Positions 1 to 64,000 of a stretch of 64,000 nt of DNA are shown one piece after another. The translations under genes were made by a program, and so were the position numbers. The notes under the pieces are model-generated. The model ran no database searches and was not told the DNA's origin. It worked only from the letters and a program-made list of their open reading frames with translations. Each line of letters starts with the position of its first letter. Positions within the stretch are counted from its first letter, which is position 1. The stretch comes from Escherichia phage vB_Eco_BCPEco_001, in sequence record PV295200.1; one strand, written 5' to 3'.

Positions 1-1145
1 AAAAATATGTTCAGCAAAGGGCGATGTTTAATGCTACGTCTAAAATAATCGAAATTCAAACTAATGCTGAGCTTCCTCCAGAAAAACGAAATAAGAAAAT
101 GCCGGATGTTGGTGCTATTCCTGACATTATGCGTCAAGCATTATCAATTTCATTTGATAGCTACGTTGGTCATGATTGGATGGATGACTATGAAGCACGT
201 TGGCTATCTTATATGAATAAAGCTCGTAAGGTTCCATTTAAACTCAGAATTCTAAACAAAATTACTAAAGGCGGAGCTGAGACTGGAACACTGAACGTTT
301 TAATGGCTGGCGTTAACGTTGGTAAATCATTAGGACTTTGTTCATTAGCAGCAGATTATTTGCAGCTTGGTCATAACGTTCTTTATATCTCCATGGAAAT
401 GGCAGAAGAAGTCTGTGCTAAACGTATTGATGCTAACATGCTCGATGTTTCTCTTGACGATATTGATGATGGGCATATTTCTTACGCTGAGTATAAAGGA
501 AAAATGGAAAAATGGCGTGAGAAATCTACTCTCGGTCGTTTAATCGTTAAACAGTATCCTACTGGTGGAGCAGACGCTAACACATTCAGGTCTCTCTTGA
601 ATGAATTGAAGCTCAAGAAGAATTTTGTTCCAACAATCATTATTGTCGACTATCTAGGTATTTGTAAATCTTGCCGCATTAGAGTTTATTCAGAAAATAG
701 TTACACAACTGTTAAAGCCATTGCAGAGGAATTGCGTGCTCTGGCTGTTGAAACCGAAACTGTTCTTTGGACTGCAGCACAGGTTGGTAAACAAGCTTGG
801 GACTCTTCCGATGTTAACATGAGCGATATTGCAGAATCTGCTGGTCTTCCAGCAACAGCTGATTTTATGCTTGCGGTCATTGAAACCGAGGAGCTAGCAG
901 CTGCTGAACAACAACTTATTAAGCAAATCAAATCACGATATGGTGATAAGAATAAGTGGAATAAGTTTTTGATGGGTGTTCAAAAAGGAAATCAAAAATG
1001 GGTAGAAATTGAACAAGATTCTACTCCAACTGAAGTGAGTGAAGTAGCAGGTTCACAACAGATTCAGGCTGAGCAGAATCGCTATCAAAGAAATGAATCC
1101 ACTCGAGCTCAGTTAGATGCTTTGGCAAATGAATTAAAATTTTAG
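1..1145 (+). CDS. 41: Replicative DNA helicase gp41, 5'-truncated by window edge (frame starts at nt 3)
   Basis: DnaB-family C-terminal domain, Walker A AGVNVGKS; position upstream of dmd/61 as in T4. Confidence 0.9.
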   Translation, partial: KYVQQRAMFNATSKIIEIQTNAELPPEKRNKKMPDVGAIPDIMRQALSISFDSYVGHDWMDDYEARWLSYMNKARKVPFKLRILNKITKGGAETGTLNVLMAGVNVGKSLGLCSLAADYLQLGHNVLYISMEMAEEVCAKRIDANMLDVSLDDIDDGHISYAEYKGKMEKWREKSTLGRLIVKQYPTGGADANTFRSLLNELKLKKNFVPTIIIVDYLGICKSCRIRVYSENSYTTVKAIAEELRALAVETETVLWTAAQVGKQAWDSSDVNMSDIAESAGLPATADFMLAVIETEELAAAEQQLIKQIKSRYGDKNKWNKFLMGVQKGNQKWVEIEQDSTPTEVSEVAGSQQIQAEQNRYQRNESTRAQLDALANELKF

Positions 1146-1175
1146 TTTACAAGCTGACAAGACTATGGTATAGTA
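1145..1175 (+). promoter_or_regulatory. T4-type early promoter
   Basis: GTTTAC -35, about 17 bp, TATGGTATAGT -10; -10 lies in loop of inverted repeat CAAGACTA/TAGTCTTG. Confidence 0.6.
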
Positions 1176-1203
1176 GTCTTGTTGGTTAAATGAGGAGATT
1201 GTT

Positions 1204-1386
1204 ATGGAATTGGTAAAGGTAGTTTTTATGGGGTGGTTTAAGAATGAAAGCATGTTTACTAAAGAAACCACAATGATGAAAGATGACGTTCAATGGGCTA
1301 CTACTCAATATGCTGAAGTTAATAAAGCATTAGTTAAAGCTTTCATTGATGACAAGAAAGTATGTGAAGTAGATTGCCGAGGATAA
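1204..1386 (+). CDS. dmd: Dmd, antitoxin against host RnlA/LsoA
   Basis: 60 aa as in T4 Dmd, immediately after gene 41; RBS GAGGAG. Confidence 0.7.
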   Translation: MELVKVVFMGWFKNESMFTKETTMMKDDVQWATTQYAEVNKALVKAFIDDKKVCEVDCRG

Positions 1387-1387
1387 T

Positions 1388-1645
1388 ATGCATATTGTTT
1401 TATTTAAACCTACTCCGTATAACGTCAGGAAAAATACTCAATTCAAAGCACTTATTGCAGATACGTGGGAATTGGTGCTAGATATTCCAGCAGAAGAAAG
1501 TCCTCCATTTGGTCGAGTGGAATTTATTAAGTTTGCTGTACGTCCTACGAAGAGGCAGATTCGTCAGTGTAAAAGGTATTTTCGTAAAATCGTCAAGTTA
1601 GAGAAACAGTTTGTAACATGTGATTATGCAGAAGTTTTAAAATAG
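1388..1645 (+). CDS. 61.4: 61.4-position small protein (85 aa); T4 61.4 has been reported as TifA, an inhibitor of ToxN (name from memory)
   Basis: Position and size; TAATATG-type junction with dmd. Confidence 0.5.
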   Translation: MHIVLFKPTPYNVRKNTQFKALIADTWELVLDIPAEESPPFGRVEFIKFAVRPTKRQIRQCKRYFRKIVKLEKQFVTCDYAEVLK

Positions 1646-1647
1646 CT

Positions 1648-1680
1648 GTTTACTTTTGTTGGAAATTGAGATACTATATA
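1648..1680 (+). promoter_or_regulatory. T4-type early promoter upstream of sp
   Basis: GTTTAC ... GATACTATAT. Confidence 0.6.
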
Positions 1681-1705
1681 AACATAAACTACTGAGGAGA
1701 TTATC

Positions 1706-1999
1706 ATGAAAAAATTTATTTTTGCTACAATTTTTACTTTGTCTTCTTGTGCTGCTCAGCCTGCTATGGCAGGATATGATAAAGATTTATGTGAATGGTC
1801 TATGACCGCAGATCAGACTGAAGTTGAAACTCAAATTGAAGCAGATATTATGAATATCGTTGAGCGCGATCGCCCCGAAATGAAAGCTGAAGTGCAAAAA
1901 CAGCTTAAGTCTGGTGGTGTAATGCAGTATAATTATGTTCTGTATTGCGATAAAAACTTTAATAATAAAAATATCATCGCTGAAGTGGTAGGTGAGTAA
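1706..1999 (+). CDS. sp: Spackle (Sp), periplasmic superinfection-exclusion protein / lysozyme inhibitor
   Basis: 97 aa, N-terminal signal peptide MKKFIFATIFTLSSCAAQPAMA, position between dmd and 61. Confidence 0.7.
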   Translation: MKKFIFATIFTLSSCAAQPAMAGYDKDLCEWSMTADQTEVETQIEADIMNIVERDRPEMKAEVQKQLKSGGVMQYNYVLYCDKNFNNKNIIAEVVGE

Positions 2000-2011
2000 T
2001 TAGAGGTTAAT

Positions 2012-2368
2012 ATGTATAGTTCTGAATTTTCATATTTAAAAATTGAAAAAATTTCATACGATTTTATAGATGAAAAGGTTTATTACAGTTTCCATGAACC
2101 ACGTTTTAATAGTGAGGTTGGGTTTATTGTAGTAAAAGACAATTTTATTTTAAAAATATATTCAGCATTAAAGGATTTTCATTACGAAAATATTAACCTA
2201 AAATTTAATAAAGAAAATGTTCGTAATTGCGCGGTAACAATTACAGGAAATAAAGGTACATGTGTTATGCTATCTGATGAAATTAATGATTTGCTAAATG
2301 ATGCAGAAAATATTACTGCACCATCTATTGATGACCAAATTTTTAATGCTTTTATGAATAGAGGTTAA
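2012..2368 (+). CDS. 61.2: 61.2-position protein (118 aa); possibly the anti-DarT factor AdfA reported for T-even phages (name from memory)
   Basis: Position, RBS GAGG. Confidence 0.5.
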   Translation: MYSSEFSYLKIEKISYDFIDEKVYYSFHEPRFNSEVGFIVVKDNFILKIYSALKDFHYENINLKFNKENVRNCAVTITGNKGTCVMLSDEINDLLNDAENITAPSIDDQIFNAFMNRG

Positions 2369-2369
2369 T

Positions 2370-2534
2370 ATGAAAACATATAAAGAATTTATCAAAGAAG
2401 ATATGGTTGCTGGAGATTCAGGTGGTAATCCTGAAAATATCTCTACTGGAACAACATCAGGTGCTGTAGTAAATAAAGGTCCTGAACAGATTCCTAAAAA
2501 GAAAAAAGAGGAATCTAAAGAAAAAGAAGAGTAA
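2370..2534 (+). CDS. 61.1: 61.1-position small acidic/lysine-rich protein (54 aa); not in ORF track (<60 aa)
   Basis: ATG at 2370 after GAGG RBS, ends TAA 2532-2534, fills gap before gene 61. Confidence 0.45.
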   Translation: MKTYKEFIKEDMVAGDSGGNPENISTGTTSGAVVNKGPEQIPKKKKEESKEKEE

Positions 2535-2536
2535 AA

Positions 2537-3565
2537 ATGTCATCAATACCTTGGATTGATAATGAGTTTGCGTATCGTGCATTAGCTCATTTACCTAAAT
2601 TCACACAAGTAAATAATAGTTCAACTTTTAAATTGCGGTTTAGATGCCCTGTTTGTGGAGATTCAAAAACCGACCAGAATAAAGCTCGTGGATGGTATTA
2701 TGGTGATAATAATGAAGGAAATATTCATTGTTATAACTGTAACTATCATGCACCAATAGGAATATATTTAAAGGAGTTTGAACCTGATTTATATCGTGAG
2801 TATATCTTTGAAATAAGAAAAGAAAAAGGTAAAAGTCGTCCAGTAGAAAAACCTAAAGAACTTCCTAAACATCCTGAGAAGAAAATAATTAAATCTCTTC
2901 CGTCATGTGTTAGATTAGATAAACTGGCGGAAGACCATCCAATTATAAAATACGTAAAAGCTCGTTGTATTCCAAAGGATAAATGGAAATATCTTTGGTT
3001 TACAACTGAATGGCCTAAATTAGTTAATAGCATAGCACCGGGAACATACAAAAAGGAAATTTCTGAGCCTCGTCTTGTTATTCCAATTTATAATGCTAAT
3101 GGAAAAGCTGAGTCTTTTCAAGGACGTGCATTAAAGAAAGATGCTCCTCAAAAATATATCACCATTAAAGCTTATCCTGAGGCAACAAAAATATATGGAG
3201 TCGAACGAGTTAAAGATGGCGATGTATATGTTCTAGAAGGACCTATAGATTCACTTTTTATTGAAAATGGTATAGCTATTACGGGTGGTCAATTAGACCT
3301 AGAAATTGTTCCATTTAAAGATAGACGCGTGTGGGTTTTAGATAATGAACCTCGTCACCCTGACACTATCAAGCGAATGACTAAATTAGTTGATGCAGGA
3401 GAAAGGGTTATGTTTTGGGATAAATCTCCCTGGAAATCAAAAGATGTTAATGATATGATTAGAAAGGAAGGTGCAACCCCTGAACAAATTATGGAATATA
3501 TGAAAAATAATATTGCCCAGGGGTTAATGGCTAAAATGCGGTTATCTAAATATGCCAAGATTTAA
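2537..3565 (+). CDS. 61: DNA primase gp61
   Basis: 342 aa as T4 gp61; Zn-ribbon CPVCGDS...CYNC; TOPRIM-like core. Confidence 0.93.
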   Translation: MSSIPWIDNEFAYRALAHLPKFTQVNNSSTFKLRFRCPVCGDSKTDQNKARGWYYGDNNEGNIHCYNCNYHAPIGIYLKEFEPDLYREYIFEIRKEKGKSRPVEKPKELPKHPEKKIIKSLPSCVRLDKLAEDHPIIKYVKARCIPKDKWKYLWFTTEWPKLVNSIAPGTYKKEISEPRLVIPIYNANGKAESFQGRALKKDAPQKYITIKAYPEATKIYGVERVKDGDVYVLEGPIDSLFIENGIAITGGQLDLEIVPFKDRRVWVLDNEPRHPDTIKRMTKLVDAGERVMFWDKSPWKSKDVNDMIRKEGATPEQIMEYMKNNIAQGLMAKMRLSKYAKI

Positions 3566-3762
3566 ATTAACCCAACTAAAGCAAATGCTAGATCTACGAA
3601 TGTATCAAGAGTAACTACTGGAATATTAACACCATGCGCAATTGCAATTGGTGATAAAATAAAGTTCCAGAGTAAAATTCCTACCATAGCAGAAATAGTA
3701 AAAGCTATACGTTTCTTATTACCTTTGATGGCATTAACAAGTGCCATTAATTTTTGTGCCAT
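3562..3762 (-). CDS. Hypothetical small membrane protein (66 aa, about 2 TM helices), convergent to gene 61
   Basis: Minus-strand ORF with strong SD AAGGAGG 4 nt before ATG; stop overlaps gene 61 stop; extended -10-like TGTGATAAT upstream on minus strand. Confidence 0.4.
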   Translation of the reverse strand: MAQKLMALVNAIKGNKKRIAFTISAMVGILLWNFILSPIAIAHGVNIPVVTLDTFVDLAFALVGLI

Positions 3763-3805
3763 ATGTCCTCCTTTAAATTAATATTATCACAAATTTCATA
3801 AATTT

Positions 3806-3838
3806 GTTTACTTTCTCAGCTTGTTATGGTATTATAAA
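3806..3838 (+). promoter_or_regulatory. T4-type early promoter upstream of 186-aa ORF
   Basis: GTTTAC ... TGGTATTATAAAAT. Confidence 0.65.
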
Positions 3839-3860
3839 ATAAATTGCTGAGGATGATATA

Positions 3861-5199
<1,339 letters not shown>

Positions 5200-5200
<1 letters not shown>

Positions 5201-5226
5201 TTGCTTACATATTCAAATGATATAAT
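5200..5226 (+). promoter_or_regulatory. Candidate MotA-dependent middle promoter upstream of gene 56
   Basis: MotA-box-like TTGCTTA, about 13 bp, TATAAT. Confidence 0.4.
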
Positions 5227-5260
5227 TATTTAACTTATTAATGAATTGAAAGGAAAAATA

Positions 5261-5779
5261 ATGGCTCACTTTAATGAATGCGCTCATTTGATCGAAGGTG
5301 TTGATAAAGCAACTCGTGCATATACTGAGAATATTATGCACAATATTGACCCATTGCAGGTTATGCTTGATATGCAGCGGTCTTTACAGATTCGTTTGGC
5401 TAATGATAAGCCAGAAACAAATCGTCATCCTGATTCACTTGAAACCGCAGGAGAAGTTCTTGCTTGGCTGCGAAACCAAGACGATTATATCGCAGACGAA
5501 ACTCGCGAGCTATATACTTCTCTTGGTGGTATGAGTAATGGTGAAAAAGAAGCTTCTGCTGTATGGAAACCTTGGAAGAAACGTTATTCTGAAATGCAAT
5601 CCAAGAAAATTCAAGATTTATCTCCTGAAGATCAACTTGAAATTAAATTTGAACTAATTGACCAATTTCACTTTTTCATGAATAAATTTATTGCTCTTGG
5701 AATGTCAGCTGAAGAAATCTTTAAACTTTATTATCTGAAAAATGCTGAAAACTTCGCTCGTCAAGATCGAGGTTATTAA
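5261..5779 (+). CDS. 56: dCTPase/dUTPase gp56
   Basis: N-terminus MAHFNECAHLIEG as T4 gp56; RBS AAGGAAA; ORF-track start 5246 is a TTG. Confidence 0.9.
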   Translation: MAHFNECAHLIEGVDKATRAYTENIMHNIDPLQVMLDMQRSLQIRLANDKPETNRHPDSLETAGEVLAWLRNQDDYIADETRELYTSLGGMSNGEKEASAVWKPWKKRYSEMQSKKIQDLSPEDQLEIKFELIDQFHFFMNKFIALGMSAEEIFKLYYLKNAENFARQDRGY

Positions 5780-5824
5780 TAGCTCGTTTAAATAAACGAC
5801 GACTTAAAAGCCGCGAGAATTTAT

Positions 5825-5832
5825 TATAAATA
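5825..5832 (+). promoter_or_regulatory. Late promoter (-10 TATAAATA) for soc
   Basis: Exact TATAAATA about 30 nt upstream of soc ATG. Confidence 0.65.
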
Positions 5833-5862
5833 ATCATGTAATTTAAATAAAAGGAGAATTAC

Positions 5863-6108
5863 ATGGCTAGTACTCGCGGTTATGTTAATATTAAAACATT
5901 TGAGCAAAAATTAGATGGAAATAAGAAAATTGAAGGAAAGGAAATTTCTGTAGCTTTCCCTCTTTATTCTGACGTTCATAAAATTTCTGGCGCTCATTAC
6001 CAGATATTCCCTTCAGAAAAAGCAGCATATTCTACAGTATATGAAGAAAATCAACGTAATGAATGGATTACTGCAAACGAAGATTTGTGGAAAGTAACTG
6101 GTGAATAA
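5863..6108 (+). CDS. soc: Small outer capsid protein Soc
   Basis: 80-81 aa, MASTRGYVNIKTFEQ... as T4 Soc; late promoter TATAAATA upstream. Confidence 0.85.
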   Translation: MASTRGYVNIKTFEQKLDGNKKIEGKEISVAFPLYSDVHKISGAHYQIFPSEKAAYSTVYEENQRNEWITANEDLWKVTGE

Positions 6109-6115
6109 ATTCAAG

Positions 6116-6139
6116 GACTCCTTCGGGAGTCCTTTTTCA
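6116..6139 (+). terminator. Intrinsic terminator / stabilising hairpin with UUCG tetraloop after soc
   Basis: GGACTCC-TTCG-GGAGTCC then TTTTT; identical copy at 60576. Confidence 0.7.
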
Positions 6140-6147
6140 TTTAAATG

Positions 6148-6177
6148 GTTTACATATCAAAATGAGTATGGTATAAT
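6148..6177 (+). promoter_or_regulatory. T4-type early promoter
   Basis: GTTTAC ... TGGTATAAT. Confidence 0.6.
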
Positions 6178-6203
6178 AGAATTATCTTATAGAGGAGAGC
6201 ACT

Positions 6204-6410
6204 ATGTTAAATCGTTGGATTAAACCAAATGAAGATTTAGATATTATTATTTCACGGCATGTAATGAAGAAATATGAATTGCAACCATGGTCTACAGAAG
6301 TTGTTGTGCATTCATTTATGATGTACGCAGATGGTTCTGTTGAATTTAACGCAGAGATTCGATATGATTATGGTGAGAAGCAGGTAGAATTCAAAAGAGG
6401 TTTTTTGTAA
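6204..6410 (+). CDS. Hypothetical protein (68 aa)
   Basis: ORF after early promoter; compact spacing. Confidence 0.45.
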   Translation: MLNRWIKPNEDLDIIISRHVMKKYELQPWSTEVVVHSFMMYADGSVEFNAEIRYDYGEKQVEFKRGFL

Positions 6411-6739
6411 TGTTTATCTTTAATTGGTTTAAAAATTTCTTTACAGATTTTTTCTCTACGACTCCTGGAGAAGGTGTAGTTCCTATTTCAAATGACTATC
6501 TTCCTTTAACTGTAGTTGAATATGTTTATATGGGAGATGGAACAGTAGAAGCAGTTACTATGACTTATGAAGAAGCCCAAGAATATTATAAAAATCCTTG
6601 GCGCTGGTCAACACCTACATCATCTAATACGCAGTCTAGTTCTGATTCATATGATACTAATGTTCCTGTTCATGTATGGACGGGCGATTCATGTGGAAGT
6701 TCTTGTGATTCTAGTTGTTCATCTACATCTTGTGATTGA
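6410..6739 (+). CDS. Hypothetical protein with Cys/Ser-rich C-terminal tail (109 aa)
   Basis: TAATG coupling to upstream ORF; tail [17 protein letters not shown]. Confidence 0.5.
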
Positions 6740-6747
6740 GGAAAATT

Positions 6748-7233
6748 ATGGAAGCGATTTTGTTTGAAATGTATATTAGCAGTAATAGTTTGTCGTTTGC
6801 TAAAGACGTTCCAATTACCGTAGCAGTAATGATTGATAAGGGTTATTGTGACCCAATGTATCTCGTAGAAAATTTCGTTTCAATGCCAGTTCCAGAAGAT
6901 GCTGAAATAAAACTTAAAAAGATTGGTATTATTGAAACTGTACCAAATATTCCGTTTAGAGCAATTGAAGCATTTACTAAATCAGAATACATTAATGTTA
7001 GCGCAGAACAATATAATGATAAGCCTTTATCTTTTTATTCGTACGATTCAGTATATAGTTGGAAAATAGATAAAGGAAATAAATTTATAATTGCGAGTGA
7101 AGATGCTTTATCATACTTTATTTCTTCTGTATGGAATAGTTTACATCCAAATTTGCTCAAAATTCATGAATTTGATGATGCTCCTACTGTTGTTTTAGGT
7201 AAAATAAATGAAAGCTCTCAAGAAGATTCTTGA
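6748..7233 (+). CDS. Hypothetical protein (161 aa), mrh-region
   Basis: ATG with RBS GAGGAAA; ORF-track start 6736 is TTG. Confidence 0.5.
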
Positions 7234-7411
7234 ATGGTTCAATAGACCAAACTCAATGTATATTGATGATGGTTGGGTTGAACAAGCAAATAAAGAAATG
7301 CAGAACGAATCGGAAGAATGGATGAAATCAATGATTAGCGCTGAGAAAGAAAAGAAATTAGAACGCTCAGCGCTTAAATTGATGAGAGACATCTATGGGG
7401 ATAAATCATGA
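7208..7411 (+). CDS. Hypothetical protein (67 aa)
   Basis: ORF overlapping the end of the previous gene. Confidence 0.35.
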
Positions 7412-7572
7412 ACAAAGATATGACGTTAGAAGAGGCTAAAGCAAAAGCAAATGAAGCACTGGATTTGCTTCTTAAAATCGGCAGTAAAATGATGGAAGAA
7501 AATGAGAAATATATCCAGGAAAACAAAATTCCCGATGGTCCATTAGTAGGCAAAAGGAAATCACATGATTGA
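7408..7572 (+). CDS. Hypothetical small protein (54 aa); not in ORF track
   Basis: ATG 7408, overlaps next gene start (ATGATTGA). Confidence 0.35.
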
Positions 7573-8035
7573 AGTAGCAAAACATTATTCAGTAGAATTC
7601 ATGTCTAAAGAAGGTAAATCAGTAAATACTCTTGGTAAAAAATGCTCATTAATTATTCCTTTAGCAGAAAATCCGGATATTTTAATTAAAGATATAAAAG
7701 AAAGAAAATATCCAGAAAATGTTATTCTAATTATAAAGCATACTGAAGATATTTTGCAGAATACAGATTCACCATTTTCTTCTTCTGAAGCTTTAACTAT
7801 TAAAGGCTATAAAAGAGCTCATGAATATGGTCTTTTTGACATGTTTGAAGACGATAAAGTTAAATTAGCGAGTCAACCTTCTAAAAGTAAAACATTCATT
7901 ATTGAAGATATTAAAGATATAAATGCATTTGTTAGGATGGTCTGGGCTCATTTTGATGTTGGACTACGCTGGAGAATGTCCGAAGAAGAAAGAAAGATTA
8001 TTGAAGCTAATCGTCAATTTGGTTTTTATCGCTAG
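7565..8035 (+). CDS. Hypothetical protein (156 aa)
   Basis: ORF, RBS, between soc and modB. Confidence 0.5.
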
Positions 8036-8043
8036 GAATTAAT

Positions 8044-8226
8044 ATGGATTTATTTGAGATGTTAGAAGATAATCATTCTACGAATAACCAGAATGATTCC
8101 AGTGATTATAAGAAAGAGTACCGTATAGTATTACAGAATTATGGAATTGAAGCCCCAGATGCTCTTCTAGAAGAACTAGCTTCATACCATCTTGACCCTC
8201 CGCCCTGGGCTCCCTGGGCAAAATAA
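8044..8226 (+). CDS. Hypothetical protein (60 aa)
   Basis: ORF with RBS AGGAAT. Confidence 0.4.
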   Translation: MDLFEMLEDNHSTNNQNDSSDYKKEYRIVLQNYGIEAPDALLEELASYHLDPPPWAPWAK

Positions 8227-8237
8227 TTCAAAAAGTT

Positions 8238-8270
8238 GTTTACTTTCCTTTCTAGCAATGATATGATAGC
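8238..8270 (+). promoter_or_regulatory. T4-type early promoter upstream of modB
   Basis: GTTTAC ... TGATATGATAG. Confidence 0.55.
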
Positions 8271-8293
8271 TTCTGAAGTATACGGAGGCTATC

Positions 8294-8917
8294 ATGATTA
8301 TTAATCTTGCAGATGTTGAACAGTTATCTATAAAAGCTGAAAGCGTTGATTTTCAATATGATATGTATAAAAAGGTCTGTGAAAAATTTACTGACTTTGA
8401 GCAGTCAATTCTTTGGCAGTGTATGGAAGCCAAAAAGAATGAAGCTCTTCATCAGCAGTTGAATAAAATCGTTAAAAAGCATTTAACTAAATCACCTTAT
8501 CAGTTATATCGTGGTATATCAAAATCAACAGAAGAACTTATTAAAGATTTACAAGTTGGAGAAGTGTTTTCAACGAATAGAGTAGATTCATTTACTACTA
8601 GTTTGCTCACAGCATGTGGTTTTTCTTATGTTGAGTATTTCACTGAAATAATTTTTCGCTTAAAAACTGATAAAGCTTTTAATTATTCTGACCATATCAG
8701 CGATATTATACTTTCTTCTCCTAATACTGAGTTTAAGTACACGTATGAAGATACTGATGGGCTAGATTCAGAGCGTACTGATAACTTAATGATGATTGTG
8801 CGTGAACAAGAATGGATGATTCCAATTGGAAAGTATAGAATAACTTCTATTTCAAAAGAAAAATTACACGATTCATTTGGAACATTTAAAGTATATGATA
8901 TTGAGGTAGTTGAATGA
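8294..8917 (+). CDS. modB: ADP-ribosyltransferase ModB
   Basis: 207 aa; R (LYRGI), STN and EQEWMIP motifs of R-S-E ADP-ribosyltransferases. Confidence 0.75.
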   Translation: MIINLADVEQLSIKAESVDFQYDMYKKVCEKFTDFEQSILWQCMEAKKNEALHQQLNKIVKKHLTKSPYQLYRGISKSTEELIKDLQVGEVFSTNRVDSFTTSLLTACGFSYVEYFTEIIFRLKTDKAFNYSDHISDIILSSPNTEFKYTYEDTDGLDSERTDNLMMIVREQEWMIPIGKYRITSISKEKLHDSFGTFKVYDIEVVE

Positions 8918-9516
8918 AATACTCAGTAATGCAACTAAAAGATTTTAAAATAAAATCAATGGATGCATCGGTGCGTGCTTCTATTCGTGAAGAATTACTT
9001 TCTGAAGGGTTTAATTTATCTGAAATTGAACTTTTAATTCATTGTATTACTAATAAACCAGATGACCATACTTGGTTAAATGAAATAATCAAATCTCGTT
9101 TGGAACCAAACGATAAACCTCTTTGGAGAGGTGTTCCAGCTGAGACTAAGCAAGTATTAAATCAAGGAATTGATATTATTACATTTGATAAAGTAGTATC
9201 AGCTTCATATGATAAAAATATAGCTCTACATTTTGCTTCCGGTTTAGAGTATAACACACAAGTTATTTTTGAATTCAAAGCTCCTATGGTATTCAATTTC
9301 CAGGAGTATGCTATAAAAGCTCTACGGTGCAAAGAATACAATCCAAACTTTAAGTTTCCGGATAGCCATCGTTATCGTAATATGGAATTAGTTTCAGATG
9401 AACAAGAAGTAATGATACCAGCTGGAAGTGTATTTAGAATTGCAGATAGATATGAGTACAAAAAGTATTCAACATACACTATCTATACTCTTGATTTTGA
9501 AGGATTTAATCTATAA
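8914..9516 (+). CDS. modA: ADP-ribosyltransferase ModA
   Basis: 200 aa; LWRGV, SAS, EQEVMIP motifs; paralog of ModB. Confidence 0.75.
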   Translation: MKYSVMQLKDFKIKSMDASVRASIREELLSEGFNLSEIELLIHCITNKPDDHTWLNEIIKSRLEPNDKPLWRGVPAETKQVLNQGIDIITFDKVVSASYDKNIALHFASGLEYNTQVIFEFKAPMVFNFQEYAIKALRCKEYNPNFKFPDSHRYRNMELVSDEQEVMIPAGSVFRIADRYEYKKYSTYTIYTLDFEGFNL

Positions 9517-9572
9517 TGGAAGGACTTAGATTCATTATACCATGAAAGTTTTAAAGCATTTTTCATAAAGTT

Positions 9573-9606
9573 GTTTACAAGTTAAAGTAAAAATGTTATA
9601 GTATAA
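9573..9606 (+). promoter_or_regulatory. T4-type early promoter upstream of srd
   Basis: GTTTAC ... TGTTATAGTAT. Confidence 0.55.
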
Positions 9607-9638
9607 GTAGTTAACCGTCCGTAAGATGTGAGAAAAAT

Positions 9639-10385
9639 ATGAAGCTGTCTAATAACCAAATTCGTAAAATTAAACGTCGTCTAGAGCATACTCAGGCATC
9701 TGCAAAAAGACGTTCTAAAGATTTTAACTTAGACTTCAATTACATTAAGAACATTTTAGATCAAAAAGTTTGTGCTTACTCGGGAGAACCTTTTGATAAT
9801 CGTATTGAAGGAGAGAAATTATCATTAGAACGTTTTGATAATAACGTTGGATACATTAAAGGGAATGTTATTGCAGTAAAGAAAAAGTATAATACATTTC
9901 GTTCTGATTATACTTTAGAGGAGTTGATTGAAAAGCGTGATTTATTTGCTTTGCGAATTGGTCGTTCATCTGCGAAAAAAGTTCATAAACTAAATTTAGA
10001 TGAAAAGAAATGGGCTAAAATCAAAAAGACTTATAATCAAATTAAAGCTATACAGAAAAAACGTGAAAACCGAATTGAACACATTTCTCAGCTTTCTAAA
10101 TCAAAACAGACATCTGACATTAAGCTAAGGATTATAGCACTCAAAGCTCGTATTGATGGTTCTCGCATAGCAGAAGGCGCTGAAGTTGTTAAATTGAACG
10201 TTCTTCTTAAAGGCTCGGATTGGAAAATTGTGAAAAAGTTGTCAGAAGCAGAAATGCAATATGATATGTGTGATAAAATTATTCAAGGTGTAGAGCGGTA
10301 TCAAAACTTGTCTTTTATTGATAAACTTAAACTGAAAAGAGGATACCCGCTAAATTGTTCAATTTTTAAACTTATCCGAGGATAA
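9639..10385 (+). CDS. srd: Srd-position protein (248 aa)
   Basis: Position between modA and dda.1; size. Confidence 0.5.
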   Translation: MKLSNNQIRKIKRRLEHTQASAKRRSKDFNLDFNYIKNILDQKVCAYSGEPFDNRIEGEKLSLERFDNNVGYIKGNVIAVKKKYNTFRSDYTLEELIEKRDLFALRIGRSSAKKVHKLNLDEKKWAKIKKTYNQIKAIQKKRENRIEHISQLSKSKQTSDIKLRIIALKARIDGSRIAEGAEVVKLNVLLKGSDWKIVKKLSEAEMQYDMCDKIIQGVERYQNLSFIDKLKLKRGYPLNCSIFKLIRG

Positions 10386-10386
10386 T

Positions 10387-10698
10387 ATGGTTTATGTATA
10401 TGCGATAGTTTACCGAGACAAAGACGGATTTATAGCGCCAGTTCCGCTTGATGAACATCGTCCTGCTGTATTTTTTGAATGGAAGATTGCTGATAAAGTA
10501 TTTACTACTCTTAAAGAGCAGTATCGACTAGCTTTAGGTAAAGGAATTCCAAGATTAGTTGAGACTCCACGTAAATTTTGGTTTAATAAAATAGAAGTTA
10601 AACATGTTAAGCCTGACGTAGACACGCAAAGATTATATCAGCGAATTTTAGATACTGGGCGTATTGTTAGTATACCAATTGCAGGGAATTTACGATGA
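10387..10698 (+). CDS. dda.1: dda.1-position hypothetical protein (103 aa)
   Basis: Position, overlaps dda start. Confidence 0.45.
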   Translation: MVYVYAIVYRDKDGFIAPVPLDEHRPAVFFEWKIADKVFTTLKEQYRLALGKGIPRLVETPRKFWFNKIEVKHVKPDVDTQRLYQRILDTGRIVSIPIAGNLR

Positions 10699-12014
10699 CA
10701 TTTGATGATTTGACCGAAGGCCAGAAAAATGCCTTTAACATCGTTATGAGGGCTATTAAAGAAAAGAAACATCATGTAACTATTAATGGACCTGCCGGTA
10801 CCGGTAAGACTACTCTTACTAAGTTCATCATTGAAGCTTTAATATCTACGGGTGAAACTGGTATTATTTTAGCAGCTCCTACTCATGCAGCTAAAAAGAT
10901 TCTTTCAAAACTATCAGGGAAAGAAGCGAGTACTATTCACAGTATTCTTAAAATTAACCCTGTAACATATGAAGAAAACGTTCTTTTTGAACAAAAAGAA
11001 GTACCGGATTTAGCTAAATGCAGGGTATTAATCTGCGATGAAGTGTCAATGTATGATAGAAAGCTATTTAAAATTCTGCTTTCAACTATCCCGCCGTGGT
11101 GTACTATAATTGGAATAGGTGATAATAAGCAAATCAGACCTGTTGACCCAGGAGAAAACACTGCTTATATCAGTCCATTCTTTACACATAAAGATTTTTA
11201 TCAGTGTGAACTCACTGAAGTTAAACGCAGTAATGCTCCTATTATTGATGTAGCTACTGACGTTCGTAACGGTAAGTGGATTTATGATAAAATTGTTGAC
11301 GGGAATGGAGTACGTGGATTTACTGGTGATACCGCTTTACGCGATTTTATGGTAAATTATTTTTCAATCGTCAAATCGCTAGATGATTTGTTTGAAAATC
11401 GCGTAATGGCATTTACGAATAAATCTGTTGACAAGTTAAATAGCATTATTCGTAAAAAGATTTTTGAAACTGATAAAGATTTTATTGTCGGTGAAATTAT
11501 TGTAATGCAGGAACCATTAATTAAAACATATAAAATTGATGGAAAGCCTGCGTCAGAAATTATTTTTAATAACGGACAATTAGTTCGTATTATAGAAGCA
11601 GAGTATACATCGACGTTTGTTAAAGCTCGTGGTGTTCCTGGAGAATATCTAATTCGTCATTGGGATTTAACAGTAGAAACTTACGGCGATGATGAATATT
11701 ATCGTGAAAAGATTAAAATAATTTCATCCGATGAAGAATTGTATAAGTTTAACCTATTTTTAGGTAAAACGGCAGAAACTTATAAAAATTGGAACAAAGG
11801 CGGAAAAGCTCCATGGAGTGATTTTTGGGATGCTAAATCACAGTTTAGTAAAGTGAAAGCACTTCCTGCATCAACATTCCATAAAGCACAGGGCATGTCT
11901 GTAGACCGTGCTTTCATTTATACGCCTTGTATTCATTATGCAGATGCTGAATTAGCTCAGCAGCTTCTTTATGTTGGTGTCACTCGTGGTCGTTATGATG
12001 TGTTTTATGTGTGA
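10695..12014 (+). CDS. dda: Dda DNA helicase (SF1B)
   Basis: 439 aa as T4 Dda; Walker A GPAGTGKTT. Confidence 0.93.
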   Translation: MTFDDLTEGQKNAFNIVMRAIKEKKHHVTINGPAGTGKTTLTKFIIEALISTGETGIILAAPTHAAKKILSKLSGKEASTIHSILKINPVTYEENVLFEQKEVPDLAKCRVLICDEVSMYDRKLFKILLSTIPPWCTIIGIGDNKQIRPVDPGENTAYISPFFTHKDFYQCELTEVKRSNAPIIDVATDVRNGKWIYDKIVDGNGVRGFTGDTALRDFMVNYFSIVKSLDDLFENRVMAFTNKSVDKLNSIIRKKIFETDKDFIVGEIIVMQEPLIKTYKIDGKPASEIIFNNGQLVRIIEAEYTSTFVKARGVPGEYLIRHWDLTVETYGDDEYYREKIKIISSDEELYKFNLFLGKTAETYKNWNKGGKAPWSDFWDAKSQFSKVKALPASTFHKAQGMSVDRAFIYTPCIHYADAELAQQLLYVGVTRGRYDVFYV

Positions 12015-12020
12015 GGATAT

Positions 12021-12281
12021 ATGATTAACATCAATTCAAAATATTTAAATCGTCTAATAGATGGTATAAGGAAGCATACTAATAAGCAAGATAATCTTAA
12101 TGTTATGGTAACAGGAGCTGAGCTCCTTCATAAGCTTTATCTTATAAGTGATACTATATTAGCAATTAAACGAATTGAAAAACAATCATATCACAGTAAT
12201 ACAGATACGGTAATTACACTAGATGAAAGTGTCTGTAAATTACTAATTAAATTTGAGGAAGCTATTCGTGGAAATAACTAA
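12021..12281 (+). CDS. Hypothetical protein (86 aa)
   Basis: ORF, RBS GAGGA. Confidence 0.45.
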   Translation: MININSKYLNRLIDGIRKHTNKQDNLNVMVTGAELLHKLYLISDTILAIKRIEKQSYHSNTDTVITLDESVCKLLIKFEEAIRGNN

Positions 12282-12513
12282 AGATCAGTTTTATCTTCTT
12301 CAGGATAAAGTTAGCGAAATTTATGAAATTGCTCATGGTAAAAATCGTGAAACTGTAAAAATTGAATCTAGTAAGTTGATGCTTCAATTAGAAGAAATTG
12401 AACGAGATTTAATTGCGTTAGAATTCTTTTGCGGTGAAGTGAAAACTGTTACAATCAATGATTATATTTTAGGCGAAATTAGCTATCTTTATAAGGCGAT
12501 TATTAATGATTGA
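12268..12513 (+). CDS. Hypothetical protein (81 aa, GTG start proposed)
   Basis: RBS GAGGAAG before GTG 12268; ORF-track start 12253 is TTG. Confidence 0.4.
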   Translation: MEITKDQFYLLQDKVSEIYEIAHGKNRETVKIESSKLMLQLEEIERDLIALEFFCGEVKTVTINDYILGEISYLYKAIIND

Positions 12514-12748
12514 ATTGAGTTGGTACCAGTTTAAATCTCTTATGACAAATGTTAAAGCTGTCATTGAAGAAAATCAGGGTCCTGAAAATATTACTATTCG
12601 CGAAAAAGCTTTAAAGATAGTATACAGTCTTGAAGAAATACAAAAAGATATTGAATCTATGGCAAAATTTATTGATGAACCTATTAATAAAGTTTATATT
12701 CAAGATTATACTGTAGGTCAAATTCGCGATTTAGCAAGGAAAATTTAA
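12506..12748 (+). CDS. Hypothetical protein (80 aa)
   Basis: ORF, coupled to dexA start. Confidence 0.45.
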   Translation: MIELSWYQFKSLMTNVKAVIEENQGPENITIREKALKIVYSLEEIQKDIESMAKFIDEPINKVYIQDYTVGQIRDLARKI

Positions 12749-13431
12749 TGTTTGATTTTATTATAGATTTTGAAACAATGGGAAGCGGTGAAAAGGCAGC
12801 TGTTATTGATTTAGCTGTAATTGCTTTTGACCCTAATCCAGAAGTCGTTGAAACATTCGATGAATTAGTTTCACGTGGCATTAAAATCAAATTTGATTTA
12901 AAAAGCCAAAAAGGACATCGTCTTTTTACTAAAAGCACTATTGAATGGTGGAAGAACCAATCTCCTGAAGCTCGAAAAAATATTGCACCATCAGATGAAG
13001 ATGTAAGCACTATCGATGGTATTGCAAAATTTAATGATTACATCAATGCACATAATATCGATCCTTGGAAATCTCAAGGCTGGTGCCGTGGAATGTCGTT
13101 TGATTTTCCAATTTTAGTCGATCTCATTCGTGATATTCAACGTCTTAATGGTGTTTCTGAGAATGAGCTTGACACATTTAAGTTAGAACCATGTAAATTC
13201 TGGAATCAGCGTGATATTCGTACCAGAATTGAAGCACTTCTGCTTGTTCGTGATATGACCACGTGTCCTCTTCCAAAAGGAACTTTAGATGGATTCGTTG
13301 CGCATGATTCTATTCATGACTGTGCGAAAGACATCCTGATGATGAAGTATGCTTTGCGATATGCTATGGGTCTTGAAGATGCTCCATCAGAGGAAGATTA
13401 CGATCCTCTGTCTCTTCCAACAAAACGATAA
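12748..13431 (+). CDS. dexA: Exonuclease A (DexA), DnaQ-like 3'-5' exonuclease
   Basis: 227 aa as T4 DexA; DFETMG exo I motif. Confidence 0.85.
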   Translation: MFDFIIDFETMGSGEKAAVIDLAVIAFDPNPEVVETFDELVSRGIKIKFDLKSQKGHRLFTKSTIEWWKNQSPEARKNIAPSDEDVSTIDGIAKFNDYINAHNIDPWKSQGWCRGMSFDFPILVDLIRDIQRLNGVSENELDTFKLEPCKFWNQRDIRTRIEALLLVRDMTTCPLPKGTLDGFVAHDSIHDCAKDILMMKYALRYAMGLEDAPSEEDYDPLSLPTKR

Positions 13432-13437
13432 AAAGTT

Positions 13438-13469
13438 GTTTACTTCCTCGGTTAGTTGTGGTATTATAA
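13438..13469 (+). promoter_or_regulatory. T4-type early promoter
   Basis: GTTTAC ... TGGTATTATAA. Confidence 0.6.
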
Positions 13470-13494
13470 CACCATAGCTACTGAGGATAATAAA

Positions 13495-13995
13495 ATGAAA
13501 ATTTATCGTGTTGAATCATCGTTTAGTATTCTTGATTATGAAGATGCTATAACAATACGTCGAAATCTTTGTGTTCAAATAACGCCGTACAGGAGTATAA
13601 TAGATTCATGGAGCGAAGAGTGGCTATTACACGTAGGTTATGACAGACCTAATTTTATGCATCATAGCGATAATAATAAAAGAATTCCTTTACCACACGA
13701 AGATAAACTATTAGTTAAAAACGCTAATATAGTAATTAATACTAAGTTCAAGAAAGATTATGTTGGAGTAGAATATCATATTCCAGGATGGTTTATAGGT
13801 CTTTATCATTTTGCTTTCGCTAGTGAATATGATATGATGAGATGGTTCACACGAGAAGAGCGGGAAGAATTATCTTCTAAAGGATTTTATCTCGCTGTAT
13901 ACGAAGTTCCTGAAGATGAAGTTATCATTGGTGGGCACCAAGTAATGTTCCGCAAATCGCATGCTGAACTCATAGATTTTATTGAAATGAGATAA
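13495..13995 (+). CDS. Hypothetical protein (166 aa), motB region
   Basis: ATG 13495 with RBS GAGGA after early promoter. Confidence 0.5.
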   Translation: MKIYRVESSFSILDYEDAITIRRNLCVQITPYRSIIDSWSEEWLLHVGYDRPNFMHHSDNNKRIPLPHEDKLLVKNANIVINTKFKKDYVGVEYHIPGWFIGLYHFAFASEYDMMRWFTREEREELSSKGFYLAVYEVPEDEVIIGGHQVMFRKSHAELIDFIEMR

Positions 13996-13997
13996 TT

Positions 13998-14543
13998 ATG
14001 AAATTTAATTATAATCCTGAATACATACCAAATCCGGTAGCTAAACTGATTGATTTTGATGTTGTAAGCACTTATGTATGCCCTGTTAAACCACTGGAAA
14101 TTAAGGAACCTACTATGACTACCGCTATTGAAATCGGCAAAACCTACAAACTGGTTGAACCTAAAATTAAAACTAATGCCTTGATTTCTGGTCATAAAAC
14201 TCTGACTGATGTTTTTGGCGAAGGCGAATTTATTGTTGAAGAATTTGCCAAAAGTGAGTGGTTTGACAAATCTTACGTCATCCACGGTCGCCGGTTAGAT
14301 AATAACAAAATAAAGAAAAACCTGGTTTATGAAGATGAGTTCATCCTGTTCCAAGAAGTTGAAGAACAAGACCCTACAGACCTGTTGTGTGCTGCTGTGT
14401 CTATCCGTCGTCCTTTTGATAATCCTATCTGTGGTTGGGTAACAGACCAGTGGATTGAAGATGGTGTTGAGCTTCTGAACGTTGTCCATGCAGGAGATTT
14501 TAGTGTAGTACCTCGTAGTGCGGTGGTAGCTATTTTGAATTAA
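13998..14543 (+). CDS. Hypothetical protein (181 aa), paralog of next ORF
   Basis: Shared C-terminal motif TDQWIEDGVELLNVV. Confidence 0.55.
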   Translation: MKFNYNPEYIPNPVAKLIDFDVVSTYVCPVKPLEIKEPTMTTAIEIGKTYKLVEPKIKTNALISGHKTLTDVFGEGEFIVEEFAKSEWFDKSYVIHGRRLDNNKIKKNLVYEDEFILFQEVEEQDPTDLLCAAVSIRRPFDNPICGWVTDQWIEDGVELLNVVHAGDFSVVPRSAVVAILN

Positions 14544-14545
14544 TA

Positions 14546-14575
14546 GTTTACAAACTCTTGGGACCAGAGTATAAT
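14546..14575 (+). promoter_or_regulatory. T4-type early promoter; -10 in loop of inverted repeat GGGACCA/TGGTCCC
   Basis: GTTTAC ... AGTATAAT. Confidence 0.6.
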
Positions 14576-14619
14576 GGTCCCGTGGAGTATAAAATCTTTT
14601 TAACAAGTGAGAGATAACT

Positions 14620-15117
14620 ATGATTATTAATATTGGTGAAATTGCTCGTGTATCTGATAAATCCCGTTCTAAAGCAGCAGGAAAATTGGTCGAAATTGTA
14701 AGCATTCAGCTTAAACACGGCGTTAAAGATGAAGATTCTGAAGTAAAAGTGCGTATCATTCCTAAAGATGGAAAGTCTAAACCTCAGTTTGGTTATGTTC
14801 GCGCGAAATTTCTTGAATCTGCGTTTTTGAAAGCTGTTCCTGCTAAAGGAATTGAAACGATTGATACTTCGCATGTAGGTGTAGACTTTAAGTGGAAACT
14901 CGGTCAAGCTATCAAGTTCGTTGCTCCTTATGAATTCGAATTTACCGAAGATGAGGAAGGGGTTGTTCAAAAACGCCGTACTCGTGCTATGTGCGCATAC
15001 ATTACCGATCAGTGGGTAGAAGATGGCGTTAAGTTGTACAACGCGGTATTTTTAGGAACATACAAAGTCATTCCTGAAAGTTGGATTAAACACTATAGCA
15101 AAGCTCGCTGTGCATAA
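14620..15117 (+). CDS. Hypothetical protein (165 aa), paralog of previous ORF
   Basis: Shared motif TDQWVEDGVKLYNAV; own early promoter. Confidence 0.55.
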   Translation: MIINIGEIARVSDKSRSKAAGKLVEIVSIQLKHGVKDEDSEVKVRIIPKDGKSKPQFGYVRAKFLESAFLKAVPAKGIETIDTSHVGVDFKWKLGQAIKFVAPYEFEFTEDEEGVVQKRRTRAMCAYITDQWVEDGVKLYNAVFLGTYKVIPESWIKHYSKARCA

Positions 15118-15146
15118 AGTTTAAAATTTTTCATAAAACTATATAC

Positions 15147-15189
15147 ATCAGTAGTTGATTATGGTACTATATCAATATCAACTACTGAT
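15147..15189. repeat. Perfect 13-bp inverted repeat flanking a -10-like TATGGTACTATAT element
   Basis: ATCAGTAGTTGAT ... ATCAACTACTGAT; no GTTTAC -35 upstream. Confidence 0.7.
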
Positions 15190-15287
15190 ACAGAAAACAA
15201 CTTGGAGAATAAAATGGAAATTCGCCAAAGGTGCTGATACTCTTCTGAAACGCATCGCTCCAATGTTTAATTAATGAGGAAATTGTA

Positions 15288-15503
15288 ATGAAACGTAAAA
15301 TTGTTCAGAATTGCACTAATGATGAATTTGAAGATGTATTATTTGATCCAAATTTGGTAGTAGTTCAAAAGGAACATACTAGCAAGTTTACTCACTTGAC
15401 TTCTGTTTATGTGTATGAGAAAGTCGGTGATAAACAGCCAATTTATGGTGTATTTCGTGAAATTACTGAAGACGGCACAACTTACTGGAAGGAAATTTAT
15501 TAA
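15288..15503 (+). CDS. Hypothetical protein (71 aa)
   Basis: ORF with RBS. Confidence 0.45.
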
Positions 15504-15916
15504 TGGCTATTAAATTTGAAGTTAATAAATGGTATCAATTCAAAAATAAACAAGCTCAAGAAAATTTTATTAAAGACCATACTGATAACGGAATCTATGC
15601 GCGGCGTTTAGGTATGGAACCTTTTAAAATTTTAGATGTTGACTATTACGGGCGTCCTACTAAAATTGTGACATCTACTGGCATAGTTGGATATTCATCA
15701 CGAGGTACAGTCATTGACGAAAACTTTATCTGGCTTTCTAGCAACGAAGCCGAGTTCTTTAATGAAGTGGAAAATCCATATCAGGCTGCTGAAGAGCAGG
15801 AAGAGCAAGAACAGATAGAAGATTTTACAGAATTTCCCGTCATGAAAGTTACTATTGAAAATAATGAACAGGCATGGTCCTTGTATCAGATGTTGAAAGC
15901 TCACTTTAAGGAATAA
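15503..15916 (+). CDS. Hypothetical protein (137 aa), acidic
   Basis: ORF, coupled. Confidence 0.5.
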
Positions 15917-15918
15917 TT

Positions 15919-16095
15919 ATGCCGCTTTATGATTATAAATGTCAATCAAAAGACTGTGCAAAAGAATACGAAAAAATCAAGAAAATTTCTGAAAGGGATA
16001 CTGATGTATGTCCTGATTGTCATCGGATTGCTATTCGGTTAGTTTCCGCTCCTAAGCATGTGAATGGCGGATTTTACGACTTGCTTAAAGGGTAA
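15919..16095 (+). CDS. FmdB-like zinc-ribbon protein (58 aa); not in ORF track
   Basis: MPLYDYKC..C...CPDCH: CxxC-x(n)-CxxC zinc ribbon typical of the FmdB family. Confidence 0.5.
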   Translation: MPLYDYKCQSKDCAKEYEKIKKISERDTDVCPDCHRIAIRLVSAPKHVNGGFYDLLKG

Positions 16096-16097
16096 TT

Positions 16098-16358
16098 ATG
16101 AAATATATTAATCGTTCTATTGCAGCATTAGTATTAGCAGTGTCTTTAGTAGGATGTACTGATGCTGATAATGCAACCAAAGTTTTGTCTTCAAGTGGTT
16201 TTACTAATATTGAAATCACTGGATATAATTGGTTCGGTTGCTCTGAAAATGATTTCCAGCATACTGGATTTCGTGCTATTGGACCTACTGGACAGAAAGT
16301 AGAAGGAACCGTGTGTTCTGGGCTGTTCTTTAAGGATTCGACTATCCGTTTTAAATAA
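16098..16358 (+). CDS. Putative lipoprotein (86 aa)
   Basis: Signal peptide with lipobox LVGC. Confidence 0.5.
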   Translation: MKYINRSIAALVLAVSLVGCTDADNATKVLSSSGFTNIEITGYNWFGCSENDFQHTGFRAIGPTGQKVEGTVCSGLFFKDSTIRFK

Positions 16359-16376
16359 AAGGCCTTCGGGCCTTTA
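16359..16376 (+). terminator. UUCG-tetraloop hairpin upstream of gene 39
   Basis: GGCC-TTCG-GGCC then TTT. Confidence 0.55.
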
Positions 16377-16424
16377 GCTTTATGATTACCGGAGTATAAT
16401 ATTCCCGAAACCAAACGAGGATAA

Positions 16425-18245
16425 GTGATGATTAAGAATGAAATTAAAATTCTGAGCGATATTGAACATATCAAAAAGCGTAGTGGCATGTACATTGGCT
16501 CTTCTGCTAATGAAATGCATGAGCGCTTTCTGTTTGGTAAATGGGAAAGTGTTCAGTATGTACCTGGTCTTGTTAAGCTTATTGATGAAATTATCGATAA
16601 CTCAGTAGATGAAGGTATTCGTACTAAGTTTAAATTCGCAAATAAAATTAATGTTACTATTAAAAACAATCAAGTAACAGTTGAAGATAACGGTCGTGGT
16701 ATTCCACAGGCGATGGTTAAAACACCTACCGGTGAAGAAATTCCTGGTCCTGTTGCTGCGTGGACTATTCCAAAAGCAGGTGGTAACTTTGGTGATGATA
16801 AAGAACGCGTCACCGGTGGTATGAATGGTGTTGGTTCTAGTTTGACAAACATTTTTTCTGTGATGTTTGTCGGTGAAACTGGCGATGGTCAAAATAATAT
16901 TGTAGTTCGTTGTTCAAACGGCATGGAAAATAAATCATGGGAAGATATTCCTGGAAAATGGAAAGGAACTCGTGTTACTTTCATTCCTGATTTTATGTCA
17001 TTTGAAACTAATGAGCTGTCCCAAGTTTATCTTGACATTACACTAGATCGTCTCCAGACACTTGCGGTAGTTTATCCTGATATTCAATTTACCTTTAATG
17101 GTAAAAAGGTTCAGGGCAATTTTAAGAAATATGCACGCCAATATGATGAGCATGCTATTGTTCAAGAACAAGAAAATTGTTCTATTGCGGTTGGTCGTTC
17201 ACCGGATGGTTTTCGTCAATTAACATACGTCAATAACATTCATACTAAGAATGGTGGCCATCACATTGACTGTGTTATGGATGATATTTGTGAAGACCTT
17301 ATTCCACAAATCAAACGTAAGTTCAAAATTGATGTGACTAAAGCGCGTGTCAAAGAATGTTTGACTATCGTTATGTTTGTTCGTGATATGAAAAACATGC
17401 GATTTGATTCTCAAACTAAAGAGCGTTTGACTTCTCCATTTGGCGAAATTCGTAGTCATATTCAACTTGACGCTAAAAAGATTTCACGTGCTATTTTGAA
17501 TAATGAAGCAATTTTAATGCCAATTATTGAAGCTGCTTTGGCTCGTAAATTGGCGGCAGAAAAAGCAGCAGAAACTAAAGCGGCTAAAAAGGCTTCTAAA
17601 GCTAAGGTTCATAAACATATCAAAGCGAATCTTTGCGGTAAAGATGCTGACACTACTCTTTTCTTGACTGAGGGTGATTCTGCTATCGGATATCTTATTG
17701 ATGTTCGTGATAAAGAACTTCATGGTGGTTATCCATTGCGCGGTAAAGTTCTCAACAGTTGGGGTATGTCATATGCTGATATGCTTAAAAACAAAGAATT
17801 GTTTGATATTTGCGCAATCACTGGATTAGTTCTTGGTGAAAAAGCCGAAAACTTGAATTATCATAATATTGCTATTATGACCGATGCTGACCACGATGGT
17901 CTAGGAAGCATTTATCCTTCTCTGCTCGGATTTTTTAGTAATTGGCCAGAACTGTTTGAACAAGGAAGAATTCGCTTTGTCAAAACTCCTGTAATCATCG
18001 CTCAGGTCGGTAAAAAACAAGAATGGTTTTATACAGTCGCTGAATATGAGAGTGCTAAAGATGCTCTACCTAAACATAGCATCCGTTATATTAAAGGACT
18101 TGGCTCTTTGGAAAAATCTGAATATCGTGAGATGATTCAAAACCCAGTATATGATGTTGTTAAACTTCCTGAGAACTGGAAAGAGCTTTTTGAAATGCTC
18201 ATGGGAGATAATGCTGACCTTCGTAAAGAATGGATGAGCCAGTAG
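16425..18245 (+). CDS. 39: DNA topoisomerase II large (GyrB-like ATPase) subunit, uninterrupted gene 39 (equivalent to fused T4 39+60)
   Basis: 606 aa; GHKL ATPase and TOPRIM motifs; no gene 60 split. Confidence 0.92.
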   Translation: MMIKNEIKILSDIEHIKKRSGMYIGSSANEMHERFLFGKWESVQYVPGLVKLIDEIIDNSVDEGIRTKFKFANKINVTIKNNQVTVEDNGRGIPQAMVKTPTGEEIPGPVAAWTIPKAGGNFGDDKERVTGGMNGVGSSLTNIFSVMFVGETGDGQNNIVVRCSNGMENKSWEDIPGKWKGTRVTFIPDFMSFETNELSQVYLDITLDRLQTLAVVYPDIQFTFNGKKVQGNFKKYARQYDEHAIVQEQENCSIAVGRSPDGFRQLTYVNNIHTKNGGHHIDCVMDDICEDLIPQIKRKFKIDVTKARVKECLTIVMFVRDMKNMRFDSQTKERLTSPFGEIRSHIQLDAKKISRAILNNEAILMPIIEAALARKLAAEKAAETKAAKKASKAKVHKHIKANLCGKDADTTLFLTEGDSAIGYLIDVRDKELHGGYPLRGKVLNSWGMSYADMLKNKELFDICAITGLVLGEKAENLNYHNIAIMTDADHDGLGSIYPSLLGFFSNWPELFEQGRIRFVKTPVIIAQVGKKQEWFYTVAEYESAKDALPKHSIRYIKGLGSLEKSEYREMIQNPVYDVVKLPENWKELFEMLMGDNADLRKEWMSQ

Positions 18246-18274
18246 TTTACTTTACCACAAGGATGTGGTATAAT
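18245..18274 (+). promoter_or_regulatory. T4-type early promoter upstream of rIIA.1/rIIA
   Basis: GTTTAC ... TGGTATAAT. Confidence 0.6.
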
Positions 18275-18299
18275 TAATTGGGCAAATGAGGATATTGAA

Positions 18300-18503
18300 A
18301 TGAAATCATATAAAGTAAATTTAGAACTTTTTGATAAAGCAGTTCATCGAGAATATAGAATCATTCAACGCTTTTTCGATATGGGAGAAGCTGAAGAGTT
18401 TAAAAACCGCTTTAAGGATATTAGAGATAAAATTCAATCTGACACCGCAACTAAAGATGAACTACTAGAAGTTGCTGAAGTTATTAAACGCAATATGAAT
18501 TAA
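18300..18503 (+). CDS. rIIA.1: rIIA.1-position hypothetical protein (67 aa)
   Basis: Position between 39 and rIIA. Confidence 0.45.
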
Positions 18504-18513
18504 TGAGGAAATT

Positions 18514-20691
18514 ATGATTATCACCACTGAAAAAGAAACAATTCTTGGTAATGGTTCTAAATCAAAAGCATTTAGCATCACAGCATCTCCTAAAGTATTT
18601 AAAATTCTATCATCTGATTTGTACACAAACAAGATTCGCGCAGTAGTACGTGAATTGATTACCAACATGATTGATGCCCATGCTCTCAATGGAAATCCTG
18701 AAAAATTTATCATTCAAGTTCCTGGACGATTAGATCCGCGATTTGTTTGCCGAGATTTTGGTCCGGGTATGAGCGATTTTGATATTCAGGGTGATGATAA
18801 TTCTCCTGGGTTGTATAATTCATACTTCAGTTCATCTAAGGCTGAATCTAACGATTTCATTGGTGGATTTGGTTTAGGTTCTAAATCTCCGTTTAGTTAT
18901 ACTGATACGTTTAGTATTACTTCGTACCATAAAGGTGAAATTCGCGGTTATGTAGCTTATATGGATGGTGACGGTCCGCAGATTAAACCTACATTCGTAA
19001 AAGAAATGGGTCCAGACGATAAAACTGGTATTGAAATCGTAGTTCCAGTTGAAGAAAAAGACTTTAGAAACTTTGCTTATGAAGTTTCTTATATCATGCG
19101 ACCATTCAAAGATTTGGCTATCATTAATGGTCTTGACCGCGAAATTGATTATTTTCCGGATTTTGATGATTATTACGGCGTAAATCCAGAAAGATACTGG
19201 CCAGATCGTGGTGGATTGTATGCTATCTATGGTGGTATTGTTTATCCTATTGATGGTGTTATTAGAGACCGTAACTGGCTAAGCATTCGCAATGAAGTGA
19301 ATTACATTAAGTTTCCAATGGGTTCACTTGATATTGCTCCATCTCGCGAGGCTCTTTCACTGGATGATCGCACTCGTAAAAATATTATTGAACGAGTTAA
19401 AGAACTCAGTGAGAAAGCATTTAATGAAGATGTAAAACGATTTAAAGAATCTACATCTCCTCGTCACACATATCGTGAATTGATGAAGATGGGGTATTCT
19501 GCTCGAGATTATATGATTAGTAATTCAGTCAAATTCACGACTAAAAATCTGTCATATAAGAAGATGCAGAGTATGTTTGAACCTGATAGTAAGTTATGCA
19601 ACGCGGGAGTTGTGTATGAAGTAAATCTTGACCCTCGACTGAAACGCATTAAACAAAGTCATGAAACTTCAGCCGTTGCATCAAGTTATCGTCTGTTTGG
19701 TATTAATACAACAAAAATTAATATCGTTATTGATAATATTAAAAATCGTGTTAATATTGTCCGTGGATTAGCGCATGCATTAGATGATAGTGAATTTAAT
19801 AACACTTTGAATATTCATCATAACGAACGCCTTCTGTTTATTAACCCAGAAGTAGAATCACAGATTGATTTACTTCCTGATATTATGGCGATGTTTGAAA
19901 GTGATGAAGTTAACATTCATTATTTGTCAGAAATTGAAGCTTTAGTAAAAAGTTATATTCCAAAGGTAGTTAAAAGTAAAGCTCCTCGTCCTAAAGCTGC
20001 TACAGCATTTAAGTTTGAAATTAAAGACGGGCGCTGGGAAAAAGAGGAATTATTTACGCTCACATCAGAAGCAGATGAAATTACTGGTTATGTAGCGTAT
20101 ATGCATCGTTCTGATATTTTCTCTATGGATGGTACTACATCTCTTTGTCATCCATCTATGAATATTTTGATTCGTATGGCTAATCTTATTGGCATTAATG
20201 AGTTTTATGTTATTCGTCCGCTTTTGCAGAAAAAGGTAAAAGAACTCGGTCAGTGCCAATGTATTTTTGAAACTCTGCGTGATTTATATGTAGATGCTTT
20301 TGATGATGTAGATTATGATAAGTACGTAGGTTATTCAAGTTCAGCTCAACGATATATTGATAAAATTATCAAGTATCCTGAACTAGATTTTATGATGAAG
20401 TACTTCAGTACAGATGAAGTTTCTGAAGAATATACACGACTCGCTAATATAGTTAGTTCATTACGGGGCGTATATTTTAATGGTGGAAAAGATACCATTG
20501 GTCATGACATCTGGACAGTAACTAATCTTTTTGATGTATTATCAAATAATGCTTCAAAAAACAGTGATAAAATGGTTGCTGAGTTTACCAAGAAATTCCG
20601 TATTGTTTCTGACTTCATCGGTTATCGCAATTCTTTAAGTGATGATGAAGTTTCTCAAATCGCTAAAACTATGAAGGCCCTTGCGGCCTAA
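18514..20691 (+). CDS. rIIA: rIIA protector from prophage-induced early lysis
   Basis: 725 aa as T4 rIIA; followed by rIIB. Confidence 0.92.
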
Positions 20692-20702
20692 TAAGGAAAA
20701 TT

Positions 20703-21641
20703 ATGTACAATATTAAATGCCTGACCAAAAACGAACAAGCTGAAATTGTTAAACTGTATTCAAGTGGTAATTACACCCAACAGGAATTGGCTGATTGGCA
20801 AGGTGTATCGGTTGACACAATCCGTCGTGTTTTGAAAAATGCTGAAGAAGCTAAACGCCCTAAAGTTACTATTAGCGGTGATATTACAGTTAAAGTTAAT
20901 AGCGATGCAGTTATTGCTCCAGTTGCTAAATCTGACATTATTTGGAATGCATCTAAAAAATTCATTTCAATTACTGTTGACGGTGTAACTTATAACGCAA
21001 CTCCTAATACTCATTCAAACTTCCAGGAAATTCTTAATCTGCTTGTAGCGGATAAGTTGGAAGAAGCGGCACAAAAAATTAATGTTCGTCGCGCTGTTGA
21101 AAAATATATTTCCGGCGATGTTCGAATTGAAGGTGGAAGCTTGTTCTATCAAAATATTGAATTGCGGTCTGGTTTGGTTGATCGTATTCTTGACTCGATG
21201 GAAAAAGGCGAAAACTTTGAATTTTATTTTCCGTTCTTGGAAAATCTGCTGGAAAACCCAAGCCAAAAAGCGGTATCTCGACTCTTTGATTTCTTGGTAG
21301 CAAACGATATTGAAATTACAGAAGATGGTTACTTCTATGCTTGGAAAGTAGTTCGCAGTAATTACTTTGACTGTCATTCAAATACTTTTGATAACAGTCC
21401 TGGTAAAGTAGTTAAAATGCCACGTACTCGTGTGAATGACGATGATACACAAACTTGTTCTCGTGGTCTGCATGTGTGTTCTAAATCTTATATTCGTCAC
21501 TTTGGCAGTTCAACCAGCCGAGTTGTAAAAGTTAAAGTTCATCCTCGCGATGTAGTATCAATTCCGATTGATTACAACGATGCTAAAATGCGTACCTGTC
21601 AATACGAAGTAGTTGAAGACGTTACTGAACAATTTAAATAA
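20703..21641 (+). CDS. rIIB: rIIB
   Basis: 312 aa as T4 rIIB. Confidence 0.92.
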   Translation: MYNIKCLTKNEQAEIVKLYSSGNYTQQELADWQGVSVDTIRRVLKNAEEAKRPKVTISGDITVKVNSDAVIAPVAKSDIIWNASKKFISITVDGVTYNATPNTHSNFQEILNLLVADKLEEAAQKINVRRAVEKYISGDVRIEGGSLFYQNIELRSGLVDRILDSMEKGENFEFYFPFLENLLENPSQKAVSRLFDFLVANDIEITEDGYFYAWKVVRSNYFDCHSNTFDNSPGKVVKMPRTRVNDDDTQTCSRGLHVCSKSYIRHFGSSTSRVVKVKVHPRDVVSIPIDYNDAKMRTCQYEVVEDVTEQFK

Positions 21642-21656
21642 GGGCTTCGGCCCTTA
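21642..21656 (+). terminator. UUCG-tetraloop hairpin after rIIB
   Basis: GGGC-TTCG-GCCC. Confidence 0.5.
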
Positions 21657-21669
21657 ACTAAGGAAAATT

Positions 21670-21864
21670 ATGTTAGGTTATCAAGCACGAGTAAAAGAAG
21701 AATACGATCAATTAATGCTCAAAATTAATGCACTGAGCAAATTTTTAGAAAGCGCAAAGTTTCTAACAGTTAGTGCAGTTGAGCAAGAACTGTTACTTTC
21801 GCAGTTTATCTCAATGAAATCTTATGCTGACTGTTTAGAGAAAAGAATTGAACAATTCAAATAA
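21670..21864 (+). CDS. Hypothetical protein (64 aa)
   Basis: ORF bracketed by two UUCG terminators. Confidence 0.45.
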   Translation: MLGYQARVKEEYDQLMLKINALSKFLESAKFLTVSAVEQELLLSQFISMKSYADCLEKRIEQFK

Positions 21865-21886
21865 GGGCTTCGGCCCTTTTGTTTTA
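21865..21886 (+). terminator. UUCG-tetraloop intrinsic terminator
   Basis: GGGC-TTCG-GCCC then TTTTGTTTT. Confidence 0.6.
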
Positions 21887-21895
21887 AGGTAAATT

Positions 21896-22225
21896 ATGAT
21901 TTATTGTATGAATATCGGTGACACCGACATAAAAGAAATTTCTCTACATGGTAATCATTACGTTAATATTGTGTACTGCAATAAATTCGAGTTTGGGCAT
22001 GAAAAACTTGGAGTTCTTTACTGCAATGATGTTATAGTCATGGACAAAAAGAATCTCGATGAACTTGATCGTAATTCTTTAGATGAAAATGATCGAATTT
22101 ACTATGGTACTCTTAAAGTGTATAACGCTTATCTTAGTGGTAAAAAGGAAAGTTTAAATGCAGAAAACGAATCCGGGGTTACAGAGACTATTTCAGATTC
22201 CGACATTTACCCTATCGAACAGTGA
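21896..22225 (+). CDS. Hypothetical protein (109 aa), 3' end overlaps denB out of frame
   Basis: ORF with RBS AAGG. Confidence 0.35.
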   Translation: MIYCMNIGDTDIKEISLHGNHYVNIVYCNKFEFGHEKLGVLYCNDVIVMDKKNLDELDRNSLDENDRIYYGTLKVYNAYLSGKKESLNAENESGVTETISDSDIYPIEQ

Positions 22226-22715
22226 CTTGACTAGTGAAATGAAGGTCAAAATTGTTGATACTGCAAGATACTCTTTAAAACAAAACCCAAATCAGGATAA
22301 GGCAGAAGTTATCGAAAGATGCCGTATCGCTGTGTACGCAGAGTTTTTTGTAGCAGATTGGATGAGCGGGTATGTTAACAAAGGTCAAGAAGATGTCGAT
22401 GATCCGTACACATATGCATGGGATGTATTGGCGCATCCAAGATACTGCGGGCTTCGTGTAGAAGTTAAGACACATCAAACTGACTCACGTTGGATTTCGG
22501 TGACAACAGGATGCAGCGGAGAGTATCCATATGGTTCTGGAATAAATCTAGGGCCCATTCTAAATCATCAAGTCGCTGACTGTATAATTATATTCAACAC
22601 TAAAGAAATTCATCCAGGTGTCATCCAATACACTCCGAAGTTCATCGGTGATAGAGAAGACCTTCGTAAGGTTGTAAGAAAAAGCAACTACAGCGGATGG
22701 TATCTTTCCATTTAA
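22158..22715 (+). CDS. denB: Endonuclease IV (DenB), cytosine-DNA specific
   Basis: 185 aa; position after rIIB as in T4. Confidence 0.6.
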   Translation: MQKTNPGLQRLFQIPTFTLSNSDLTSEMKVKIVDTARYSLKQNPNQDKAEVIERCRIAVYAEFFVADWMSGYVNKGQEDVDDPYTYAWDVLAHPRYCGLRVEVKTHQTDSRWISVTTGCSGEYPYGSGINLGPILNHQVADCIIIFNTKEIHPGVIQYTPKFIGDREDLRKVVRKSNYSGWYLSI

Positions 22716-22732
22716 AAAATTTTCACAAAACA

Positions 22733-22763
22733 GTTTACATACCACAAGGACCGTGGTACTATA
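22733..22763 (+). promoter_or_regulatory. T4-type early promoter (cassette copy)
   Basis: GTTTAC ... GTGGTACTATACAACTATCAA. Confidence 0.6.
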
Positions 22764-22797
22764 CAACTATCAACTGATACGGATTTGGAGAGTAAAA

Positions 22798-23061
22798 ATG
22801 AAATTTAAATTTTATTACGCTAAACATAAAATTACCGGTGAATTTATTGCATTTACGACTTCAACTACAGATGAAGGAGATATTTTTACTGCAGTATTTT
22901 TATCAAAATGGGAATCAGATCAACCTTACTTATCATCACGTGAAGATCTCCAACGATTAGTTAATGGAGAATATAATGATTCATGGTCATATTTAGTCCA
23001 TGATTGTGTTAAAAAGGCAATAAAACAAAAACACTTGGAAATCGTTGAGATTGAACTATGA
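22798..23061 (+). CDS. Hypothetical protein (88 aa)
   Basis: ATG 22798 after early promoter and leader; ORF-track start is earlier non-ATG. Confidence 0.5.
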   Translation: MKFKFYYAKHKITGEFIAFTTSTTDEGDIFTAVFLSKWESDQPYLSSREDLQRLVNGEYNDSWSYLVHDCVKKAIKQKHLEIVEIEL

Positions 23062-23140
23062 GTTCATTATGGTGGTGTTTTGTTTGGTTAATTAGTATTC
23101 CAGTAATTTGTTTAACATTTACTTTTGTGATGAGGTTATT

Positions 23141-23239
23141 ATGAAAATTTTGAATTCTGTACTTATTGCTTGTGCGTGGTGGGTTGTGCAAGTTTCAGCG
23201 GTAGTAGTTGGTATTCACATTTATTACGAATATTTTTAA
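23141..23239 (+). CDS. Tiny hydrophobic peptide (32 aa)
   Basis: ORF with RBS GAGG; single TM helix. Confidence 0.3.
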   Translation: MKILNSVLIACAWWVVQVSAVVVGIHIYYEYF

Positions 23240-23245
23240 AAAGTT

Positions 23246-23276
23246 GTTTACAAGACTGTTCTTCCGTGGTACTATT
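23246..23276 (+). promoter_or_regulatory. T4-type early promoter
   Basis: GTTTAC ... GTGGTACTATTACCCTATCAA. Confidence 0.6.
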
Positions 23277-23303
23277 ACCCTATCAACTACGGAGGAACAG
23301 AAA

Positions 23304-23417
23304 ATGAAAAAGATTATTAAAGCTATATGGAATGTAGTTATAATACTAGTAGTTTTGAGTATATTCCCAATCGTTTTAATGATTGATGTATTAAACGTTT
23401 ACTTTGGATTTATGTGA
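23304..23417 (+). CDS. Tiny membrane protein (37 aa)
   Basis: ATG after RBS GGAGGAACAG; TM helix. Confidence 0.35.
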   Translation: MKKIIKAIWNVVIILVVLSIFPIVLMIDVLNVYFGFM

Positions 23418-23424
23418 GGAAAAT

Positions 23425-23622
23425 ATGAAGCGTAAACGCAGTGCTTTTACATTTATTGAATGGTTTTTCGATAATATTTTTCCGGCTTTATTCATTTTCA
23501 TGCTGATTTTTGCCTTAGGTTCAGTTGTAGTTGGAATTTATTTGATGACGGTAGTCGGAATGGATATTCATCAAAATGGTTTAAAATCCGTGGTTGAAAC
23601 AATTTGGAATGGTGTAAAATGA
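23425..23622 (+). CDS. Small membrane protein (65 aa)
   Basis: RBS GAGGAAAAT; 2 TM helices. Confidence 0.4.
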   Translation: MKRKRSAFTFIEWFFDNIFPALFIFMLIFALGSVVVGIYLMTVVGMDIHQNGLKSVVETIWNGVK

Positions 23623-23729
23623 TGAATTTGCTGAGTGGTTGGTTTTATATTCTTATGTTTTACATTGGTGCAAATTTCCCATATTGGATGGGATGGTCAA
23701 CAACTGCATTTGGATTTTATACTCCTTGA
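23619..23729 (+). CDS. Tiny hydrophobic peptide (36 aa)
   Basis: ATG overlapping previous stop. Confidence 0.3.
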   Translation: MMNLLSGWFYILMFYIGANFPYWMGWSTTAFGFYTP

Positions 23730-23737
23730 GGTGAATT

Positions 23738-23953
23738 ATGAAAAGTTTTAAAGATGTAAAAGTTGGTGAAATTTTTTGTTTAGATAACGGTGATCAGTTA
23801 ATTCGTATTTCACCTCTTAAGAGCACTAGCGAGAAAATGACAGTTAACGCTACTTTAGAAAATAATAGTAATGAACGTTTCTGTATTGAAAATGATACTG
23901 AAACTTATACCGTAGAAGAATTCTGGGAATTGAGCGTCGACTGCGACGATTAA
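23738..23953 (+). CDS. Hypothetical protein (71 aa)
   Basis: RBS GAGGTGA. Confidence 0.45.
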   Translation: MKSFKDVKVGEIFCLDNGDQLIRISPLKSTSEKMTVNATLENNSNERFCIENDTETYTVEEFWELSVDCDD

Positions 23954-24013
23954 TTTAATGGCCGCGTGTATTCATACGGCCTTGGAGTAGAAAATAATTT
24001 AGAGGAAATTAAT

Positions 24014-24472
24014 ATGAAATATATGACTGTTACTGATCTGAATAATGCAGGCGCTACTGTTATTGGTACAATCAAGGGCGGTGAGTGGTTTTTGGGAACT
24101 CCGCATAAAGATATTTTATCTAAACCTGGATTTTACTTTTTAGTGAGTAAATTAGATGGTCGTCCATTTAGTAATCCGTGCGTGTCCGCACGATTTTATG
24201 TAGGTAATCAGCGTTCTAAGCAAGGATTCAGTGCGGTTCTAAGTCATATTCGTCAGCGTCGGTCTCAGCTTGCGCGTACTATTGCAAATAACAATGTTCC
24301 ATACACAGTATTTTATCTTCCTGCTTCTAAGATGAAACCTCTGACGACAGGATTTGATAAAGGTCAGTTAGCGTTGGCGTTTACTCGTAATCATCATTCT
24401 GAGTATCAAACACTTGAAGAAATGAACCGTATGTTGGCTGATAACTTTAAATTTGTTTTGCAGGCATATTAA
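24014..24472 (+). CDS. ndd: Nucleoid disruption protein Ndd
   Basis: 152 aa; [11 protein letters not shown]...; directly upstream of stp as in T4. Confidence 0.7.
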
Positions 24473-24558
24473 TGAGTAATTTCCATAACGAACATGTGAT
24501 GCAGTTCTATCGTAACAATCTTAAAAACTTTGGTATTTTAGGTTCTAAAAATAGTTGA
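24472..24558 (+). CDS. stp: Stp peptide (28 aa), activator of host PrrC anticodon nuclease via EcoprrI
   Basis: [18 protein letters not shown] matches T4 Stp N-terminus as I recall it; TAATG overlap with ndd. Confidence 0.7.
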
Positions 24559-24568
24559 GGAGAATATT

Positions 24569-24727
24569 ATGAATATCGCAAAATTATTAGGAGTTATTTC
24601 ATTTATTTGCTGGATAGTAGCATGTGTTTTAACTATCTGTATTGATGCCAGCAGTGTGTTTTCGCAAGCTTTAGCTCAGGGTATGTGTGCATATTTAACA
24701 TTTGTGTTGTTATCTACTAATGATTAA
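24569..24727 (+). CDS. ac: Ac (acriflavine sensitivity) small membrane protein (52 aa)
   Basis: Size and position next to stp; hydrophobic. Confidence 0.55.
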   Translation: MNIAKLLGVISFICWIVACVLTICIDASSVFSQALAQGMCAYLTFVLLSTND

Positions 24728-24860
24728 GAAAATCTTGGGCTATTCATTAGCCCTTGCTATTTTATTGATAGCACTATATTATGGAGTAATGTTCGGATTA
24801 ATTCAAGTCGTGCTTTTCATTTCTGATGTTATTATGGCACTACATTCACTAGTATGGTAA
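24720..24860 (+). CDS. Small membrane protein (46 aa), 52.1 position
   Basis: ORF overlapping ac end, hydrophobic. Confidence 0.35.
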   Translation: MIKKILGYSLALAILLIALYYGVMFGLIQVVLFISDVIMALHSLVW

Positions 24861-24864
24861 ATTT

Positions 24865-26193
24865 ATGCAACTGAATAATCGCGATTTAAAAAGTATCATT
24901 GATAATGAAGCATTGGCTTATGCTATGTACACGGTTGAAAATCGTGCTATTCCAAATATGATTGATGGATTTAAGCCAGTTCAACGATTTGTTATTGCTC
25001 GAGCTCTTGATTTGGCACGAGGAAATAAAGATAAGTTTCATAAGCTCGCTTCTATCGCAGGTGGTGTAGCGGACCTTGGATATCACCATGGCGAAAACTC
25101 TGCACAAGACGCAGGTGCTTTGATGGCTAACACTTGGAATAATAACTTTCCTCTGTTAGATGGTCAAGGAAACTTTGGTTCTCGTACTGTTCAAAAAGCA
25201 GCGGCAAGTCGTTATATTTTTGCTCGTGTAAGTAAAAATTTCTATAACGTATATAAAGATACTGAATATGCTCCGGTACATCAAGATAAAGAACACATTC
25301 CGCCTGCTTTCTATTTGCCTATTATTCCTACTGTTCTTCTTAATGGCGTTTCCGGTATTGCAACTGGTTATGCAACTTACATTCTTCCTCATAGTGTTTC
25401 TTCTGTTAAGAAAGCTGTACTGCAAGCTCTTCAAGGAAAGAAGGTAACTAAACCGAAGGTAGAATTCCCAGAATTTCGTGGTGAAGTCGTTGAAATTGAT
25501 GGACAATATGAAATTCGTGGAACATATAAGTTTACTTCACGAACTCAAATGCATATCACTGAGATTCCGTATAAGTATGATCGTGAAACTTATGTGAGTA
25601 AAATCTTAGACCCACTTGAAGATAAAGGCTTCATTACATGGGATGATGCTTGTGGTGAGCATGGTTTTGGATTCAAAGTTAAATTCCGAAAAGAATACTC
25701 TTTGAGCGATAATGAAGAAGAACGCCATGCAAAAATTATGAAAGACTTCGGACTGATTGAGCGTCGTTCTCAGAATATTACAGTCATTAATGAGAAAGGA
25801 AAGCTGCAAGTTTACGATAACGTAGTTGATTTAATTAAAGACTTTGTTGAAGTTCGTAAAACTTATGTCCAAAAACGAATTGATAACAAAATCAAAGAAA
25901 CTGAATCAGCTTTTCGTTTAGCCTTTGCCAAGGCACATTTCATTAAGAAAGTAATTTCAGGTGAAATCGTTGTACAGGGTAAAACTCGCAAAGAACTGAC
26001 CGAAGAACTTTCGAAAATCGATATGTATTCTTCTTATGTTGATAAACTAGTTGGAATGAACATTTTTCATATGACTTCCGACGAAGCAAAGAAACTTGCT
26101 GAAGAAGCTAAAGCCAAAAAAGAAGAAAACGAATATTGGAAAACTACTGATGTAGTTACAGAATACACCAAAGATTTAGAGGAAATCAAATGA
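24865..26193 (+). CDS. 52: DNA topoisomerase II medium (GyrA-like) subunit gp52
   Basis: 442 aa; topo IIA cleavage-core motifs. Confidence 0.92.
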   Translation: MQLNNRDLKSIIDNEALAYAMYTVENRAIPNMIDGFKPVQRFVIARALDLARGNKDKFHKLASIAGGVADLGYHHGENSAQDAGALMANTWNNNFPLLDGQGNFGSRTVQKAAASRYIFARVSKNFYNVYKDTEYAPVHQDKEHIPPAFYLPIIPTVLLNGVSGIATGYATYILPHSVSSVKKAVLQALQGKKVTKPKVEFPEFRGEVVEIDGQYEIRGTYKFTSRTQMHITEIPYKYDRETYVSKILDPLEDKGFITWDDACGEHGFGFKVKFRKEYSLSDNEEERHAKIMKDFGLIERRSQNITVINEKGKLQVYDNVVDLIKDFVEVRKTYVQKRIDNKIKETESAFRLAFAKAHFIKKVISGEIVVQGKTRKELTEELSKIDMYSSYVDKLVGMNIFHMTSDEAKKLAEEAKAKKEENEYWKTTDVVTEYTKDLEEIK

Positions 26194-26339
26194 GTCCATT
26201 CATTGGTATCACAAGCGCTGCATTAGTATCTGGTGGCATTTTACTGGCGGGTTTAGGTGTTGTTCCTGCCGTAGCAGGAGGTCTTCTTGCGTTCGGAATT
26301 CAACGTGTTATCATGACAGTTATCACAGTCATGCAGTAA
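26190..26339 (+). CDS. Small membrane protein (49 aa); not in ORF track
   Basis: ATGA overlap with gene 52 stop; glycine-zipper-like TM. Confidence 0.4.
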   Translation: MSPFIGITSAALVSGGILLAGLGVVPAVAGGLLAFGIQRVIMTVITVMQ

Positions 26340-26344
26340 TTTTA

Positions 26345-26430
26345 GGGAGAGCCGAGGCTCTCCCTTTTTTATTTCAAAAATTTTTTCACAAACGGTTTAC
26401 AACCAAAGCATACTGTGGTACTATACAACT
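26345..26430 (+). repeat. Terminator-promoter cassette copy A (hairpin, A/T-rich UP region, early promoter, conserved leader)
   Basis: Near-identical to 43159-43245: TTTTTTATTTCAAAAATTTTTTCACAAACGGTTTACA...TGGTACTATACAACTATCA. Confidence 0.7.
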
Positions 26431-26472
26431 ATCAAATAAATGAACTGAAACAAACAACCCGGAGATACAAAA

Positions 26473-26700
26473 ATGAAATTTAAAATCGAAAACGAAATCG
26501 TTAAAGCTAAAAATGCTCTGACTGCTAACAAACTGGTTGTAGATGGTATTGAATATGATATCTGTGGAGTTCGTGAAGAAAAACCTGGTGTTCTGACTTT
26601 CTTCACAATGATTTTTAAATTTAAAGGTGGCACAGAATTCAAACAGTTTGATTTTGCCCATGAAGACGAAATCGAAGTTCGTAATCTGAACATTAAGTAA
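26473..26700 (+). CDS. Hypothetical protein (75 aa) inside a duplicated promoter cassette
   Basis: ORF with own early promoter and RBS. Confidence 0.5.
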   Translation: MKFKIENEIVKAKNALTANKLVVDGIEYDICGVREEKPGVLTFFTMIFKFKGGTEFKQFDFAHEDEIEVRNLNIK

Positions 26701-26737
26701 GTACTTTATTAGAGCTCTTGAAAAAGAGTGCAAAAAG

Positions 26738-26768
26738 TGTTTACTTCTGCTTTAAACATGATACTATA
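26738..26768 (+). promoter_or_regulatory. T4-type early promoter upstream of motA
   Basis: GTTTAC ... TGATACTATAG plus leader CTATCAAATAAATGAACTGAAAC duplicated from 26430-26455. Confidence 0.6.
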
Positions 26769-26804
26769 GACCTATCAAATAAATGAACTGAAACGGAGAT
26801 TAAA

Positions 26805-27440
26805 ATGTCTAAAGTAACTTACATCATCAAAGCTTCTAACGATGTTCTGAATGAAAAAACTGCTGCGATTTTAATTACTATTGCTAAGAAAGATTTCATT
26901 ACAGCTGCAGAAGTTCGTGAGGTGCATCCAGATTTAGGTAACGCAGTAGTTAATAGTAATATTGGGGTATTGATTAAAAAAGGCCTGGTGGAGAAATCTG
27001 GTGATGGATTAATCATTACGGGTGAAGCTCAGGATATTATTTCAAATGCAGCAACTTTATACGCACAGGAAAACGCTCCGGAACTGCTGAAAAAACGAGC
27101 AACTCGTAAAGCTCGCGAAATTACTTCCGATATGGAAGAAGATAAAGACTTCATGTTAAAACTTTTAGATGAAAATGGATTTGTTCTTAAAAAGGTTGAA
27201 ACTTATCGTAGTAACTATCTCGCTATTTTAGAAAAACGTACTCACGGAATTCGTAATTTTGAAATTAACAATAATGGAAATATGCGAATTTTTGGATACA
27301 AAATGATGGAACATCATATTCAGAAATTTACTGACATCGGAATGTCATGTAAAATCGCTAAAAACGGTAATGTGTATCTTGACATTAAACGCTCGGCAGA
27401 AAACATTGAAGCTGTAATCACTGTAGCATCTGAACTATGA
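26805..27440 (+). CDS. motA: MotA, activator of middle transcription
   Basis: 211 aa, MSKVTYIIKASNDVLNEKTAAILITIAKK... as T4 MotA. Confidence 0.92.
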   Translation: MSKVTYIIKASNDVLNEKTAAILITIAKKDFITAAEVREVHPDLGNAVVNSNIGVLIKKGLVEKSGDGLIITGEAQDIISNAATLYAQENAPELLKKRATRKAREITSDMEEDKDFMLKLLDENGFVLKKVETYRSNYLAILEKRTHGIRNFEINNNGNMRIFGYKMMEHHIQKFTDIGMSCKIAKNGNVYLDIKRSAENIEAVITVASEL

Positions 27441-27450
27441 GGAATAAATA

Positions 27451-27780
27451 ATGAACAAGTTAGAAATTGTCAATGAACTTCGTCGTTGTGCAGAACCTAC
27501 TCAAGAGGGTTGGGATATTTGGTACCATGGAGCTTATCTTGGAACTATTGTAAAGATTAAGACTGGTAAATACATGATTATTCGTGAAAGTAAAGATGCT
27601 CCAGTAGGTATTCGCAATAATTTTATGGCAGCGATAAGTTCATTTACAGATGCAGCTTACGAAATTTACCTTGCTGATTATAAAGAATTCCAGGAATCTC
27701 AACCGGTTATTCGCTCAATTGGTGTTAACAAAGCTCAACAGAAAACTTTGTGGCAACGTATTAAAGGATGGTTTAAATGA
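27451..27780 (+). CDS. Hypothetical protein (109 aa), arn.x region
   Basis: ORF, RBS GAGGAA. Confidence 0.5.
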
Positions 27781-28238
27781 ACCCATTTATTAATCGTTTA
27801 AAAATGCTGAATGTTCCTTTATCTCGTGAAACTCCAGAAAGTCTTGTTGAAAAATTTAAAGCGCATGGTTATAAATGCACAGAAGAAGATATTCTGAAAG
27901 AAGTTCCTGAAATCTGTTGGCAGACCGCATACTGGGATGAAAACCAAAAGTATCAACGACGAATTGTTTGTGCCGCCAACCGTTTTAAATTAAAAGATGG
28001 ACGAACTCTTGTTATTCCAGGTGCTCGTCATTATTCTAAAGATATGGCAGAAGTTTTAGATGTAGTTAAACCCCAATTAGTTACTCAGCAAGTTTGTGAT
28101 GATGACCAAGGATTTATTGACCAATATAGTAATTATTGGACACGTGAAGAAGCAATGATTATTGCAACTTACGCTGGACAAGTACGTATTGAACGTGGTG
28201 GTAGTGAAAAAGAACTTTACTCTGAGGACCTTTACTAA
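27777..28238 (+). CDS. Hypothetical protein (153 aa)
   Basis: ORF, coupled. Confidence 0.5.
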
Positions 28239-28534
28239 TGAATATTAAAAAATTTCAAATTGATGGAATTACGAATCAAATTAAGGCATTGGAATATGCT
28301 AACAAAATGATGTCAACTAATTGGGGAATTTATACCAATGAGCCGGGATTTAAGTTCTGTGATATGGAATTCACTAAAAAGCTTGTAGGAAAAGATTATG
28401 TGTGCCCATTTAGTTCTCCAGTAAATGGAATACTAAAACCCACTTTACGCGATCTTTATATTGCGATGAACGAAGAAATGATAAAAGAACTAAAACGTCA
28501 ACTGAAGGTGATTCAATTTGGCCAGGGAAATTAA
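28238..28534 (+). CDS. Hypothetical protein (98 aa)
   Basis: ORF, coupled. Confidence 0.5.
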   Translation: MNIKKFQIDGITNQIKALEYANKMMSTNWGIYTNEPGFKFCDMEFTKKLVGKDYVCPFSSPVNGILKPTLRDLYIAMNEEMIKELKRQLKVIQFGQGN

Positions 28535-28736
28535 TTCAAAATCCGATTATTTTAATTCTCTCAATGATAAAGATAAAAATCTAATACGGCATTTTATTGT
28601 TGAGATGGGATATACCGATACACGCGATTTAAGAGAACATATATTTGAATGTGGTGTAGCTAAAAAGTTTTCATTCACATGCAAATGTTTAAGAGAGGTA
28701 ATTCAGCACTATGAACAATTTAGTCGCAAAGCATAA
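28518..28736 (+). CDS. Hypothetical protein (72 aa, TTG start)
   Basis: SD AGGTGA before TTG; start uncertain. Confidence 0.3.
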   Translation: MAREINSKSDYFNSLNDKDKNLIRHFIVEMGYTDTRDLREHIFECGVAKKFSFTCKCLREVIQHYEQFSRKA

Positions 28737-28819
28737 TTTTAATAAAGCTTCTGTCCATAAAGATAAGAAGAAAGCGTTTAAAGAATCTAATCGCAAACAG
28801 AAACATAAGGGGAAGGTCT

Positions 28820-29098
28820 ATGATTATTGATTCTCAATCTGTGGTTCAATACACAATCAAAATTGATATTCTAGAAAAGCTATATAAGTTTCTACCAAAC
28901 CTATACCATTCAATTGTCAATGAATTAGTTGAAGAGTTACATCTTGAGAATAATGATTTCTTGATTGGAACTTATAAAGACCTCTCAAAAGCAGGATATT
29001 TTTACGTAATTCCAGCTCCAGGAAAAAGTATTGATGATGTATTAGAAACTATAATGATTTATGTCCATGATTACGAAATTGAAGATTATTTCGAATGA
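28820..29098 (+). CDS. arn: Arn, anti-restriction nuclease (McrBC inhibitor)
   Basis: 92 aa acidic protein immediately upstream of asiA region. Confidence 0.75.
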   Translation: MIIDSQSVVQYTIKIDILEKLYKFLPNLYHSIVNELVEELHLENNDFLIGTYKDLSKAGYFYVIPAPGKSIDDVLETIMIYVHDYEIEDYFE

Positions 29099-29247
29099 GT
29101 CATAATCTTGAAAAGGTAATCGAGCATAATGTAGCTCAGGAACGCGAGTCGTTCAAGGAATTCGTAGAAAAAATTTTTGAAGAAAATAACACAGACCAGT
29201 TTACAAATCAAGCGTCTGATGATATTATAACAAAGTCAACTAATTGA
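29095..29247 (+). CDS. Small protein (50 aa), asiA.1 position; not in ORF track
   Basis: ATGA overlap with arn stop. Confidence 0.35.
   Translation: MSHNLEKVIEHNVAQERESFKEFVEKIFEENNTDQFTNQASDDIITKSTN
29199..29229 (+). promoter_or_regulatory. T4-type early promoter upstream of asiA (inside small ORF)
   Basis: GTTTAC ... TGATATTATAA. Confidence 0.5.
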
Positions 29248-29259
29248 GTGGTATAGTTA

Positions 29260-29532
29260 ATGAATAAAAACATTGATACAGTTCGTGAAATTATTACTGT
29301 TGCATCTATTTTGATTAAATTTTCCAGAGAAGATATTGTTGAGAATCGTGCTAATTTTATTGCATTTCTTAATGAGATTGGAGTAACGCATGAAGGTAGA
29401 AAGTTAAATCAGAATTCATTTCGTAAAATTGTTTCTGAATTAACTCAAGAAGATAAGAAAACCCTCATCGATGAATTCAACGAGGGTTTTGAGGGTGTAT
29501 ATCGATATCTAGAAATGTATACGAACAAATAA
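29260..29532 (+). CDS. asiA: AsiA anti-sigma70 factor
   Basis: 90 aa, MNKNIDTVREIITVASILIKFSRED... as T4 AsiA. Confidence 0.92.
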   Translation: MNKNIDTVREIITVASILIKFSREDIVENRANFIAFLNEIGVTHEGRKLNQNSFRKIVSELTQEDKKTLIDEFNEGFEGVYRYLEMYTNK

Positions 29533-30189
29533 TTATTTAGCCCTTCCTAATATTCTGGCCGCCTGAGCACATATTGATTCAAGGCGGTCATTACTTATAT
29601 GATCATTTCTATACCAGTACATGGTTATCGTTCCAGCATAGATATTATCCAAATTAAAATATGGACAACTGTACATGTAGTTTATTTCGGGAGTAGGCTT
29701 TTTAGTTGGTAAAAAAGCAAATTTTGAGTCGGAATAATAATGACGTCCATTTAAATGAACTGTATATTCATCCATAGTTTTATCAACAGGATATCCTCCA
29801 AGTGATTTTTCACTTATTGTTGAAGGTAATTTTCCTTCATATGCTATAATATCAACAAAATAGTTTAAGTTTTTAGGGCGGAAAGAATACACCGCACTAA
29901 AGTCTGCCTCAGATGATATGTGAACTATCTGGAGTTGTTCCAGGGCGACAGATTCAAAGCGTGCATTTCTTTCCTTTTCAATAATTTCACTGTATGTTTC
30001 ATACTTTGATTGCTTATAGTACTCAAAGAAACTATCTCCCCTATACCAAACAATCGCCATCATAAACAAAAGAATTACGACAGCTACCCGGGAAGCAAGA
30101 ACTTTCCCGGTAGCGTTATCTTTGAACAAGCGATCTAGAACACCAAATAGAATATCAGAGGGCGAAAATGATATTCTAGGTGCTGCCAT
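29533..30189 (-). CDS. t: Holin T
   Basis: 218 aa, single N-terminal TM, large periplasmic domain; abuts asiA stop. Confidence 0.9.
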   Translation of the reverse strand: MAAPRISFSPSDILFGVLDRLFKDNATGKVLASRVAVVILLFMMAIVWYRGDSFFEYYKQSKYETYSEIIEKERNARFESVALEQLQIVHISSEADFSAVYSFRPKNLNYFVDIIAYEGKLPSTISEKSLGGYPVDKTMDEYTVHLNGRHYYSDSKFAFLPTKKPTPEINYMYSCPYFNLDNIYAGTITMYWYRNDHISNDRLESICAQAARILGRAK

Positions 30190-30220
30190 AGACCCTCCTT
30201 TTAGGGGTATTTATTCAAAA

Positions 30221-31018
30221 TTATACTCTTGGACCATATATTACTCCAACATTTTGCCAAGTTGGAGCAGATCCTATGACAGCATAACCTGCTGCTCCTC
30301 CTGCACCAACCTTTAGAACTTTACCACCATCAGACCAGGCATTTTGTCCATTTCCTCCGGCATCGCCGCCCTGGCCAGAGTGAGCATTTACGAATTGGTA
30401 ACCACCTCCTGGGGCGACGTATGAAGCTGCGCCACCTGAGTAACCACCGCCACCACCTGGGCCAAATGGTCTTCCGCCACCACCACCAATATCTTGCCAG
30501 TGTGCCCCTGAGTGAACACGGTAAGCAATGCCGCCACCACCGCCTCCGCCACCACAGATTACTCCACCATTGTTAATTCTTAATCGTCCACCAATGTCGT
30601 TTTGAATACAATGCCCGCCTTGTTGTCCATTACCATCTCCACCGGAATGAGTCCATCCACCTTGTCCACCTCTACCCCACATATGAGCGCCAATAATATT
30701 TAACTGAACATATTCATTTGGTGTATCTCCGTACATGAAGAATAAAGGAACATCTTTAGAATATGATACTAAATCACCTGTAATATTAAACACTATAGGT
30801 GCATTACCTGCCTCAAAACATCTATCTCGGAACCATTGACCATTGAAGTTATGGTCTGCTCCAAGCGTGTGAATAATTTCTCGTGAGCGACCTGCAAATT
30901 GACTCATCCAGCAAGGAACACCCAATCTTAATTGACCAGCCGCTTGACTCATCCATCGTTGTCCTGTTTCATTTACGGATGAACTACCAATCCAGCCAGG
31001 AACTCCAACTACTGCCAT
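30221..31018 (-). CDS. 38: Long tail fibre adhesin gp38, T2-type with poly-glycine segments
   Basis: 265 aa; GGGGGGGG and GGGGG runs separating variable segments; position distal to gene 37. Confidence 0.85.
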
Positions 31019-31054
31019 AATTTATACTCCAAAGGGGGCATTTCCCCCTTGTTG

Positions 31055-34000
31055 TTAGAATTTAAAATATTTACTAATTTTGCGAGCAATTTTAGTGAAG
31101 AAAGGCGTTTTTAATTCTTTAATTTCTTCACTCATTTCCTGAATGGCCTTAATTAAAAGAGCATTCACAGCGGAGTTAGAAATTGTCAGAACTTCGTCTG
31201 GTTTATCAAGATTGCCAATTTTCGAAATATTAATCGCTTCTGGTAATATTTCTTGTAAATCCTGTGCGATAATGCCGATCTCATGACCGATAATTTCACG
31301 GTCCTTAAGAGATTTAACTTTATCGTAAGTTTTCACTTTCAGTTTACCAATCAAACTTAACGCATTTCCGGTATAATCTTCTATATTGTCTTTAAGGCGA
31401 CGGTCTGATCGAATATAAACATCGTTAAAGTTTCCGTTGCCACTGGCATCAAAGCTCCCATTTGCATGGAATTGATAATCAGCAGCCTGAACATGAAGAA
31501 TCGCTGTCGCAGTATTATTACTATCACCGGGACAATGAACGTCCAGAGCAGCGATGAAGTTACGCCCCCAATCAACCGCTTTCCAAATAGCATGAGCACT
31601 ATTAACGCTTTGTTGACAGTCAAGCAACAAACCAGCAGGGCGATCTCTCCAATTCACATAAGCACCACCAGAAACTTCACCGCGAATAAGCCCTTGATCT
31701 CCGGCATAAGGAACACGCTCTCCCACTTTAATCATTGCACCCTGGAAGTGATGACTAAATGAACCCCCATGATTATTTCGTATATGTAAAATACCCTCAT
31801 CTGTAGCCCAGATAACAGCCTTTTCTGCATCGCTGCTATCTCTAAACCAGATATGTCGTGCACCAGTTGAGTTTTTGATGGTTATTCCGCTAGGTCCATG
31901 CGCAGTAAAATCGCCAGCAACATCAAACATCAAACTGTTATCTGTCCTGCGTTCCGTATAGAAGTGATAACCTTTTGAATCGCCGACTTCCAATACTGCC
32001 GCGCGACCAACTTCTGAATTTCCCCAATTGTTGATAGAGAATCGTTCAGAGCTATTATTCATCTGATTTAGGTATAATGTACCATCAGTGAATGTTTCGC
32101 CAAAGAAACGAGTTTTAATTGCACCTGTCGCTAAAGTACGTTCAGTGGAAAAATGGGCGCCTTGACTATCTTCTAACTGGATGATGTTATCGCGCGCATT
32201 ATTACTATCACCCCAATGGTTAAATTTAAAATAATCTCGTGATCCTAAACGTCCGGCATCAAAAGTCATCAAGCCTTTTATATTAATATCACCACCAAAA
32301 AATGCGGTGAGAGAATCGCGTTTTAATTTTAAAACGTTAGCACCACTAGCACCACCCAAAGTAACATCACCAGTTCTTAATTCATAACGGAAAGGTCTAT
32401 TTGTATTAAAGTTTCCATCTTGATCATCTTCGTCGGTGGAAAGAATATAAAGACTCTCTCCATCATTACGTAAAATTGTACCAAATTTTCCGCCATACAT
32501 ACGGAATGCATTCAATGAGCGGAATTTAACTTCTGTTTTAAATGTGGTAGTGTTATTAAGGTTAACAGTAGAGTTAAAATTGGTAGGAGCACCGAAGTTA
32601 ACAGCACCATTAAAATCTTGTTGAGCTGTCCATGTGTGGCGACCATCTTCAAGAACAACACGGCGGACTGTGCAAGTTCTATTTCCAGAATTACCGAACA
32701 CACGAACGACAAAATAACGGTAGTTTGTCTGGGATACAGTACCGCGCCAAACCTGAACAGTACGCCCTGTGCCAGTGTGTTCGCTAGGACCAACGGAAAA
32801 CATAACCAAGTTTCCGTCAATCGTCCCCCAATCCATATTTGCTGGCATATTCTTTATTTTGTTCAAAGGAACACTAAACATACTACCAGGAACAAAATCA
32901 AATGTTTGCCAATCTAACTCCGCTAATTGAGCTTTAATACCACCCATACCCAAAGTAATTGGAAGAGAATAAGATGTATATACTTCGTTCCATGCACCCC
33001 ACGCACCACCAGTATATGCACGCTCAAAAATACGATCGCGAGTAGTTGCACCCGTTCCGGCAGTAGTAAATTTTTGGAAAATAGCACCACCAGAAGCACG
33101 CTGTTTAACTTCCAGCAAACCAACAATAACGGCTGGTAAACCTTCACCAGTAGGACAGTTAATAACGGCATCAGTGCCTAAAATGTTATATAACCCAGGA
33201 GTTTTAAAATCATTCAGATCTCCATCATAGAAAGTCGCTGGTGTGCCATGACCAACCTGCTTCCATTCCTCCCACTTAGGTGCACTAGCATCCCATGCAG
33301 CAGCGAGACAACGAGTATAAACCATACCCATGCGGGTAGTATAACGCTGCGTTCTTGCGTATAAACCACCTTCAAATATTTCTAAAAATCCTTGTGCGGC
33401 TGATCCTTCTTCTGGATAATGGCGATCAAATGATGCGATTGCGCTTGAACTGTTTCTCCATAAGCCACAATGTTCTAATTCTCCCAAGCTATCAAGGTCA
33501 ATCGTTTGTGAAAGTGGACGAGTTGACGCTTGAACATTACGCCACACACCCCATGGACCATCGACGCCATTCCATTTAGCAGATAAGGAACGAATATAGA
33601 CGTTACCAGATCTTACAGTATAACGCTGAGTGCCAGCAAATTGGCCGGCCACAAATACTTCTAGTACACCTACGGCATTTTCTTCTGGGAATTTATTTGC
33701 TGGTTGCGCATTTGTTGAAGTAGATTTCGACCAAACACCAAGATATTCTTCAATGGGCCCATACGTATCTAAATTAGCATCAGTAGGTAATTCGCCATTA
33801 TTTTTTATAAATGTTGTGCTATTGACATTTATGTCAGATGGAGTTAGCGTGATATCTTTTGACCCATCAAAAGATATACCATTAATTTTCCTAGGTGTTT
33901 GCAATTTAGTAGCTGTGCTAGAATTTCCAATTAAAGTTCCAGTTATATTTTCTGTAACCTCTAAAGACCCATTTATAGTTCCTCCATATTTTAAACCTAA

Positions 34001-34147
34001 TTCTATAACACTACCTGAGTCATCTTTTGTGAAAATTGTTTTATCTTTTAAGTTTATAGCCAATTCACCTTCGGCTAATACTGAAGCAGCAGGACGTTGA
34101 CCTGCGGTTTTGCTTCTTTTAAATTGTATTTGTTTTAAAGTAGCCAT
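31055..34147 (-). CDS. 37: Long tail fibre distal subunit gp37 with C-terminal intramolecular chaperone domain
   Basis: 1030 aa; C-terminal [10 protein letters not shown]... autoproteolytic chaperone motif. Confidence 0.9.
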
Positions 34148-34155
34148 AAGTCCTC

Positions 34156-34806
34156 TTAATAATAGCCGAAATCTTGAACAGAATCCTTCATTACGATTTG
34201 GTCAAATCGTGGAACGTGTGAAGGTTGAGATGCAGGATTCTGCGAAAAAAGGTTTGGCGCAGTTAAATTTCCTGTCATAGTGTCTCCAGAGCGTAATACC
34301 CTAGAGTTTGCATTTGCTGTAACAGTATTTATTGCTCCATCAACATAATCTTTGCGAGTAACATCAGATGCTGCGGAAGGAGTAGATGTAACAGTTACAG
34401 ATGGAGCCGTTACAGCTTTGGTAAATGTTGTCAAACCTTCTGGCGTAATAGTAATTTGTCCAGTAGTGATTTCACTACCTGCAGGTCTAAAACTAATACC
34501 GCCGGAAGAGCCGCCAACTACAAGAGTATTACCGGTACCGCCACCAGAACGAATTCGAATGGGGGTTTCATTATTACTTAATTGAAGATAACTATTTACC
34601 CCGTAATTAATAGTAATTGGACCGGTGTAAGTACCACCATTAGCTTTAGAAACGAAATCGTTATCAGCTGCCTGTGGTTTATTATATTCTGAATATATTT
34701 TAAATGATTTGTAGAGTACATCGTCACCGGCTGAATTCAATGGAAAATTTCCTTGATGCCAAATGACAGATCCACCTACAGTTGAACCTACTTTTAAATC
34801 AGCCAT
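34156..34806 (-). CDS. 36: Long tail fibre hinge connector gp36
   Basis: 216 aa; position. Confidence 0.88.
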
Positions 34807-34829
34807 TATATGCCCCTTTATTTTAATAT

Positions 34830-34837
34830 TATTTATA
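34830..34837 (-). promoter_or_regulatory. Late promoter (TATAAATA on minus strand) upstream of gene 36
   Basis: Plus-strand TATTTATA between genes 35 and 36. Confidence 0.5.
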
Positions 34838-34842
34838 AAGAA

Positions 34843-34866
34843 AAAGGGAACCCGAAGGCTCCCTCA
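34843..34866 (-). terminator. UUCG-loop hairpin after gene 35
   Basis: Minus-strand GGGAGCC-UUCG-GGUUCCC then U run. Confidence 0.5.
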
Positions 34867-34868
34867 GT

Positions 34869-35984
34869 TTAAACTTCTCTAAATTCTTGCCCAAACACTT
34901 TGCCAGTTTTAGAAGAGGCTTGTGTAGGAAGTACCATTATATCTGGAGGTGAAGCCGATTCGCAGACATAATTAACGCGAATACCGTTGACGCCAAATTC
35001 GGCAGGTTTTGAAATGCCGCCATTTCTTGATACTTCAGAAAAGCTTAAATTTCTCATGCCGCCTTGACCTGCTTGGGCAGTTCTTTGTGTGTATATCGTA
35101 AATCCTACTGCATTTTCAGGAACAACTACATAATCTTCTTTTAATTCCCAAGACCCAGCTTGCCCAGTAAACTCAGCTTGGGTAGAGGAAATATATCCAT
35201 TTGATGCATCATAAAAACGAATGGATATGTTTGTAGTTCCAAGATCAAGTAAATCAGCATCAGCATATAACTGTGCTTTAAGATAAAGAACATCACCAGG
35301 AATTAAATTATAGTCAGAAAGTTTACTTATAGCAGCTGAAGTTGGCAATCGCGCAATTTCGTTATTAGTTCCACCAACTGCTGACATGAATTGCTCTACA
35401 CTTTCATAAGTTCTTTTTGGAAATCCTGTCGCTCCGACGTCTTCTAAACTATCAAATACAACATCTAAAATAGTTTGATAATCATCTGTGCTTTTTCTAT
35501 TACTTAGTTTAACATGCTCTAATGCAATAGCTCTTTTAGAAGAAGTATAAAAAGCAGCATATGACACGTCAAATCTTGACAATACTGAATCTGATGGAAA
35601 AACTGAAGTTCCTGCTCCCCTTAACCAAGATACCACTTCAGGAGGAAAATTAACCTTTCCGCTAGTTAATATAGCAACAAGTCTATTGTTTGACAAAGAA
35701 TTCATGAAACTGACAAAAGTGGTAGATGTTGTATTGTTTGAAGCAGAAAAAGCATATGACTTACTATCAACTAATGCTCCCGTAGAAGGGTCAAAAACTC
35801 TTAAATGAAGACCTGCACTAAATGTTTGATTTCCAACGGGATTATCCTGAAATTTAACATATGGTCCCGCAGTAGAAAGCGGGCAAGAACCCGCTATGCT
35901 TATTTTATATCTTACTGAATTGCTTTCCGATAAAAATGGCGTTTGGACATATCCTTGTCCAAACTCTGCCATAAATTTTTCCAT
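34869..35984 (-). CDS. 35: Long tail fibre hinge gp35
   Basis: 371 aa; position. Confidence 0.88.
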   Translation of the reverse strand: MEKFMAEFGQGYVQTPFLSESNSVRYKISIAGSCPLSTAGPYVKFQDNPVGNQTFSAGLHLRVFDPSTGALVDSKSYAFSASNNTTSTTFVSFMNSLSNNRLVAILTSGKVNFPPEVVSWLRGAGTSVFPSDSVLSRFDVSYAAFYTSSKRAIALEHVKLSNRKSTDDYQTILDVVFDSLEDVGATGFPKRTYESVEQFMSAVGGTNNEIARLPTSAAISKLSDYNLIPGDVLYLKAQLYADADLLDLGTTNISIRFYDASNGYISSTQAEFTGQAGSWELKEDYVVVPENAVGFTIYTQRTAQAGQGGMRNLSFSEVSRNGGISKPAEFGVNGIRVNYVCESASPPDIMVLPTQASSKTGKVFGQEFREV

Positions 35985-35992
35985 AATACCTC

Positions 35993-38900
35993 TTATTCAA
36001 CCCATTCAAATTTAACAGTTTTATTCACTGGGTCAGGAATAATGCGAACATTACCAATTCGTAAGAAATCACGAATAGTAAGATTACCTATTATTCCATT
36101 ATCAGATGGGATTGCTCCTATATCCGAAGGTTGAGGAGGGTTACCTCCGTCAAATACCTGAACAAAACTTGACCAAGAGTTTTTGGTTTTCTGCCATGTA
36201 CGTGTCCAGCGAGTGGTACGTGCTTCTGGAGTTGTTGGATAAGTAATCCAATCTTGATAAAGCGAATCAAGCGTGTTACCAAACTGAGTCAATGTACCAG
36301 GAGATTTAACCTCTTCGCCACGTTCTAAGTATGGAAGTCCAGTCACTTCATTAGTTTTTTCAACCATCTTAAAATAACCTGGGAACTGGTTATAAGTGGC
36401 TGAATCATTAATATCTATTGACCAGAATCCTACAGTATCAGATGTTGGCGCACGAGTATATAAATCAGAGGTTTTAGTACCCTGAGAACGAATTCTCGAG
36501 TTGACAGTTAAACCACCTGAATTTATAGTAGCACCTTTGGCGATGATTAAGCTTTCACCAATCGTTACTTGACCAGATGCATTATTGATAGCTAAAGGAC
36601 GCAATCCATTAAATCCACCAGTCTGATCACCCGATGCAGTAAGCATAAAATGCGTTACTGACCCACCATTGCGAATAAAGAATCCATAATCACCATTTAT
36701 TGCTCTAAAAGCATTCGACGATTTACTGATAATTTCACCAGTTGCAGTGACTGAATTACCAAATGTTGCTACGCCGTTTGCATTCAATGTTCCTGAAGCA
36801 TTAACATTTATCGGTGTTACTGTACCGTTAATATTAAATGTTATATTTCCAGCTTTATTACGCTGAGAATAAAAATGACTAGACGTTTCATCACTAACTT
36901 CAAATACGGTAGAACGTGTTGTGTCTGATTCCCCACTAAATTGATTACCCCACACTCTGACTGTCATCGTTTGAGCAGGGTTTGTTCCAGTTTGAGGTCC
37001 TTTCTCAAAAATCAGACGAGTTGCCGTTCCAGTATTAGAAATAGTTAATGTACTATTTGCTGAAACTGATCCACCGAATGTAGCAGTACTAGATGATACA
37101 AGAGGGGCACTCAGATTCGTTTGTTGGGTTAAGGTTAGTGAACCATTAACTGTTTGTGCAATGTCCCTACGAATGAACTGGAGCGAATCTAGACCATCTA
37201 ATAAATTACTATCTACAGCTTTTGCTTTTAATGGCAAATAATTTGCTAATACGCGATTTAATTCATATGGTGATACTGCATAACCATTTTTCTCATATGA
37301 TTCTAATGGCTGTGTTGAACCTACCGTATCATTACCAACGAATGTAATTGAACCAGATGAAGTTTTAACAAAGCCTCTTATTGCAGTAGTAGCTGCCCAA
37401 GTAGGTTCACTCTGCACAATCCATTTTAAATTTTTTGGAGATACAGCAGTATTTGCTGATGTTCCAGTCACAGTTTCAGACTGAGTTGCAACTTTAATAA
37501 CACCTTCCTGTGCTTCAGTAGATTTAGTACCTAAAAGCTTTTTAGGAGTTATTAAAACATTATCTAATGTTCCTGCAGCAGCTTCAACTTGTGTAGCTAC
37601 ACGAAGTGTACCACGCTGTGTCTCATTTGCTTCAAGAATATTAAGTGTATAATGGTCCCAGAGAGTTCCTGATTCAACTAATCCAGATAGAGCAACAACA
37701 GAAGTACGATCAGTACTATTAAATCTAGTTTTAATTTTTAATGGTGTAGAGATACGAGTATCGTCGACGCCTGCGTCGAATTCAACCTGTGTAGCAATTT
37801 CAGCTATACCACTTAAACTTTCAGTTGCTCTACGGTCATTTAAAGTTTTAGGAGTGACTGCACGAGTATAGTCAGTTCCTGTATTAACTTCACTTTGCGT
37901 AGCAATTTCAATTAAACCAATTCTTCCATCAGTTGATGTCTTTTTATGTAACGTTTCTGGCGTTACAACCGCATTTGCCCATCCTTCTTGGCTTTGTCCA
38001 GCAATTACTTCACTTTCAACTGCTAAAATTACTGCGCCTTGTTGCGTTGGAGTAGCTTTATACTGATCCAAAGCTTTAGGTGAAACAACTAAATTATTAG
38101 TGTTTTTATTATAAACATTCGTACCATTTAATTCACGGCTAGAAGCTGGAGTAGCTCCTGCAGTAGATACATAAGTTACAATACCAGATAATGATTCAGA
38201 ACCTTGGCGAGCTTGAAGCTTTTTAGGAGTGATGATTGTAGTATCATCAGTACCTGTATTAGTTTCCTGCTGCGTAGCAATTTCAGCGACACCTCTACGA
38301 GTTTCTGTAGCAGTTCTTTCATTCAGCTTTTTAGGAGTGATGATAAGGTCATCTGCAAAAGAGAATGTGGTGTTCTGATTCACTTGAGCAGTAGTTGCTA
38401 TTCTTGCAATACCTCTGCGAGTTTCTGTAGCAGTACGATTAGCTAACGTTTCTGGAGTAATTGCTAATTCTTTTTGTGGAGAATTTTCTAAATCAGCATT
38501 TGCTTGAGCTTGCGTAGCTAAAGCAATTACGCCTAATCTTGCTCTAGTAGAAGCATTTAAAGAGTCTACTCTTTCTACAGTTGGAACGTTTTGCTGTACA
38601 ACCCAGCATTTTCCATCAGAATCTTCTATATAAGCAAGTTGTAAAACTGGTACATAATTAGTTTCACCGTTAAAAACTAATTCTTGAACTGTTACCCATT
38701 CAGCTTCAGGCGGATATTCTGAACGTTTTGGGAATTGCAGCAATTGAACTGAAGAAGCAATTTTATCTTCACCAGCAGCTTTGATTTTAACTGTTTGTCC
38801 TTTTCTCATGTAATTCATGGAAATTTTAACAGTATCACCAACAGAAATATCAGTCGGAAGCTGAAGTTCAATTGTTTGGGTTGTTCCATTATTCGCGCCA

Positions 38901-39862
38901 AATACCATGACTTCTTCATTTGGACGAATATTTGAATTAGTTGTTATAATGCGTAAACGTGCTTTACTATCCCCGTCAAACAATCTCCACAATTTCTCAT
39001 TATCGTCAAACATCAAGAAACCGTCAATCGATGTACGGCCTTCAATGGAATGAGTTCCAACTTCTTGTACTGAAGTCGTTTCATCGTATGTAGTAACAAT
39101 TGTATGATAAAGTGGATTCAGTTTATCTAAATCAACGAAATTAATAATATCGCCATGATTAGCAAATCTCGGAAGTTTAACATTAATTGGCGCAGCAGAA
39201 GTAAATCTACGTACGATAAAATCATTAGATTGTGCTTGATATGCAGTCGATGGAGTAACAATCGCAGCTTCTCTGCTATAATCAGCAATATACATTTGCC
39301 ACAAACGATTATTAAAAATGAATACCATCTGTGACTTTGGATGAGTCATTAAAACTGAACGTACCTGTTCACCTCTAAAATTGACAATACTCTGATTTGA
39401 AGAATTTATTTTAACCTGATTTATGCCAGGTTTTCCACCGATATCTTGAATTATTACGGTTTCTCCATCAAGCGGAGAAGGTGGTAAAGTAAACTCAATG
39501 TCATTGCCAACTGATGTATCTACTGAAATTGCTTCTCCGGATTTTAATTGATATGGTCCAGATGATACGGTTGTATATACAGCATCAGTACGTAATGCTT
39601 TCCAACGAATTCTATTAAAATTTCCAGCAGGTTTTGGAATATTATCCGTTGCTGCCCAAAAACGATTATTATAAATGATTACAAAATCTTTTAAATATCC
39701 ACGAGTTGGATCATATTGCTGAACTGTGTTTTCTTGAATTAAGTAATCAACGTTAACACCGTCAGTTCCTACGGTACGATCAGCTAAAGCTACGTTGATT
39801 ATTTTATCGCCACCTGCGTCCAGACCATCTTCTGCTCTGAACTTTCTTTTAATCTCGGCCAT
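35993..39862 (-). CDS. 34: Long tail fibre proximal subunit gp34
   Basis: 1289 aa as T4 gp34; internal ITPKKL...IAT repeats. Confidence 0.93.
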   Translation of the reverse strand: MAEIKRKFRAEDGLDAGGDKIINVALADRTVGTDGVNVDYLIQENTVQQYDPTRGYLKDFVIIYNNRFWAATDNIPKPAGNFNRIRWKALRTDAVYTTVSSGPYQLKSGEAISVDTSVGNDIEFTLPPSPLDGETVIIQDIGGKPGINQVKINSSNQSIVNFRGEQVRSVLMTHPKSQMVFIFNNRLWQMYIADYSREAAIVTPSTAYQAQSNDFIVRRFTSAAPINVKLPRFANHGDIINFVDLDKLNPLYHTIVTTYDETTSVQEVGTHSIEGRTSIDGFLMFDDNEKLWRLFDGDSKARLRIITTNSNIRPNEEVMVFGANNGTTQTIELQLPTDISVGDTVKISMNYMRKGQTVKIKAAGEDKIASSVQLLQFPKRSEYPPEAEWVTVQELVFNGETNYVPVLQLAYIEDSDGKCWVVQQNVPTVERVDSLNASTRARLGVIALATQAQANADLENSPQKELAITPETLANRTATETRRGIARIATTAQVNQNTTFSFADDLIITPKKLNERTATETRRGVAEIATQQETNTGTDDTTIITPKKLQARQGSESLSGIVTYVSTAGATPASSRELNGTNVYNKNTNNLVVSPKALDQYKATPTQQGAVILAVESEVIAGQSQEGWANAVVTPETLHKKTSTDGRIGLIEIATQSEVNTGTDYTRAVTPKTLNDRRATESLSGIAEIATQVEFDAGVDDTRISTPLKIKTRFNSTDRTSVVALSGLVESGTLWDHYTLNILEANETQRGTLRVATQVEAAAGTLDNVLITPKKLLGTKSTEAQEGVIKVATQSETVTGTSANTAVSPKNLKWIVQSEPTWAATTAIRGFVKTSSGSITFVGNDTVGSTQPLESYEKNGYAVSPYELNRVLANYLPLKAKAVDSNLLDGLDSLQFIRRDIAQTVNGSLTLTQQTNLSAPLVSSSTATFGGSVSANSTLTISNTGTATRLIFEKGPQTGTNPAQTMTVRVWGNQFSGESDTTRSTVFEVSDETSSHFYSQRNKAGNITFNINGTVTPINVNASGTLNANGVATFGNSVTATGEIISKSSNAFRAINGDYGFFIRNGGSVTHFMLTASGDQTGGFNGLRPLAINNASGQVTIGESLIIAKGATINSGGLTVNSRIRSQGTKTSDLYTRAPTSDTVGFWSIDINDSATYNQFPGYFKMVEKTNEVTGLPYLERGEEVKSPGTLTQFGNTLDSLYQDWITYPTTPEARTTRWTRTWQKTKNSWSSFVQVFDGGNPPQPSDIGAIPSDNGIIGNLTIRDFLRIGNVRIIPDPVNKTVKFEWVE
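37580..38570 (-). repeat. In-frame tandem coding repeats in gp34 (approximate bounds)
   Basis: Recurrent peptide motif (V/I)TP(E/K)(T/K)L...AT(E/T)...G...IATQ at least 6 times. Confidence 0.6.
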
Positions 39863-39896
39863 TCTCCCGGGCTCCTATTGTGTTTTCAATAATAAG

Positions 39897-39904
39897 TATT
39901 TATA
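39897..39904 (-). promoter_or_regulatory. Late promoter (TATAAATA on minus strand) for tail-fibre gene 34
   Basis: Plus-strand TATTTATA about 35 nt upstream of gene 34 start. Confidence 0.6.
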
Positions 39905-39907
39905 CCT

Positions 39908-39938
39908 GTTTACTTTAAGATTTAGATAGTATATAATA
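39908..39938 (+). promoter_or_regulatory. T4-type early promoter upstream of rnh, divergent from gene 34 late promoter
   Basis: GTTTAC ... TAGTATATAAT. Confidence 0.55.
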
Positions 39939-39966
39939 GAAATCTCACTAATTGAACGAGGTTCAT

Positions 39967-40884
39967 ATGGATTTAGAAATGATGCTGGATGAAGATTACA
40001 AAGAAGGAATTTGCTTTATTGACTTTAGTCAAATTGCTCTTTCAACTGCTCTGGTAAACTTCCCAGATAAAGAAAAAATTAATTTATCAATGGTTCGTCA
40101 TTTGATATTGAACTCAATTAAGTTTAATGTCAAAAAAGCAAAAACGCTTGGATACACTAAAATTGTGCTGTGTATTGATAACGCGAAATCTGGATACTGG
40201 CGTCGTGATTTCGCTTACTATTACAAGAAAAACCGTGGAAAAGCACGAGAAGAATCTACTTGGGACTGGGAAGGTTATTTTGAATCCAGCCATAAAGTTA
40301 TAGATGAATTGAAAGCTTATATGCCATACATTGTTATGGATATTGATAAGTATGAAGCGGATGACCACATTGCTGTTCTTGTTAAAAAGTTCTCTTTAGA
40401 AGGACACAAGATTTTAATCATTTCGTCGGATGGTGACTTTACACAGCTTCACAAATATCCAAATGTTAAGCAATGGTCACCGATGCATAAGAAATGGGTT
40501 AAAATTAAAAGCGGTTCTGCTGAAATTGACTGTATGACTAAAATCCTTAAAGGCGACAAAAAGGATAACGTTGCTTCAGTTAAAGTACGATCTGACTTTT
40601 GGTTTACCAGAGTTGAAGGTGAACGAACTCCTTCAATGAAAACTTCAATCGTTGAAGCTATTGCTAATGACCGTGAGCAAGCTAAGGTGCTTCTCTCAGA
40701 ATCTGAGTATAATCGTTATAAAGAAAATTTAGTTCTAATTGATTTTGATTATATTCCTGATAATATTGCTTCAAACATTGTGAATTACTATAATTCATAT
40801 AAATTACCACCGCGTGGCAAAATTTATTCATATTTTGTAAAAGCGGGTCTTTCTAAATTAACTAATAGCATTAATGAATTTTGA
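39967..40884 (+). CDS. rnh: RNase H (5'-3' exonuclease / flap endonuclease)
   Basis: 305 aa from ATG 39967 (MDLEMMLDEDYKEG...); ORF-track start 39952 is TTG. Confidence 0.92.
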   Translation: MDLEMMLDEDYKEGICFIDFSQIALSTALVNFPDKEKINLSMVRHLILNSIKFNVKKAKTLGYTKIVLCIDNAKSGYWRRDFAYYYKKNRGKAREESTWDWEGYFESSHKVIDELKAYMPYIVMDIDKYEADDHIAVLVKKFSLEGHKILIISSDGDFTQLHKYPNVKQWSPMHKKWVKIKSGSAEIDCMTKILKGDKKDNVASVKVRSDFWFTRVEGERTPSMKTSIVEAIANDREQAKVLLSESEYNRYKENLVLIDFDYIPDNIASNIVNYYNSYKLPPRGKIYSYFVKAGLSKLTNSINEF

Positions 40885-40892
40885 GGTGAATA

Positions 40893-41162
40893 ATGGCTAA
40901 AAAAGAAATGGTTGAATTTGATGAAGCTATCCATGGCGAAGACTTGGCTAAATTTATTAAAGAAGCATCTGATCATAAACTGAAAATTTCCGGTTATAAT
41001 GAATTGATTAAAGATATTCGAATTCGTGCCAAAGATGAACTTGGCGTTGATGGTAAGATGTTTAATCGTCTATTAGCTTTGTATCATAAAGATAACCGTG
41101 ATGTGTTTGAAGCTGAAACTGAAGAGGTAGTTGAACTTTATGACACAGTTTTCTCTAAATGA
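40893..41162 (+). CDS. dsbA: DsbA dsDNA-binding late-transcription enhancer
   Basis: 89 aa; position between rnh and 33. Confidence 0.8.
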   Translation: MAKKEMVEFDEAIHGEDLAKFIKEASDHKLKISGYNELIKDIRIRAKDELGVDGKMFNRLLALYHKDNRDVFEAETEEVVELYDTVFSK

Positions 41163-41478
41163 CATTCGTCCGGTCGATGAGACCGGTCTTTCAGAAAAAG
41201 AACTTTCAATTAAGAAAGAAAAGGATGAAATTGCAAAGCTTCTTGACCGCCAAGAAAATGGATTTATTATTGAAAAAATGGTAGAAGAGTTTGGAATGAG
41301 TTATCTTGAAGCTACAACAGCATTCTTAGAAGAAAATTCTATTCCTGAAACTCAATTTGCTAAATTTATTCCTTCGGGTATAATTGAAAAAATTCAGTCA
41401 GAAGCTATTGACGAAAATCTTTTACGTCCTTCTGTTGTTCGTTGTGAAAAAACTAATACATTAGATTTTCTACTATGA
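41140..41478 (+). CDS. 33: Late transcription co-activator gp33
   Basis: 112 aa from ATG 41140; position. Confidence 0.8.
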   Translation: MTQFSLNDIRPVDETGLSEKELSIKKEKDEIAKLLDRQENGFIIEKMVEEFGMSYLEATTAFLEENSIPETQFAKFIPSGIIEKIQSEAIDENLLRPSVVRCEKTNTLDFLL

Positions 41479-42128
41479 TTAAACTCCGCATGCCTGCTGG
41501 TGGTGAAAGATACATTGATGGTAAATCAGTTTATAAATTATACTTAATGATAAAACAACATATGAATGGAAAGTATGATGTTATTAAGTATAATTGGTGC
41601 ATGCGGGTGTCTGATGCCGCTTATCAAAAGCGAAGGGATAAGTATTTTTTCCAGAAGTTATCAGAAAAATATAAATTAAAGGAACTTGCTTTAATTTTTA
41701 TAAGTAATTTGGTTGCTAACCAAGATGCTTGGATTGGTGACATCTCTGACGCTGATGCACTTGTGTTTTATCGTGAATATATCGGACGCTTAAAGCAAAT
41801 TAAATTTAAGTTTGAAGAAGATATTCGCAACATTTATTATTTTAGTAAAAAAGTTGAAGTTTCTGCTTTTAAAGAAATCTTTGAGTATAATCCAAAAGTC
41901 CAATCAAGTTATATTTTTAAACTACTTCAATCGAATATAATTTCGTTTGAAACGTTTATCTTGCTTGATTCGTTTTTAAATATAATTGATAAACACGATG
42001 AACAGACTGATAATTTAGTCTGGAATAATTATTCTATAAAGTTAAAGGCTTATAGAAAAATTTTAAATATTGATTCACAGAAAGCTAAAAGTGTTTTCAT
42101 TGAAACTGTGAAATCTTGTAAGTATTAA
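41475..42128 (+). CDS. 59: Helicase loader gp59
   Basis: 217 aa as T4 gp59; directly upstream of gene 32. Confidence 0.9.
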   Translation: MIKLRMPAGGERYIDGKSVYKLYLMIKQHMNGKYDVIKYNWCMRVSDAAYQKRRDKYFFQKLSEKYKLKELALIFISNLVANQDAWIGDISDADALVFYREYIGRLKQIKFKFEEDIRNIYYFSKKVEVSAFKEIFEYNPKVQSSYIFKLLQSNIISFETFILLDSFLNIIDKHDEQTDNLVWNNYSIKLKAYRKILNIDSQKAKSVFIETVKSCKY

Positions 42129-42152
42129 TTGCTTATTATAAATAGATTATAA
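42129..42152 (+). promoter_or_regulatory. Candidate overlapping middle (TGCTTA ... TATAAT) and late (TATAAATA 42137-42144) promoters of gene 32
   Basis: Sequence motifs upstream of the gene 32 operator. Confidence 0.45.
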
Positions 42153-42161
42153 TTATTTCAC

Positions 42162-42193
42162 TGACCAGCTATGAGGTCATACATCGTCATAGC
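42162..42193 (+). promoter_or_regulatory. Gene 32 translational operator RNA pseudoknot (autoregulation by gp32)
   Basis: Stem 1 TGACC/GGTCA, stem 2 GCTATG/CATAGC in H-type arrangement, followed by A/U-rich unstructured region to the ATG. Confidence 0.8.
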
Positions 42194-42227
42194 ACCAACT
42201 GTTAATTAAATTAAAAAGGAAATAAAA

Positions 42228-43136
42228 ATGTTTAAACGTAAATCTACTGCTGAACTCGCTGCACAAATGGCTAAACTGGCTGGAAATAAAGGTGGTTTTT
42301 CTTCTGAAGATAAAGGCGAGTGGAAACTGAAACTCGACAATGCGGGTAACGGTCAAGCAGTAATTCGTTTTCTTCCGTCTAAAAATGATGAACAAGCACC
42401 ATTCGCAATTCTTGTAAATCACGGTTTCAAGAAAAATGGTAAATGGTATATTGAAACATGTTCATCTACTCACGGTGATTACGATTCTTGCCCAGTATGT
42501 CAATACATCAGTAAAAATGATCTGTACAACACTGACAATAAAGAGTACAGTCTTGTTAAACGTAAAACTTCTTACTGGGCTAACATTCTTGTTGTAAAAG
42601 ACCCAGCTGCTCCAGAAAACGAAGGTAAAGTATTTAAATACCGTTTCGGTAAGAAAATCTGGGATAAAATCAATGCAATGATTGCGGTTGATGTCGAAAT
42701 GGGTGAAACTCCGGTTGATGTAACTTGTCCGTGGGAAGGTGCTAACTTTGTACTGAAAGTTAAACAAGTTTCTGGATTTAGTAACTACGATGAATCTAAA
42801 TTCCTGAATCAATCTGCGATTCCAAACATTGACGATGAATCTTTCCAGAAAGAACTGTTCGAACAAATGGTTGACCTTTCTGAAATGACTTCTAAAGATA
42901 AATTCAAATCGTTTGAAGAACTGAGCACTAAGTTCAGTCAAGTTATGGGAACTGCTGCTATGGGTGGTGCCGCTGCAACTGCTGCTAAGAAAGCTGATAA
43001 AGTTGCTGATGATTTGGATGCATTCAATGTTGATGACTTCAATACAAAAACTGAAGATGATTTTATGAGCTCAAGCTCTGGCAGTTCATCTAGTGCTGAT
43101 GACACGGATCTGGATGACCTTTTAAATGACCTTTAA
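42228..43136 (+). CDS. 32: Single-stranded DNA-binding protein gp32
   Basis: [24 protein letters not shown]...; acidic C-terminal tail; 301 aa plus Met. Confidence 0.95.
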
Positions 43137-43158
43137 TAAATTATATTACTAATTAATT

Positions 43159-43245
43159 GGGGACCCTAGAGGTCCCCTTTTTTATTTCAAAAATTTTTTC
43201 ACAAAACGGTTTACATCCTTGTCCTTCCATGGTACTATACAACTA
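43159..43245 (+). repeat. Terminator-promoter cassette copy B downstream of gene 32
   Basis: Hairpin GGGGACC...GGTCCCC, T run, then the same UP region, GTTTAC and TGGTACTATACAACTATCA as copy A. Confidence 0.7.
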
Positions 43246-43281
43246 TCAGCAATACTGCTAATAATTGAAGAGGAAAATAAT

Positions 43282-43509
43282 ATGGCTAAAGTTGATATTG
43301 ACATCGTTGATTTTGAATATATTGAAGAGATTATTCGTAATCGTTATCCTGAACTTAGTATTACAAGCGTGCAAGATTCTAAGTTTTGGAGTATTCAAAT
43401 CGTTATTGAAGGTCCTCTTGAAGACCTCACCCGCTTTATGGCTAATGAATATTGTGATGGCATGGATTCTGAAGACGCAGAATTTTACATGGGACTGATT
43501 GAACAATAA
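43282..43509 (+). CDS. Hypothetical acidic protein (75 aa), frd.x region
   Basis: ATG after GAGGAAAATAAT RBS. Confidence 0.5.
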
Positions 43510-43554
43510 TTATCAAGGGGCTATTAAGCCCCTATTAAAATGAGGAAAATCAAA

Positions 43555-43941
43555 ATGGAAATCGGCAAAAAATACGAGTTAAATCCACATCGTATTAAAT
43601 CTTTCATTGATATTAGTTCATCAAATGCTAATATGGTCGGCATCATTCAAGAAAATGGTGGTTGGTTTGAAGTTAAATCAATATCAAGTTTAGATGGCTT
43701 TGATTATGTAACCGAAATCATTTGTGCTAATGGTGAAATCTATAATGATGATGGTATGGGTGATGATTATTTTGAACTTAGTGAAGAAGAGTTTTATTGT
43801 TTCCGCGAATATAAAGAACCGACTTCTGAAGAAGATGAAGTCAAAGACAAGGTTTATGGCGTAACAAAAATTCACTGCATTGTAGACGAAAACAATGTAG
43901 ATGAAATCATTGAACTTTTGCGAAAAACTTTCAAAAAGTAG
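43555..43941 (+). CDS. Hypothetical acidic protein (128 aa)
   Basis: ATG 43555 with RBS GAGGAAA. Confidence 0.5.
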   Translation: MEIGKKYELNPHRIKSFIDISSSNANMVGIIQENGGWFEVKSISSLDGFDYVTEIICANGEIYNDDGMGDDYFELSEEEFYCFREYKEPTSEEDEVKDKVYGVTKIHCIVDENNVDEIIELLRKTFKK

Positions 43942-43971
43942 TTTACAACAGGGTAGTAGTGTGATACTATT
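43941..43971 (+). promoter_or_regulatory. T4-type early promoter
   Basis: GTTTAC ... GTGATACTATTACCCTATCAA. Confidence 0.6.
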
Positions 43972-44000
43972 ACCCTATCAAAATTAATGGAGAAAAGAAA

Positions 44001-44069
44001 ATGTTCGCACCTTATATTATGGCAGCAGTTATGTTGGTCTGTTTATACCTTTTGATTAAAGCTTGCTAA
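44001..44069 (+). CDS. Tiny hydrophobic peptide (22 aa)
   Basis: ATG after RBS GGAGAAAAGAAA, right after early promoter. Confidence 0.25.
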   Translation: MFAPYIMAAVMLVCLYLLIKAC

Positions 44070-44080
44070 GGAGAATAAAA

Positions 44081-44323
44081 ATGAGATTACAACGTCAGAG
44101 CATCAAAGATTCAGAAGTTAGAGGTAAATGGTATTTTAATATCATCGGTAAAGATTCTGAGCTTGTTGAAAAAGCTGAACACCTTTTACGTGATATGGGG
44201 TGGGAAGATGAATGTGATGGATGTCCTCTTTATGAAGACGGAGAAAGCGCAGGATTCTGGATTTACCATTCTGACGTCGAGCAGTTTAAAGCTGATTGGA
44301 AAATTGTGAAAAAGTCTGTTTAA
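44081..44323 (+). CDS. Hypothetical protein (80 aa)
   Basis: RBS AAGGAG. Confidence 0.5.
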   Translation: MRLQRQSIKDSEVRGKWYFNIIGKDSELVEKAEHLLRDMGWEDECDGCPLYEDGESAGFWIYHSDVEQFKADWKIVKKSV

Positions 44324-44333
44324 GGAAAATAAT

Positions 44334-45160
<827 letters not shown>

Positions 45161-45180
45161 AATAACGCGTGGCGGAAAAT

Positions 45181-45528
45181 ATGAATTTTAATTATTACCC
45201 TATTCTATTAGAAAAAGACGTGAAACAACCTAAATGGCAGGGTCCTCAGTTTATTAAAGGTGTCTATCAATTAGTAGTTCCTAAAGACAAGATTTATAGC
45301 AGTTGTTTCACTGAATCTGCTTGCAGTATTTTCGGTAATAGTTCTCCGTATTGGAATTTTGACATAAAGCTGGATAGAAATATCGATATTTGGTTGAAAG
45401 CTATGGATATTGGTAATATTACGTTTGATGAGAATAATTATCATATTATTGGTCGCTTTTCCAAACGCGGTAAAGAATTGTATTTCACGCCTGAAATTGA
45501 AAGAAAATTTGATGCTAAACCGTATTGA
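45181..45528 (+). CDS. Hypothetical protein (115 aa) encoded on an insertion between frd and td
   Basis: ORF between genes that I recall as overlapping in T4; flanked by AAATGAAA direct repeats. Confidence 0.45.
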   Translation: MNFNYYPILLEKDVKQPKWQGPQFIKGVYQLVVPKDKIYSSCFTESACSIFGNSSPYWNFDIKLDRNIDIWLKAMDIGNITFDENNYHIIGRFSKRGKELYFTPEIERKFDAKPY

Positions 45529-45573
45529 TTATTTAGCTTCATAAAATGTATTATAATTTATATAAGGTACTAA

Positions 45574-46122
45574 ATGAAACAATACCAATTTTTAATTAAA
45601 GATATCCTGGAAAATGGCTACGAAACCGATGACCGAACAGGCACAGGAACAATTGCTTTGTTCGGTACTAAATTACGCTGGGATTTAACTAAAGGTTTTC
45701 CTGCAGTAACAACTAAGAAGCTCGCCTGGAAAGCTTGCATTGCTGAGCTAATATGGTTTTTATCGGGAAGCACAAATGTCAATGATTTACGATTAATTCA
45801 GCATGATTCGTTAATCCAAGGCAAAACAGTCTGGGATGAAAATTACGAAAATCAAGCAAAAGATTTAGGATACCATAGCGGTGAACTTGGTCCAATTTAT
45901 GGAAAACAATGGCGCGATTTTGGCGGTGTAGACCAAATTATAGAAGTTGTTGATCGTATTAAAAAATTGCCAAATGATAGACGTCAAATTGTTTCAGCAT
46001 GGAATCCAGCTGAACTCAAGCAGATGGCATTACCGCCTTGTCATATGTTCTATCAGTTTAATGTGCGTAATGGCTATTTGGATTTGCAGTGGTATCAACG
46101 ATCAGTAGATGTTTTCTTGGGT
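45574..46122 (+). CDS. td: Thymidylate synthase, exon 1
   Basis: 183 codons ending ...DVFLG, then the conserved td intron 5' sequence begins. Confidence 0.9.
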
Positions 46123-46225
46123 TAATTGAGGCCTGAGTATAAGGTGACTTATACTTGTAATCTATCTAAACGGGGAACCTCTCTAGTAGACAATCCCGTG
46201 CTAAATTGTAGGACTGCCCTTTAAT

Positions 46226-46253
46226 AAATACTTCTATATTTAAAGAGGTATTT
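46226..46253 (+). promoter_or_regulatory. RBS-sequestering hairpin upstream of I-TevI with late-promoter-like AATAAATA inside
   Basis: AAATACTTCT pairs with AGAGGTATTT (10 bp, one G-U), covering SD AGAGG. Confidence 0.65.
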
Positions 46254-46991
46254 ATGAAAAGCGGAATTTATCAGATTAAAAATACTTTAAACAATAAAGT
46301 ATATGTAGGAAGTGCTAAAGATTTTGAAAAGAGATGGAAGAGGCATTTTAAAGATTTAGAAAAAGGATGCCATTCTTCTATAAAGCTTCAGAGGTCTTTT
46401 AACAAACATGGTAATGTGTTTGAATGTTCTATTTTGGAAGAAATTCCATATGAGAAAGATTTGATTATTGAACGAGAAAATTTTTGGATTAAAGAGCTTA
46501 ATTCTAAAATTAATGGATACAATATTGCTGATGCAACGTTTGGTGATACATGTTCTACGCATCCATTAAAAGAAGAAATTATTAAGAAACGTTCTGAAAC
46601 TGTTAAAGCTAAGATGCTTAAACTTGGACCTGATGGTCGGAAAGCTCTTTACAGTAAACCCGGAAGTAAAAACGGGCGTTGGAATCCAGAAACCCATAAG
46701 TTTTGTAAGTGCGGTGTTCGCATACAAACTTCTGCTTATACTTGTAGTAAATGCAGAAATCGTTCAGGTGAAAATAATTCATTCTTTAATCATAAGCATT
46801 CAGACATAACTAAATCTAAAATATCAGAAAAGATGAAAGGTAAAAAGCCTAGTAATATTAAAAAGATTTCATGTGATGGGGTTATTTTTGATTGTGCAGC
46901 AGATGCAGCTAGACATTTTAAAATTTCGTCTGGATTAGTTACTTATCGTGTAAAATCTGATAAATGGAATTGGTTCTACATAAATGCCTAA
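46254..46991 (+). CDS. I-TevI: Homing endonuclease I-TevI (GIY-YIG)
   Basis: 245 aa; GIY (IYQIKN) ... YVG motif; Zn finger and C-terminal DNA-binding domain. Confidence 0.92.
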   Translation: MKSGIYQIKNTLNNKVYVGSAKDFEKRWKRHFKDLEKGCHSSIKLQRSFNKHGNVFECSILEEIPYEKDLIIERENFWIKELNSKINGYNIADATFGDTCSTHPLKEEIIKKRSETVKAKMLKLGPDGRKALYSKPGSKNGRWNPETHKFCKCGVRIQTSAYTCSKCRNRSGENNSFFNHKHSDITKSKISEKMKGKKPSNIKKISCDGVIFDCAADAARHFKISSGLVTYRVKSDKWNWFYINA

Positions 46992-47138
46992 CGACTATCC
47001 CTTTGGGGAGTAGGGTCAAGTGACTCGAAACGATAGACAACTTGCTTTAACAAGTTGGAGATATAGTCTGATCTGCATGGTGACATGCAGCTGGATATAA
47101 TTCCGGGGTAAGATTAACGACCTTATCTGAACATAATG

Positions 47139-47450
47139 CTACCATTTAATATTGCATCATATGCTACGTTAGTTCATATTGTAGCTAAGATGTGTAATCT
47201 TATTCCAGGAGATTTGATATTTTCTGGTGGTAATACTCATATCTATATGAATCACGTAGAACAGTGTAAAGAAATTTTGAGGCGTGAACCTAAAGAGCTT
47301 TGTGAGCTGGTAATAAGTGGTCTACCTTATAAATTCCGATATCTTTCTACTAAAGAACAATTAAAATATGTTCTTAAACTTAGGCCTAAAGATTTCGTTC
47401 TTAACAACTATGTATCTCACCCGCCAATTAAAGGAAAGATGGCGGTATAA
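47139..47450 (+). CDS. td: Thymidylate synthase, exon 2
   Basis: In-frame continuation LPFNIASYATLVHIV...; total 286 aa. Confidence 0.9.
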   Translation, partial: LPFNIASYATLVHIVAKMCNLIPGDLIFSGGNTHIYMNHVEQCKEILRREPKELCELVISGLPYKFRYLSTKEQLKYVLKLRPKDFVLNNYVSHPPIKGKMAV

Positions 47451-47473
47451 TTTTAATTTAATTGAGAGGATAT

Positions 47474-47737
47474 ATGATTTTACGATTTAAAGATATTTCT
47501 GGTGCCATTCTTTTTACACTTCCTAACCCAAGCGAGTTAGAAGTTCCAGGACCAAATCAGCCTATTATCATTTATGGTAAAAAATATTATACTCATAAAA
47601 TGACCCGTGAGTATTTTGATAATAAAATTTCCACAGTTAAAACTTCTTCTGATTGTTACTATGATATTACTGTTTTAACGGAAAAACAATATGCCGAATT
47701 ATCACCGCGCGGGCCGTCTATGCCAGGTAGTGAATAA
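47474..47737 (+). CDS. Hypothetical protein (87 aa), nrdA.1 position
   Basis: ATG with RBS GAGAGGA. Confidence 0.45.
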
Positions 47738-48017
47738 ATATAAATCCGACTTTGATGTTAATATTCACCGTGGTACATTTTGGGGAAATTACGTCGGTAA
47801 AGATGCTGGCAGCCGGGAGGCTGCCATTGAATTATTCAAAAAAGATTTTATACGTCGAATTAAATCCGGAGAAATAACTAAAGCACATTTAGAGCCTTTA
47901 CGTGGAATGAGGCTAGGATGCACATGTAAACCAAAGCCGTGTCATGGTGATATAATAGCTCATATAGTTAACCGACTGTTTAAAGACGATTTTCAAGTTG
48001 AGGACTTATGCAATTAA
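47691..48017 (+). CDS. DUF4326-like protein (108 aa), nrdA.2 position
   Basis: Motif [12 protein letters not shown] resembling DUF4326 as I remember it. Confidence 0.5.
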
Positions 48018-50272
48018 TTAATGTTATCAAAAGTAGTGGTGTTTCTCAGAGCTTTGACCCGCAAAAAATTATTAAAGTTTTATCTTGGGCAGCTGAAGGA
48101 ACATCAGTAGATCCTTATGAATTATATGAAAATATTAAATCTTATCTCCGTGATGGAATGACAACTGATGATATTCAGACTATTGTCATTAAGGCCGCTG
48201 CGAATTCTATTTCGGTTGAAGAGCCTGATTATCAATATGTAGCTGCACGCTGTTTAATGTTCGCTCTTCGTAAGCATGTTTATGGGCAGTATGAACCACG
48301 TTCATTTATTGACCATATTTCTTACTGTGTAAATGAAGGTAAATACGACCCTGAATTGTTGTCAAAATATTCAGCAGAAGAAATTACATTTTTAGAATCA
48401 AAAATTAAGCACGAGCGGGATATGGAATTTACTTATTCCGGGGCGATGCAATTAAAAGAAAAATATCTAGTTAAAGATAAAACCACTGGTCAAATTTATG
48501 AAACTCCACAGTTTGCATTTATGACTATTGGAATGGCATTGCATCAAGATGAACCTGTTGATAGATTAAAACATGTTATTCGTTTTTATGAAGCAGTATC
48601 TACTCGACAGATTTCATTGCCAACTCCTATTATGGCTGGTTGTCGTACTCCAACTCGACAGTTTAGTTCATGCGTTGTTATTGAGGCAGGTGATTCATTA
48701 AAGTCTATCAATAAGGCTTCTGCTTCAATTGTTGAGTATATCTCCAAACGCGCTGGAATTGGTATTAACGTTGGTATGATTCGTGCCGAAGGTTCTAAGA
48801 TTGGCATGGGTGAAGTACGTCATACTGGTGTTATTCCTTTTTGGAAACATTTTCAGACTGCAGTTAAATCATGTTCACAGGGTGGAATTCGTGGCGGCGC
48901 TGCTACTGCTTATTATCCTATTTGGCATTTGGAAGTTGAAAATCTTCTCGTTTTGAAAAATAACAAAGGCGTAGAAGAAAACCGCATTCGTCATATGGAT
49001 TATGGCGTTCAACTGAATGATTTGATGATGGAACGTTTTGGAAAGAACGATTACATTACTTTGTTCAGTCCGCATGAAATGGGTGGCGAGCTTTATTATT
49101 CTTATTTTAAAGACCAAGACCGTTTCCGTGAATTATACGAAGCAGCAGAAAAAGACCCTAATATTCGTAAAAAGCGTATTAAAGCCCGTGAACTATTTGA
49201 ATTGCTCATGACTGAACGTTCAGGAACAGCAAGGATTTATGTACAGTTCATTGATAATACGAATAACTATACTCCGTTTATTCGTGAAAAGGCACCTATT
49301 CGTCAGAGTAACTTGTGCTGTGAAATTGCTATTCCAACAAATGATGTGAATAGTCCTGATGCTGAAATTGGATTGTGTACTCTCTCTGCATTCGTACTAG
49401 ATAATTTTGACTGGCAAGACCAAGATAAAATTAATGAATTGGCAGAAGTTCAAGTTCGTGCTCTTGATAATCTTTTGGATTACCAAGGATATCCAGTTCC
49501 TGAAGCAGAAAAAGCTAAAAAGCGTCGTAACCTCGGTGTAGGTGTTACAAACTATGCAGCTTGGCTGGCAAGTAACTTTGCTTCTTATGAAGATGCCAAC
49601 GATTTAACACATGAACTATTTGAGAGATTACAGTATGGACTCATTAAAGCATCCATTAAGCTCGCCAAAGAAAAAGGACCTTGCGAATATTATTCAGACA
49701 CTCGTTGGTCTCGAGGCGAATTACCTATCGACTGGTACAATAAAAAGATTGACCAAATCGCAGCTCCAAAATACGTTTGTGACTGGTCGTCGCTGCGGGA
49801 AGACCTTAAGCTCTTTGGCATCCGTAATAGCACATTATCAGCACTTATGCCATGTGAGTCATCTTCCCAAGTTTCTAACAGTACAAACGGTATCGAGCCT
49901 CCACGTGGACCAGTCTCTGTTAAAGAATCAAAAGAGGGCTCCTTTAATCAAGTCGTGCCCAATATTGAGCATAACATAGACCTTTACGACTATACATGGA
50001 AATTAGCTAAGAAAGGTAATAAACCTTATCTTACGCAGGTAGCTATTATGCTGAAATGGGTATGTCAATCAGCTTCAGCGAATACATACTATGACCCGCA
50101 GATTTTTCCAAAAGGAAAGGTTCCAATGTCAATAATGATTGATGACCTTTTGTATTTCTGGTATTTTGGCGGAAAAAATTTCTATTATCATAATACCCGT
50201 GATGGTTCTGGTACTGATGATTATGAAATAGAAACTCCAAAAGCTGAAGATTGTTCATCCTGTAAATTATGA
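48008..50272 (+). CDS. nrdA: Aerobic ribonucleotide reductase large subunit
   Basis: 754 aa; ATP-cone N-terminus; class Ia catalytic motifs. Confidence 0.95.
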   Translation: MQLINVIKSSGVSQSFDPQKIIKVLSWAAEGTSVDPYELYENIKSYLRDGMTTDDIQTIVIKAAANSISVEEPDYQYVAARCLMFALRKHVYGQYEPRSFIDHISYCVNEGKYDPELLSKYSAEEITFLESKIKHERDMEFTYSGAMQLKEKYLVKDKTTGQIYETPQFAFMTIGMALHQDEPVDRLKHVIRFYEAVSTRQISLPTPIMAGCRTPTRQFSSCVVIEAGDSLKSINKASASIVEYISKRAGIGINVGMIRAEGSKIGMGEVRHTGVIPFWKHFQTAVKSCSQGGIRGGAATAYYPIWHLEVENLLVLKNNKGVEENRIRHMDYGVQLNDLMMERFGKNDYITLFSPHEMGGELYYSYFKDQDRFRELYEAAEKDPNIRKKRIKARELFELLMTERSGTARIYVQFIDNTNNYTPFIREKAPIRQSNLCCEIAIPTNDVNSPDAEIGLCTLSAFVLDNFDWQDQDKINELAEVQVRALDNLLDYQGYPVPEAEKAKKRRNLGVGVTNYAAWLASNFASYEDANDLTHELFERLQYGLIKASIKLAKEKGPCEYYSDTRWSRGELPIDWYNKKIDQIAAPKYVCDWSSLREDLKLFGIRNSTLSALMPCESSSQVSNSTNGIEPPRGPVSVKESKEGSFNQVVPNIEHNIDLYDYTWKLAKKGNKPYLTQVAIMLKWVCQSASANTYYDPQIFPKGKVPMSIMIDDLLYFWYFGGKNFYYHNTRDGSGTDDYEIETPKAEDCSSCKL

Positions 50273-50323
50273 TATAATTTGACTCATGGACGAGTCACTA
50301 TCTATTAACTAAGTGGAAAATTT

Positions 50324-50999
50324 ATGAGCACAGTTTTTAATACAAACCCAGTTGATGTTTTAAAAGAACCTATGTTTTTTGGTTCAGGTCTTGGTATTGC
50401 GCGTTATGATATTCAACGGCATCGAGTATTTGAAGAACTTACTGAGAAATCTTTATCATTTTTCTGGCGTCCTGAAGAAGTAAACTTAATGATGGATGCT
50501 GCGCAATTTAATAAGCTTCCTCAATATCAGCAAAATATTTTTACTAACAACCTGAAGTATCAATCACTTTTGGATAGCATTCAGGGTCGTGCACCTTCTG
50601 CTGTACTTATGTCATTAATTTCAGACCCGAGTCTTGATACATGGGTTGCTACATGGACTTTTAGTGAAACTATTCACAGCCGTTCATATACACATATCAT
50701 GCGAAATCTTTATACTGATCCGTCAAAGGTATTTGATGAGATTGTATTAGATGAAGCTATTATGAAACGTGCTGAATCCATTGGACGCTATTATGATGAC
50801 GTTCTGATTAAAACCCGTGAATGGGAAAATGCTAAAGAATTTGTAGAACTAGCTAAAGAATCTCCTGATGCTGTCTTTCGTTTAAACCGAGCTATTAAAC
50901 AAGAAGCCGAAGCTAAACGTGCTTTAATGAAATCTCTTTACCTCTGTTTGCACGTTATTAATGCCTTAGAAGCAATTCGTTTTTATGTATCTTTTGCGT
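50324..50999 (+). CDS. nrdB: Ribonucleotide reductase small subunit, exon 1
   Basis: Ends ...EAIRFYVSFA plus first base of a Cys codon. Confidence 0.85.
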
Positions 51000-51109
51000 A
51001 AAATGCGCCTTTAAACGGTAACGTTTATCGAAAACTCCTTTAATTGCTGGAAAGTCCTTTATAGGAAAACTAGCAGCCAAGGTTTTGCTTGCACCTTTAA
51101 TTAGTATAA

Positions 51110-51117
51110 TATAAATA
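51110..51117 (+). promoter_or_regulatory. Late-promoter motif TATAAATA upstream of I-TevIII
   Basis: Exact TATAAATA about 28 nt upstream of intron ORF start. Confidence 0.5.
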
Positions 51118-51144
51118 TGATTATACTTTTAAGAGGATGCACAA

Positions 51145-51954
51145 TTGAACTATAGAAAAATTTGGATAGATGCTAACGGACCTATACCTAAAGATTCTGA
51201 TGGAAGAACATACGAAATCCATCATAAAGACGGTAACCGTGAAAATAATGATTTAGATAATTTGATGTGCCTTTCTATACAGGAACATTATGATATACAT
51301 TTAGCTCAAAAAGATTACCAGGCTTGTCATGCTATAAAGCTTAGAATGAAATATTCTCCTGAAGAAATTTCTGAATTAGCTTCTAAAGCCGCAAAATCTA
51401 GAGAAATCCAGATTTTTAATATCCCTGAAGTACGAGCTAAAAATATTGCCTCTATTAAATCTAAGATAGAAAATGGTACATTTCATCTTTTAGATGGTGA
51501 AATACAGCGTAAATCTAATTTAAATAGAGCTGCATTAGGTATACATAATTTTCAACAAGCTGAGCATATTGCAAAAGTTAAAGAACGCAATATTGCAGCT
51601 ATAAAAGAAGGTACTCATGTATTTTGCGGTGGTAAAATGCAGTCAGAAACTCAATCAAAACGGGTAAATGACGGTTCACATCATTTCTTATCAGAAGACC
51701 ATAAGAAAAGAACATCAGCAAAAACATTAGAAATGGTTAAGAACGGGACCCATCCTGCACAAAAAGAAATCACATGTGATTTCTGTGGTCACATTGGTAA
51801 AGGTCCTGGATTTTATCTAAAACATAATGACAGATGTAAATTAAATCCAAATAGAATTCAATTGAATTGTCCATATTGTGATAAGAAAGATTTATCACCA
51901 TCAACATATAAACGATGGCACGGCGACAATTGCAAAACAAGGTTCAACGACTAG
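51145..51954 (+). CDS. I-TevIII: HNH homing endonuclease I-TevIII, apparently intact (269 aa, TTG start)
   Basis: HNH motif EIHHKDGNRENNDLDNLMCLSIQEH; C-terminal Zn finger; SD AAGAGGA before TTG. Confidence 0.8.
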   Translation: MNYRKIWIDANGPIPKDSDGRTYEIHHKDGNRENNDLDNLMCLSIQEHYDIHLAQKDYQACHAIKLRMKYSPEEISELASKAAKSREIQIFNIPEVRAKNIASIKSKIENGTFHLLDGEIQRKSNLNRAALGIHNFQQAEHIAKVKERNIAAIKEGTHVFCGGKMQSETQSKRVNDGSHHFLSEDHKKRTSAKTLEMVKNGTHPAQKEITCDFCGHIGKGPGFYLKHNDRCKLNPNRIQLNCPYCDKKDLSPSTYKRWHGDNCKTRFND

Positions 51955-52089
51955 TCTTCGGACGTAGGGTCAAGCGACTCGAAATGGGGAGAATCCCTCC
52001 GGGATTGTGATATAGTCTGGACTGCATGGTAACATGCAGCAGTTCATAAGAGAACGGGTTGAGAATTAGCGAGCTCAATCGAACATACG

Positions 52090-52592
52090 GTACCTTTAAC
52101 TTCCATAAGAATATGGAAATTATGGAAGGTAATGCAAAGATTATGAAGTTCATTGCACGTGATGAGCAGCTTCATCTTAAAGGCACCCAATATATTATTC
52201 GTCAGCTTCAATCCGGTACTGATGGCGATGAATGGGTTAAAATTGCTCAAGAGTGTGAACAAGAAGCAGTTGATATTTTCATGGAAGTTAACCGCCAAGA
52301 AAAAGATTGGGCAGTTCATTTATTTAAAGATGGAGATGTTCCTGGATTAAATACAAATAGCATGTGGAGCTTTATTGATTACTTAACTGTATCTCGTATG
52401 AAGCAGTGTGGTCTTCCATGCCCAATTACCGATGCTCCGGTTAAACATCCATATCCTTGGATTCGTGAATATCTTAATTCTGATAATGTTCAATCTGCGC
52501 CACAAGAAGTAGAATTGTCATCTTACCTTGTTGCACAGATTGATAATGATGTTGATGATAAAGTTATGATGAGTTTTAAAAAATACTTTTAA
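52090..52592 (+). CDS. nrdB: Ribonucleotide reductase small subunit, exon 2
   Basis: Continues (C)TFNFHKNMEIMEGNAKIM...; spliced product about 392 aa. Confidence 0.85.
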
Positions 52593-52619
52593 GGAGTGGG
52601 CCGCAAGGCCCATTTTATT

Positions 52620-52622
<3 letters not shown>
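52591..52622 (+). promoter_or_regulatory. SD - hairpin - AUG arrangement for denA
   Basis: AAGGAG, then GGGCC-GCAA-GGCCC hairpin, then ATTTTATT ATG; folding would bring SD to about 9 nt from AUG. Confidence 0.5.
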
Positions 52623-54207
<1,585 letters not shown>

Positions 54208-54210
54208 GCT

Positions 54211-54241
54211 GTTTACAAGTCCCTCATGTTGTGTTATAGTA
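54211..54241 (+). promoter_or_regulatory. T4-type early promoter upstream of alc
   Basis: GTTTAC ... TGTGTTATAGT embedded in inverted repeat TCATGTT/AACATGA. Confidence 0.55.
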
Positions 54242-54271
54242 GTCTTACTGACATAACATGAGGACTTTATG

Positions 54272-54775
54272 ATGGATTTACAACTTATTACTACTGAAAT
54301 GGTCGTTGAAGCATACGGTGATACTACAGATGGGATTTCTGTATTCAAAGGAAATCGTCGAGTTGGATATATCACCGATCTTAAGAAAGATTTAGCTAAG
54401 CAAGTCAAGCGGAAAACGACCATTAAAGAATATCGAAATCGTCGTCTTGAGCAAGCCCGTGATATGCTTCCTGATGCGGTTGAAGAGATGAAAGTCTTTT
54501 TAGAAAATCAACTTGCTAAGTATGATTGTGAAGTGTTCATTAATCAGACTCAACCTAATGTTCATATCAATAGTTGTAAATGCTATATCATCGTTAATCC
54601 TTTGACTGGAAAGCATCGTCTTGGAATTAGTAATCCAAATCGTAGTGCATCGGATATGGCAGAAGATGTTGAGGCATGCTTTAAAATTTCTAAATCTCCA
54701 GCTGAACATCATATTTTAATTAACGGTCTTTCTCAAGACGATATTGTAGAGGTTATTAAAACTTTATGCATGTAA
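54272..54775 (+). CDS. alc: Alc, blocks elongation of transcription on cytosine-containing DNA
   Basis: 167 aa; position after gene 63. Confidence 0.6.
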   Translation: MDLQLITTEMVVEAYGDTTDGISVFKGNRRVGYITDLKKDLAKQVKRKTTIKEYRNRRLEQARDMLPDAVEEMKVFLENQLAKYDCEVFINQTQPNVHINSCKCYIIVNPLTGKHRLGISNPNRSASDMAEDVEACFKISKSPAEHHILINGLSQDDIVEVIKTLCM

Positions 54776-55119
54776 GTAATTTTACAGCTGGATTGCTATT
54801 ACTTGTAATAGCATTTGGCGGAACATCTATTATTTTAAAAAATAAGGTAGAAAGATTAGAAACATCAGTTACTGAAATTACAAAAACGGCCAATGAAAAC
54901 GCCTTAGCATTAAATAATTTGCGAATTCAGTATAATTATATTGATGCGATGAATAATAAAAATCGTGAGGCAATTGCTGCTATTGAGCGTGAAAATGAAA
55001 AACTGCGCAAAGATGCAAAGAAGGCGGATGTGGTGGCTCATAAGCCAGGATTGGTTGAAAAACAAATCAACAACTCCTTCAACAAGTTCGCAGAAGACAT
55101 CCAGGACCTTTCTAAATGA
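54766..55119 (+). CDS. Hypothetical protein (117 aa) with N-terminal TM and coiled coil, pseT.3 position
   Basis: ORF, coupled. Confidence 0.5.
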   Translation: MHVSNFTAGLLLLVIAFGGTSIILKNKVERLETSVTEITKTANENALALNNLRIQYNYIDAMNNKNREAIAAIERENEKLRKDAKKADVVAHKPGLVEKQINNSFNKFAEDIQDLSK

Positions 55120-55415
55120 TTAAACTATCAGCAGTAATATTATCTATTGGTCTTCTAGTTGGTTGTTCGACAAAGCCTCTAGAAGTAAAGAAAGAAACAG
55201 TTCATCCTAATTGGCCTGTGCAAATAAAGTCATATGATGAAGCTAAACTATCTTGGCAAGTTAAAGTTATCGATGGTAAAGCTTGGGTAGGTATGCCATT
55301 TGAAGATTCCCAGGAATTTCGTATTTGGCTTAATGATGTAAAACGATATGTACATGACCAAAAAACTATGATATGTTATTATCGTCAAGAGCTAAAAGAG
55401 GATAAATGTAAATGA
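55116..55415 (+). CDS. Putative lipoprotein (99 aa), pseT.2 position
   Basis: Signal peptide with lipobox LVGCS. Confidence 0.5.
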   Translation: MIKLSAVILSIGLLVGCSTKPLEVKKETVHPNWPVQIKSYDEAKLSWQVKVIDGKAWVGMPFEDSQEFRIWLNDVKRYVHDQKTMICYYRQELKEDKCK

Positions 55416-55638
55416 TTTCATGTCATCAATTTGAACATCTCAAAGGATTGATTTATGAATCTGAGATGGCTGCAATGATTTATGGACGCCAGATTCAACG
55501 ATTAGAATCTTTGCCTCCAACTAATGATGTTTTATTAGCTCAATCTCGGGCTAATCTTAAAAATGAATACCAAAATAAGTGGGGTAAAGCATCTAAAGAC
55601 CTGCATGATTATATTCAATCATTGGTTGAGAAAAATAA

Positions 55639-55642
<4 letters not shown>
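55412..55642 (+). CDS. Hypothetical protein (76 aa)
   Basis: ORF, coupled. Confidence 0.5.
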
Positions 55643-56864
<1,222 letters not shown>

Positions 56865-56928
56865 TGGCTTTGCACCATGAAACTTGGGATATTATTAATT
56901 GGCTTGAAGAAAATTATGTGAGGTAAAT

Positions 56929-57204
56929 ATGTTTCCGACTTACTCTAAAATCGTAGAAGTAGTGTTTAGCCAAATTATCGCTAATAATATGTTTGAAAAG
57001 CTTGATAACGCAGCCGAGCTTCGAATCCATGCTCAAGTGACTCATGTATTGAATACTTTGCTTCCAGACCAGGTGGATTCTGTTGCCATCACGTTGTATC
57101 CAGGTTCCGCGCATATCATTGTCGTATTTGGTCTTGATGCTGAGCTAGTCATCAAAGGCGATATTCGCTTTGAATCACAGACATCAGAATTCAAAGCAAT
57201 TTAA
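56929..57204 (+). CDS. Hypothetical protein (91 aa)
   Basis: ORF. Confidence 0.45.
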   Translation: MFPTYSKIVEVVFSQIIANNMFEKLDNAAELRIHAQVTHVLNTLLPDQVDSVAITLYPGSAHIIVVFGLDAELVIKGDIRFESQTSEFKAI

Positions 57205-57206
57205 TA

Positions 57207-57237
57207 GTTTACTTTACGGTAGAGTTGTGATATTATA
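57207..57237 (+). promoter_or_regulatory. T4-type early promoter; -10 in loop of inverted repeat GGTAGAG/CTCTACC
   Basis: GTTTAC ... TGTGATATTATAG. Confidence 0.6.
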
Positions 57238-57266
57238 GCTCTACCAAAACAAATGAGGAAATTGAA

Positions 57267-57797
57267 ATGAGCGAATGGTTTGAAGAAGATAAGGTTTATC
57301 GCTTTAAAGCTGGATATAAAGATATTTTTAATGAAACTTGCGGGGCTAATAAACGAATTGCCCAGTTTATTGGGGAAAATTCATTTAAAGTAAAAATTGA
57401 CCCTGCAAAGAATGTTATTAGCATTAAACGCGAAATTGATGACTGCTGGTATAAAGCTATTGATGTAATGGGCGAATCCTATAAAGATAGCCCGTTATTT
57501 TCAATTGCTTATATGTTAGAATATTCTTTTTTCGAAGAAGTTCAAAAAGATGATTCTGTCAGTAAATTTGAAATTAAAGCTGATAAAGAAATTAAGTGGA
57601 AAGTAGTAGGTATTACTGGTTGTATGTTTTATATCTATGCTCAAACTGATACGAAGGAAGAAGCTAAAAAGAAAGCTCTAGAATATCTTGAAGAGTATGA
57701 AGAAGGTCCGGTAATGATTACTCAAGATGCTGAATTAGTTTCTGTCAAATTAGTTAAAAACGTTGAAAGTAAGGAGCTGGGATCAACATGCTACTAA
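57267..57797 (+). CDS. Hypothetical protein (176 aa)
   Basis: ORF after early promoter. Confidence 0.5.
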   Translation: MSEWFEEDKVYRFKAGYKDIFNETCGANKRIAQFIGENSFKVKIDPAKNVISIKREIDDCWYKAIDVMGESYKDSPLFSIAYMLEYSFFEEVQKDDSVSKFEIKADKEIKWKVVGITGCMFYIYAQTDTKEEAKKKALEYLEEYEEGPVMITQDAELVSVKLVKNVESKELGSTCY

Positions 57798-58027
57798 GTG
57801 AAAAACCAATCACTGTTAAAGAATTCCAAGAAAAAGTTAAACTATTTGCACAGGAATTAGTAAATAAGGTTTCTGAACGATTTCCTGAAACATCGGTTCG
57901 TGTTATTACCGAAACTCCTCGTTCAGTATTAGTAATTGTGAATCCAGGTGATGGCGATCAAATATCGCATCTTAAACTGGATTTTGATGGATTAGTTGAA
58001 GCACAAAGGGTGTATGGCGTACTATGA
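57788..58027 (+). CDS. Hypothetical protein (79 aa)
   Basis: ORF, coupled. Confidence 0.45.
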   Translation: MLLSEKPITVKEFQEKVKLFAQELVNKVSERFPETSVRVITETPRSVLVIVNPGDGDQISHLKLDFDGLVEAQRVYGVL

Positions 58028-58362
58028 TGAATTTAACTGATATAATTGATAATTGTCTTGAAAATGATACTGGCGATCATAGAGCGCTTGATTCTGAAAC
58101 AGCAAAGTTCATTAGAATAACTTTAATGAATGATACTCTGGTGAATAGTATTCATCCTTCTGTGTATGATGCTATTATTGTGACGAAGTATCCAGTTGAG
58201 CTTCACAAAAAGATGACTGGCGCAGTTTTTATTGATAAGAAAAACCGCTTTAAAGATGGGCAGAATATAATTAGTTCTGTTATTAAAAGTATAACTAAAC
58301 TTCGTCACGAAATTTATCGTGTTGAAACTGCTAAATCTGCTTATCTGGTGATTATGAAATGA
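58024..58362 (+). CDS. Hypothetical protein (112 aa)
   Basis: ORF, coupled. Confidence 0.5.
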   Translation: MMNLTDIIDNCLENDTGDHRALDSETAKFIRITLMNDTLVNSIHPSVYDAIIVTKYPVELHKKMTGAVFIDKKNRFKDGQNIISSVIKSITKLRHEIYRVETAKSAYLVIMK

Positions 58363-58940
58363 AAGCGAGTACAGTACTTCAAATTGCATATTTAGTATCG
58401 CAGGAATCAAAATGTTGCTCCTGGAAGGTAGGAGCAGTAATTGAAAAGAATGGACGTATTATTTCTACTGGGTATAATGGTTCACCCGCAGGGGGTGTGA
58501 ACTGTTGTGATTATGCTGCTGAGCAAGGTTGGTTGTTGAATAAGCCTAAACATACTATCATTCAAGGTCATAAGCCTGAATTCGTATCATTTGGTTCAAC
58601 TGATCGTTTTGTCTTGGCGAAAGAACATCGTAATGCTCACTCAGAATGGTCATCTAAAAATGAAATTCATGCTGAACTAAATGCAATTTTGTTTGCTGCA
58701 CGAAATGGTTCTTCTATTGAAGGTGCTACTATGTATGTAACACTTTCTCCTTGTCCAGATTGTGCAAAAGCGATAGCTCAATCTGGAATTAAAAAACTGG
58801 TTTATTGCGAAACATATGATAAGAATAAACCTGGCTGGGATGATATTCTGCGAAATGCAGGTATTGAAGTGTTCAATGTTCCTAAGAAAAACTTGAATAA
58901 GTTAAACTGGGAAAATATCAACGAATTCTGTGGTGAATAA
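58359..58940 (+). CDS. cd: dCMP deaminase
   Basis: 193 aa; zinc-binding HAE ... PCPDC motifs. Confidence 0.9.
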   Translation: MKASTVLQIAYLVSQESKCCSWKVGAVIEKNGRIISTGYNGSPAGGVNCCDYAAEQGWLLNKPKHTIIQGHKPEFVSFGSTDRFVLAKEHRNAHSEWSSKNEIHAELNAILFAARNGSSIEGATMYVTLSPCPDCAKAIAQSGIKKLVYCETYDKNKPGWDDILRNAGIEVFNVPKKNLNKLNWENINEFCGE

Positions 58941-59176
58941 TGAAATTTCGTTTGGTAAAGCTCACAGCAATTAGTTCTTATTCTAACGAGAACATCTCAT
59001 TTGCTGTAGAGTATAAGAAATATTTTTTCTCTAAATGGAAACAGTATTATAAAACTGATTGGACTAGTATTGATAGACCATATAGTTGGAAATCTGATTT
59101 AGAAAAATGCCAAAAATTACTTTCCACCCTTAAAGAACGTGGAACAACTCATATTAAAACTGTAATAGGTAAATAA
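58940..59176 (+). CDS. Hypothetical protein (78 aa)
   Basis: ORF, coupled. Confidence 0.45.
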   Translation: MKFRLVKLTAISSYSNENISFAVEYKKYFFSKWKQYYKTDWTSIDRPYSWKSDLEKCQKLLSTLKERGTTHIKTVIGK

Positions 59177-59485
59177 ATGAAACTGACAACTGAGCAGAAA
59201 GTAGCAATTCGTGAAATTTTGAAAACTAAATTGTCCATGGGTGTTTCAAACATAGTTTTCGAAAAGTCTGATGGTACTATTCGTACTATGAAAGGTACTC
59301 GTGATGCAGACTTTATGCCAACCATGCAAACCGGTAAATTGACTGAATCTACTCGGAAAGAATCTACTGACATGATTCCAGTATTTGATGTTGAACTTGG
59401 TGCATGGCGAGGTTTTTCTATTGACAAATTAATTTCTGTTAATGGTATGAAAGTTGAGCATTTACTCCAATTTATTGGTAAATAA
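59177..59485 (+). CDS. Hypothetical protein (102 aa)
   Basis: ORF. Confidence 0.5.
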   Translation: MKLTTEQKVAIREILKTKLSMGVSNIVFEKSDGTIRTMKGTRDADFMPTMQTGKLTESTRKESTDMIPVFDVELGAWRGFSIDKLISVNGMKVEHLLQFIGK

Positions 59486-59541
59486 ATGCTTTAAGAATTA
59501 TTTGTTATTATTAATTCATCTGTTAACAAAAAGGAAAAACG

Positions 59542-59877
59542 ATGTCTGAAGTACAACAGCTACCAATTCGTGCTGTCGGTGAATATGTTATTTTAGTTTC
59601 TGAACCTGCACAAGCCGGTGATGAAGAAGTTACAGAATCAGGACTTATTATTGGTAAACGTGTTCAAGGTGAAGTTCCTGAACTGTGTGTAGTTCACTCT
59701 GTCGGTCCTGATGTTCCTGAAGGTTTCTGCGAAGTTGGCGATTTGACTTCTCTTCCAGTTGGTCAAATTCGAAATGTTCCGCATCCTTTTGTAGCTCTGG
59801 GTCTTAAGCAGCCAAAAGAAATTAAACAAAAATTCGTTACTTGTCACTATAAAGCTATTCCATGTCTTTATAAGTGA
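59542..59877 (+). CDS. 31: Co-chaperonin gp31 (GroES analogue for capsid folding)
   Basis: 111 aa, [24 protein letters not shown]... as T4 gp31. Confidence 0.9.
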
Positions 59878-59885
59878 TATAAATA
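59878..59885 (+). promoter_or_regulatory. Late-promoter motif TATAAATA upstream of rIII
   Basis: Exact TATAAATA right after gene 31 stop. Confidence 0.45.
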
Positions 59886-60025
59886 ATAATATGAATTAGG
59901 TGTCGGAATAATAAGTTAACCGAACAATTCTATGTGGTAGTCTACAACTGAGAGATCTGTCGAAAGAAGATGAAATTCAGAAGAACGTGACTACCGAGTT
60001 TTAATCTCTAACGAGAATTTTTTAA

Positions 60026-60274
60026 ATGATTAAACAATTACAACACGCTCTTGAACTGCAACGAAACGCATGGAATAATGGTCACGAAAACTATGGCGCA
60101 TCTATTGATGTTGAAGCCGAAGCTCTTGAAATCCTGCGTTATTTCAAACATCTGAATCCTGCTCAAACTGCATTAGCTGCTGAGCTTCAGGAAAAAGATG
60201 AACTTAAATATGCTAAGCCTTTGGCTTCTGCTGCACGAAAAGCAGTTCGTCACTTTGTGGTAACACTGAAGTAA
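60026..60274 (+). CDS. rIII: rIII lysis-inhibition accessory protein
   Basis: 82 aa; position after gene 31. Confidence 0.8.
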   Translation: MIKQLQHALELQRNAWNNGHENYGASIDVEAEALEILRYFKHLNPAQTALAAELQEKDELKYAKPLASAARKAVRHFVVTLK

Positions 60275-60393
60275 TTATGTTGACGAGGTTTATGGTTATC
60301 CTGTCGGTAAATATTCAAAACCTAAGTACCCCTTGAGGGCTTGCGCAGGCAATGCCAATAAGTCCTGCATTTTCATTTAAAAGAGAATTTATA

Positions 60394-60570
60394 ATGGCAA
60401 AACAAGCTAAAGCAAAGAAAGCAGTTGAAAAGAAAGTTGGTGATTCTAAACGCGCTGGTTACAAGCGTGGGTCTAACTCTCGTATCAATCAAACTGTTGA
60501 GAAGATCATGCGCCGAGCACGTGCGGTTCTTCGAGATGATGCTTCTCGTTTTGGTAAGCAGAAAGCATAA
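60394..60570 (+). CDS. Small basic protein (58 aa)
   Basis: Lys/Arg-rich; ATG 60394. Confidence 0.45.
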   Translation: MAKQAKAKKAVEKKVGDSKRAGYKRGSNSRINQTVEKIMRRARAVLRDDASRFGKQKA

Positions 60571-60575
60571 GTTGA

Positions 60576-60599
60576 GGACTCCTTCGGGAGTCCTTTTTT
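60576..60599 (+). terminator. Intrinsic terminator with UUCG tetraloop (exact copy of 6116-6139)
   Basis: GGACTCC-TTCG-GGAGTCC then TTTTTT. Confidence 0.7.
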
Positions 60600-60623
60600 A
60601 TTTTCCAAAGATTGCACAAAGTT

Positions 60624-60657
60624 GTTTACAGTACGATTTCTTTGTGATAGTATTATC
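60624..60657 (+). promoter_or_regulatory. T4-type early promoter for 30.x block
   Basis: GTTTAC ... TGTGATAGTATTAT. Confidence 0.6.
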
Positions 60658-60705
60658 TTATACAAACAAAAGAAAAGGGCTTCGGCCCCTATTGAGGAAA
60701 ATGTT

Positions 60706-60993
60706 ATGTTTATGACTACTTATTTTGATACCCGCAAAAATTTCTGTGAAGTGGTTTTCTCAAAGGCACCTAAAGACCTTCCTGCACATTTGCAACCTAC
60801 TAGCGAATCGATTAAAAACTACGTTGATGTGGTTTGTCCTTTAGAGTTTCGTACTGTAAATGGGCGCGATACTTTAGCTATCACTAAACTCAATCGCGAA
60901 ATTGACATTGACCCTTTAATTGCGCGCGAAATTAATAGTTCTGATATTAATGGCGGTAACGTTAAATCGCACGGTTTTCAGATGAGGTTCTAA
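60706..60993 (+). CDS. Hypothetical protein (95 aa)
   Basis: RBS GAGGA; after promoter and UUCG hairpin. Confidence 0.5.
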   Translation: MFMTTYFDTRKNFCEVVFSKAPKDLPAHLQPTSESIKNYVDVVCPLEFRTVNGRDTLAITKLNREIDIDPLIAREINSSDINGGNVKSHGFQMRF

Positions 60994-61190
60994 TGAAATT
61001 CTTTTTAGGTCAAACTGTTGAATTAAAGGGAGTTGGTATACCTGGATTAATTTCTAAGGTTCTACCTCCATTTAAATGGAGTGGTATTCAAATAAAAGAG
61101 GCTTATATTGTTTCCTGGGTAGATGGAAATGAAGACCTTCGTATGGGTGATGAATTATCTCCTATTTACGGATTAAAGGAATTAGTATGA
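60993..61190 (+). CDS. Hypothetical protein (65 aa)
   Basis: ORF, coupled. Confidence 0.45.
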   Translation: MKFFLGQTVELKGVGIPGLISKVLPPFKWSGIQIKEAYIVSWVDGNEDLRMGDELSPIYGLKELV

Positions 61191-61393
61191 ATATAATTAA
61201 TAAGATTTTTGGAATTCAGTACATTAAGGTTACATATAAAGTAACAGATAAAAATCCGTATACCGATGAACACGAAGAACCACAAGTTAAGTCTATTATA
61301 TTAGAAAAAGGCAGTGACTGGCCAGTTGAATTTCGTCTTCCTTGCTATGGTCATTGGGCTGATGTTGAAATTATAAGCATTGAAAATGTCTGA
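61187..61393 (+). CDS. Hypothetical protein (68 aa)
   Basis: ORF, coupled. Confidence 0.45.
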   Translation: MNIINKIFGIQYIKVTYKVTDKNPYTDEHEEPQVKSIILEKGSDWPVEFRLPCYGHWADVEIISIENV

Positions 61394-61844
61394 GTTAGAG
61401 ATTAGAAGCAATTTTAGGTGGCCATCATGCGCATTAAGTAATTTCGCCCATTGGCCTTTCGTCATGGATGGTATTCAATTTGGAGGTCTCGAAGGATTCC
61501 TCCAAGGATGTAAGGTGAAAAATGTTGAACAACAACGTCGTATATTTGGGTTATCCGGGCTTGCCGCCCAACAAGCTGGAAGGTCTTATGCTAGAGCTCA
61601 GGACCGTGGGACCCTCTTCTGGCTTGGAGTTCCGTTTTCAAGATACTCCCCGGCGTGGAAAGAATTATACACAAATGCATATTTTGAAGCAGCGATCCAA
61701 AACAAGGGCTTTCGTGATGCATTACAAGCCTCGAAAGGAAAAGTTTTGAAGCATAGCATGGCTAGTGGTCTAACAAAAGATGATACAATACTAACCGAAG
61801 CTGAATTTATTGATGTGTTAAACCTATTAAGAGACTCTCTATGA
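61380..61844 (+). CDS. NADAR/YbiA-like protein candidate (154 aa), GC-rich
   Basis: Motif LSNFAHWPFVMDGIQFGGLEGFLQGCK resembling NADAR; local GC about 45-50 percent versus about 35 percent around it. Confidence 0.5.
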   Translation: MKMSELEIRSNFRWPSCALSNFAHWPFVMDGIQFGGLEGFLQGCKVKNVEQQRRIFGLSGLAAQQAGRSYARAQDRGTLFWLGVPFSRYSPAWKELYTNAYFEAAIQNKGFRDALQASKGKVLKHSMASGLTKDDTILTEAEFIDVLNLLRDSL

Positions 61845-62677
61845 AGCCTACTATTTTAACTGATATTGATGGAGTATGTTTAAGCTGGCAATCAGGCCTT
61901 CCTTATTTTGCTCAGAAATATAATCTTCCGTTAGAACATATTTTAAAAATGATCCAAGATGAAAAATTTATTTCACCTGGTAAACTCTTTAATTGTGATG
62001 AAGAACTTGGCGTTAAGCTAATTGAAAAATACAATCGATCAGATTTTATTCGTTACTTGTCTCCATATAAAGATGCTCTGTGTGTAATTAACAAATTAAA
62101 AGAAGATTATAATTTTGTAGCTGTTACAGCATTGGGTGATTCTATTGACGCTCTGTTGAATCGTCAATTTAATTTGAATGCTCTTTTTCCTGGTGCCTTC
62201 TCAGAAGTAATGATGTGTGGTCATGATTCTTCAAAAGAAGAGTTGTTCAAAAAGGCAAAAGAGAAATATAACGTAATTTGTTATATTGACGATCTCGCTC
62301 ACCACTGCGATCATGCGAGTGAAATATTACGTGTTCCTGTGTATTGGATGGCTCGAGGGGAACGTGACAGTATTCCAAAAACTGCTCAGCGAGTTTATAC
62401 ATGGAATGATGTAGAAAATAAGCTTTTTTCACCGAAGGAAAATAAAGAAAGTTTTGATAGTGAAAAAGCTATAAAAGATGCAATCGAGAAGATGATTAAA
62501 AACGATTCTTTTCCTTGGAACACTACCTGGAGAACTCCTGGATTTAATCCTTATAATCTATATCATCCATATCAGACGCATCCGTTTCAGACATGGAACT
62601 ATATTAAACCTGGCGGCATAGAGTATTTGTATAATAGACCTACTTGTGGTGATAATATTTTCCAAGGAGCATTCTAA
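61841..62677 (+). CDS. HAD-superfamily hydrolase-like protein (278 aa)
   Basis: Motif I LTDIDGV and motif IV YIDDLAHHCD. Confidence 0.5.
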   Translation: MKPTILTDIDGVCLSWQSGLPYFAQKYNLPLEHILKMIQDEKFISPGKLFNCDEELGVKLIEKYNRSDFIRYLSPYKDALCVINKLKEDYNFVAVTALGDSIDALLNRQFNLNALFPGAFSEVMMCGHDSSKEELFKKAKEKYNVICYIDDLAHHCDHASEILRVPVYWMARGERDSIPKTAQRVYTWNDVENKLFSPKENKESFDSEKAIKDAIEKMIKNDSFPWNTTWRTPGFNPYNLYHPYQTHPFQTWNYIKPGGIEYLYNRPTCGDNIFQGAF

Positions 62678-62946
62678 TGTTTGTTGTTCACACTATTTAT
62701 GAAAATGAAGGTAATACTACACGTGATTACGGTCACGTAAATCAATTTTTTAGATGCAATCCAGAATTCCGAGCTCAAAAAGACGAACGAATTTTTAAAA
62801 AATGTGTAGAGCAAGGTTTCATTTACGTCAAGCATTGGATGCAAGGAAATAAAGTTAGAACCACGTACCACAGGTCTTTGACTGAGCTTAATGATGAATT
62901 GATTTATAATAGAGCTGTAAACCAAACTCTAAAGGATGAACAATGA
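62677..62946 (+). CDS. Hypothetical protein (89 aa)
   Basis: ORF, coupled to ligase start. Confidence 0.45.
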   Translation: MFVVHTIYENEGNTTRDYGHVNQFFRCNPEFRAQKDERIFKKCVEQGFIYVKHWMQGNKVRTTYHRSLTELNDELIYNRAVNQTLKDEQ

Positions 62947-64000
62947 TTCTTAAAATTCTGAACGAAATAGCATCTATTGGTTCAACTAAACAGAAGCAAG
63001 CAATTCTTGAAAAGAATAAAGATAATGAATTGCTTAAACGAGTATATCGTCTGACTTATTCTCGTGGGTTGCAGTATTATATCAAGAAATGGCCTAAACC
63101 TGGTATTGCTACCCAGAGTTTTGGAATGTTGACTCTTACCGATATGCTTGACTTCATTGAATTCACATTAGCTACTCGGAAATTGACTGGAAATGCGGCA
63201 ATTGAAGAATTAACTGGATATATCACCGATGGTAAAAAAGATGATGTTGAAGTTTTGCGTCGAGTGATGATGCGAGACCTTGAATGTGGTGCTTCAGTAT
63301 CTATTGCAAACAAAGTTTGGCCAGGTTTAATTCCTGAACAACCTCAAATGCTTGCAAGTTCTTATGATGAAAAAGGCATTAATAAGAATATCAAATTTCC
63401 AGCTTTTGCCCAGTTAAAAGCTGATGGAGCTCGGTGCTTTGCCGAAGTCAGAGGTGATGAATTAGATGATGTTCGTCTTTTATCACGAGCCGGTAATGAA
63501 TATCTAGGATTAGATCTTCTTAAGGAAGAGTTAATCAAAATGACCGCTGAAGCCCGCCAGATTCATCCAGAAGGTGTGTTGATTGATGGCGAATTGGTAT
63601 ACCATGAGCAAGTTAAAAAGGAGCCAGAAGGCCTAGATTTTCTTTTTGATGCTCATCCTGAAAACAGTAAAGTTAAAGAATTCGCCGAAGTAGCTGAATC
63701 ACGTACTGCATCTAATGGAATCGCCAATAAATCTTTAAAGGGAACTATTTCAGAAAAAGAAGCACAATGCATGAAGTTTCAGGTCTGGGATTATGTCCCG
63801 TTGGTAGAAATATATGGTCTTCCAGCATTTCGTTTGAAGTATGATGTACGTTTTTCTAAACTAGAACAAATGACATCAGGCTATGATAAAGTAATTTTAA
63901 TTGAAAACCAGGTAGTAAATAACCTAGATGAAGCTAAGGTAATTTATAAAAAGTATATTGACCAAGGTCTTGAAGGTATTATTCTCAAAAATATCGATGG
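62943..64000 (+). CDS. 30: ATP-dependent DNA ligase gp30, 3'-truncated by window edge
   Basis: MILKILNEIASIGSTKQKQAILEKN...; adenylation motif KADGAR. Confidence 0.92.
   Translation, partial: MILKILNEIASIGSTKQKQAILEKNKDNELLKRVYRLTYSRGLQYYIKKWPKPGIATQSFGMLTLTDMLDFIEFTLATRKLTGNAAIEELTGYITDGKKDDVEVLRRVMMRDLECGASVSIANKVWPGLIPEQPQMLASSYDEKGINKNIKFPAFAQLKADGARCFAEVRGDELDDVRLLSRAGNEYLGLDLLKEELIKMTAEARQIHPEGVLIDGELVYHEQVKKEPEGLDFLFDAHPENSKVKEFAEVAESRTASNGIANKSLKGTISEKEAQCMKFQVWDYVPLVEIYGLPAFRLKYDVRFSKLEQMTSGYDKVILIENQVVNNLDEAKVIYKKYIDQGLEGIILKNID

Follow-up and report, generated by a model that had tools for sequence, protein, structure and literature searches.

Five small genes lie between the helicase gene 41 and the primase gene 61 in the 64,000-nt stretch of Escherichia phage vB_Eco_BCPEco_001 (PV295200.1) analyzed here, referred to as the window, and an earlier note had read them as one compact early cluster of counter-defence genes. 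The locus therefore raises the question of whether each gene is what its position suggests and whether each belongs to counter-defence. The five open reading frames are present, all on the plus strand: dmd (61.5; 1204-1386, 60 aa), 61.4 or tifA (1388-1645, 85 aa), sp (61.3; 1706-1999, 97 aa), a fourth, short gene (2012-2368, 118 aa), and 61.1 (2370-2534, 54 aa). The conserved left border of the interval is the 3' part of the replicative helicase gene 41 (24-1145, plus strand), whose product falls in Pfam DnaB_C and is identical to residues 103-475 of T4 gp41 at 372 of 373 positions. The conserved right border is the primase gene 61 (2537-3565, plus strand), with 338/342 residues identical to T4 gp61. 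The spacers from dmd through to gene 61 are 1, 60, 12, 1, and 2 nt; the genes therefore abut, as had been described, but there are no overlaps, which had also been claimed. Each of the five ORFs has a family-level match (Pfam; PHROGs), and in pairwise alignment with their T4 counterparts, Dmd, TifA, Spackle, and gp61.1, all but one of the five products, show 96-99% identity. A 1391-bp stretch of the locus is present in 509 phage records at an identity of at least 90% and is 100% identical in Salmonella phage vB_Sen_BCPSen_003. The five ORFs are real, conserved coding sequences and not chance ORFs, and the window belongs to a Tequatrovirus. NCBIfam and PADLOC gave no matches for TifA, the short protein, gp61.1, or a 66-aa ORF, and an Rfam scan of positions 1-5500 found nothing.

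The idea of an "anti-TA island" at this locus, whose small early genes serve T4-like phages against the toxin-antitoxin defences of bacteria, was published in 2022 by Srikant et al. (PMC9391042). The T4 island (dmd-tifA-sp-adfA-61.1; PMC9391042) shares its borders, gene order, and early promoter with the window, but T4 carries adfA and lacks the 118-aa paralogue, whereas the reverse is true of the window. The locus of phage T2 (PV958097, L004) is identical to the window in gene content and order; its 118-aa gene is 97.5% identical with point differences only, and both phages have a 186-aa ORF upstream of dam. The interval is very probably a T4-like hyperplastic accessory-gene island, set between the core genes 41 and 61.1-61, in the phage T2 configuration. 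The cluster as originally flagged is already known T4/T2 biology, to which two modest leads are added here, one from the fourth gene and one from the fifth.

The first two genes were named correctly. Dmd is identical to T4 Dmd at 59 of 60 residues, matches Pfam PF17587 over its full length (1-60/60; E = 1.8e-45), and matches the PDB chain 5hy3_B, "Antitoxin Dmd" (E = 1e-36). It presumably acts on LsoA as well as on RnlA. Carried over from T4, its function would be to neutralize RnlA-type RNase toxins by binding (PMC9391042). The 61.4 product was said to be TifA, an inhibitor of ToxN, and this name is confirmed by the literature (PMC9391042, PMC10853763); it is identical to T4 gp61.4 at 84/85 residues and matches Pfam DUF7279 (PF23945; E = 2e-20). 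A sequence search of the PDB returned no solved structure for TifA. The residues K55, R56, and R59, named as RNA binding in PMC10853763, are all present in the translation (...RPTKRQIRQ...). As deduced from the T4 protein, TifA would bind ToxN together with RNA, trapping ToxN on cellular RNA. Position 41 is F, as in T4, and the strong-inhibitor residues S and H are absent; the changes F41S and F41H increase TifA activity (PMC10853763). Because F41 is the weak T4 allele, toxIN should resist single-copy TifA, as it does with T4, and this allele predicts that the phage is sensitive to toxIN.

The sp gene was likewise identified correctly, with 94/97 residues identical to T4 Sp, a full-length match to Pfam T4_Spackle (PF25676; E = 1e-44), and matches to the PDB entries 6x6o, 6xc0, and 7cn6. 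The description of the protein as secreted agrees with an N-terminal signal peptide and a mature start at residue 23, and the crystallized 7cn6 construct aligns to residues 23-97. Its place among counter-defence genes is not sustained, as Spackle acts in superinfection exclusion, by inhibiting the gp5 lysozyme (PMC7677548). By extension from the T4 protein, Spackle would be exported to the periplasm and block the gp5 tail lysozyme of superinfecting phages.

Two early-promoter-like elements lie within the interval, both on the plus strand. The first, P1 (1146-1174; TTTACA-17-TATAGT with TG before the -10 element), is upstream of dmd-tifA and is the top sigma-70-like site of the region in a sigma-70 scan (10/12). 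As a consensus match, it differs from the PeSL promoter consensus of T4/PST, TTTACW-N17-TAYWAT (PMC4122927), by one mismatch, in the -10 element. In T4, dmd-61.4 is transcribed from an early promoter upstream of dmd (PMC9391042). P1 is overlapped by a 15-bp stem-loop (1152-1187, plus strand) with a predicted folding energy of -18.9 kcal/mol (z = -4.45), and none of 200 shuffled sequences folded equally well. The stem-loop is likely the terminator of gene 41, and in phage ASO78A the same element is annotated as a promoter plus a terminator. The layout of P1 and the stem-loop is PeSL-like. In PeSL cassettes (PMC2839356, PMC4122927), an early T4/PST promoter and a strong stem-loop similarly border a variable region; however, the joints in the window are coding 3' tails and stop/start junctions that lie outside the PeSL. 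The second element, P2 (1649-1677; TTTACT-17-TACTAT), is located in the 60-nt gap 5' of sp, upstream of sp, the short gene, 61.1, and 61. Read from sequence as a consensus match, P2 fits TTTACW-N17-TAYWAT exactly (PMC4122927), and it was unreported by the generic sigma-70 scan, where it has 8/12 matches. The two early promoters would produce two transcription units, dmd-tifA and sp-short gene-61.1-61. Neither a late promoter (TATAAATA) nor a MotA box was found in 1101-2600, where only early-type promoters occur.

The fourth ORF had been taken as 61.2 and possibly as the anti-DarT factor of the phage. The first half of that proposal stands for T4, where 61.2 is AdfA, an anti-DarT protein (PMC9391042, PMC10853763); the equation of the fourth ORF with 61.2 does not. 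While Dmd, 61.4, and Sp aligned with their T4 counterparts at high identity, the 118-aa protein aligned with the 208-aa T4 61.2 protein over residues 109-208 only, at 37/92 identities (40%). Its occupation of the slot between sp and 61.1, its score of 31.9 bits against Pfam AdfA (PF23813), above the gathering threshold of 27, and its homology to the half of AdfA holding the DarT1-specificity residue would all fit an AdfA assignment. However, the Pfam match covers only positions 115-211 of the 211-position profile, the full two-module AdfA architecture (~208-216 aa) is absent, and the two proteins belong to different PHROGs (phrog_4122, "RB32ORF033c," for the 118-aa ORF and phrog_3781 for AdfA). 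The column of R164 (located in the RB69-type sequence), the site of the R164H change, is H or R in AdfA but aligns with N72 of the short protein, which thus lacks the DarT1-neutralizing H. The two are also separate genes that are able to coexist. Phage PhiZZ6 has both in tandem, and the adfA/short-gene junction is spanned in 158 of 469 records, so that about 158 records carry the short gene as a distinct gene downstream of a full adfA. Finally, T2, with the same gene, is described as naturally without adfA by the AdfA laboratory, and T2 resistance to DarTG1 is due to adfN (PMC11825919). We consider it improbable that the fourth ORF is the AdfA of this phage and acts as its anti-DarT factor. 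The 118-aa ORF encodes a paralogue with a single module, corresponding to the C-terminal half of AdfA, and is not the orthologue of T4 61.2.

A second explanation is that recombination around adfA left the 118-aa ORF behind as a decaying remnant with no function. Its last 14 codons are common to adfA, the locus is clearly recombinogenic, and T4 does without the short gene. In contrast, the gene is intact in about 293 records at an identity of at least 90%, T2 included, and its length stays within 118-125 aa in homologues at 75% and ~45% identity. Synonymous changes exceed nonsynonymous changes in five of six pairs, the window/T2 pair being roughly equal (4 versus 3). The AlphaFold model of the short protein is compact (beta5-alpha-beta-alpha-alpha; pLDDT 74, with 80-90 in the core). 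Decay is highly improbable on this evidence.

The AlphaFold model of an AdfA-type protein has two beta5-alpha modules (pLDDT 71), and the N and C halves of AdfA match with E = 0.003, which is weak sequence support for an internal duplication. The case for such a duplication comes chiefly from the predicted secondary structure. The short protein has in common with AdfA the C-terminal beta5-alpha module and the 14-residue C-terminal tail, and it differs in having one module where AdfA has two. It is a stand-alone beta5-alpha module, nearest to the AdfA C-terminal module that bears the R164H DarT1-specificity site. The short protein may be a small AdfA-type, toxin-binding inhibitor with another specificity, for a DarT variant or another toxin, although the balance leans against so specific a role. 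Foldseek searches of both models against the PDB gave nothing better than E = 0.1 and therefore no fold-based functional hint, and PDB sequences screened with a profile built from the AdfA/short-gene alignment yielded no significant hit. When 1.84 billion representatives were searched with the short-gene HMM, the matches were limited to AdfA, three clusters of the short type, and a single spurious repeat protein; there is thus no wider family to draw on.

DNA comparison placed the joint at which adfA is missing. An 11-nt remnant of the deleted adfA 3' end, TAGAGGTTAAT, lies at 2001-2011 (plus strand) and equals the last 11 nt (stop codon plus one base) before the downstream ATG of the adfA-type genes in T4 and PhiZZ6. 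It provides the Shine-Dalgarno sequence for the short gene, and the alignment of PhiZZ6 with the window shows a clean deletion of ~615 bp at this remnant. A second, probable joint is a 3' tail (2324-2368, plus strand), SIDDQIFNAFMNRG plus the stop codon, which consists of invariant alignment columns common to adfA, the short gene, and the gene for a 145-aa VR25 protein (ending in SVDDQIFNAFMKRD). This tail is likely both a recombination joint and the ribosome-binding region for 61.1, and the 3' end of T4 adfA is chimeric. The locus exists in three states, with adfA only (T4), the short gene only (T2 and the window), or both (~158 records). The lineage of the window would have lost adfA through the clean deletion, and T4 would have lost the short gene through recombination across the shared 3' tail.

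The window also contains adfN (30.3; 61386-61844, plus strand), encoding a NADAR DNA ADP-ribosylglycohydrolase identical to T4 gp30.3 at 150/152 residues over its full length. Among T-even phages, AdfN is the anti-DarTG1 factor that has experimental support, and AdfA is dispensable in T4 (PMC11825919). AdfN is the expected source of anti-DarTG1 protection in this phage. These results carry a warning for annotation, as position and size, and even Pfam, label the short gene AdfA, and counter-defence repertoires predicted in this way would be wrong. The three states of the locus also amount to a natural experiment for finding the target of the short protein.

The fifth gene was correctly noticed as a 54-aa ORF, and its product is identical to T4 gp61.1 at 52/54 residues, but nothing points to the counter-defence role that its inclusion in the cluster had implied. 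Gp61.1 is present in 1396 phage records across Straboviridae genera, always with its gene directly upstream of the primase gene, and Aeromonas phage 31.2 has the order 41-61.1-61 with the island genes absent. As judged from its distribution, which extends far outside the island-bearing phages, 61.1 belongs to the core genes and is not an island gene.

The N terminus of gp61.1 resembles a capsid targeting sequence. Codons 1-10 (2370-2399, plus strand) encode MKTYKEFIKE, a propeptide-like decapeptide identical at 8/10 residues to the capsid targeting sequence of T4 IPII/IPIII (MKTYQEFIAE) and at 9/10 to that of the IPII homologue of Klebsiella phage K65 (MKTYKEFITE). In such sequences, residues 4 and 7 matter for targeting and residues 8 and 10 for cleavage, and the targeting sequence by itself suffices for packaging foreign proteins (PMC9026906). 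Gp61.1 retains the corresponding Y4 and F7 as well as I8 and E10. IPIII with an aspartate at position 10 is still targeted but is not cleaved. With the T4 internal proteins IPII, IPIII, and IPI, gp61.1 shares a targeting-type N-terminal sequence and the I/L-x-E cleavage motif. It differs from them in being far smaller (44 residues when mature) and not basic overall (7 K/R versus 9 D/E), and while the internal proteins are hypervariable and encoded in the IP locus, gp61.1 is conserved and is encoded at the primase gene. The N-terminal decapeptide has, in our estimate, a nearly even chance of being an internal-protein-type capsid targeting sequence cut by gp21 after E10. The N terminus of the Aeromonas homologue is divergent. 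A search of the first 100 kb of Aeromonas phage 31.2 turned up no further ORF of the MKTF.E type, which made a comparison for co-variation with internal-protein targeting sequences uninformative. Longer gp61.1 homologues of 158-163 aa do not have the MKT start, and we found no virion proteomics reporting gp61.1 in the literature.

The remainder of the protein consists of a core homologous to the mature gp23 N terminus, or "N-fist" (codons 11-42; 2400-2495, plus strand), followed by a K/E-rich tail (codons 43-54, plus strand). Seven gp61.1 homologues matched residues 57-106 of T4 and Aeromonas gp23 by BLASTP with E values of 1e-8 to 1e-11, and tblastn matched gene 23 of phage 133 database-wide (E = 3e-4). 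The (L/I/V)xE motif coincides with the gp23 maturation site in 7/7 homologues, and in all seven the 32-residue stretch that follows the cleavage site aligns with gp23 ungapped, at 14-19 identical positions. Identities with the gp23 of the same phage (19/32 versus 17/32) differ too little to call. No paper reporting the likeness of gp61.1 to a targeting sequence or to gp23 was found.

The genomic setting of 61.1 suggests another role. The gene invariably adjoins gene 61, co-oriented and with a 2-nt spacer, and its transcription unit is an early one that has no late promoter close by, as would suit a cytoplasmic replication accessory peptide or a leader for translational coupling of the primase, the capsid likeness being inherited without a capsid role. 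Against this, gp61.1 is conserved at the protein level across genera, and phages of Aeromonas and Acinetobacter retain its core. Among Y4-type Tequatrovirus copies, six pairs had 1-4 synonymous and no nonsynonymous changes; the four pairs involving T4 had 1-4 synonymous and 2 nonsynonymous changes. The protease-type motif at the gp23-equivalent position in every homologue and the retention of all four experimentally critical capsid-targeting residues also count against it, and we regard a replication or leader function as rather unlikely.

Gp61.1 might also be a decoy for a host defence directed at the N-terminal part of the major capsid protein, of the Lit/Gol type or another capsid-sensing abortive infection system, as its homology to gp23 residues 57-106 and its adjacency to known counter-defence genes would allow. 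Lit is activated by the Gol region of gp23; this region, which we take to begin at about residue 93, is just past or overlaps the end of the similarity. However, 61.1 is a core gene found also in phages whose hosts are without such systems, a decoy would leave the propeptide resembling a targeting sequence unexplained, and we know of no sensor for the gp23 57-106 segment. A decoy role is very improbable.

Under the capsid interpretation, the prohead protease gp21 would cut gp61.1 after E10 (motif I-K-E) and free a 44-residue peptide, yielding the semi-tryptic DMVAGDSGGNPENISTGTTSGAVVNK with a non-tryptic N terminus at D11. The first ~32 residues of the freed peptide would mimic the mature gp23 N-fist/N-arm, whose role is described in PMC9958956. 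In gp23*, the N-fist/N-arm is part of an HK97-fold subunit, whereas gp61.1 would be a free peptide, and its family forms a clade of its own. The freed peptide might fill or regulate N-fist sites, such as those beside the portal or the gp24 pentons; alternatively, it might accompany the DNA on injection.

The overall reading, that gp61.1 is an unrecognized Straboviridae-wide capsid component and that, separately, the 118-aa protein on its own inhibits a DarT variant or some other toxin, is a real possibility that we hold at somewhat less than even. If the reading of gp61.1 is confirmed, it would explain why pipelines mislabel 61.1 as "major capsid protein," and a capsid that is among the best studied would gain a small, conserved component that is new.

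The products of the island and its flanking genes were aligned to their counterparts at the T4 locus. Five plus-strand genes separate the 3' part of gene 41 (24-1145) from gene 61 (2537-3565): dmd (1204-1386; 60 aa), tifA (61.4; 1388-1645; 85 aa), sp (61.3; 1706-1999; 97 aa), a short fourth gene (2012-2368; 118 aa), and 61.1 (2370-2534; 54 aa). The five back-to-back small genes described in the earlier note are present and abutting, but they do not overlap, the spacers from dmd to gene 61 being 1, 60, 12, 1, and 2 nt. The 1,391-bp island stretch is 100% identical in Salmonella phage vB_Sen_BCPSen_003, and 509 phage records, almost all Tequatrovirus, contain it at ≥90% identity. The cluster is real and previously described, and the region between genes 41 and 61 has been proposed as an "anti-TA island" (PMC9391042).

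The identity of dmd was borne out by 59 of 60 residues identical to T4 Dmd, a Pfam match (E 2e-45), and the PDB match 5hy3_B, "Antitoxin Dmd." The 61.4 product (84/85 identical; DUF7279, E 2e-20) is the ToxN inhibitor TifA, as named in the earlier note (PMC9391042, PMC10853763); the former study renamed 61.4 tifA, called 61.2 adfA, and attributed dmd-61.4 transcription to an early promoter upstream of dmd. TifA binds both ToxN and RNA, trapping ToxN on RNA, with K55, R56, and R59 as the RNA-binding residues; at position 41, the F of T4 makes for a weak inhibitor, and with S or H there inhibition is stronger (PMC10853763). The translated window TifA has F41, K55, R56, and R59 and, like that of T4, should be unable to overcome toxIN at single copy. 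Sp is spackle as named (94/97 identical to T4; T4_Spackle, E 1e-44; PDB 6x6o/6xc0/7cn6). However, Spackle, an inhibitor of the gp5 tail lysozyme, serves in superinfection exclusion (PMC7677548), and sp is therefore not a counter-defence gene. Identities to T4 were also obtained for gp61.1 (52/54 identical), gp41 (372/373), gp61 (338/342), and Dam (253/259).

Contrary to what had been proposed, the fourth ORF is not 61.2. The anti-DarT role suggested in the note does belong to T4 61.2, which is AdfA (PMC9391042), but pairwise alignment, which gave high identity for Dmd, 61.4, and Sp, gave only 37/92 identical residues between the 118-aa protein and the 208-aa T4 gp61.2. These identities all fall inside T4 residues 109 to 208, and the final 14 residues are identical. 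The Pfam AdfA profile matched at 31.9 bits over positions 115 to 211 of 211 only. The short protein belongs to phrog_4122 (118-aa profile, E 2e-71) and T4 gp61.2 to phrog_3781, with weak reciprocal matches confined to the C-terminal halves. Citrobacter phage PhiZZ6 carries both genes in tandem, in the order sp, 208-aa adfA, 118-aa gene, 61.1. A 601-bp query across the PhiZZ6 adfA/short-gene boundary matched 469 records; 158 span the entire junction, and the remainder match one half only. By tblastn, the short protein occurred at ≥90% identity in ~293 records, including T2, RB32, RB14, and RB51. Combining these counts, roughly 158 records have both genes, ~135 the short gene only (the window and T2), and ~175 adfA only (T4). 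The laboratory that defined AdfA states that T2 "naturally lacks an adfA homolog," reported the gene from only 13 of 17 Tevenvirinae, and showed that T-even DarTG1 resistance depends on adfN (30.3), not adfA (PMC11825919). The window has a full-length adfN, encoding a NADAR DNA ADP-ribosylglycohydrolase (61386-61844, plus strand; 150/152 identical to T4).

The short-protein family is tiny by sequence search. A word-indexed search returned five clusters, all of 118 aa, and a profile run against 1.84 billion representatives returned three short-type clusters (118, 119, and 125 aa), AdfA residues 114 to 210, and one spurious repeat protein. Judged from substitutions, the gene is under purifying selection, with 3 to 9 synonymous versus 1 to 3 non-synonymous differences among close relatives and length maintained down to 45% identity. 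AlphaFold2 predicted a compact short protein in which five strands are followed by a helix, another strand, and a pair of helices (pLDDT 74), and two successive five-strand-plus-helix modules for a T4-type AdfA (pLDDT 71). On these models, AdfA (T4 adfA, 5133-5759 of the T4 locus) therefore seems to have arisen by tandem duplication of a module present once in the short protein. The internal repeat is weak by sequence (E 0.003). The motif (I/F)(F/V)VK(D/N)N was seen in both AdfA halves. The column of the R164H specificity site (R164 of the RB69-type protein, numbered from the MHKN start used in the authors' primers) lies in the C-terminal-module helix and holds N72 in the window protein and H in one short-type cluster. 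Foldseek of the models against PDB gave no informative relative. The favoured reading of the short protein, though one that we hold to be less likely than not, is an AdfA-type inhibitor, small and toxin-binding, with a different specificity.

AdfA, the 118-aa protein, and a 145-aa protein of phage VR25 (1759-2196 of the VR25 locus), otherwise different, have in common the C-terminal tail (S)(I/V)DDQIFNAFM(N/K)R(G/D), encoded in the window at 2324-2368. DNA alignment of the window with PhiZZ6 gave a clean ~615-bp deletion removing adfA, and the 11 nt ahead of the short-gene ATG, TAGAGGTTAAT (2001-2011), are identical to the final 11 nt of an adfA-type gene. At its 3' end, T4 adfA carries GATGACC and AGA, as the short gene does, in place of the GACGATC and AAA of PhiZZ6 adfA, a pattern expected if recombination across the ~48-nt shared tail had deleted the short gene in T4. 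The tail DNA, which also contains the next gene's Shine-Dalgarno sequence, is likely a recombination joint, and the tail peptide may have a functional role.

In Gaprivervirus VR25 and DK-13, the island interval is larger and reshuffled, with two TifA-like genes, a 119-aa short-type gene, a 63-aa gene, and the 145-aa protein, which likewise terminates in SVDDQIFNAFMKRD; 61.1-61 always comes last. The island is therefore, from these gene orders, a variable cassette site bordered by core genes. The VR25 TifA-like paralogues (98 and 73 aa; 1107-1403 and 2559-2780 of its locus) both have an RPTKRQIR motif. Two promoter-like elements were located on the plus strand: P1 upstream of dmd (1146-1174; TTTACA-17-TATAGT) and P2 upstream of sp (1649-1677; TTTACT-17-TACTAT), an exact fit to the T4/PST consensus. 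P1 is overlapped by a strong plus-strand hairpin (1152-1187; -18.9 kcal/mol, z -4.45), the same promoter-plus-stem-loop layout as the PeSL of T4-type hyperplastic regions (PMC4122927).

Beyond gene 61, a 186-aa ORF (3861-4421, plus strand) lies directly upstream of dam, its stop overlapping the dam start (ATAATG). Two models of type II restriction endonucleases, PADLOC REase_II (E 9e-5) and Pfam DpnII (E 0.0045), matched it weakly but consistently, both in the catalytic-core region. The ORF is 99% identical in T2, whereas all that T4 has of it is a 21-codon piece of the 3' end ahead of dam; a total of 5.8 billion proteins yielded only 10 clusters, none of them named. The ORF may encode a nuclease of GATC type that pairs with the "orphan" Dam methylase. 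PhiZZ6 has neither this ORF nor dam between genes 61 and 56 (3551-4341 of its locus), so the dam cassette, too, differs between close relatives. A 66-aa hydrophobic ORF (3562-3762, minus strand; phrog_2024) is convergent with gene 61, overlapping its 3' end by 4 nt; a terminator-like hairpin lies at 3725-3750. Intact copies of the ORF occur in T2, PhiZZ6, and T4 (95% identical, unannotated in RefSeq), and the VR25 version is 51% identical.

No Pfam match was found for gp61.1. By tblastn, it was present in 1,396 records of Escherichia, Klebsiella, Acinetobacter, Aeromonas, Erwinia, and Cronobacter phages, always immediately 5' of the primase gene. Acinetobacter and Cronobacter phages carry the homologous segment at the C-terminal end of a protein of 158 to 163 aa. 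Aeromonas phage 31.2 has the order 41, 61.1, 61, and the island genes are absent. On this distribution, 61.1 is a core gene, and its inclusion among the counter-defence genes is unsupported. The cluster reading holds for the identities of dmd, tifA, and sp, fails for "61.2," and lacks support as to a counter-defence role of 61.1.

Several GenBank records (e.g., PQ657821, MW021756, and OP197928) label gp61.1 homologues "major capsid protein," a label that probably stems from homology to the gp23 N-terminus. Residues 2 to 38 of gp61.1 align to T4 gp23 57 to 93 (16/37 identical, E 1e-8), and seven homologues from five genera gave E values of 1e-6 to 1e-11 against T4 or Aeromonas gp23. The (L/I/V)xE motif of the homologues coincides with the gp23 prohead-protease cut site LTE65|A66, past which 14 to 19 of 32 residues are identical to gp23 without gaps. 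In mature gp23*, the N-arm begins within the matching residues, which also make up the "N-fist," an element that touches four adjacent subunits and takes part in building the Soc site (PMC9958956). The N-terminal decapeptide of gp61.1, MKTYKEFIKE, agrees at 8/10 positions with the T4 IPII/IPIII capsid targeting sequence MKTYQEFIAE and at 9/10 with a Klebsiella phage IPII homologue (MKTYKEFITE), and the residues for targeting (4 and 7) and for processing (8 and 10) are all retained. The targeting decapeptide of the internal proteins by itself suffices to package foreign proteins in T4 heads (PMC9026906). No further ORF in the 64-kb window has such a start. The Aeromonas homologue has a divergent N-terminus, and only early-type promoters were found upstream of 61.1. 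We give capsid targeting and cleavage of gp61.1 slightly less than an even chance. No paper tying 61.1 to the capsid targeting sequence or to N-fist similarity was found in the literature.

Two leads appear to be new: the AdfA paralogue of one module, polymorphic in three ways, and the resemblance of gp61.1 to capsid targeting sequences and to the N-fist. Taken jointly, gp61.1 would be a capsid-targeted N-fist peptide and the 118-aa protein, separately, a toxin inhibitor, a possibility that we place somewhat below even.

Follow-up and report, generated by a model that had tools for sequence, protein, structure and literature searches.

Five genes of a T4-like phage were found to have an SD that pairs with part of the gene's own early promoter, in such a way that RNA arriving from upstream is predicted to bury the RBS in a hairpin and RNA started at that promoter to leave it open. 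We put the probability that these hairpins, or traps, serve as translational insulators within early-promoter cassettes of the T4 type at roughly 60%, on evidence that is thermodynamic or comparative. The first-pass annotation had noticed the arrangement before two genes, a 186-aa ORF and motB.2, and had proposed that it couples translation to promoter choice. Folding, shuffling and conservation support such a coupling, strongly at 13446-13486 and moderately at 3814-3854, and the trap recurs at modB, ndd.4 and alc. This kind of mechanism is already known from the T4 genes e, soc, 49 and I-TevI and differs here in its use of an early promoter; an early-promoter trap conserved across genera is apparently undescribed as such in the literature searched.

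Early promoters of the window and the hairpins that overlap them

The window, the whole stretch of 64,000 nucleotides that was analysed (Escherichia phage vB_Eco_BCPEco_001, PV295200.1), comes from a T4-like phage (Tequatrovirus), with its + strand being the T4 early strand. Over bases 3000-6000 its sequence identity is 100% with Salmonella phage vB_Sen_BCPSen_003 and 98-99% with many T4-like phages of Escherichia and Shigella. The gene order, as judged from T4 and annotated relatives, begins with 41, dmd, 61.4, sp, 61.2, 61.1, 61, a 66-aa ORF on the minus strand, the 186-aa ORF, dam, 56 and soc, and continues after a gap, with dots marking further gaps, as modB, modA, srd, dda.1, dda ... dexA, motB.2, motB.1, motB ... 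rIIA, rIIB ... ndd.4 ... td, nrdA, nrdB, denA, rnlA, alc.

The early-promoter pattern GTTTAC-N-TAnnAT occurs at 17 sites in the window, all on the + strand, where 1.6 would be expected, and a relaxed -10 pattern gives 20 sites compared to an expected 2.8; the strict TAnnAT form misses the alc, dmd and srd promoters, and the alc trap was found with the relaxed -10. Both sites of the first-pass annotation are T4-type early promoters, with an AT-rich upstream region, the -35 GTTTAC at 3806 and 13438, a 17-nt spacing from TTTACT and an extended -10, TGGTATTAT, ending at 3835 and 13467. The internal promoters of all five traps match the early consensus GTTTAC-N17-TAnnnT, and the late promoter motif TATAAATA is absent from the sequences of all five hairpins.

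The two inverted repeats reported earlier, TCTCAGC (3814-3820) with GCTGAGG (3846-3852) and CCTCGG (13446-13451) with CTGAGG (13481-13486), were both confirmed in the sequence and share one arrangement, with the upstream arm within the -35/-10 spacer and the downstream arm including the SD of the ORF at 3861 or 13495 (Table 1). Its place in the spacer puts the upstream arm 5' of every plausible start site. The pairing described at 3814-3854 exists, but its extent had been under-described, with an 8-bp outer helix accompanying it; the 6-bp repeat at motB.2 is likewise real, but is only part of a larger hairpin of 8+9 bp with outer helices. Across the five sites the anti-SD sits in the -35/-10 spacer (over the -10 at modB) and is complementary to the SD-bearing 5' UTR and often to the AUG, and the trapped gene begins 19-23 nt downstream of the start site.

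Table 1. Positions of the embedded early promoters, the trap helices and the 186-aa ORF in the window.
Feature	Position	Strand	Details
Early promoter of 186-aa ORF	3806..3835	+	-35 GTTTAC 3806-3811; TGn and -10 TATTAT 3830-3835; predicted TSS ~3842
Inner trap helix, 186-aa ORF	3815..3851	+	CUCAGC 3815-3820 (spacer) / GCUGAG 3846-3851 (SD region); the repeat of the first-pass annotation
Outer helix, 186-aa ORF	3781..3859	+	AUAUUAUC 3781-3788 / GAUGAUAU 3852-3859, 8 bp; pairs the remaining SD-to-AUG spacer in read-through RNA
186-aa ORF	3861..4421	+	PD-(D/E)XK nuclease-like; trapped RBS; overlaps start of dam (4421-5200)
Early promoter of modB	8238..8267	+	-10 TATGAT 8262-8267; predicted TSS ~8274
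modB trap hairpin	8257..8302	+	5' arm 8257-8275 (-10 and discriminator); 3' arm 8283-8302 (SD GGAGG, AUG 8294)
Early promoter of motB.2	13438..13467	+	-35 GTTTAC; -10 TATTAT 13462-13467; predicted TSS ~13474
motB.2 trap hairpin	13445..13487	+	5' arm 13445-13462 (spacer and TGG); loop is the -10; 3' arm 13471-13487 (5' UTR, SD GAGGA)
motB.2 outer helix 1	13436-13441 / 13493-13498	+	-35 / AAAUGA with start codon; from folding
motB.2 outer helix 2	13425-13432 / 13502-13509	+	end of dexA / motB.2 codons 3-5; from folding
Early promoter of ndd.4 (37-aa ORF at 23304)	23246..23275	+	
ndd.4 trap hairpin	23256..23300	+	15 bp; CUGUUCUUCCGUGGU (spacer) / ACUACGGAGGAACAG (SD)
Early promoter of alc	54211..54240	+	-10 TATAGT
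alc trap hairpin	54217..54267	+	5' arm 54217-54235 (spacer); 3' arm 54250-54267 (SD GAGGA); AUG 54269

A strong stem-loop over the -10 or TSS was found at 7 of the 17 early promoters, with the SD as its 3' arm in four, to which alc was later added as the fifth. The stem-loops at 14546 (motB), 43941 and 57207 end at the TSS and make no contact with the SD, and their significance equals that of the traps; the helices enclosing the -10 at 3806, 13438, 23246, 14546, 43941 and 57207 range from -12 to -24 kcal/mol. Given these three sites without SD contact, promoter-overlapping stem-loops must have some role beyond trapping of the RBS, and that role (attenuation, or protection of RNA 3' ends) could extend to the five trap sites as well. 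Among the early promoters of the window there is thus a general class of stem-loop, of the promoter-early stem-loop (PeSL) type, and an RBS-trapping subclass.

Accessibility of ribosome binding sites in read-through and promoter-proximal RNA

For every mapped + strand gene start, we calculated the free-energy cost of making the region from SD to AUG (-15 to +3) single-stranded, both in a read-through RNA (-120 to +35) and in an RNA beginning at the predicted TSS (genes lacking a promoter were given a start at -20). TSSs were predicted as the end of the -10 plus 7 nt (+-4), gene starts were mapped from PV368562.1 by ORF-length matching owing to indel differences (with three CDS unmapped), and the energies are those of equilibrium folding, which ignores co-transcriptional kinetics, ribosomes and S1. 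They proved robust to varying the upstream RNA between 50 and 300 nt and to moving the TSS by +-4 nt.

An opening cost of at least 12 kcal/mol was found for 5 of the 19 genes that lie 15-60 nt downstream of an early promoter, compared to 2 of the 82 others (Fisher p=0.0024). The five are the 186-aa ORF, modB, motB.2, ndd.4 and alc, at 14.8-20.2 kcal/mol against a control median of 5.4, and the remaining 14 promoter-proximal genes needed 2.6-7.4 kcal/mol, the same range as the 82 other genes. The two genes above the threshold outside the promoter-proximal class are the td-intron ORF I-TevI and denA, the latter with its SD at the foot of a terminator-like GC hairpin; the next tier holds soc (9.4 kcal/mol) and the nrdB-intron ORF (10.6 kcal/mol), which are known cases. 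The high scores of I-TevI, soc and the nrdB-intron ORF indicate that the metric recovers known traps.

A CT-rich spacer as a generic feature of early promoters was considered and rejected, with 14 of the 19 genes having no trap and spacers that are not CT-rich. Among neighbouring genes, modA and srd (IME08), srd (PKO111, K65_evo2) and modA (two Mosigviruses) showed no trap, at 2.5-5.0 kcal/mol, and srd in Entb_45 probably has none. A CT-rich anti-SD is therefore not something that these promoters carry in general.

Folding of read-through and promoter-proximal RNAs gave the paired and open RBS that had been predicted for the two original sites, with opening costs of 14.8 compared to 5.3 kcal/mol at the 186-aa ORF and 16.4 compared to 5.9 kcal/mol at motB.2; the RNAs from the predicted +1 were essentially unstructured (-1.0 and -2.7 kcal/mol, respectively). 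At neither site was the delta G of the read-through structure near zero. The hairpin of the 186-aa ORF reached -10.5 kcal/mol locally (z -3.75) and -18.3 kcal/mol over 101 nt (z -2.05), and its read-through opening energy varied between 10 and 15 kcal/mol depending on context. The observed opening energy was matched by 2 of 200 shuffles, whether the whole upstream region or the spacer only was shuffled, and the pairing is moderately non-random. At motB.2 the hairpin (17 bp in total) reached -21 kcal/mol (z -5.2), or -34.1 kcal/mol over 101 nt with the outer helices included (z -7.1), and 0 of 200 shuffles were as stable. None of 200 shuffles matched its opening energy either, with whole-upstream or spacer-only shuffling, and this site is thus clearly non-random.

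The read-through and proximal opening costs were 17.1 and 2.9 kcal/mol at modB, 16.8 and 1.3 kcal/mol at ndd.4, and 20.2 and 2.8 kcal/mol at alc. Shuffling at ndd.4 gave no match in 200 by either procedure. At modB a single whole-upstream shuffle out of 200 matched and shuffling of the spacer had no effect, as expected, because the modB arm lies over the -10.

Conservation of the pairing in related phages

The motB.2 structure is present in T4 itself (15.8 and 5.9 kcal/mol for read-through and proximal RNA), the sole T4 difference in the region falling in the loop. The arms are CCUCGGU.AGUUGUGGU/ACCAUAGCUACUGAGG in the T4 group, compared to UUCUCCUCAUG/CAUGAGGAGAA in a divergent clade (70-77% protein identity), where they form an exact 11-bp complement and the opening costs are 16-20 against 3-4 kcal/mol (z -3.3 to -5.0). 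Beside a shared CCUC/GAGG core, two pairs differ on both sides between the clades (G-C to U-A and U-A to G-C), and within the T4 group single changes turn G-C to G.U or G.U to A-U; MAFFT aligned the 5' arms of the two clades with a 2-nt offset, and they were compared by hand and by independent folding.

For the first mod gene the trap was found in T4 (15.1 and 2.9 kcal/mol) and in members of Tequatrovirus, Mosigvirus, Dhakavirus, Kanagawavirus and Jiaodavirus, at 15-19 compared to 2-6 kcal/mol and with protein identity of around 33%. In these leaders the start context AUCAUG is paired with an unusual TATGAT-like -10, and the SD lies within a variable upper stem. An alignment of eight sequences had 90.7% of cells paired, compared to 38-52% when the 3' partners were slid, with a covariation score of 0.296 that 0 of 500 shuffles matched and with three pairs changed on both sides.

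In Dhakavirus JS98 and C6 the ndd.4 arms CUGUUCUUCCGUGGU/ACUACGGAGGAACAG are replaced by CAUCUCCAUUAG/CUAAUGGAGAUG (16.8 and 1.6 kcal/mol), and alc has UCUCCAUUUGGUUGUGU/ACACUAACCAAAUGGAGA in Karamvirus PG7 (19.3 and 1.5 kcal/mol) and AUCCUCAUCAG/CUGAUGAGGAU in Klebsiella phage PMBT63 (13.8 and 3.9 kcal/mol). None of 150 shuffles matched the leaders of clade-2 motB.2, PhAPEC2 modB, IME08 modB or JS98 ndd.4. The retention of the trap in other clades and genera with different arms argues for selection on the pairing.

Conservation at the 186-aa ORF is only partial, and 3814-3854 is the weakest of the five sites. Wider relatives were taken from tblastn on annotated phages and from protein homologues with their encoding contigs; for the 186-aa protein, homologues at 49-63% identity were obtained together with upstream DNA, the loci scoring 9.5, 8.8, 8.8, 6.5 and 4.7 kcal/mol. 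The highest-scoring locus (L033/L035) uses another pair between spacer and SD, UCCCAGGUAG/CUACUGGAGA (9.5 and 2.2 kcal/mol; 4 of 150 shuffles), and L029/L031 has a short hairpin between discriminator and SD (8.8 and 3.1 kcal/mol; 7 of 150 shuffles). L027, also at 8.8 kcal/mol, was not significant in the shuffle test (31 of 150), no promoter was recognisable at L032 (6.5 kcal/mol), and no pairing was seen at L028 (4.7 and 2.6 kcal/mol). The arrangement at 3814-3854 is probably functional, with a smaller effect and less evolutionary support.

The cassette with the 186-aa ORF is present in some relatives and absent in others, T4 being without it, and a search of IMG/VR gave almost no relatives of this ORF and only near-identical relatives of modB. 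The protein looks like a Dam-linked nuclease of the PD-(D/E)XK type; a PDB profile search with the family gave no real match, and NCBIfam gave no names for the trapped genes. Upstream of the ORF a terminator-like hairpin with a T-run lies at 3725-3750 on the + strand and may limit read-through from gene 61.

Proposed mechanism, rival explanations and known systems

In the mechanism that we propose, RNA from an upstream promoter would have both arms and fold into a hairpin of 14-26 bp, the opening of which is predicted to cost around 15-20 kcal/mol before 30S binding, and the gene would stay essentially untranslated on read-through (delayed-early or middle) RNA. RNA from the embedded early promoter would instead start in the loop, lacking the 5' arm, with an open RBS (1-6 kcal/mol). 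Synthesis of ModB, Alc, MotB.2, Ndd.4 and the Dam-linked nuclease-like protein would in this way be tied to each gene's own early promoter and to the first minutes of infection. According to de Smit and van Duin (1990), structure at an RBS reportedly lowers translation about ten-fold per 1.4 kcal/mol, and we infer that the calculated difference between read-through and proximal RNA, about 10-17 kcal/mol, goes far beyond that range.

Early promoters are shut off within minutes (PMC3014915) and read-through and middle transcription continue afterwards (PMC2988021), so that synthesis of the trapped proteins would be confined to an immediate-early burst. Over-expression of ModB is lethal (PMC3014915) and Alc blocks host transcription (PMC2988021); together with the nuclease-like 186-aa protein, this set fits such confinement. 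The mechanism also bears on a puzzle about RegB, since a stable structure in T4 modB RNA blocks the enzyme in vitro, yet the GGAG is cut in vivo at 3 min; the motB.2 GGAU is likewise cleaved in vivo, and the authors proposed cleavage of nascent RNA (PMC1702504). These data fit the trap reading, which would offer a simple alternative answer: early modB RNA would mostly originate at the embedded promoter, without the 5' arm.

The most serious competitor is the PeSL model, in which the stem-loops are attenuators or terminators of upstream transcription and homology patches for modular recombination, and their overlap with the SD is incidental to short leaders. The sites do answer to the PeSL definition of an early promoter with a stem-loop between -35 and -10 or over the -10, plus SD and ATG, and one RB49/phi1 stem-loop lowered lacZ expression downstream of it as a strong terminator would (PMC2839356); both the ndd.4/.5 locus and the TTTACW-N17-TAYWAT promoter consensus of T4/PST have been treated as PeSL (PMC4122927), three promoters of the window have stem-loops enclosing the -10 that do not reach the SD, and the 186-aa cassette is variably present among relatives. 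We nevertheless consider the model unlikely as an account of the traps. A Rho-independent terminator was rejected at four of the five sites as no U-run follows the stem, modB alone being borderline, and the 3' flank is instead the A-rich spacer between SD and AUG (AUAAUAAAAUG at motB.2, AAAAUG at ndd.4, UAUAAUG at the 186-aa ORF and UAUGAUG at alc). No pairing of the SD was seen at other promoters with short leaders (1706, 6204 and 18300; 19-22 nt), and the deletion by which T4 lacks the 186-aa cassette brings together ATCACAAA repeats instead of two PeSLs. At four genes the arms have been re-invented between genera with inclusion of the SD kept in every lineage examined, which would be unexpected under selection for a stem-loop or for sequence homology alone.

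It is also conceivable, and in our judgement improbable, that the hairpin is primarily an RNA-stability element, shielding the GGAG or GGAU of the SD from RegB (then RNase E/G) on polycistronic RNA or acting as a 3' exonuclease barrier for upstream messages, with translation control secondary. Secondary structure inhibits RegB, which has modB (GGAG) and motB.2 (GGAU then AAUAAAA) among its targets in vivo, and modB RNA owes its resistance in vitro to structure (PMC1702504); a GGAG or GGAU is present in each of the five trapped SDs. Ribosomes, however, are blocked by a paired SD too, which makes the stability and trap models inseparable by sequence and stability more likely a co-function, and pairing of the AUG at modB and motB.2 would be needless for RegB protection. 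For the primary site at 3814-3854 alone, chance complementarity between a CT-rich spacer and a purine-rich SD might be invoked on account of the 6-bp core, the context-dependent opening energy (10-15 kcal/mol) and the homologous loci L028, without pairing, and L027, not significant. We regard this as very improbable, in view of the scarcity of shuffles that match the observed value (2 of 200), the additional 8-bp outer helix pairing the SD-AUG spacer, the loci L033/L035 and L029/L031 in which other arm sequences again pair promoter with SD, and the four much stronger sites of common architecture in the same genome. Least credible, to the point of being nearly negligible, is a function at the DNA level, with the inverted repeat around the -10 serving as a cruciform or protein operator that modulates the promoter. 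The repeats do flank the -10, and the hairpins of Dhakavirus ndd.4, clade-2 motB.2 and L033 have few or no G.U pairs and about equal stability on both strands. Against this, 17 G.U pairs were counted over the nine hairpins examined, and at four window sites and PhAPEC2 modB the sense hairpin exceeds the antisense in stability by 6.6-15.5 kcal/mol, both of which disfavour a DNA palindrome and point to selection on the + strand RNA and not on duplex DNA; the arms are moreover long and sequence-variable, unlike a protein operator, and the 3' arm tracks the SD and is not at a fixed distance from the -10.

If translational insulation is correct, a post-transcriptional layer would be added to the distinction between immediate-early and delayed-early genes of T4, and ModB, a toxic ADP-ribosyl/RNAylation enzyme, and the host-transcription inhibitor Alc would be made solely from their own short-lived early promoters despite later read-through. 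Part of the PeSL stem-loops would then be translational insulators, with a bearing on how cassettes could move between T4-like genomes without mis-expression, and a promoter with a self-masking RBS would be a compact natural part for phage engineering and synthetic biology. A wider proposal falls a little short of an even bet in our estimation: that T4-type phages follow a general design rule, whereby an anti-SD in the early-promoter spacer or -10 makes cassettes translationally blind to upstream transcription, that ModB, Alc, MotB.2, Ndd.4 and the Dam-linked nuclease form an own-promoter-only, immediate-early-pulse class, and that context-independent mobile cassettes would explain at least part of the PeSL stem-loops.

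The closest known systems are the T4 genes e, soc, 49 and I-TevI, with I-TevII/III, segB and Aeh1 mobE, which are controlled by a hairpin with an internal promoter (PMC3014915; PMC2988022). Their SD and/or AUG is helix-bound on RNA initiated upstream, and RNA from the internal promoter lacks the 5' arm and is translatable (PMC3014915; PMC2988022); the traps described here are predicted to behave likewise, with the proximal RNA starting at the predicted TSS inside the hairpin. The genes under this control have been described as 'all late genes' (PMC2988022) and their internal promoter is late or middle, whereas in the traps an early promoter of sigma70 type supplies the 5' arm from its own spacer or -10. 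Since the embedded promoters are early, the late or middle promoter of the known cases is not shared and the temporal logic would be inverted, an immediate-early burst taking the place of a late delay.

The PeSL cassettes resemble the traps in their AT-rich region, sigma70-like early promoter, stem-loop at -35/-10 or over the -10, SD and ATG. They were described by Arbiol et al. (2010) and Comeau et al. (2014), with ndd.4/.5 as an exchange site, and the stem-loops were read as terminators or attenuators and recombination sites, translation not being discussed (PMC2839356, PMC4122927); the words 'translation' and 'ribosome binding' never occur in the 2010 paper (PMC2839356), and the stems marked in PST and T4 are said to sit just upstream of the promoter (PMC2839356, PMC4122927). 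In the traps, by contrast, the 3' arm is the SD-bearing leader, without a U-tract at four of five sites (modB borderline), and it is the inclusion of the SD that is conserved.

A Rho-independent terminator is similar in being a stable intergenic stem-loop at the end of the upstream gene, and differs from the stems here, which include the promoter spacer and the SD of the next gene. A further likeness is to the fold-back inhibition of IS10 and IS50 (Davis, Simons and Kleckner, 1985; Krebs and Reznikoff, 1986), in which external transcripts reportedly pair the transposase RBS and go untranslated, and transcripts from the element's own sigma70 promoter are said to start downstream of the complementary segment and to be translated. 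That system would share with the proposed traps translation from the own promoter only, and it differs in concerning a mobile element and a single gene, with no phage temporal programme.

RegB targets and start codons at the trapped sites

The hairpins predicted to pair an early-promoter spacer or -10 element with the SD of the next gene on read-through RNA (here called traps) enclose SDs which each contain GGAG or GGAU, the target of the T4 RNase RegB, for which an A-rich enhancer is canonical (PMC1702504). As the trapped SDs hold this target, the hairpins would also protect them from RegB on long transcripts. At motB.2, the RegB target in the trapped SD is followed by AAUAAAA, the canonical A-rich enhancer.

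Start codons recorded in the databases at trap sites of three relatives, IME08, JS98 and Entb_45, look wrong. The modB, modA and srd genes of IME08 (NC_014260) are annotated with ATC starts lying 3-27 nt 5' of an SD-preceded ATG, and for ndd.4 of JS98 and a mod gene of Entb_45 the annotated AUG falls within the SD region itself (AUGGAG...). The window was also compared with its best database match, PV368562.1, and the two sequences were found not to be identical: near 26.4 kb they differ by a 1-nt indel, and around 42-44 kb (~42.1-43.8 kb), where three CDS annotated in PV368562.1 were left unmapped, the window lacks approximately 581 bp of PV368562.1.

Features of the window discussed in the text, with opening energies of the ribosome-binding site (RBS) or stem-loop energies where calculated
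Feature	Position	Strand	Details
Trapped SDs	3849-3853, 8284-8288, 13483-13487, 23291-23295		GGAG or GGAU in each
66-aa ORF (phrog_2024)	3562-3762	minus	Antisense to early strand, between gene 61 and promoter at 3806
Terminator-like hairpin	3725-3750	+	Followed by TTTTTGTG; inside antisense of 66-aa ORF, just 5' of promoter at 3806
186-aa ORF	3861-4421	+	End overlaps start of dam
dam	4421-5200	+	Start overlapped by 186-aa ORF
soc	5863		RBS opening 9.4 kcal/mol
motB stem-loop	14546-14590		GGGACC.../...GGUCCC; -19.7 kcal/mol
(C)CUAUCAA(C/A) motif	22767, 23280, 26771, 43974		Also in relatives, loci L009, L026 (IME08), L033 (186-aa-protein homologue) and L036 (JS98)
Early-promoter stem-loop	43941-43975		GGGUAGUAG/...UUACCC; -9.9 kcal/mol
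I-TevI	46254		RBS opening 14.8 kcal/mol
nrdB-intron ORF	51145		RBS opening 10.6 kcal/mol
denA hairpin	~52590-52622 (denA start 52620)		GUGGGCC-GCAA-GGCCCAU; GC-rich, UUUU tail, terminator-like
Early-promoter stem-loop	57207-57245		GGUAGAGUUGUG/...CUCUACC; -16.3 kcal/mol

The 186-aa ORF and its surroundings

In every homologue found (49-63% identity), a Dam-type methylase gene lies directly downstream of the 186-aa gene. A PD-(D/E)XK motif is invariant in the family (D72, E85 and K87 within FDIVI...IEIKHQ), and in Pfam the family of the DpnII (GATC) restriction endonuclease was matched below threshold by four of six members (best E 8e-5). The AlphaFold model of the protein (pLDDT 80) resembles PD-(D/E)XK nucleases at modest TM scores of 0.3-0.45, the structural matches including VC1899, AF1548, McrC, Bax1, R2 RLE and Card1/Can2. 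The 186-aa protein may be a nuclease partner of the phage Dam, in a restriction-modification-like pair or a relic of one.

Neither the early promoter nor most of the ORF is present in T4 (L002 12127-12435, minus strand), where the gap between gene 61 and dam retains just the last ~30 codons; the T4 deletion junction falls on a direct repeat, ATCACAAA, of which the window has a copy at either end (3786-3793 and ~4337-4344). The same T4 gap holds sequence, unannotated in NC_000866, that is homologous to the antisense 66-aa ORF, whose product is probably a small membrane protein. The terminator-like hairpin on the strand opposite this ORF could limit read-through from gene 61.

Other masked ribosome-binding sites and promoter stem-loops

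The scan of RBS opening energies also picked up known or expected late-promoter RBS traps at I-TevI, the nrdB-intron ORF and soc, with TATAAATA inside or beside the hairpins of the latter two. The SD of denA (GGAG) sits at the foot of its hairpin, at an RBS opening cost of 16.4 kcal/mol, a mode of masking by a terminator-like structure that differs from the early-promoter traps.

Across genera, many TACTAT-type early promoters have in common a conserved motif, (C)CUAUCAA(C/A), which lies in the initial transcribed sequence a few bases past the -10. Three more early promoters (at 14546, 43941 and 57207) bear a significant stem-loop around the -10 which ends at approximately the predicted transcription start and never includes the SD; these have the appearance of the classic stem-loops of PeSL, the promoter-early stem-loop cassette of T4-type phages.

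Follow-up and report, generated by a model that had tools for sequence, protein, structure and literature searches.

A PeSL-like early-promoter cassette with a hairpin around its -10 element in the motB–cef gap of a T4-like phage

The intergenic element between motB and cef was analysed in a 64,000-nt stretch of the genome of Escherichia phage vB_Eco_BCPEco_001 (record PV295200.1; the whole of this stretch is called the window, and positions refer to its plus strand unless a different genome is named). The element is probably best explained as a conserved PeSL-type cassette with a weakened -35, which would now serve as a secondary promoter for cef and goF and would form a hairpin in read-through transcripts. 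By its sequence it is a T4 early-promoter cassette of an already described kind that lies beside a gene remnant. The gain is incremental and no new class of element is opened, but a T4 stretch left blank by annotation is explained as a constrained promoter/stem-loop cassette followed by a pseudogene stump.

The window belongs to Tequatrovirus, with 93-99% identity to approximately 500 T4-like records; Salmonella phage vB_Sen_BCPSen_003 is 100% identical to it over the query. The element fills a gap of 170 nt between motB (14620-15117; Pfam, E = 6e-99) and cef (15288-15503; Pfam T4_Cef, E = 4.6e-35). The first intact gene 3' of the cassette is cef, which now begins about 110 nt away; its Shine-Dalgarno sequence GAGGA and its start codon ATG (15288-15290) occupy positions 15276-15290, as placed from Pfam and from the annotation of relatives. 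In T4 the motB–cef gap is of equal size and has the palindrome, letter for letter, at 6569-6611 (complementary strand), where it is unannotated in either T4 record. In the text of the papers searched, this gap has no mapped start of transcription, no 3' end of an RNA and no cut by RegB.

Anatomy and family of the cassette

Positions 15110-15230 align over their full length with dispersed early-promoter cassettes. Paralogous copies are found in the window at 22702, 23220, 26370 and 43180, and further copies are T4 PmotA and the e.8 cassettes of RB69 and RB3. BLAST searches with the gap returned several further matches per T4-like genome, including the T4 motA promoter with its annotated -35 and -10 and the region upstream of e.8 in RB3 and RB69. 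The family layout consists of an A/T tract, GTTTACA, a 17-nt spacer, TGGTACTAT, a conserved leader, and GGAG with ATG; in letters it reads TTTAAAAATTTTTTCACAAAAC-GTTTACA-N17 (ending in TGG)-TACTAT-ACAACTATCAACTACyGATACAG...GGAGA..AAAATG. The copy in the motB–cef gap departs from this layout in three places only: the -35, the spacer, and three bases just 3' of the -10, which extend the inner stem of the hairpin described below.

From 5' to 3', the motB stop codon TAA (15115-15117) is followed by an A/T-rich, UP-element-like tract AAGTTTAAAATTTTTCATAAAACT (15115-15140 with the stop codon), which falls opposite the corresponding A/T-rich stretches when the cassettes are aligned. Alignment with the family then places a degenerate -35, ATATACA (15141-15147), opposite the family GTTTACA (hexamer TATACA versus TTTACA), and an extended -10, TGgTACTAT, at 15162-15170 (TGn 15162-15164, hexamer 15165-15170). 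The extended -10 is identical to those of the motA-type promoters at 22733, 23246, 26395 and 43209 and of T4 PmotA. From the usual spacing we infer that the +1 lies at 15177, 7 nt past the -10. The leader, Shine-Dalgarno sequence and ATGGA (15177-15218, 42 nt) are identical to the RB3 e.8 cassette, the identity running from ATCAACTAC through ATGGA, and in RB3 the cassette drives an unrelated ORF. The leader motif ATCAACTACyGATACAG is common to the T4 motA, RB3 e.8 and RB69 e.8 cassettes.

A position weight matrix was trained on the 19 GTTTAC[AT]-N17 promoters of the window. With this matrix the site scored 31.9 bits (leave-one-out median, 29.0 bits) and ranked 18th of 127,846 positions. The sub-scores, each compared with its training median, were 0.4 versus 11.8 bits for the -35, 7.6 versus 7.6 bits for the -10 and 9.1 versus 12.6 bits for the UP tract, and the deficit was judged to be confined to the -35. 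The earlier note, which stated that a GTTTAC -35 is lacking, is to be corrected here, as a -35-like element is present at the correct 17-bp distance: ATATACA agrees with GTTTACA at 5 of 7 positions and is one base off the published T4/PST consensus TTTACW. Measured against the PeSL promoter TTTACW-N17-TAYWAT, TACTAT fits and the spacing is 17 bp, with one mismatch in TATACA and loss of the preceding G. Measured against the canonical T4 early promoter, ATATAC stands at the position aligned with GTTTAC (-36 to -31), and the TGn, the -10 hexamer (T-12, A-11, T-7) and an A/T-rich UP region are all in place. A simple sigma-70 consensus scan left the site uncalled (8/12, threshold 9).

Assignments to other T4 promoter classes were rejected. 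The core TGCTT of a MotA box, which in a middle promoter would have the form (a/t)(a/t)(a/t)TGCTTtA centred at -30, does not occur in 15118-15170, and in the published T4 list the stretch from coordinate 5349 to 10058 is free of middle promoters. A late promoter was dismissed for lack of TATAAATA.

PeSLs are repeated intergenic cassettes with an upstream stop codon in an A/T-rich tract and a strong sigma-70-like promoter (Arbiol et al. 2010, PMC2839356). Their stable stem-loop is in or beside the promoter, often between its -35 and -10 or over the -10, and they end in the Shine-Dalgarno sequence and ATG of the next gene. They were later extended to T4 and PST, with the promoter TTTACW-N17-TAYWAT, and 'degraded' copies were described (Comeau et al. 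2014, PMC4122927). The element fits this description on every structural point save the weakened -35. The motB TAA is directly followed by the A/T tract (AAGTTTAAAATTTTTCATAAAAC); a stable stem-loop (13+5 bp) overlaps the -10, which lies at its top; and the 3' end carries a Shine-Dalgarno sequence and start codon, GGAGAATAAAATG at 15204-15216, with which the 89-codon ORF of relatives begins. The element is also a dispersed repeat with indels and replacements between close relatives, the downstream ORF being kept in 261 records and lost by deletion from all others, and paralogous cassettes being present both in the window and in other phages. The order of parts and the genome-wide repetition are those of PeSLs, and so is the setting, a neighbourhood of small, non-essential early genes whose content changes from one close relative to the next. 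Unlike typical PeSLs, this copy carries two -35 substitutions, and its stem is long (13+5 bp), A/U-rich and free of a U-tract, whereas the RB49 stem-loop with measured terminator activity is G/C-rich. The legend of the PST/T4 figure puts stem-loops just 5' of the promoter (PMC4122927). In this copy, and at several further promoters of the window, the stem-loop instead straddles the -10. With the T4 early promoters of the UP/-35/TGn/-10 kind (PmotA, e.8; Hinton 2010, PMC2988021) the element shares the UP-like tract, TGgTACTAT and the 17-bp spacing; it differs from them in having ATATACA for GTTTACA and a spacer that is the reverse complement of the leader.

Hairpins around -10 elements and their conservation

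The arms reported in the earlier note, ATCAGTAGTTGAT (15147-15159) and ATCAACTACTGAT (15177-15189), are exact reverse complements around TATGGTACTATATCAAT. A repeat search widened them to 20 nt with a loop of 3 nt, giving a 13-bp stem, a 2x2 internal loop and a further 5 bp (one G.T), i.e., a near-continuous hairpin of 43 nt in which 36 nt are paired. The 13-bp stem contains only 4 G-C pairs. The inner stem pairs 15162-15166 with 15170-15174 around the loop CTA (15167-15169), which places the extended -10 at the hairpin top. The left arm lies in the spacer between -35 and -10 and is particular to this copy, the spacers of the paralogous cassettes being unrelated to it; the right arm begins at the predicted +1 and lies within the family-conserved leader. 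In this copy the spacer is the reverse complement of the family leader, so that an interrupted hairpin of 18 bp carries the -10 at its top. It is a reasonable guess that the left arm was made by a templated strand-switch mutation in the spacer. The sequence GTTTACATCAGTAGT, found 5' of the phrog_3720 homolog in KPV15 (Jiaodavirus), was considered as an ancestral left arm and rejected, as the spacers of other Jiaodaviruses differ.

With loops of up to 40 nt allowed, perfect 13-bp inverted repeats were expected 0.125 times per window and occurred at least once in 12% of Markov simulations; two were observed. Taken alone, the perfect repeat is only modestly unusual. The folded hairpin, unlike the bare repeat, is exceptional: as DNA its energy is -11.5 kcal/mol (z = -5.5), and as RNA it is -20.1 kcal/mol, a value reached by none of 380 spacer/leader chimeras. 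The hairpin also appears in the minimum-energy RNA fold of the whole gap (z = -3.3), and of the hairpins that straddle a -10 in T4-type early promoters it is the longest.

Of 497 full-length matches in the phage collection, 479 carry the 43-nt palindrome without a single change. Two of the variants were inspected: one, in phage vB_SsoM_113, replaces A by G in the left arm and gives G.U in the RNA, and the other changes the penultimate pair. Among 10 orthologs of the deletion type, variable columns numbered 0/43 in the palindrome, a figure that rests on few independent events, the divergence of Tequatrovirus being low. The A/T tract and -35-like box had 3/31 (all in the T-run), the leader up to the ATG 6/29 (20.7%), the stump 14/62 (22.6%) and the cef Shine-Dalgarno segment 3/16 (18.8%). 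In a set of 17 orthologs, the -35-like ATATACA was unchanged in all, as were the palindrome and the -10, and the length of the T-run was the sole polymorphism of the A/T tract. On these alignments the core is shown to be under purifying selection. The frozen loop, -10 and -35-like box fit a promoter with a hairpin better than a hairpin alone.

Weaker palindromes had been noticed around other promoters of the window, and these are real: perfect arms of 9 bp at 1145, 7 bp at 14546 and 7 bp at 57207, to which 54211 (9 bp) and 60624 (7 bp) can be added. Perfect straddling arms of at least 7 bp were present at 5/29 promoter-like sites and in 2.5% of cross-pairs (binomial P ~6e-4, an estimate), and 8/20 window promoters folded as RNA to -15 kcal/mol or below, as did 2.1% of spacer/leader chimeras. 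The straddling repeats elsewhere in the genome have unrelated sequences (ACAAGACTA, CCTCATGTT, GGGACCA and GGTAGAG). The sense strand was the more stable one in 10/10 strong hairpins but also in 82% of the chimeric controls, and the asymmetry between sense and antisense stability is largely one of base composition. At the early promoters at 3806, 13438, 23246 and 54211, the spacer pairs with the downstream Shine-Dalgarno sequence.

Other T4-like genera are represented by IMG/VR contigs (Cef 52-68% identical), in which the gene upstream of cef is directly followed by an intact GTTTAC(A/T) promoter with its -10 enclosed in a hairpin (-17 to -22 kcal/mol). These hairpins have lineage-specific arms (GGTGTAGGAG/CTCCTACACC, GGTAGGAGC/GCTCCTACC and AGGGCTAT/ATAGCCCT); between L021 and L023 the cef-upstream hairpin shows a change from G.U to G-C. 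A promoter with a -10-straddling hairpin 5' of cef is therefore kept across genera in its geometry, not in its sequence. The earlier note had looked to homologous phages with a normal promoter and no palindrome as evidence against its reading; what these genera show is a GTTTAC promoter accompanied by a -10-straddling palindrome. The -10-straddling form of the PeSL architecture is common in Tequatroviruses.

Gene remnant and RegB site downstream of the hairpin

The 7-codon mini-ORF ATGGAAATTCGCCAAAGGTGCTGA of the earlier note is present at 15214-15237 (product MEIRQRC*) and is what remains, shifted in frame, of the 5' end of an 89-codon gene that has been lost. The intact ORF (phrog_3720) was found in e11/2, T2, RB18 and RB3 and in 261 records in all, about half of the relatives. 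It begins with the same start GGAGAATAAAATGGAAA, reads ATGGAAAACTTA...GTAAAATTCGCCAAAGGTGCT... in one frame (e11/2, T2, RB18, RB3 and others) and ends with ...KFAKGAATLLKRIAPLFN; a Pfam search with the 89-aa phrog_3720 protein gave no match. The deletion removed the segment between two A-runs, 209 nt in the window and 208 nt in T4 (by our own count), with the A-run at 15218-15220 as its junction. Through a loss of this length the start of the ORF was joined out of frame to its last ~18 codons, and the 3' remnant ..FAKGADTLLKRIAPMFN* (15221-15274, with its TAA at 15272-15274) can be recognised by comparison with the C-terminus in e11/2. The event was an internal microhomology deletion and not a cassette-to-cassette exchange.

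A leader peptide would be expected to be conserved in length and sequence. The stumps of the deletion type vary (ATGGAAATT, ATGGAAAATT, ATGAATAATT and ATGGATAATT), differing in frame, length and the context of the start as well as in A-run length, substitutions and indels; that of T4 has 11 codons, and in YUEEL01 and Shinka the GGAG has become GAAG. A coding function of the mini-ORF was rejected in view of this lack of conservation among relatives, and the stump is a pseudogene remnant and not a leader peptide. The possibility that the 89-aa ORF is an e.8 paralog, cassette and ORF having moved together from the e.8 locus, was likewise rejected (BLASTP E = 2.7; phrog_3720 versus phrog_2678). 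The term decayed promoter cassette, which the earlier note had offered as one explanation, is apt in that the element is a full-length member of the cassette family and the gene served by it has decayed; it does not suit the core, which is invariant in the 17 orthologs.

GGAGAATAAAA (15204-15214) serves the stump as Shine-Dalgarno sequence and is also an exact match to the 11-nt optimal RegB/S1 cleavage consensus GGAGAAUAAAA (PMC1702504, PMC3014915), which calls for an unstructured GGAG with a 7-nt A-rich tract after it. The site lies 15 nt 3' of the hairpin, and a cut is predicted between 15205 and 15206. In the minimum-energy fold of the gap, UUGGAG is paired with a downstream CUCCAA, which could lower the access of RegB. 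The site resembles the RegB/S1 sites in T4 early leaders in being intergenic, in matching the consensus exactly and in forming the Shine-Dalgarno sequence of a very small ORF. Of 71 intergenic GGAG sequences in T4, 68 were tested for RegB, the three in tRNA stems being omitted (Durand et al. 2006, PMC1702504).

A terminator scan left the hairpin uncalled, and its 3' flank ACAGAAAACAAC contains no U-run. The hairpin has in common with rho-independent terminators that it is stable, intercistronic and on the transcribed strand, and differs from them in being A/U-rich and without a U-tract; classical termination is therefore unlikely. Covariance models from Rfam, run over 14000-16500, gave no match at E <=1.

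Proposed function and alternative explanations

As double-stranded DNA the cassette would still work as a sigma-70 promoter; it would belong to the UP/TGn/-10 class and be less strong than the related copies. For a promoter with a poor -35 accompanied by a UP-like tract, TGn and a good -10, activity is expected to be retained (established sigma-70 promoter classes, review). Transcripts would start at ~15177 and would supply cef, goF and the genes on the way to gene 39; having begun at the right arm, they would be free of the hairpin. Read-through RNA from PmotB would hold both arms and could fold into the hairpin of about -20 kcal/mol, which might act as an attenuator, a pause site or a barrier to 3' exonucleases. 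In the last case the barrier could protect motB mRNA after a RegB cut at GGAGAAUAAAA, 15 nt downstream. The perfect RegB site at this distance therefore favours a 3' barrier or attenuator that would part the fate of motB mRNA from that of cef and goF. From the sequence we infer an active promoter, a role for the hairpin and a RegB cut at this place. The gene first driven by the cassette was the 89-codon ORF (phrog_3720), of which the 208/209-nt deletion at the A-run left the stump in T4 and in this phage.

In the T4 genes e, soc, 49 and I-TevI, a late or middle promoter is placed within an inverted repeat, and the ribosome-binding site is masked by the hairpin. The element resembles this arrangement in that read-through RNA would fold into the hairpin and internally started RNA would be without the 5' arm; it differs in that 15 nt separate the stem from the Shine-Dalgarno sequence.

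Two alternatives would deny the element one or both of these activities. If both the -35 and the gene were simply lost, the cassette would be a dead relic and the palindrome an accident of a templated strand-switch mutation. The -35 sub-score of 0.4 bits against a median of 11.8, the destroyed downstream ORF with its mutated Shine-Dalgarno sequence in some phages, the occurrence of 13-bp inverted repeats by chance in 12% of simulated windows and the 'degraded' PeSLs of the literature (PMC4122927) all agree with such a relic. The explanation is nevertheless unlikely, given a core with 0/43 variable positions and a -35-like box that never varies next to non-coding sequence that varies at ~20%, the identical palindrome in 479/497 genomes, and the recurrence of the promoter-hairpin architecture at this position in other genera, where the arms differ. 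It is conceivable, although the weaker case, that the promoter is inactive and that selection acts solely on the hairpin of motB–cef read-through RNA, as an attenuator, an RNase III-type site or a 3' stabiliser. The stability of the hairpin (-20.1 kcal/mol) and its presence in the minimum-energy fold of the whole gap speak for this, and with 36/43 nt paired most of the invariance could be put down to the stem by itself; the one variant in the left arm, A to G, keeps its pairing as G.U, and the perfect RegB site lies 15 nt 3'. Against a role in RNA only, the unpaired loop, the TGn, the -10 bases and the 16 nt 5' of the stem (TTCATAAAACTATATAC) are invariant too, there is neither an Rfam match nor a U-tract, and the sense preference of 10/10 strong hairpins is shared by 82% of chimeras.

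The remaining alternatives are a protein operator and a structure at the DNA level. A dimeric phage or host protein bound to the two 13-bp half-sites might repress or occlude the promoter; the earlier note had named a protein-binding operator among its options. The perfect symmetry, the distance of 30 bp (about three helical turns) between half-site centres and the strong conservation of the arms would suit an operator. However, the other early promoters of the same genome and the cef promoters of other genera carry unrelated arms and share only the geometry, and the right arm is the family leader, found without the left arm in other cassettes. Shared geometry with lineage-specific arms favours a nucleic-acid structure over a sequence-specific protein site, and the operator is accordingly regarded as highly improbable. 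A cruciform or single-stranded hairpin, acting as a hotspot of recombination or cleavage or as a supercoil-sensitive promoter switch, would be in keeping with a near-continuous, A/T-rich 43-bp palindrome with a 3-nt centre (-11.5 kcal/mol, z = -5.5) and with the mosaic junctions at the cassette edges. This is held to be quite unlikely: no exchange point falls inside the palindrome among the 17 orthologs, the stump deletion lies outside it, and several hairpins of the family need G.T pairs, which favours RNA over a two-sided cruciform.

Beyond the preferred reading of a weakened promoter with a read-through hairpin, -10-straddling hairpins might be a general dual-use device at the RNA and/or DNA level that goes beyond terminators or recombination handles, a generalisation that is improbable. 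At the RNA level, the DNA would be a promoter and the structure in read-through RNA would mark, attenuate, stabilise or translationally silence RNA initiated upstream; at the DNA level, a supercoil-sensitive cruciform would help to switch early promoters off. The motB–cef copy would then have been retained to insulate motB from cef/goF expression despite its impaired -35. For T4, the preferred reading predicts a secondary start at ~6581 (complementary strand) and a RegB cut at 6553/6552.

As a repeated sequence, the cassette could also provide homology for modular recombination. The recombination site proposed in the earlier note is plausible in this PeSL sense, with mosaic boundaries at the cassette edges, but does not account for the stump, the deletion there being an internal microhomology event. 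The motB allele swap in RB3 and Sf25 stops at the cassette edge, and homology resumes at GCATAAAGTTTAAAA.

Boundaries and internal variation of the cassette

The cassette in the motB–cef gap (15118-15287), a PeSL-type early promoter with its stem-loop, coincides at its 5' edge with a mosaic junction in two relatives (window 15110-15125). In the RB3 and Sf25 loci (L031 and L032, at about locus positions 230-260), the 3' end of motB found in the window is replaced by a divergent gene, and nucleotide homology with the window restarts exactly at GCATAAAGTTTAAAA, which is the 5' edge of the cassette. This junction is of the kind that PeSL-mediated exchange would leave. The T-run of the UP-like tract (window 15124-15134) varies from 5 to 11 T across orthologs, which alters the position of the A/T tract with respect to the -35-like box; despite this variation, all sequence from TTCATAAAAC onwards is fixed among the orthologs.

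When the entire gap is folded, the minimum-energy structure pairs UUGGAG (15202-15207), belonging to the Shine-Dalgarno sequence and RegB site of the 7-codon stump ORF, with CUCCAA (15258-15263), which is part of the remnant of the 3' end of the 89-aa ORF. The predicted pairing could be due to chance, or could modulate access of RegB or of the ribosome.

Similar hairpins and cassettes elsewhere

Four early promoters of the window (-35 at 3806, 13438, 23246, and 54211) have a hairpin straddling the -10 element in which the pairing partner of the spacer arm is the downstream gene's Shine-Dalgarno sequence (GAGGA or GGAGG). Because of this pairing, the ribosome-binding site would be hidden in read-through RNA and free in the RNA started at the promoter itself. 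The logic is similar to that known from T4, in which gating is achieved by a late promoter placed within a hairpin.

A homolog of the 89-aa ORF (phrog_3720, 41% identity) was located in the Jiaodavirus Klebsiella phage KPV15 (L034, 800-918), directly after the tRNA cluster and not beside cef. On its 5' side lies an intact GTTTACA cassette that likewise carries GGAGAATAAAATG. The phrog_3720 family is thus found behind similar cassettes at differing genomic positions.

The window has a second perfect inverted repeat of 13 bp, formed by AATTATACTTAAT (41536-41548) and ATTAAGTATAATT (41583-41595) with a loop of 34 nt; it falls within a 217-aa ORF (41475-42128).

Neighbouring genes

The ORF immediately 5' of motB (13998-14543, 181 aa) gave a Pfam motB match (E = 2e-8) that covers only the C-terminal ~37 residues; this ORF is apparently a MotB-like paralog arranged in tandem. 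Its positional counterpart in T4 is motB.1, which is shorter. The topoisomerase large subunit, gp39, is encoded by one 606-aa ORF (window 16425-18245), whereas in T4 an insertion separates gene 39 (about 516 aa) from gene 60; the arrangement in the window phage is therefore unsplit.

Follow-up and report, generated by a model that had tools for sequence, protein, structure and literature searches.

Early promoter elements as probable recombination points around a small ORF upstream of motA in a T4-like phage

The region between gene 52 and motA of Escherichia phage vB_Eco_BCPEco_001 contains a terminator, an early promoter and a leader that recur, in similar form, at other loci, and it raises the question of whether these are mobile regulatory cassettes, as the initial annotation proposed, or resident signals between which other parts move. 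The window (the whole stretch of 64,000 nucleotides analysed, from record PV295200.1) is part of a Tequatrovirus (T4-like) genome; positions 25000-28000 show 100% identity with Salmonella phage vB_Sen_BCPSen_003 and 97-98% with many Tequatrovirus genomes. The T4 early-gene strand is the + strand of the window, which shows the order rIIB (20703-21641), denB (22158-22715), gene 52 (24865-26193), motA.1, an ORF of 75 amino acids (ORF75) and motA, and gene 32 ends at 43136, upstream of frd.3 (Table 1). The upstream transcription unit is closed by motA.1, which lies downstream of gene 52. Neither motA.1 nor ORF75 has a match in Pfam, and the PHROGs families matched by both are all annotated as of unknown function. 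With a probability of about 0.8, the repeats are T-even-type PeSLs (early promoters behind intrinsic terminators), whose conserved blocks have served as recombination points for the insertion of ORF75 upstream of motA and for the copying of promoter cores.

Table 1. Genes and regulatory features at the denB, motA and gene 32-frd.3 loci of the window.
Feature	Positions	Strand	Description	Basis
Post-denB early promoter	22713-22773	+	UP; -35 GTTTACA (22733-22739); spacer B TACCACAAGGACCG (22740-22753); TGG/-10/+1 (22754-22773)	
87-aa ORF	22798-23061	+	MKFKFYY..., PHROG 2390; downstream of the denB promoter	
motA.1	26190-26339	+	49-aa predicted membrane protein	ORF list, T4 annotation, PHROG 3487
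Intrinsic terminator, left PeSL stem-loop	26345-26370	+	Hairpin GGGAGAGCC-GAGG-GCTCTCCC and T6 run	
UP-element region and -35, left early promoter	26365-26401	+	A/T-rich; -35 GTTTACA (26395-26401); equals T4 PmotA	
Spacer allele A	26402-26415	+	ACCAAAGCATACTG; home allele of the motA-locus promoter	
TGn/-10/+1, left promoter	26416-26435	+	TGn (26416-26418); -10 TACTAT (26419-26424); conserved +1 region CTATCAA	
Leader, left copy	26429-26451	+	23 nt, CTATCAAATAAATGAACTGAAAC; GGAG SD follows at 26461-26464	
ORF75	26473-26700	+	75 aa, function unknown (PHROG 10955)	
Degraded stem-loop, right PeSL	26711-26731	+	AGAGCTCTT-GAAA-AAGAGTGC, no T-run	
Right early promoter, Dhakavirus PmotA type	26739-26778	+	-35 GTTTACT; 13-nt spacer TCTGCTTTAAACA; TGA; -10 TACTAT (26762-26767); CTATCAA	
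Leader, right copy, and SD	26772-26804	+	GGAG SD/RegB-type site (26795-26798)	
motA	26805-27440	+	Middle transcription activator	ORF translation, annotations
Gene 32 terminator	43159-43183	+	Hairpin GGGGACC-CTAGA-GGTCCCC and T6 run	
frd.3 early promoter	43178-43249	+	UP; -35 GTTTACA (43209-43215); spacer C TCCTTGTCCTTCCA (43216-43229); TGG/-10/+1 (43230-43249)	
frd.3	43282-43509	+	75 aa; served by the 43210 promoter	ORF list, T4 annotation

Conserved blocks at three early promoters

An exact-match search shows a 28-nt T-run/UP block, TTTTTTATTTCAAAAATTTTTTCACAAA, at 26365 and 43178, and a 19-nt TGn/-10/+1 block, TGGTACTATACAACTATCA, at 22754, 26416 and 43230, and the stretches 26345-26435 and 43159-43249 are identical at 76 of 93 positions (82%) in a gapped alignment, so the repeats described at several loci by the initial annotation are real. 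It had the shared segment run from the hairpin on, at 26345-26430 and 43159-43245, and this holds for the UP, -35 and -10/+1 blocks but not for the hairpins (GGGAGAGCCGAGGCTCTCCC vs GGGGACCCTAGAGGTCCCC), the 14-nt spacers between -35 and TGn, which are unrelated (ACCAAAGCATACTG in the 26345 copy, TCCTTGTCCTTCCA in the 43159 copy), or the position before the -35, where the copies differ by a 1-nt indel (CACAAACGG vs CACAAAACGG). The partial copy placed near 22705-22770 has the promoter blocks, at 22713-22773, and lacks the hairpin because the denB stop codon sits within its A/T-rich upstream region. Since hairpins and 14-nt spacers differ, the copies are not recent whole-cassette duplicates, and the window alone shows no recent copying of the whole cassette. 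The leader was also said to be duplicated around the ORF, and its 23-nt repeat, CTATCAAATAAATGAACTGAAAC, is found at 26429 and, 343 nt further on, at 26772, flanking ORF75.

The published T-even PeSL pattern TTTACW-N16-18-TAYWAT shows 16 matches in the window, all on the + strand, against 1.2 expected. In an alignment of 19 promoters, pairs among the three named copies score highest in the UP/-35 block (0.69-0.75 without gaps, against a mean of 0.49) and again in the -10/+1 block (0.95-1.00, against a mean of 0.57); their spacers resemble one another only at chance level. In the leader block one pair alone stands out, 26396/26740, at 0.85 against a mean of 0.31. The similarity of the named copies is thus above chance and above the generic consensus, and self-alignment, the check suggested along with the initial proposal, shows identity extending past the consensus to which the likeness might have been confined.

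The terminator at 26345 is the best terminator-like site in 20-30 kb (-17.6 kcal/mol, z -4.0) and is identical in T4, which also has the sequence of the left promoter (26396) in front of motA; transcription from this promoter would start at about A26431. The gene 32 terminator (-14.3 kcal/mol) is conserved in nine aligned phages. The frd.3 promoter has the same position in T4, but the T4 spacer is of another allele (D, below), and the denB promoter is identical in T4, spacer included. All three elements are positioned as in T4, between motA.1 and motA, gene 32 and frd.3, and denB and ndd.6, and they are resident regulatory signals rather than recently transposed ones. The proposal of mobile regulatory cassettes therefore does not hold for the cassettes as units, all three being at T4 positions; movement appears instead to involve the ORF module and, in a separate process of gene conversion, the core of the promoter. 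The left leader is unstructured (0 kcal/mol), and across the leaders the folding energies (0 to -2.4 kcal/mol) do not surpass those of shuffled sequences. In 22600-27000, Rfam yielded two sub-threshold chance matches and none at gathering score; a riboswitch or sRNA reading of the leaders was dropped on account of these sub-threshold matches and the unstructured leaders.

Other repeats and variants were recorded alongside. A 30-nt direct repeat (97%) at 21626-21655 and 21849-21878, made of last codons (...EQFK stop) and the hairpin AAGGGCTTCGGCCCTT, brackets a 64-aa ORF at 21670-21864, between rIIB and denB, an arrangement that resembles a module bounded by terminators, as ORF75 is by promoters. 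The terminator AGGACTCCTTCGGGAGTCC with its T-run (29 nt, 97%) is present at two distant loci, 6114-6142 and 60575-60603, each with an early promoter within 10-30 nt downstream (-35 at 6148 and 60624), so hairpins too are common to different PeSLs. A second early-promoter subfamily (23229-23286 and 43924-43981) shows a -10/+1 block, TGrTACTATTACCCTATCAA, that is 95% identical between copies, with 67% identity in the UP/-35 block, and this -10/+1 type also adjoins ORF75 homologues in other genera. The early promoter at 15124-15215 has a degenerate -35, TATATACA, and a leader, AACTACTGATACAGAAAACAACTTGGAGAAT, that metagenome contigs carry at another locus, upstream of MDNYGELF..., and that resembles the T4 motA leader, AACTACTGATACAGAATTACGGAG; leaders therefore come in few shared types too. 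In EC128 (ON210139), at ~860-880, equivalent to window positions 26416-26431, a 16-nt deletion with intact flanks takes out the TGn and the -10 of the motA early promoter, and this reflects a natural knockout of the promoter or else an error in the assembly.

ORF75 in the slot between gene 52 and motA

ORF75, predicted to be a small beta-barrel (AF2 pLDDT 89), has a homologue in 167 phage records, with at least 95% amino acid identity in 137, and its relatives form six clusters in the protein database. It is absent from T4, ECO4, RB32 and EC128, in which the motA.1 terminator and promoter lead straight into motA. At least 80% of the segment 26150-26850 is covered in only 127 of 964 matching records, and most Tequatrovirus records align to it as two pieces spanning ~363 nt; the 137 records at 95% or more amount to roughly a quarter of ~480-500 Tequatroviruses. 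Dhakavirus JS10 carries ORF75 in the same 52-motA slot, and positions 26460-26817 show 97-100% identity with JS10 in all 60-nt blocks but one (90%), while the flanks fall to 75.7% in gene 52 and to 47-78% in motA. The suggestion that this ORF may be a recently shuffled module is borne out by its absence from T4 and most Tequatroviruses, by 97-100% identity with JS10 against ~76% in the flanks, and by junctions within regulatory motifs, and we regard ORF75 as a shuffled, apparently laterally acquired module.

The crossovers were mapped by a three-way informative-site scan of the window, T4 and JS10. The left one lies in CTATCAA (26429-26435), with T4-type PmotA, spacer included, on its left and JS10-type sequence on its right. 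The right one lies at 26797-26814, between the AG indel in GGAGATT[AG]AAAATG and codon 4 of motA: the sequence is JS10-type through 26789 and the AG indel, and T4-type from 26814. Both thus fall in short conserved regulatory motifs, where exact homology is only 7-12 nt, inside near-identical blocks of 20-22 nt.

The right promoter is 97% identical to both promoter copies of JS10, and it shares its spacer with the native promoter of motA in Dhakavirus ABTNLS3, a phage whose slot is empty; the transfer would therefore have run from a Dhakavirus-like donor to a Tequatrovirus. Its stem-loop at 26711 (-6.4 kcal/mol) appears as a perfect 8-bp stem in JS10 (-12.8 kcal/mol, z -4.8), ABTNLsp5 and LF82-2. 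Read-through from 26396 is predicted over the degraded stem-loop, so motA would be served by two tandem early promoters. The T4 leader is of a third type, and T4 is therefore not simply the deletion state.

The 52-motA slot shows three states: empty in T4 and ABTNLS3, ORF75 in JS10 and the window clade, and an unrelated ORF71 in ABTNLsp5 and LF82-2. ORF71 (71 aa, MNKMKNTQNATTRFGKVKPG..., PHROG 6200, unknown function; 583-798 of L019 in LF82-2 and 588-803 of L021 in ABTNLsp5) sits between the same two PeSLs as ORF75. In JS10, ABTNLsp5 and LF82-2, the same stem-loop, AGAGCTCTTGAAAAAGAGCTC, and a second copy of the promoter lie downstream of the cargo ORF. The direct repeats flanking the slot measure 36 nt in the window and 54-65 nt in the others. 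Homologues of ORF75 with 57-70% amino acid identity are found in other genera and contexts: between nrdC.11 and nrdC.10 in S16, among unannotated ORFs in Karamvirus RZH, adjoining a tRNA cluster in a Jiaodavirus and in the 52-motA interval in Merlin, and each is bracketed by early promoters with repeated -10, leader and SD. The denB slot is variable as well, with ndd.6 (MKIAEI...) in T4, MKFKFYY in the window and MFTTAE... in another contig, the denB promoter and leader preceding three different ORFs in different phages. Across 477 records no ORF is inserted or deleted at the 32-frd.3 junction, and this copy is therefore not tied to module shuffling; the promoter core there is itself polymorphic.

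Spacer alleles and the competing explanations

The pattern CACAAAACRGTTTACA-N14-TGGTACTATACAACTATC was scanned in IMG/VR and metagenome contigs, the IMG/VR scan giving only seven loci, and the 32-frd.3 promoter of six named phages was added. Spacer A, ACCAAAGCATACTG, is found at the motA locus in every tabulated sequence with that locus captured, one copy being 1 base off, and spacer B (TACCACAAGGACyG) always has the denB locus as its home; the home of spacer C, TCCTTGTCCTTCCA, is upstream of the MDNYG... ORF and that of spacer D, AGCATAAAGCTTTA, upstream of a Walker-A ATPase ORF. At the 32-frd.3 junction, allele A is present in teqskov and two metagenome contigs, a B-type in two contigs and Ec_YwIITB1, a C-type in the window, AR1, PYps11T and RB32, and D in T4, and the rest of the 170-nt region is at least 95% identical across alleles. 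Among ~480-500 records of isolate genomes the 32-frd.3 counts, approximate because taken from BLAST identity bands, are ~250 for C, ~77 for D, ~55 for B and ~22 for A. Variants within alleles are shared too: the single-base variant ...GACTG occurs at both denB and 32-frd.3 in OBRH, and TCCCTGTTCTTC is common to the 32-frd.3 promoter of RB32 and the C locus of OBRH. A search for the T4-type or the window-type 32-frd.3 spacer elsewhere in the window gave chance-level matches only; the home loci of alleles C and D are either outside the window or carry other alleles here. Chance identity of one 14-mer is ~4e-9. Convergence is ruled out for identical 14-mers at different loci. The simplest reading would be repeated ectopic gene conversion of promoter cores with 32-frd.3 as a frequent recipient, a direction of conversion that we infer. 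We think it probable that promoter cores, spacer included, are convertible units, that 32-frd.3 has been overwritten repeatedly by all four alleles in an ongoing ectopic conversion amounting to concerted evolution in a lytic phage population, and that the same short blocks also target cross-genus ORF insertion.

The preferred reading builds on comparative observations, namely ORF presence and absence, the identity discontinuity, the junctions and the shared spacers, and it adds promoter activity, terminator activity and a recombination pathway that are predicted from sequence. An intrinsic terminator would close the upstream unit, with a T4 early promoter directly after it, laid out as an A/T-rich UP, -35 GTTTACA, a TGn-extended -10 TACTAT and the +1 region CTATCAA, and then an A-rich unstructured leader and a GGAG SD of the kind cut by RegB. 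Judging from the sequence and the T4 literature, host sigma70 RNA polymerase would fire there right after infection, giving transcripts of ORF75 with motA, of frd.3 and of the ORF after denB. The near-identity of the copies may have two causes, strong selection on each block contacted by RNA polymerase and repeated ectopic gene conversion among promoter copies. The conserved blocks could then provide the phage recombination system with short linkers of homology, allowing small ORF modules to enter, leave or replace one another precisely between regulatory signals. ORF75 would have come from a Dhakavirus-like donor along with the donor motA promoter and leader, by a double crossover at CTATCAA in the +1 region of the resident PmotA and at the SD/ATG of motA, the exchange being made by the phage's own homologous recombination on short patches. 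Less than 50 bp of homology suffices for phage recombination (PMC2839356); the 7-12 nt of exact homology is short for classical homologous recombination and counts against this explanation.

A purely functional account, in which independent early promoters are alike through selection for maximal RNA polymerase binding, with a generic consensus and no role in recombination, agrees with the difference of spacers and hairpins within the window, with the presence of the three promoters at the same positions in T4 and with the consensus that T4 early promoters are known to share beyond -35 and -10 (PMC2988021). It is very unlikely given the ORF75 junctions inside conserved blocks, the far greater likeness of the three named copies than of the other 16 promoters, and the identical 14-nt spacers at different loci in different phages. 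The 14-nt spacer is not read base-specifically by RNA polymerase. If the promoter-leader of motA had been duplicated in tandem in situ, and ORF75 had emerged or decayed on the spot without lateral transfer, the direct repeat of -10 and leader that flanks the ORF would be explained. The two promoters are wholly different upstream of the -10 (spacer and -35 context), the right one being of Dhakavirus type, JS10, from another genus, has nearly the same ORF75 and right promoter, and ORF75 homologues with 57-70% identity occur in other genera and contexts, and this duplication was rejected as extremely improbable.

ORF75 might instead be carried by a mobile element that integrates site-specifically, whether a PeSL mini-circle or a cassette like those of integrons, with a dedicated recombinase recognising the stem-loop or the promoter. 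PeSL mini-circles have been detected experimentally in RB49/phi1 (PMC2839356), ORF75 of JS10 is flanked by 65-nt direct repeats that are 94% identical, the signature of a single-crossover circle integration, and two unrelated cargo ORFs have the conserved stem-loop AGAGCTCTTGAAAAAGAGCTC ahead of their distal promoter. In the window, however, the junctions are at different motifs (the +1 region and the SD/ATG) and the right leader is donor-type, so a double crossover with a donor genome fits and circle integration does not. No integrase or recombinase is seen beside the cassettes, and to our knowledge none is known next to such cassettes. Among ~650 phage records, a synthetic junction representing precise excision of ORF75 has no single-piece full-length match. 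We consider such an element unlikely.

If exchange on short homology patches is the right reading, the locus would illustrate in nature, at the resolution of single base pairs, the gain, loss and exchange of small accessory genes by T4-like phages with the neighbouring regulation undamaged, in a transfer that apparently crossed a genus boundary, from Dhakavirus to Tequatrovirus. It places a second, predicted strong early promoter and an extra gene ahead of motA, the master activator of middle transcription. The spacer alleles at the 32/frd.3 promoter may offer an easily counted marker for ectopic recombination in populations of phages, and promoter-bounded slots would be natural safe insertion sites, of use in annotation and phage engineering.

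Relation to known elements

The T-even PeSL, as described in the main text of Comeau, Arbiol & Krisch (2014, PMC4122927), consists of an A/T-rich region, TTTACW-N17-TAYWAT, a stem-loop upstream and an SD and ATG at the 3' end. All four promoters (22734, 26396, 26740 with N16, and 43210) have this promoter with A/T-rich sequence upstream. The stem-loop, as a predicted terminator, is present with a T-run at 26345 and at 43159, weak at 26711 and absent at the 22713 copy. A GGAG stands 6-8 nt before ATG at 26461/26473, 26795/26805 and 22789/22798, and frd.3 shows GAGG before its ATG at 43282. ORF turnover is seen at the motA and denB slots and not at 32-frd.3. The likeness to PeSLs noted at the outset thus agrees with the PST/T4 definition as that main text gives it, and the same source describes the same phage group (Tequatrovirus), the same consensus and architecture and the same link to ORF indels and replacements; its Fig. 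6A depicts the ndd.4/.5 slot, near the denB promoter studied here. A term search of its main text returned nothing for the motA slot, ORF75, gene conversion, spacers or chimeric PeSLs, and the terms "gene conversion", "concerted" and "spacer" gave no result in the main text of either PMC2839356 or PMC4122927.

The PeSLs of RB49/phi1 (Arbiol et al., 2010, PMC2839356) are also composite, with strong early promoters and terminator stem-loops flanking ORFans that differ between close relatives; they are repeated ~50 times per genome, and recombination between repeats, possibly with mini-circle intermediates, has been proposed for them. Unlike the elements of the window, with -35 GTTTACA, those of RB49 have near-perfect sigma70 hexamers (TTGACA/TATAAT), and their stems are G-run/C-run stems, often between or overlapping -35 and -10 (PMC2839356), whereas here a separate predicted terminator lies upstream and the two hairpins differ. 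Mini-circles have been demonstrated in RB49/phi1 (PMC2839356). Promoter and terminator activity has been shown by reporter assays in the papers defining PeSLs (PMC2839356, PMC4122927).

T4 early promoters have UP, -35, TGn and -10 blocks with extra consensus regions (Hinton 2010 review, PMC2988021, which cites the promoter lists of Wilkens & Rüger), and their timing and sigma70 dependence are taken here from the literature (PMC2988021). The window promoters show the same UP/-35/TGn/-10 blocks on the early-gene strand at the positions of T4 early units, and are alike in the extra consensus and in direction; T4 early promoters are described as transcription signals, and a role as recombination linkers and an exchange of spacers between loci are outside that description (PMC2988021). 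The GGAG of early mRNA SDs is the target of RegB (PMC3014915).

Integron gene cassettes, Botstein "linker" modules and morons, the analogies drawn in PMC2839356, likewise are small self-expressed ORF modules at defined intergenic sites that leave their neighbours undisrupted; unlike them, the elements studied here show no integrase and no attC-type site, their junctions are ordinary regulatory motifs, and the process looks like short-homology recombination. The PeSL class is already known and the elements of the window are further instances of it; what they add is an apparent cross-genus cassette transfer at the motA slot, resolved to the base, together with sequence evidence pointing to gene conversion of promoter cores.

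Follow-up and report, generated by a model that had tools for sequence, protein, structure and literature searches.

What is the insert of 1090 nt that interrupts nrdB in Escherichia phage vB_Eco_BCPEco_001, and does its apparently intact endonuclease gene set it apart from the introns found at the same site in other T4-like phages? We addressed this question in a 64,000-nt stretch of the phage genome (PV295200.1; hereafter the window), which belongs to a Tequatrovirus and shares 99.4% identity with Salmonella phage vB_Sen_BCPSen_003 over 24 kb. The region is almost certainly a full-length, RB3-type mobile group I intron of Tequatrovirus nrdB, the gene for the small subunit of the aerobic ribonucleotide reductase. 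Its anatomy, its boundaries, the intact motifs, the conservation of RNA structure, the hairpin and the promoter box are established for the window itself.

Locus and intron boundaries

Around 48-54 kb, the genes are ordered nrdA, nrdB exon 1, the 1090-nt insert, nrdB exon 2, denA and rnlA. Exon 1 corresponds to features annotated as nrdB in RB3 and SHFML-11, nrdA was taken from the open reading frames of the window, and the limits of the intron and of exon 2 were set by comparison with an intronless allele:

48008-50272, + strand: nrdA
50324-50999, + strand: nrdB exon 1 (225 codons plus the first base of a Cys codon)
51000-52089, + strand: group I (IA-type) intron, 1090 nt
52090-52592, + strand: nrdB exon 2, stop codon included

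The gap between nrdA and nrdB is 51 nt, and the gene content of the window includes no mobE between them. Both RB3 and T4, in contrast, carry mobE at this position, and T4 has nrdB.1 upstream of nrdB as well.

An earlier note on this DNA had described a 1090-nt nrdB group I intron at 51000-52089 and had placed its splice junctions by protein conservation. The coordinates prove right, and the junctions are matched exactly by the intronless nrdB of phage a48, which is contiguous precisely across 50999|52090. Exon 1 ends in T50999 and the intron in G52089 (omega-G); with 50999 joined to 52090, NrdB reads through as 392 open codons (...FYVSFA-C-TFNFHKNMEIMEGNAKI...), and the differing bases on either side of each boundary leave no room to shift it. 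Guanosine-dependent self-splicing is known for the T4 nrdB intron, and the ribozyme sequence of the window intron is that of T4. By extension from the RB3 and T4 experiments, the intron would excise itself at U50999|A51000 and G52089|G52090, with restoration of the NrdB frame.

Ribozyme fold

A scan of the whole window against Rfam at gathering thresholds returned no match, and on RF00028 the window reaches 35.6 bits, under the gathering score of 50. This low score arises because the 0.8-kb ORF splits the intron core, and not because a ribozyme is absent. PD112, a natural derivative whose ORF was lost by deletion between two ACAATTG repeats while the flanking core stayed the same, scores 68.6 bits on this model. 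We therefore drew helices P1, P2, P3, P4, P5, P6, P6a, P7, P7.1, P7.2, P8, P9, P9.1 and P9.2 by hand on the ORF-less cores of the window, RB3, T4, S16 and HY03. The resulting model places the helices as follows; the extent of the 5' half also draws on the Rfam alignment of the ORF-less derivative, and that of the 3' half on Rfam matches:

51005-51088, + strand: ribozyme 5' half
51005-08, + strand: P1 3' strand/internal guide sequence, pairing with exon bases 50996-99
51013-17/51022-26, + strand: P2
51035-40, + strand: P3 5' strand
51045-50/51070-75, + strand: P4
51055-58/51063-66, + strand: P5
51077-78, + strand: P6 5' strand
51083-88, + strand: P6a 5' strand
51932-52078, + strand: ribozyme 3' half
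51932-37, + strand: P6a 3' strand
51941-42, + strand: P6 3' strand
51949-53, + strand: P7 5' strand
51954-56/51961-63, + strand: P7.1
51967-71/51976-80, + strand: P7.2
51986-91, + strand: P3 3' strand
51993-97/52001-05, + strand: P8
52013-17, + strand: P7 3' strand
52022-28/52033-39, + strand: P9
52042-45/52052-55, + strand: P9.1
52059-63/52074-78, + strand: P9.2

All 67 pairs of the P1-P9.2 model are standard in five of five variants, whereas slid controls of the model are only 34-47% paired. Compensatory double changes occur at four pairs (two in P2, one in P5 and one in P9), a covariation signal that is supporting and no independent proof, since the sample is five sequences and the structure was drawn from those same five. 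P1 (GCGU/GCGC) is invariant in the five variants and includes the U·G wobble between T50999 and G51005. The P7.1/P7.2 hairpins (51954-63, with a UUCG loop, and 51967-80) are fully paired at the position typical of subgroup IA, but are invariant and so without covariation; the T4 record labels its own nrdB intron group 1A. Together these features suggest that the intron RNA would fold as a group IA ribozyme with helices P1-P9.2, a P3/P7 pseudoknot and P7.1/P7.2. The I-TevIII ORF is an insert in the P6a loop, and its last ~8 codons and stop overlap the P6a 3' strand, the P6 3' strand, J6/7 and the P7 5' strand.

An intact I-TevIII endonuclease

The reading frame carried by the intron has the same CDS limits as I-TevIII of RB3 and encodes a protein with an HNH region and two matches to the zinc-finger pattern CX2CX12-13HX3C:

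51145-51954, + strand: I-TevIII ORF, TTG start, 269 aa, 30.86 kDa
51220-51288, + strand: HNH region, residues 26-48
51775-51837, + strand: zinc finger 1, residues 211-231
51868-51933, + strand: zinc finger 2, residues 242-263

The frame is uninterrupted over 269 codons plus stop. Mutagenesis of the RB3 enzyme found H26, H27, N39 and H48 to be needed for catalysis and cysteines C211/C214 and C242/C245 to be needed for zinc and DNA binding (Robbins et al. 2007, PMC1865063); all of these are kept in the window protein. The predicted mass of 30.86 kDa compares with a published 30.8 kDa (PMC1865063), and the residue numbering, counted from the TTG, agrees as well. Identification of the ORF as an apparently intact 269-aa I-TevIII in the earlier note is thereby upheld; of its single C-terminal zinc finger, the presence stands but the number does not, as there are two (211-231 and 242-263).

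Profile searches point the same way, with a Pfam HNH_3 match that begins at residue 4 (48.7 bits against a cut-off of 24.8, E = 6e-13) and a match to PHROG 12324, 'intron-like DNA endonuclease', that covers residues 1-269 of 269 (E = 5.6e-193). A sequence search of the PDB returned no solved relative (best E = 0.48, spurious). Separately, a Pfam FlgM match to residues 74-114 (26.6 bits against a cut-off of 25) was set aside as marginal, since it probably reflects a fortuitous resemblance between helices.

Homology to the RB3 enzyme predicts that the window I-TevIII binds intronless nrdB as a dimer across the insertion site and cleaves it 14 and 16 bp upstream to yield 2-nt 3' overhangs. Recombinational repair would then copy the intron into the cut intronless allele. 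Both cleavage and homing are here extrapolated from the literature on RB3 and T4.

A conserved TTG start

The earlier note had held that TTG is the only in-frame initiator behind a good Shine-Dalgarno sequence, and we reach the same view. An in-frame TAA lies at 51130-32, five codons upstream of the TTG, which is the only canonical start before codon 40/41. Initiation at those later codons, inside the HNH motif, would lose half of it, and the HNH_3 match already begins at residue 4, so that TTG is the only sensible initiator. It is preceded by:

51131-51137, + strand: Shine-Dalgarno AAGAGGA, unchanged across seven intron variants; 8 nt separate its GAGG core from the TTG

Neither the AUG at 51137 nor the out-of-frame AUG at 51117 is a usable start, as each meets a stop codon within 3-12 codons. 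The start annotated for the 97-aa 'I-TevIII' of T4 was likewise discounted as start-codon evidence; it is an out-of-frame ATG, meaningful only after the frameshifting deletion of T4.

The TTG, which the earlier note singled out, is not peculiar to this copy. It is invariant in RB3, T4, S16, HY03, FL44 and PD112; across seven intron variants neither it nor the Shine-Dalgarno sequence changes, although one of the seven is the 89%-identical copy of Gelderlandvirus S16, a member of another genus, and the first substitution 3' of the TTG among the variants is synonymous. The same TTG opens the I-TevIII CDS in the 1991 GenBank record of RB3 (Eddy & Gold, X59078.1). A review of the T4 intron endonucleases uses the generic wording 'AUG initiation codon' for all three (PMC2988022), and our full-text literature search found no paper that explicitly discusses the UUG start of the nrdB intron, its only match being irrelevant.

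That translation should begin elsewhere than at TTG 51145, whether at the ATT of codon 6, at the ATA of codon 8 or by coupling to a minicistron, seems scarcely credible. UUG is admittedly a rare and weak initiator, and a minicistron, ATG CAC AAT TGA (51137-51148), lies close by, with its AUG 8 nt upstream and its TGA overlapping the TTG by two bases. However, that AUG abuts the Shine-Dalgarno core with no spacer and so is poorly placed, while the TTG stands at the ideal distance of 8 nt from GAGG, and coupling would initiate at this same TTG anyway. The upstream stop and the start of the HNH_3 match confine the initiator to 51133-51156, where TTG is the sole canonical candidate, and the active recombinant RB3 protein fits a 269-aa product in both residue numbering and mass. 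On the strength of the RB3 and T4 experiments, the window copy too would be initiated at TTG 51145.

Probable layered control of expression

Three further elements crowd the region in front of the ORF:

51110-51117, + strand: T4 late-promoter box TATAAATA, inside the intron and upstream of the ORF
51081-51151, + strand: hairpin hiding the ribosome-binding site, from RNA folding
51082-51100, + strand: operator-like homing-site copy GTTTTGCTTGCACCTTTAA, a 16/19 match to exon-junction positions -9..+10

The late-promoter motif reported just upstream of the ORF in the earlier note is thus present, as TATAAATA; it is kept in the ORF-intact introns of S16 and HY03, and in the ORF-defective introns of FL44 and PD112 it is missing or damaged. 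In the hairpin, 51090-51098 forms an inner stem with the Shine-Dalgarno region (51132-51136 and 51138-51141), and 51081-51085 forms an outer one with 51147-51151 that takes in the G of the UUG codon. An 81-nt segment around the Shine-Dalgarno sequence has a folding energy of -17.9 kcal/mol (z = -4.0), a stability reached by 0 of 200 shuffles, whereas the leader beginning at 51122, on the 3' side of the late promoter, has no significant structure (z = +0.27). Because TATAAATA sits in the apical part of the hairpin, an RNA that starts just downstream of it lacks the 5' arm. The operator-like match is attained by only 1 of 2000 shuffles, and the site overlaps a MotA-box-like TTTGCTTGC (51084-51092) that is followed 12 bp later by TATAAT (51105-51110); to judge from sequence alone, TTTGCTTGC and TATAAT may constitute a middle promoter.

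For all three intron endonucleases of T4, the literature describes control by a late promoter combined with a hairpin that occludes the ribosome-binding site, and it proposes operator sites resembling the homing site, for I-TevIII as well (Edgell, Gibb & Belfort 2010, PMC2988022). The late promoter, hairpin and candidate operator of the window match this regulatory model (PMC2988022). The tightly limited expression that the earlier note proposed would, by the same analogy, hold for this copy; the TTG, the late promoter and restricted expression are all published features (X59078.1; PMC2988022; PMC1865063). The main published brake is the hairpin over the Shine-Dalgarno sequence, which that note does not mention.

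Carried over from RB3 and T4, expression in the window would be held in check at several levels. The weak UUG would hold back endonuclease synthesis, and in the long early/middle nrdB pre-mRNA the hairpin would lock the Shine-Dalgarno sequence, along with the G of the UUG, into base pairs, whereas the shorter transcripts of the late promoter, without the 5' arm, would make the ribosome-binding site accessible, and this only late in infection. With ribosomes kept away from the pre-mRNA, splicing would be protected too, because the 3' end of the ORF overlaps P6a-P7. Autorepression through the operator-like homing-site copy that overlaps the promoter region would be possible in addition.

The undeleted form of the T4 intron and the decay of the element

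The intron of T4 (NC_000866) is 598 nt long and encodes a defective I-TevIII, and over these 598 nt it has 0 mismatches to the window. It shares the ribozyme, the promoter, the Shine-Dalgarno sequence, the TTG and the coding part of the C-terminal zinc finger, and it lacks 491 nt and one A in the L5 loop; these deletions remove the HNH domain and shift the reading frame. RB3 differs from T4 at seven positions and an indel. As every shared position is identical and only the two T4 deletions separate the introns, that of the window is precisely the T4 intron in undeleted form. The contrast drawn in the earlier note, between a truncated T4 copy and full-length versions in relatives, is confirmed by the T4 and RB3 introns. 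The 491-nt deletion of T4 lies between two imperfect 10-nt direct repeats, located by alignment of the intron variants:

51203-51212, + strand: imperfect direct repeat GAAGAACATA, copy 1
51694-51703, + strand: imperfect direct repeat GAAGACCATA, copy 2

The FL44-type deletion arose between these repeats too, but it retains the opposite one of the two, which implies an independent event.

Across phage genomes, 190 records match the intron, 84 of them at full length, and an uninterrupted full-length I-TevIII was found by tblastn in 87 records. The remaining matches carry the T4-type deletion, the second deletion type (FL44, LH2) or the ORF-less type (PD112, BYEP01), and many T4-like phages are intronless at nrdB. 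With full-length copies in at least 84-87 records, an intact I-TevIII is ordinary among sequenced T4-like phages.

These observations bear on a further alternative, that the ORF is intact on paper while the copy is non-mobile or decaying, its nuclease inactive or unmade, or its persistence owed to vertical descent or homing in trans. Decay is clearly frequent, as the T4-type 491-nt deletion, the FL44-type deletion and the ORF-less PD112 type attest; even the RB3 enzyme is weak and labile (PMC1865063), and MobE-driven trans-homing has been shown for T4 (PMC2790892). We nonetheless judge this alternative very improbable. All catalytic and zinc-binding residues of the window protein are intact, as are the promoter box, Shine-Dalgarno sequence and TTG, while defective copies have lost the TATAAATA box. 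The uninterrupted ORF in 87 records, among them a copy diverged at the genus level with 88% protein identity, argues for selection on the protein. Since mobE is absent from this phage, trans-homing by MobE is no explanation for the persistence of the intron. An intact and mobile element remains the preferred reading.

Divergence from RB3 at residue 23

In a megablast against phage genomes, three phages, Shigella phage SHFML-11 among them, match positions 50900-52200 at 100% identity, and RB3, where the corresponding features are annotated as nrdB (joined exons) and I-TevIII, matches at 98.5%. RB3 and the window share the nrdB host gene, the insertion site and the location of the ORF in the P6a loop, along with the 269-codon ORF, TTG, Shine-Dalgarno sequence, late promoter and hairpin. 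Their introns are 99% identical in DNA sequence, separated by 11 substitutions and one indel (1091 nt in the current RB3 genome against 1090), and the proteins, which are identical at catalytic and zinc-finger residues, differ without gaps at 3 of 269 positions (99% identity): Tyr23 in the window against Asp23 in RB3, an Ala against a Val, and a Thr against an Ala.

Residue 23 lies three positions before the catalytic His26/His27. The 31-mer with the Tyr-type codon 23 occurs in 65 records, and S16, HY03 and a free-standing homologue with 36% identity share the Tyr as well, while Asp23 is limited to RB3 and the sibling isolates RB5, RB6, RB7, RB9 and RB10. On these comparisons, Tyr23 appears to be the common, family-wide allele and Asp23 an atypical one specific to the RB3 clade. 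The RB3 enzyme has been described as weak and labile (PMC1865063), being 1,000-10,000-fold less active than I-TevI and poor at homing. It is conceivable, though in our estimation unlikely, that the window carries the progenitor allele of the T4 intron with the natural wild-type I-TevIII, and that Asp23 could explain the weakness of the RB3 enzyme. If this were true, the Tyr23 enzyme would be a much better endonuclease and the picture of I-TevIII as intrinsically feeble would need revision.

Significance

The full-length form, its TTG start and its regulation are already known, having been described between 1988 and 2007 and deposited in GenBank. The novelty that the earlier note implied for an intact I-TevIII was accordingly over-rated, given 87 phage records and features that are published (X59078.1; PMC2988022; PMC1865063). 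The nrdB intron is a textbook mobile group I intron with multilayered control of a potentially toxic selfish nuclease, and the present copy has little importance beyond correct annotation; in many deposited genomes, the closest relatives of this phage included, nrdB is annotated as two genes and the endonuclease as a hypothetical protein. Of mild value are the undeleted allele of the T4 intron, the atypical Asp23 of RB3, and the repeated decay of the element by deletion between the same short direct repeats.

Comparison with other known systems

The two other intron-endonuclease cassettes of T4, td/I-TevI and nrdD/I-TevII, resemble that of the window in pairing a group IA intron with an endonuclease ORF looped out of the core, and share with it an internal late promoter and a ribosome-binding-site hairpin, to which the putative operator, a homing-site copy over the promoter, may be added (PMC2988022). 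Autorepression has been shown only for I-TevI (PMC2988022). The enzymes themselves are of different kinds, as I-TevI and I-TevII are GIY-YIG monomers whereas I-TevIII is an HNH dimer. A more distant relative is the 'I-TevIII-like' protein of Salmonella phage STP4-a (AHJ87014.1), which at 36% identity retains the N-terminal HNH and the shared motif GR(T/S)Y.IHH..GN..NN...NL. It is about 200 aa long and has a single CX2C...H...C zinc finger against two in the window I-TevIII, and its gene is free-standing between prohead core genes with no intron, whereas the I-TevIII of the window is encoded within one.

Results

Decay of the I-TevIII ORF in the nrdB intron occurs by deletion between short direct repeats, two pairs of which are present in the window:

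51203-51212 and 51694-51703: direct repeat GAAGAACATA/GAAGACCATA
51141-51147 and 51926-51932: direct repeat ACAATTG/ACAATTG

The first pair gives rise to the T4-type deletion and also, as an independent event, to the FL44-type; the second accounts for the ORF-less 304-nt intron found in phages PD112 and BYEP01. At the start of the I-TevIII ORF, immediately 3' of the Shine-Dalgarno core, lies a three-codon minicistron (ATG CAC AAT TGA, 51137-51148), the TGA of which shares two bases with the TTG start codon; the minicistron was unchanged in all seven intron variants compared.

Within the encoded HNH endonuclease, codon 23 (51211-51213) specifies tyrosine in the window and in 65 phage records, with Asp23 restricted to RB3, RB5, RB6, RB7, RB9 and RB10. 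Tyrosine is also retained in the free-standing homologue of Salmonella phage STP4-a, which is 36% identical to I-TevIII. The central region (residues ~105-210, 51470-51770) contains about five repeats, some 22-24 aa in length, which end in G(T/S/I)H.F or NGTF at residues 110, 132, 156, 177 and 201 and which may represent the 'beads on a string' DNA-binding modules. Separately, residues 74-114 (51364-51486) gave a marginal match to the Pfam FlgM family (26.6 bits against a cut-off of 25).

The thymidylate synthase gene, td, is likewise interrupted (45574-47450):

45574: start of td exon 1
46254-46991: I-TevI ORF (GIY-YIG, 245 aa, sequence MKSGIYQIKNTLNNKVYVGSAKDFEKRW...)
47450: end of td exon 2

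Since td is split and carries the I-TevI ORF inside, the td intron is therefore also present in vB_Eco_BCPEco_001. It was not called by the Rfam scan at the gathering threshold, presumably because the ORF divides its core, as is the case for the nrdB intron. Upstream, between frd (44579-45160) and td (45574), is a 119-aa ORF with a GTG start (MAENMNFNYYPILLEKDVKQ..., 45169-45528); in T4, frd and td adjoin directly.

Over 50-80 nt, the 3' core of the nrdB intron (J8/7-P7-P9 region, 52009-52087) is 84-96% identical to unannotated stretches in unrelated phages that infect Pectobacterium, Klebsiella, Vibrio, Aeromonas and Pseudomonas; these stretches probably represent group I introns that are related to it but lie in different genes. 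Among the closest GenBank records, nrdB is often given as two genes (nrdB_1/nrdB_2), and in many deposited genomes I-TevIII is labelled 'hypothetical protein'; both practices extend to 100%-identical genomes and are a problem of annotation rather than of biology.

Discussion

In T4 and RB3, the position between nrdA and nrdB is occupied by mobE, a free-standing HNH endonuclease gene, whereas in the window these genes are separated by 51 nt (50273-50323), a gap from which both mobE and T4 nrdB.1 are missing. Without mobE, the nrdB intron here cannot rely on trans-homing by MobE. The biochemically characterised I-TevIII, that of RB3, bears the unusual allele at residue 23 (Asp23).

Compared with T4, the window intron (51000-52089) shows no mismatches: relative to the window, the T4 intron lacks only a single A (position 64 of the intron, in the L5 loop) and a stretch of 491 nt, whereas the RB3 intron, published as the 'wild version', departs from that of T4 at seven sites and by an indel. 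The 1090 nt quoted for RB3 is 1091 nt in its current genome; the 5' strand of P8 reads CC in the 1991 RB3 record (X59078.1, 1040-1050) and CCC in the 2014 genome (KM606994) and all other variants. The 1090 nt of the window has a different origin from that of RB3, with CCC kept and one A fewer ahead of the 3' splice site.
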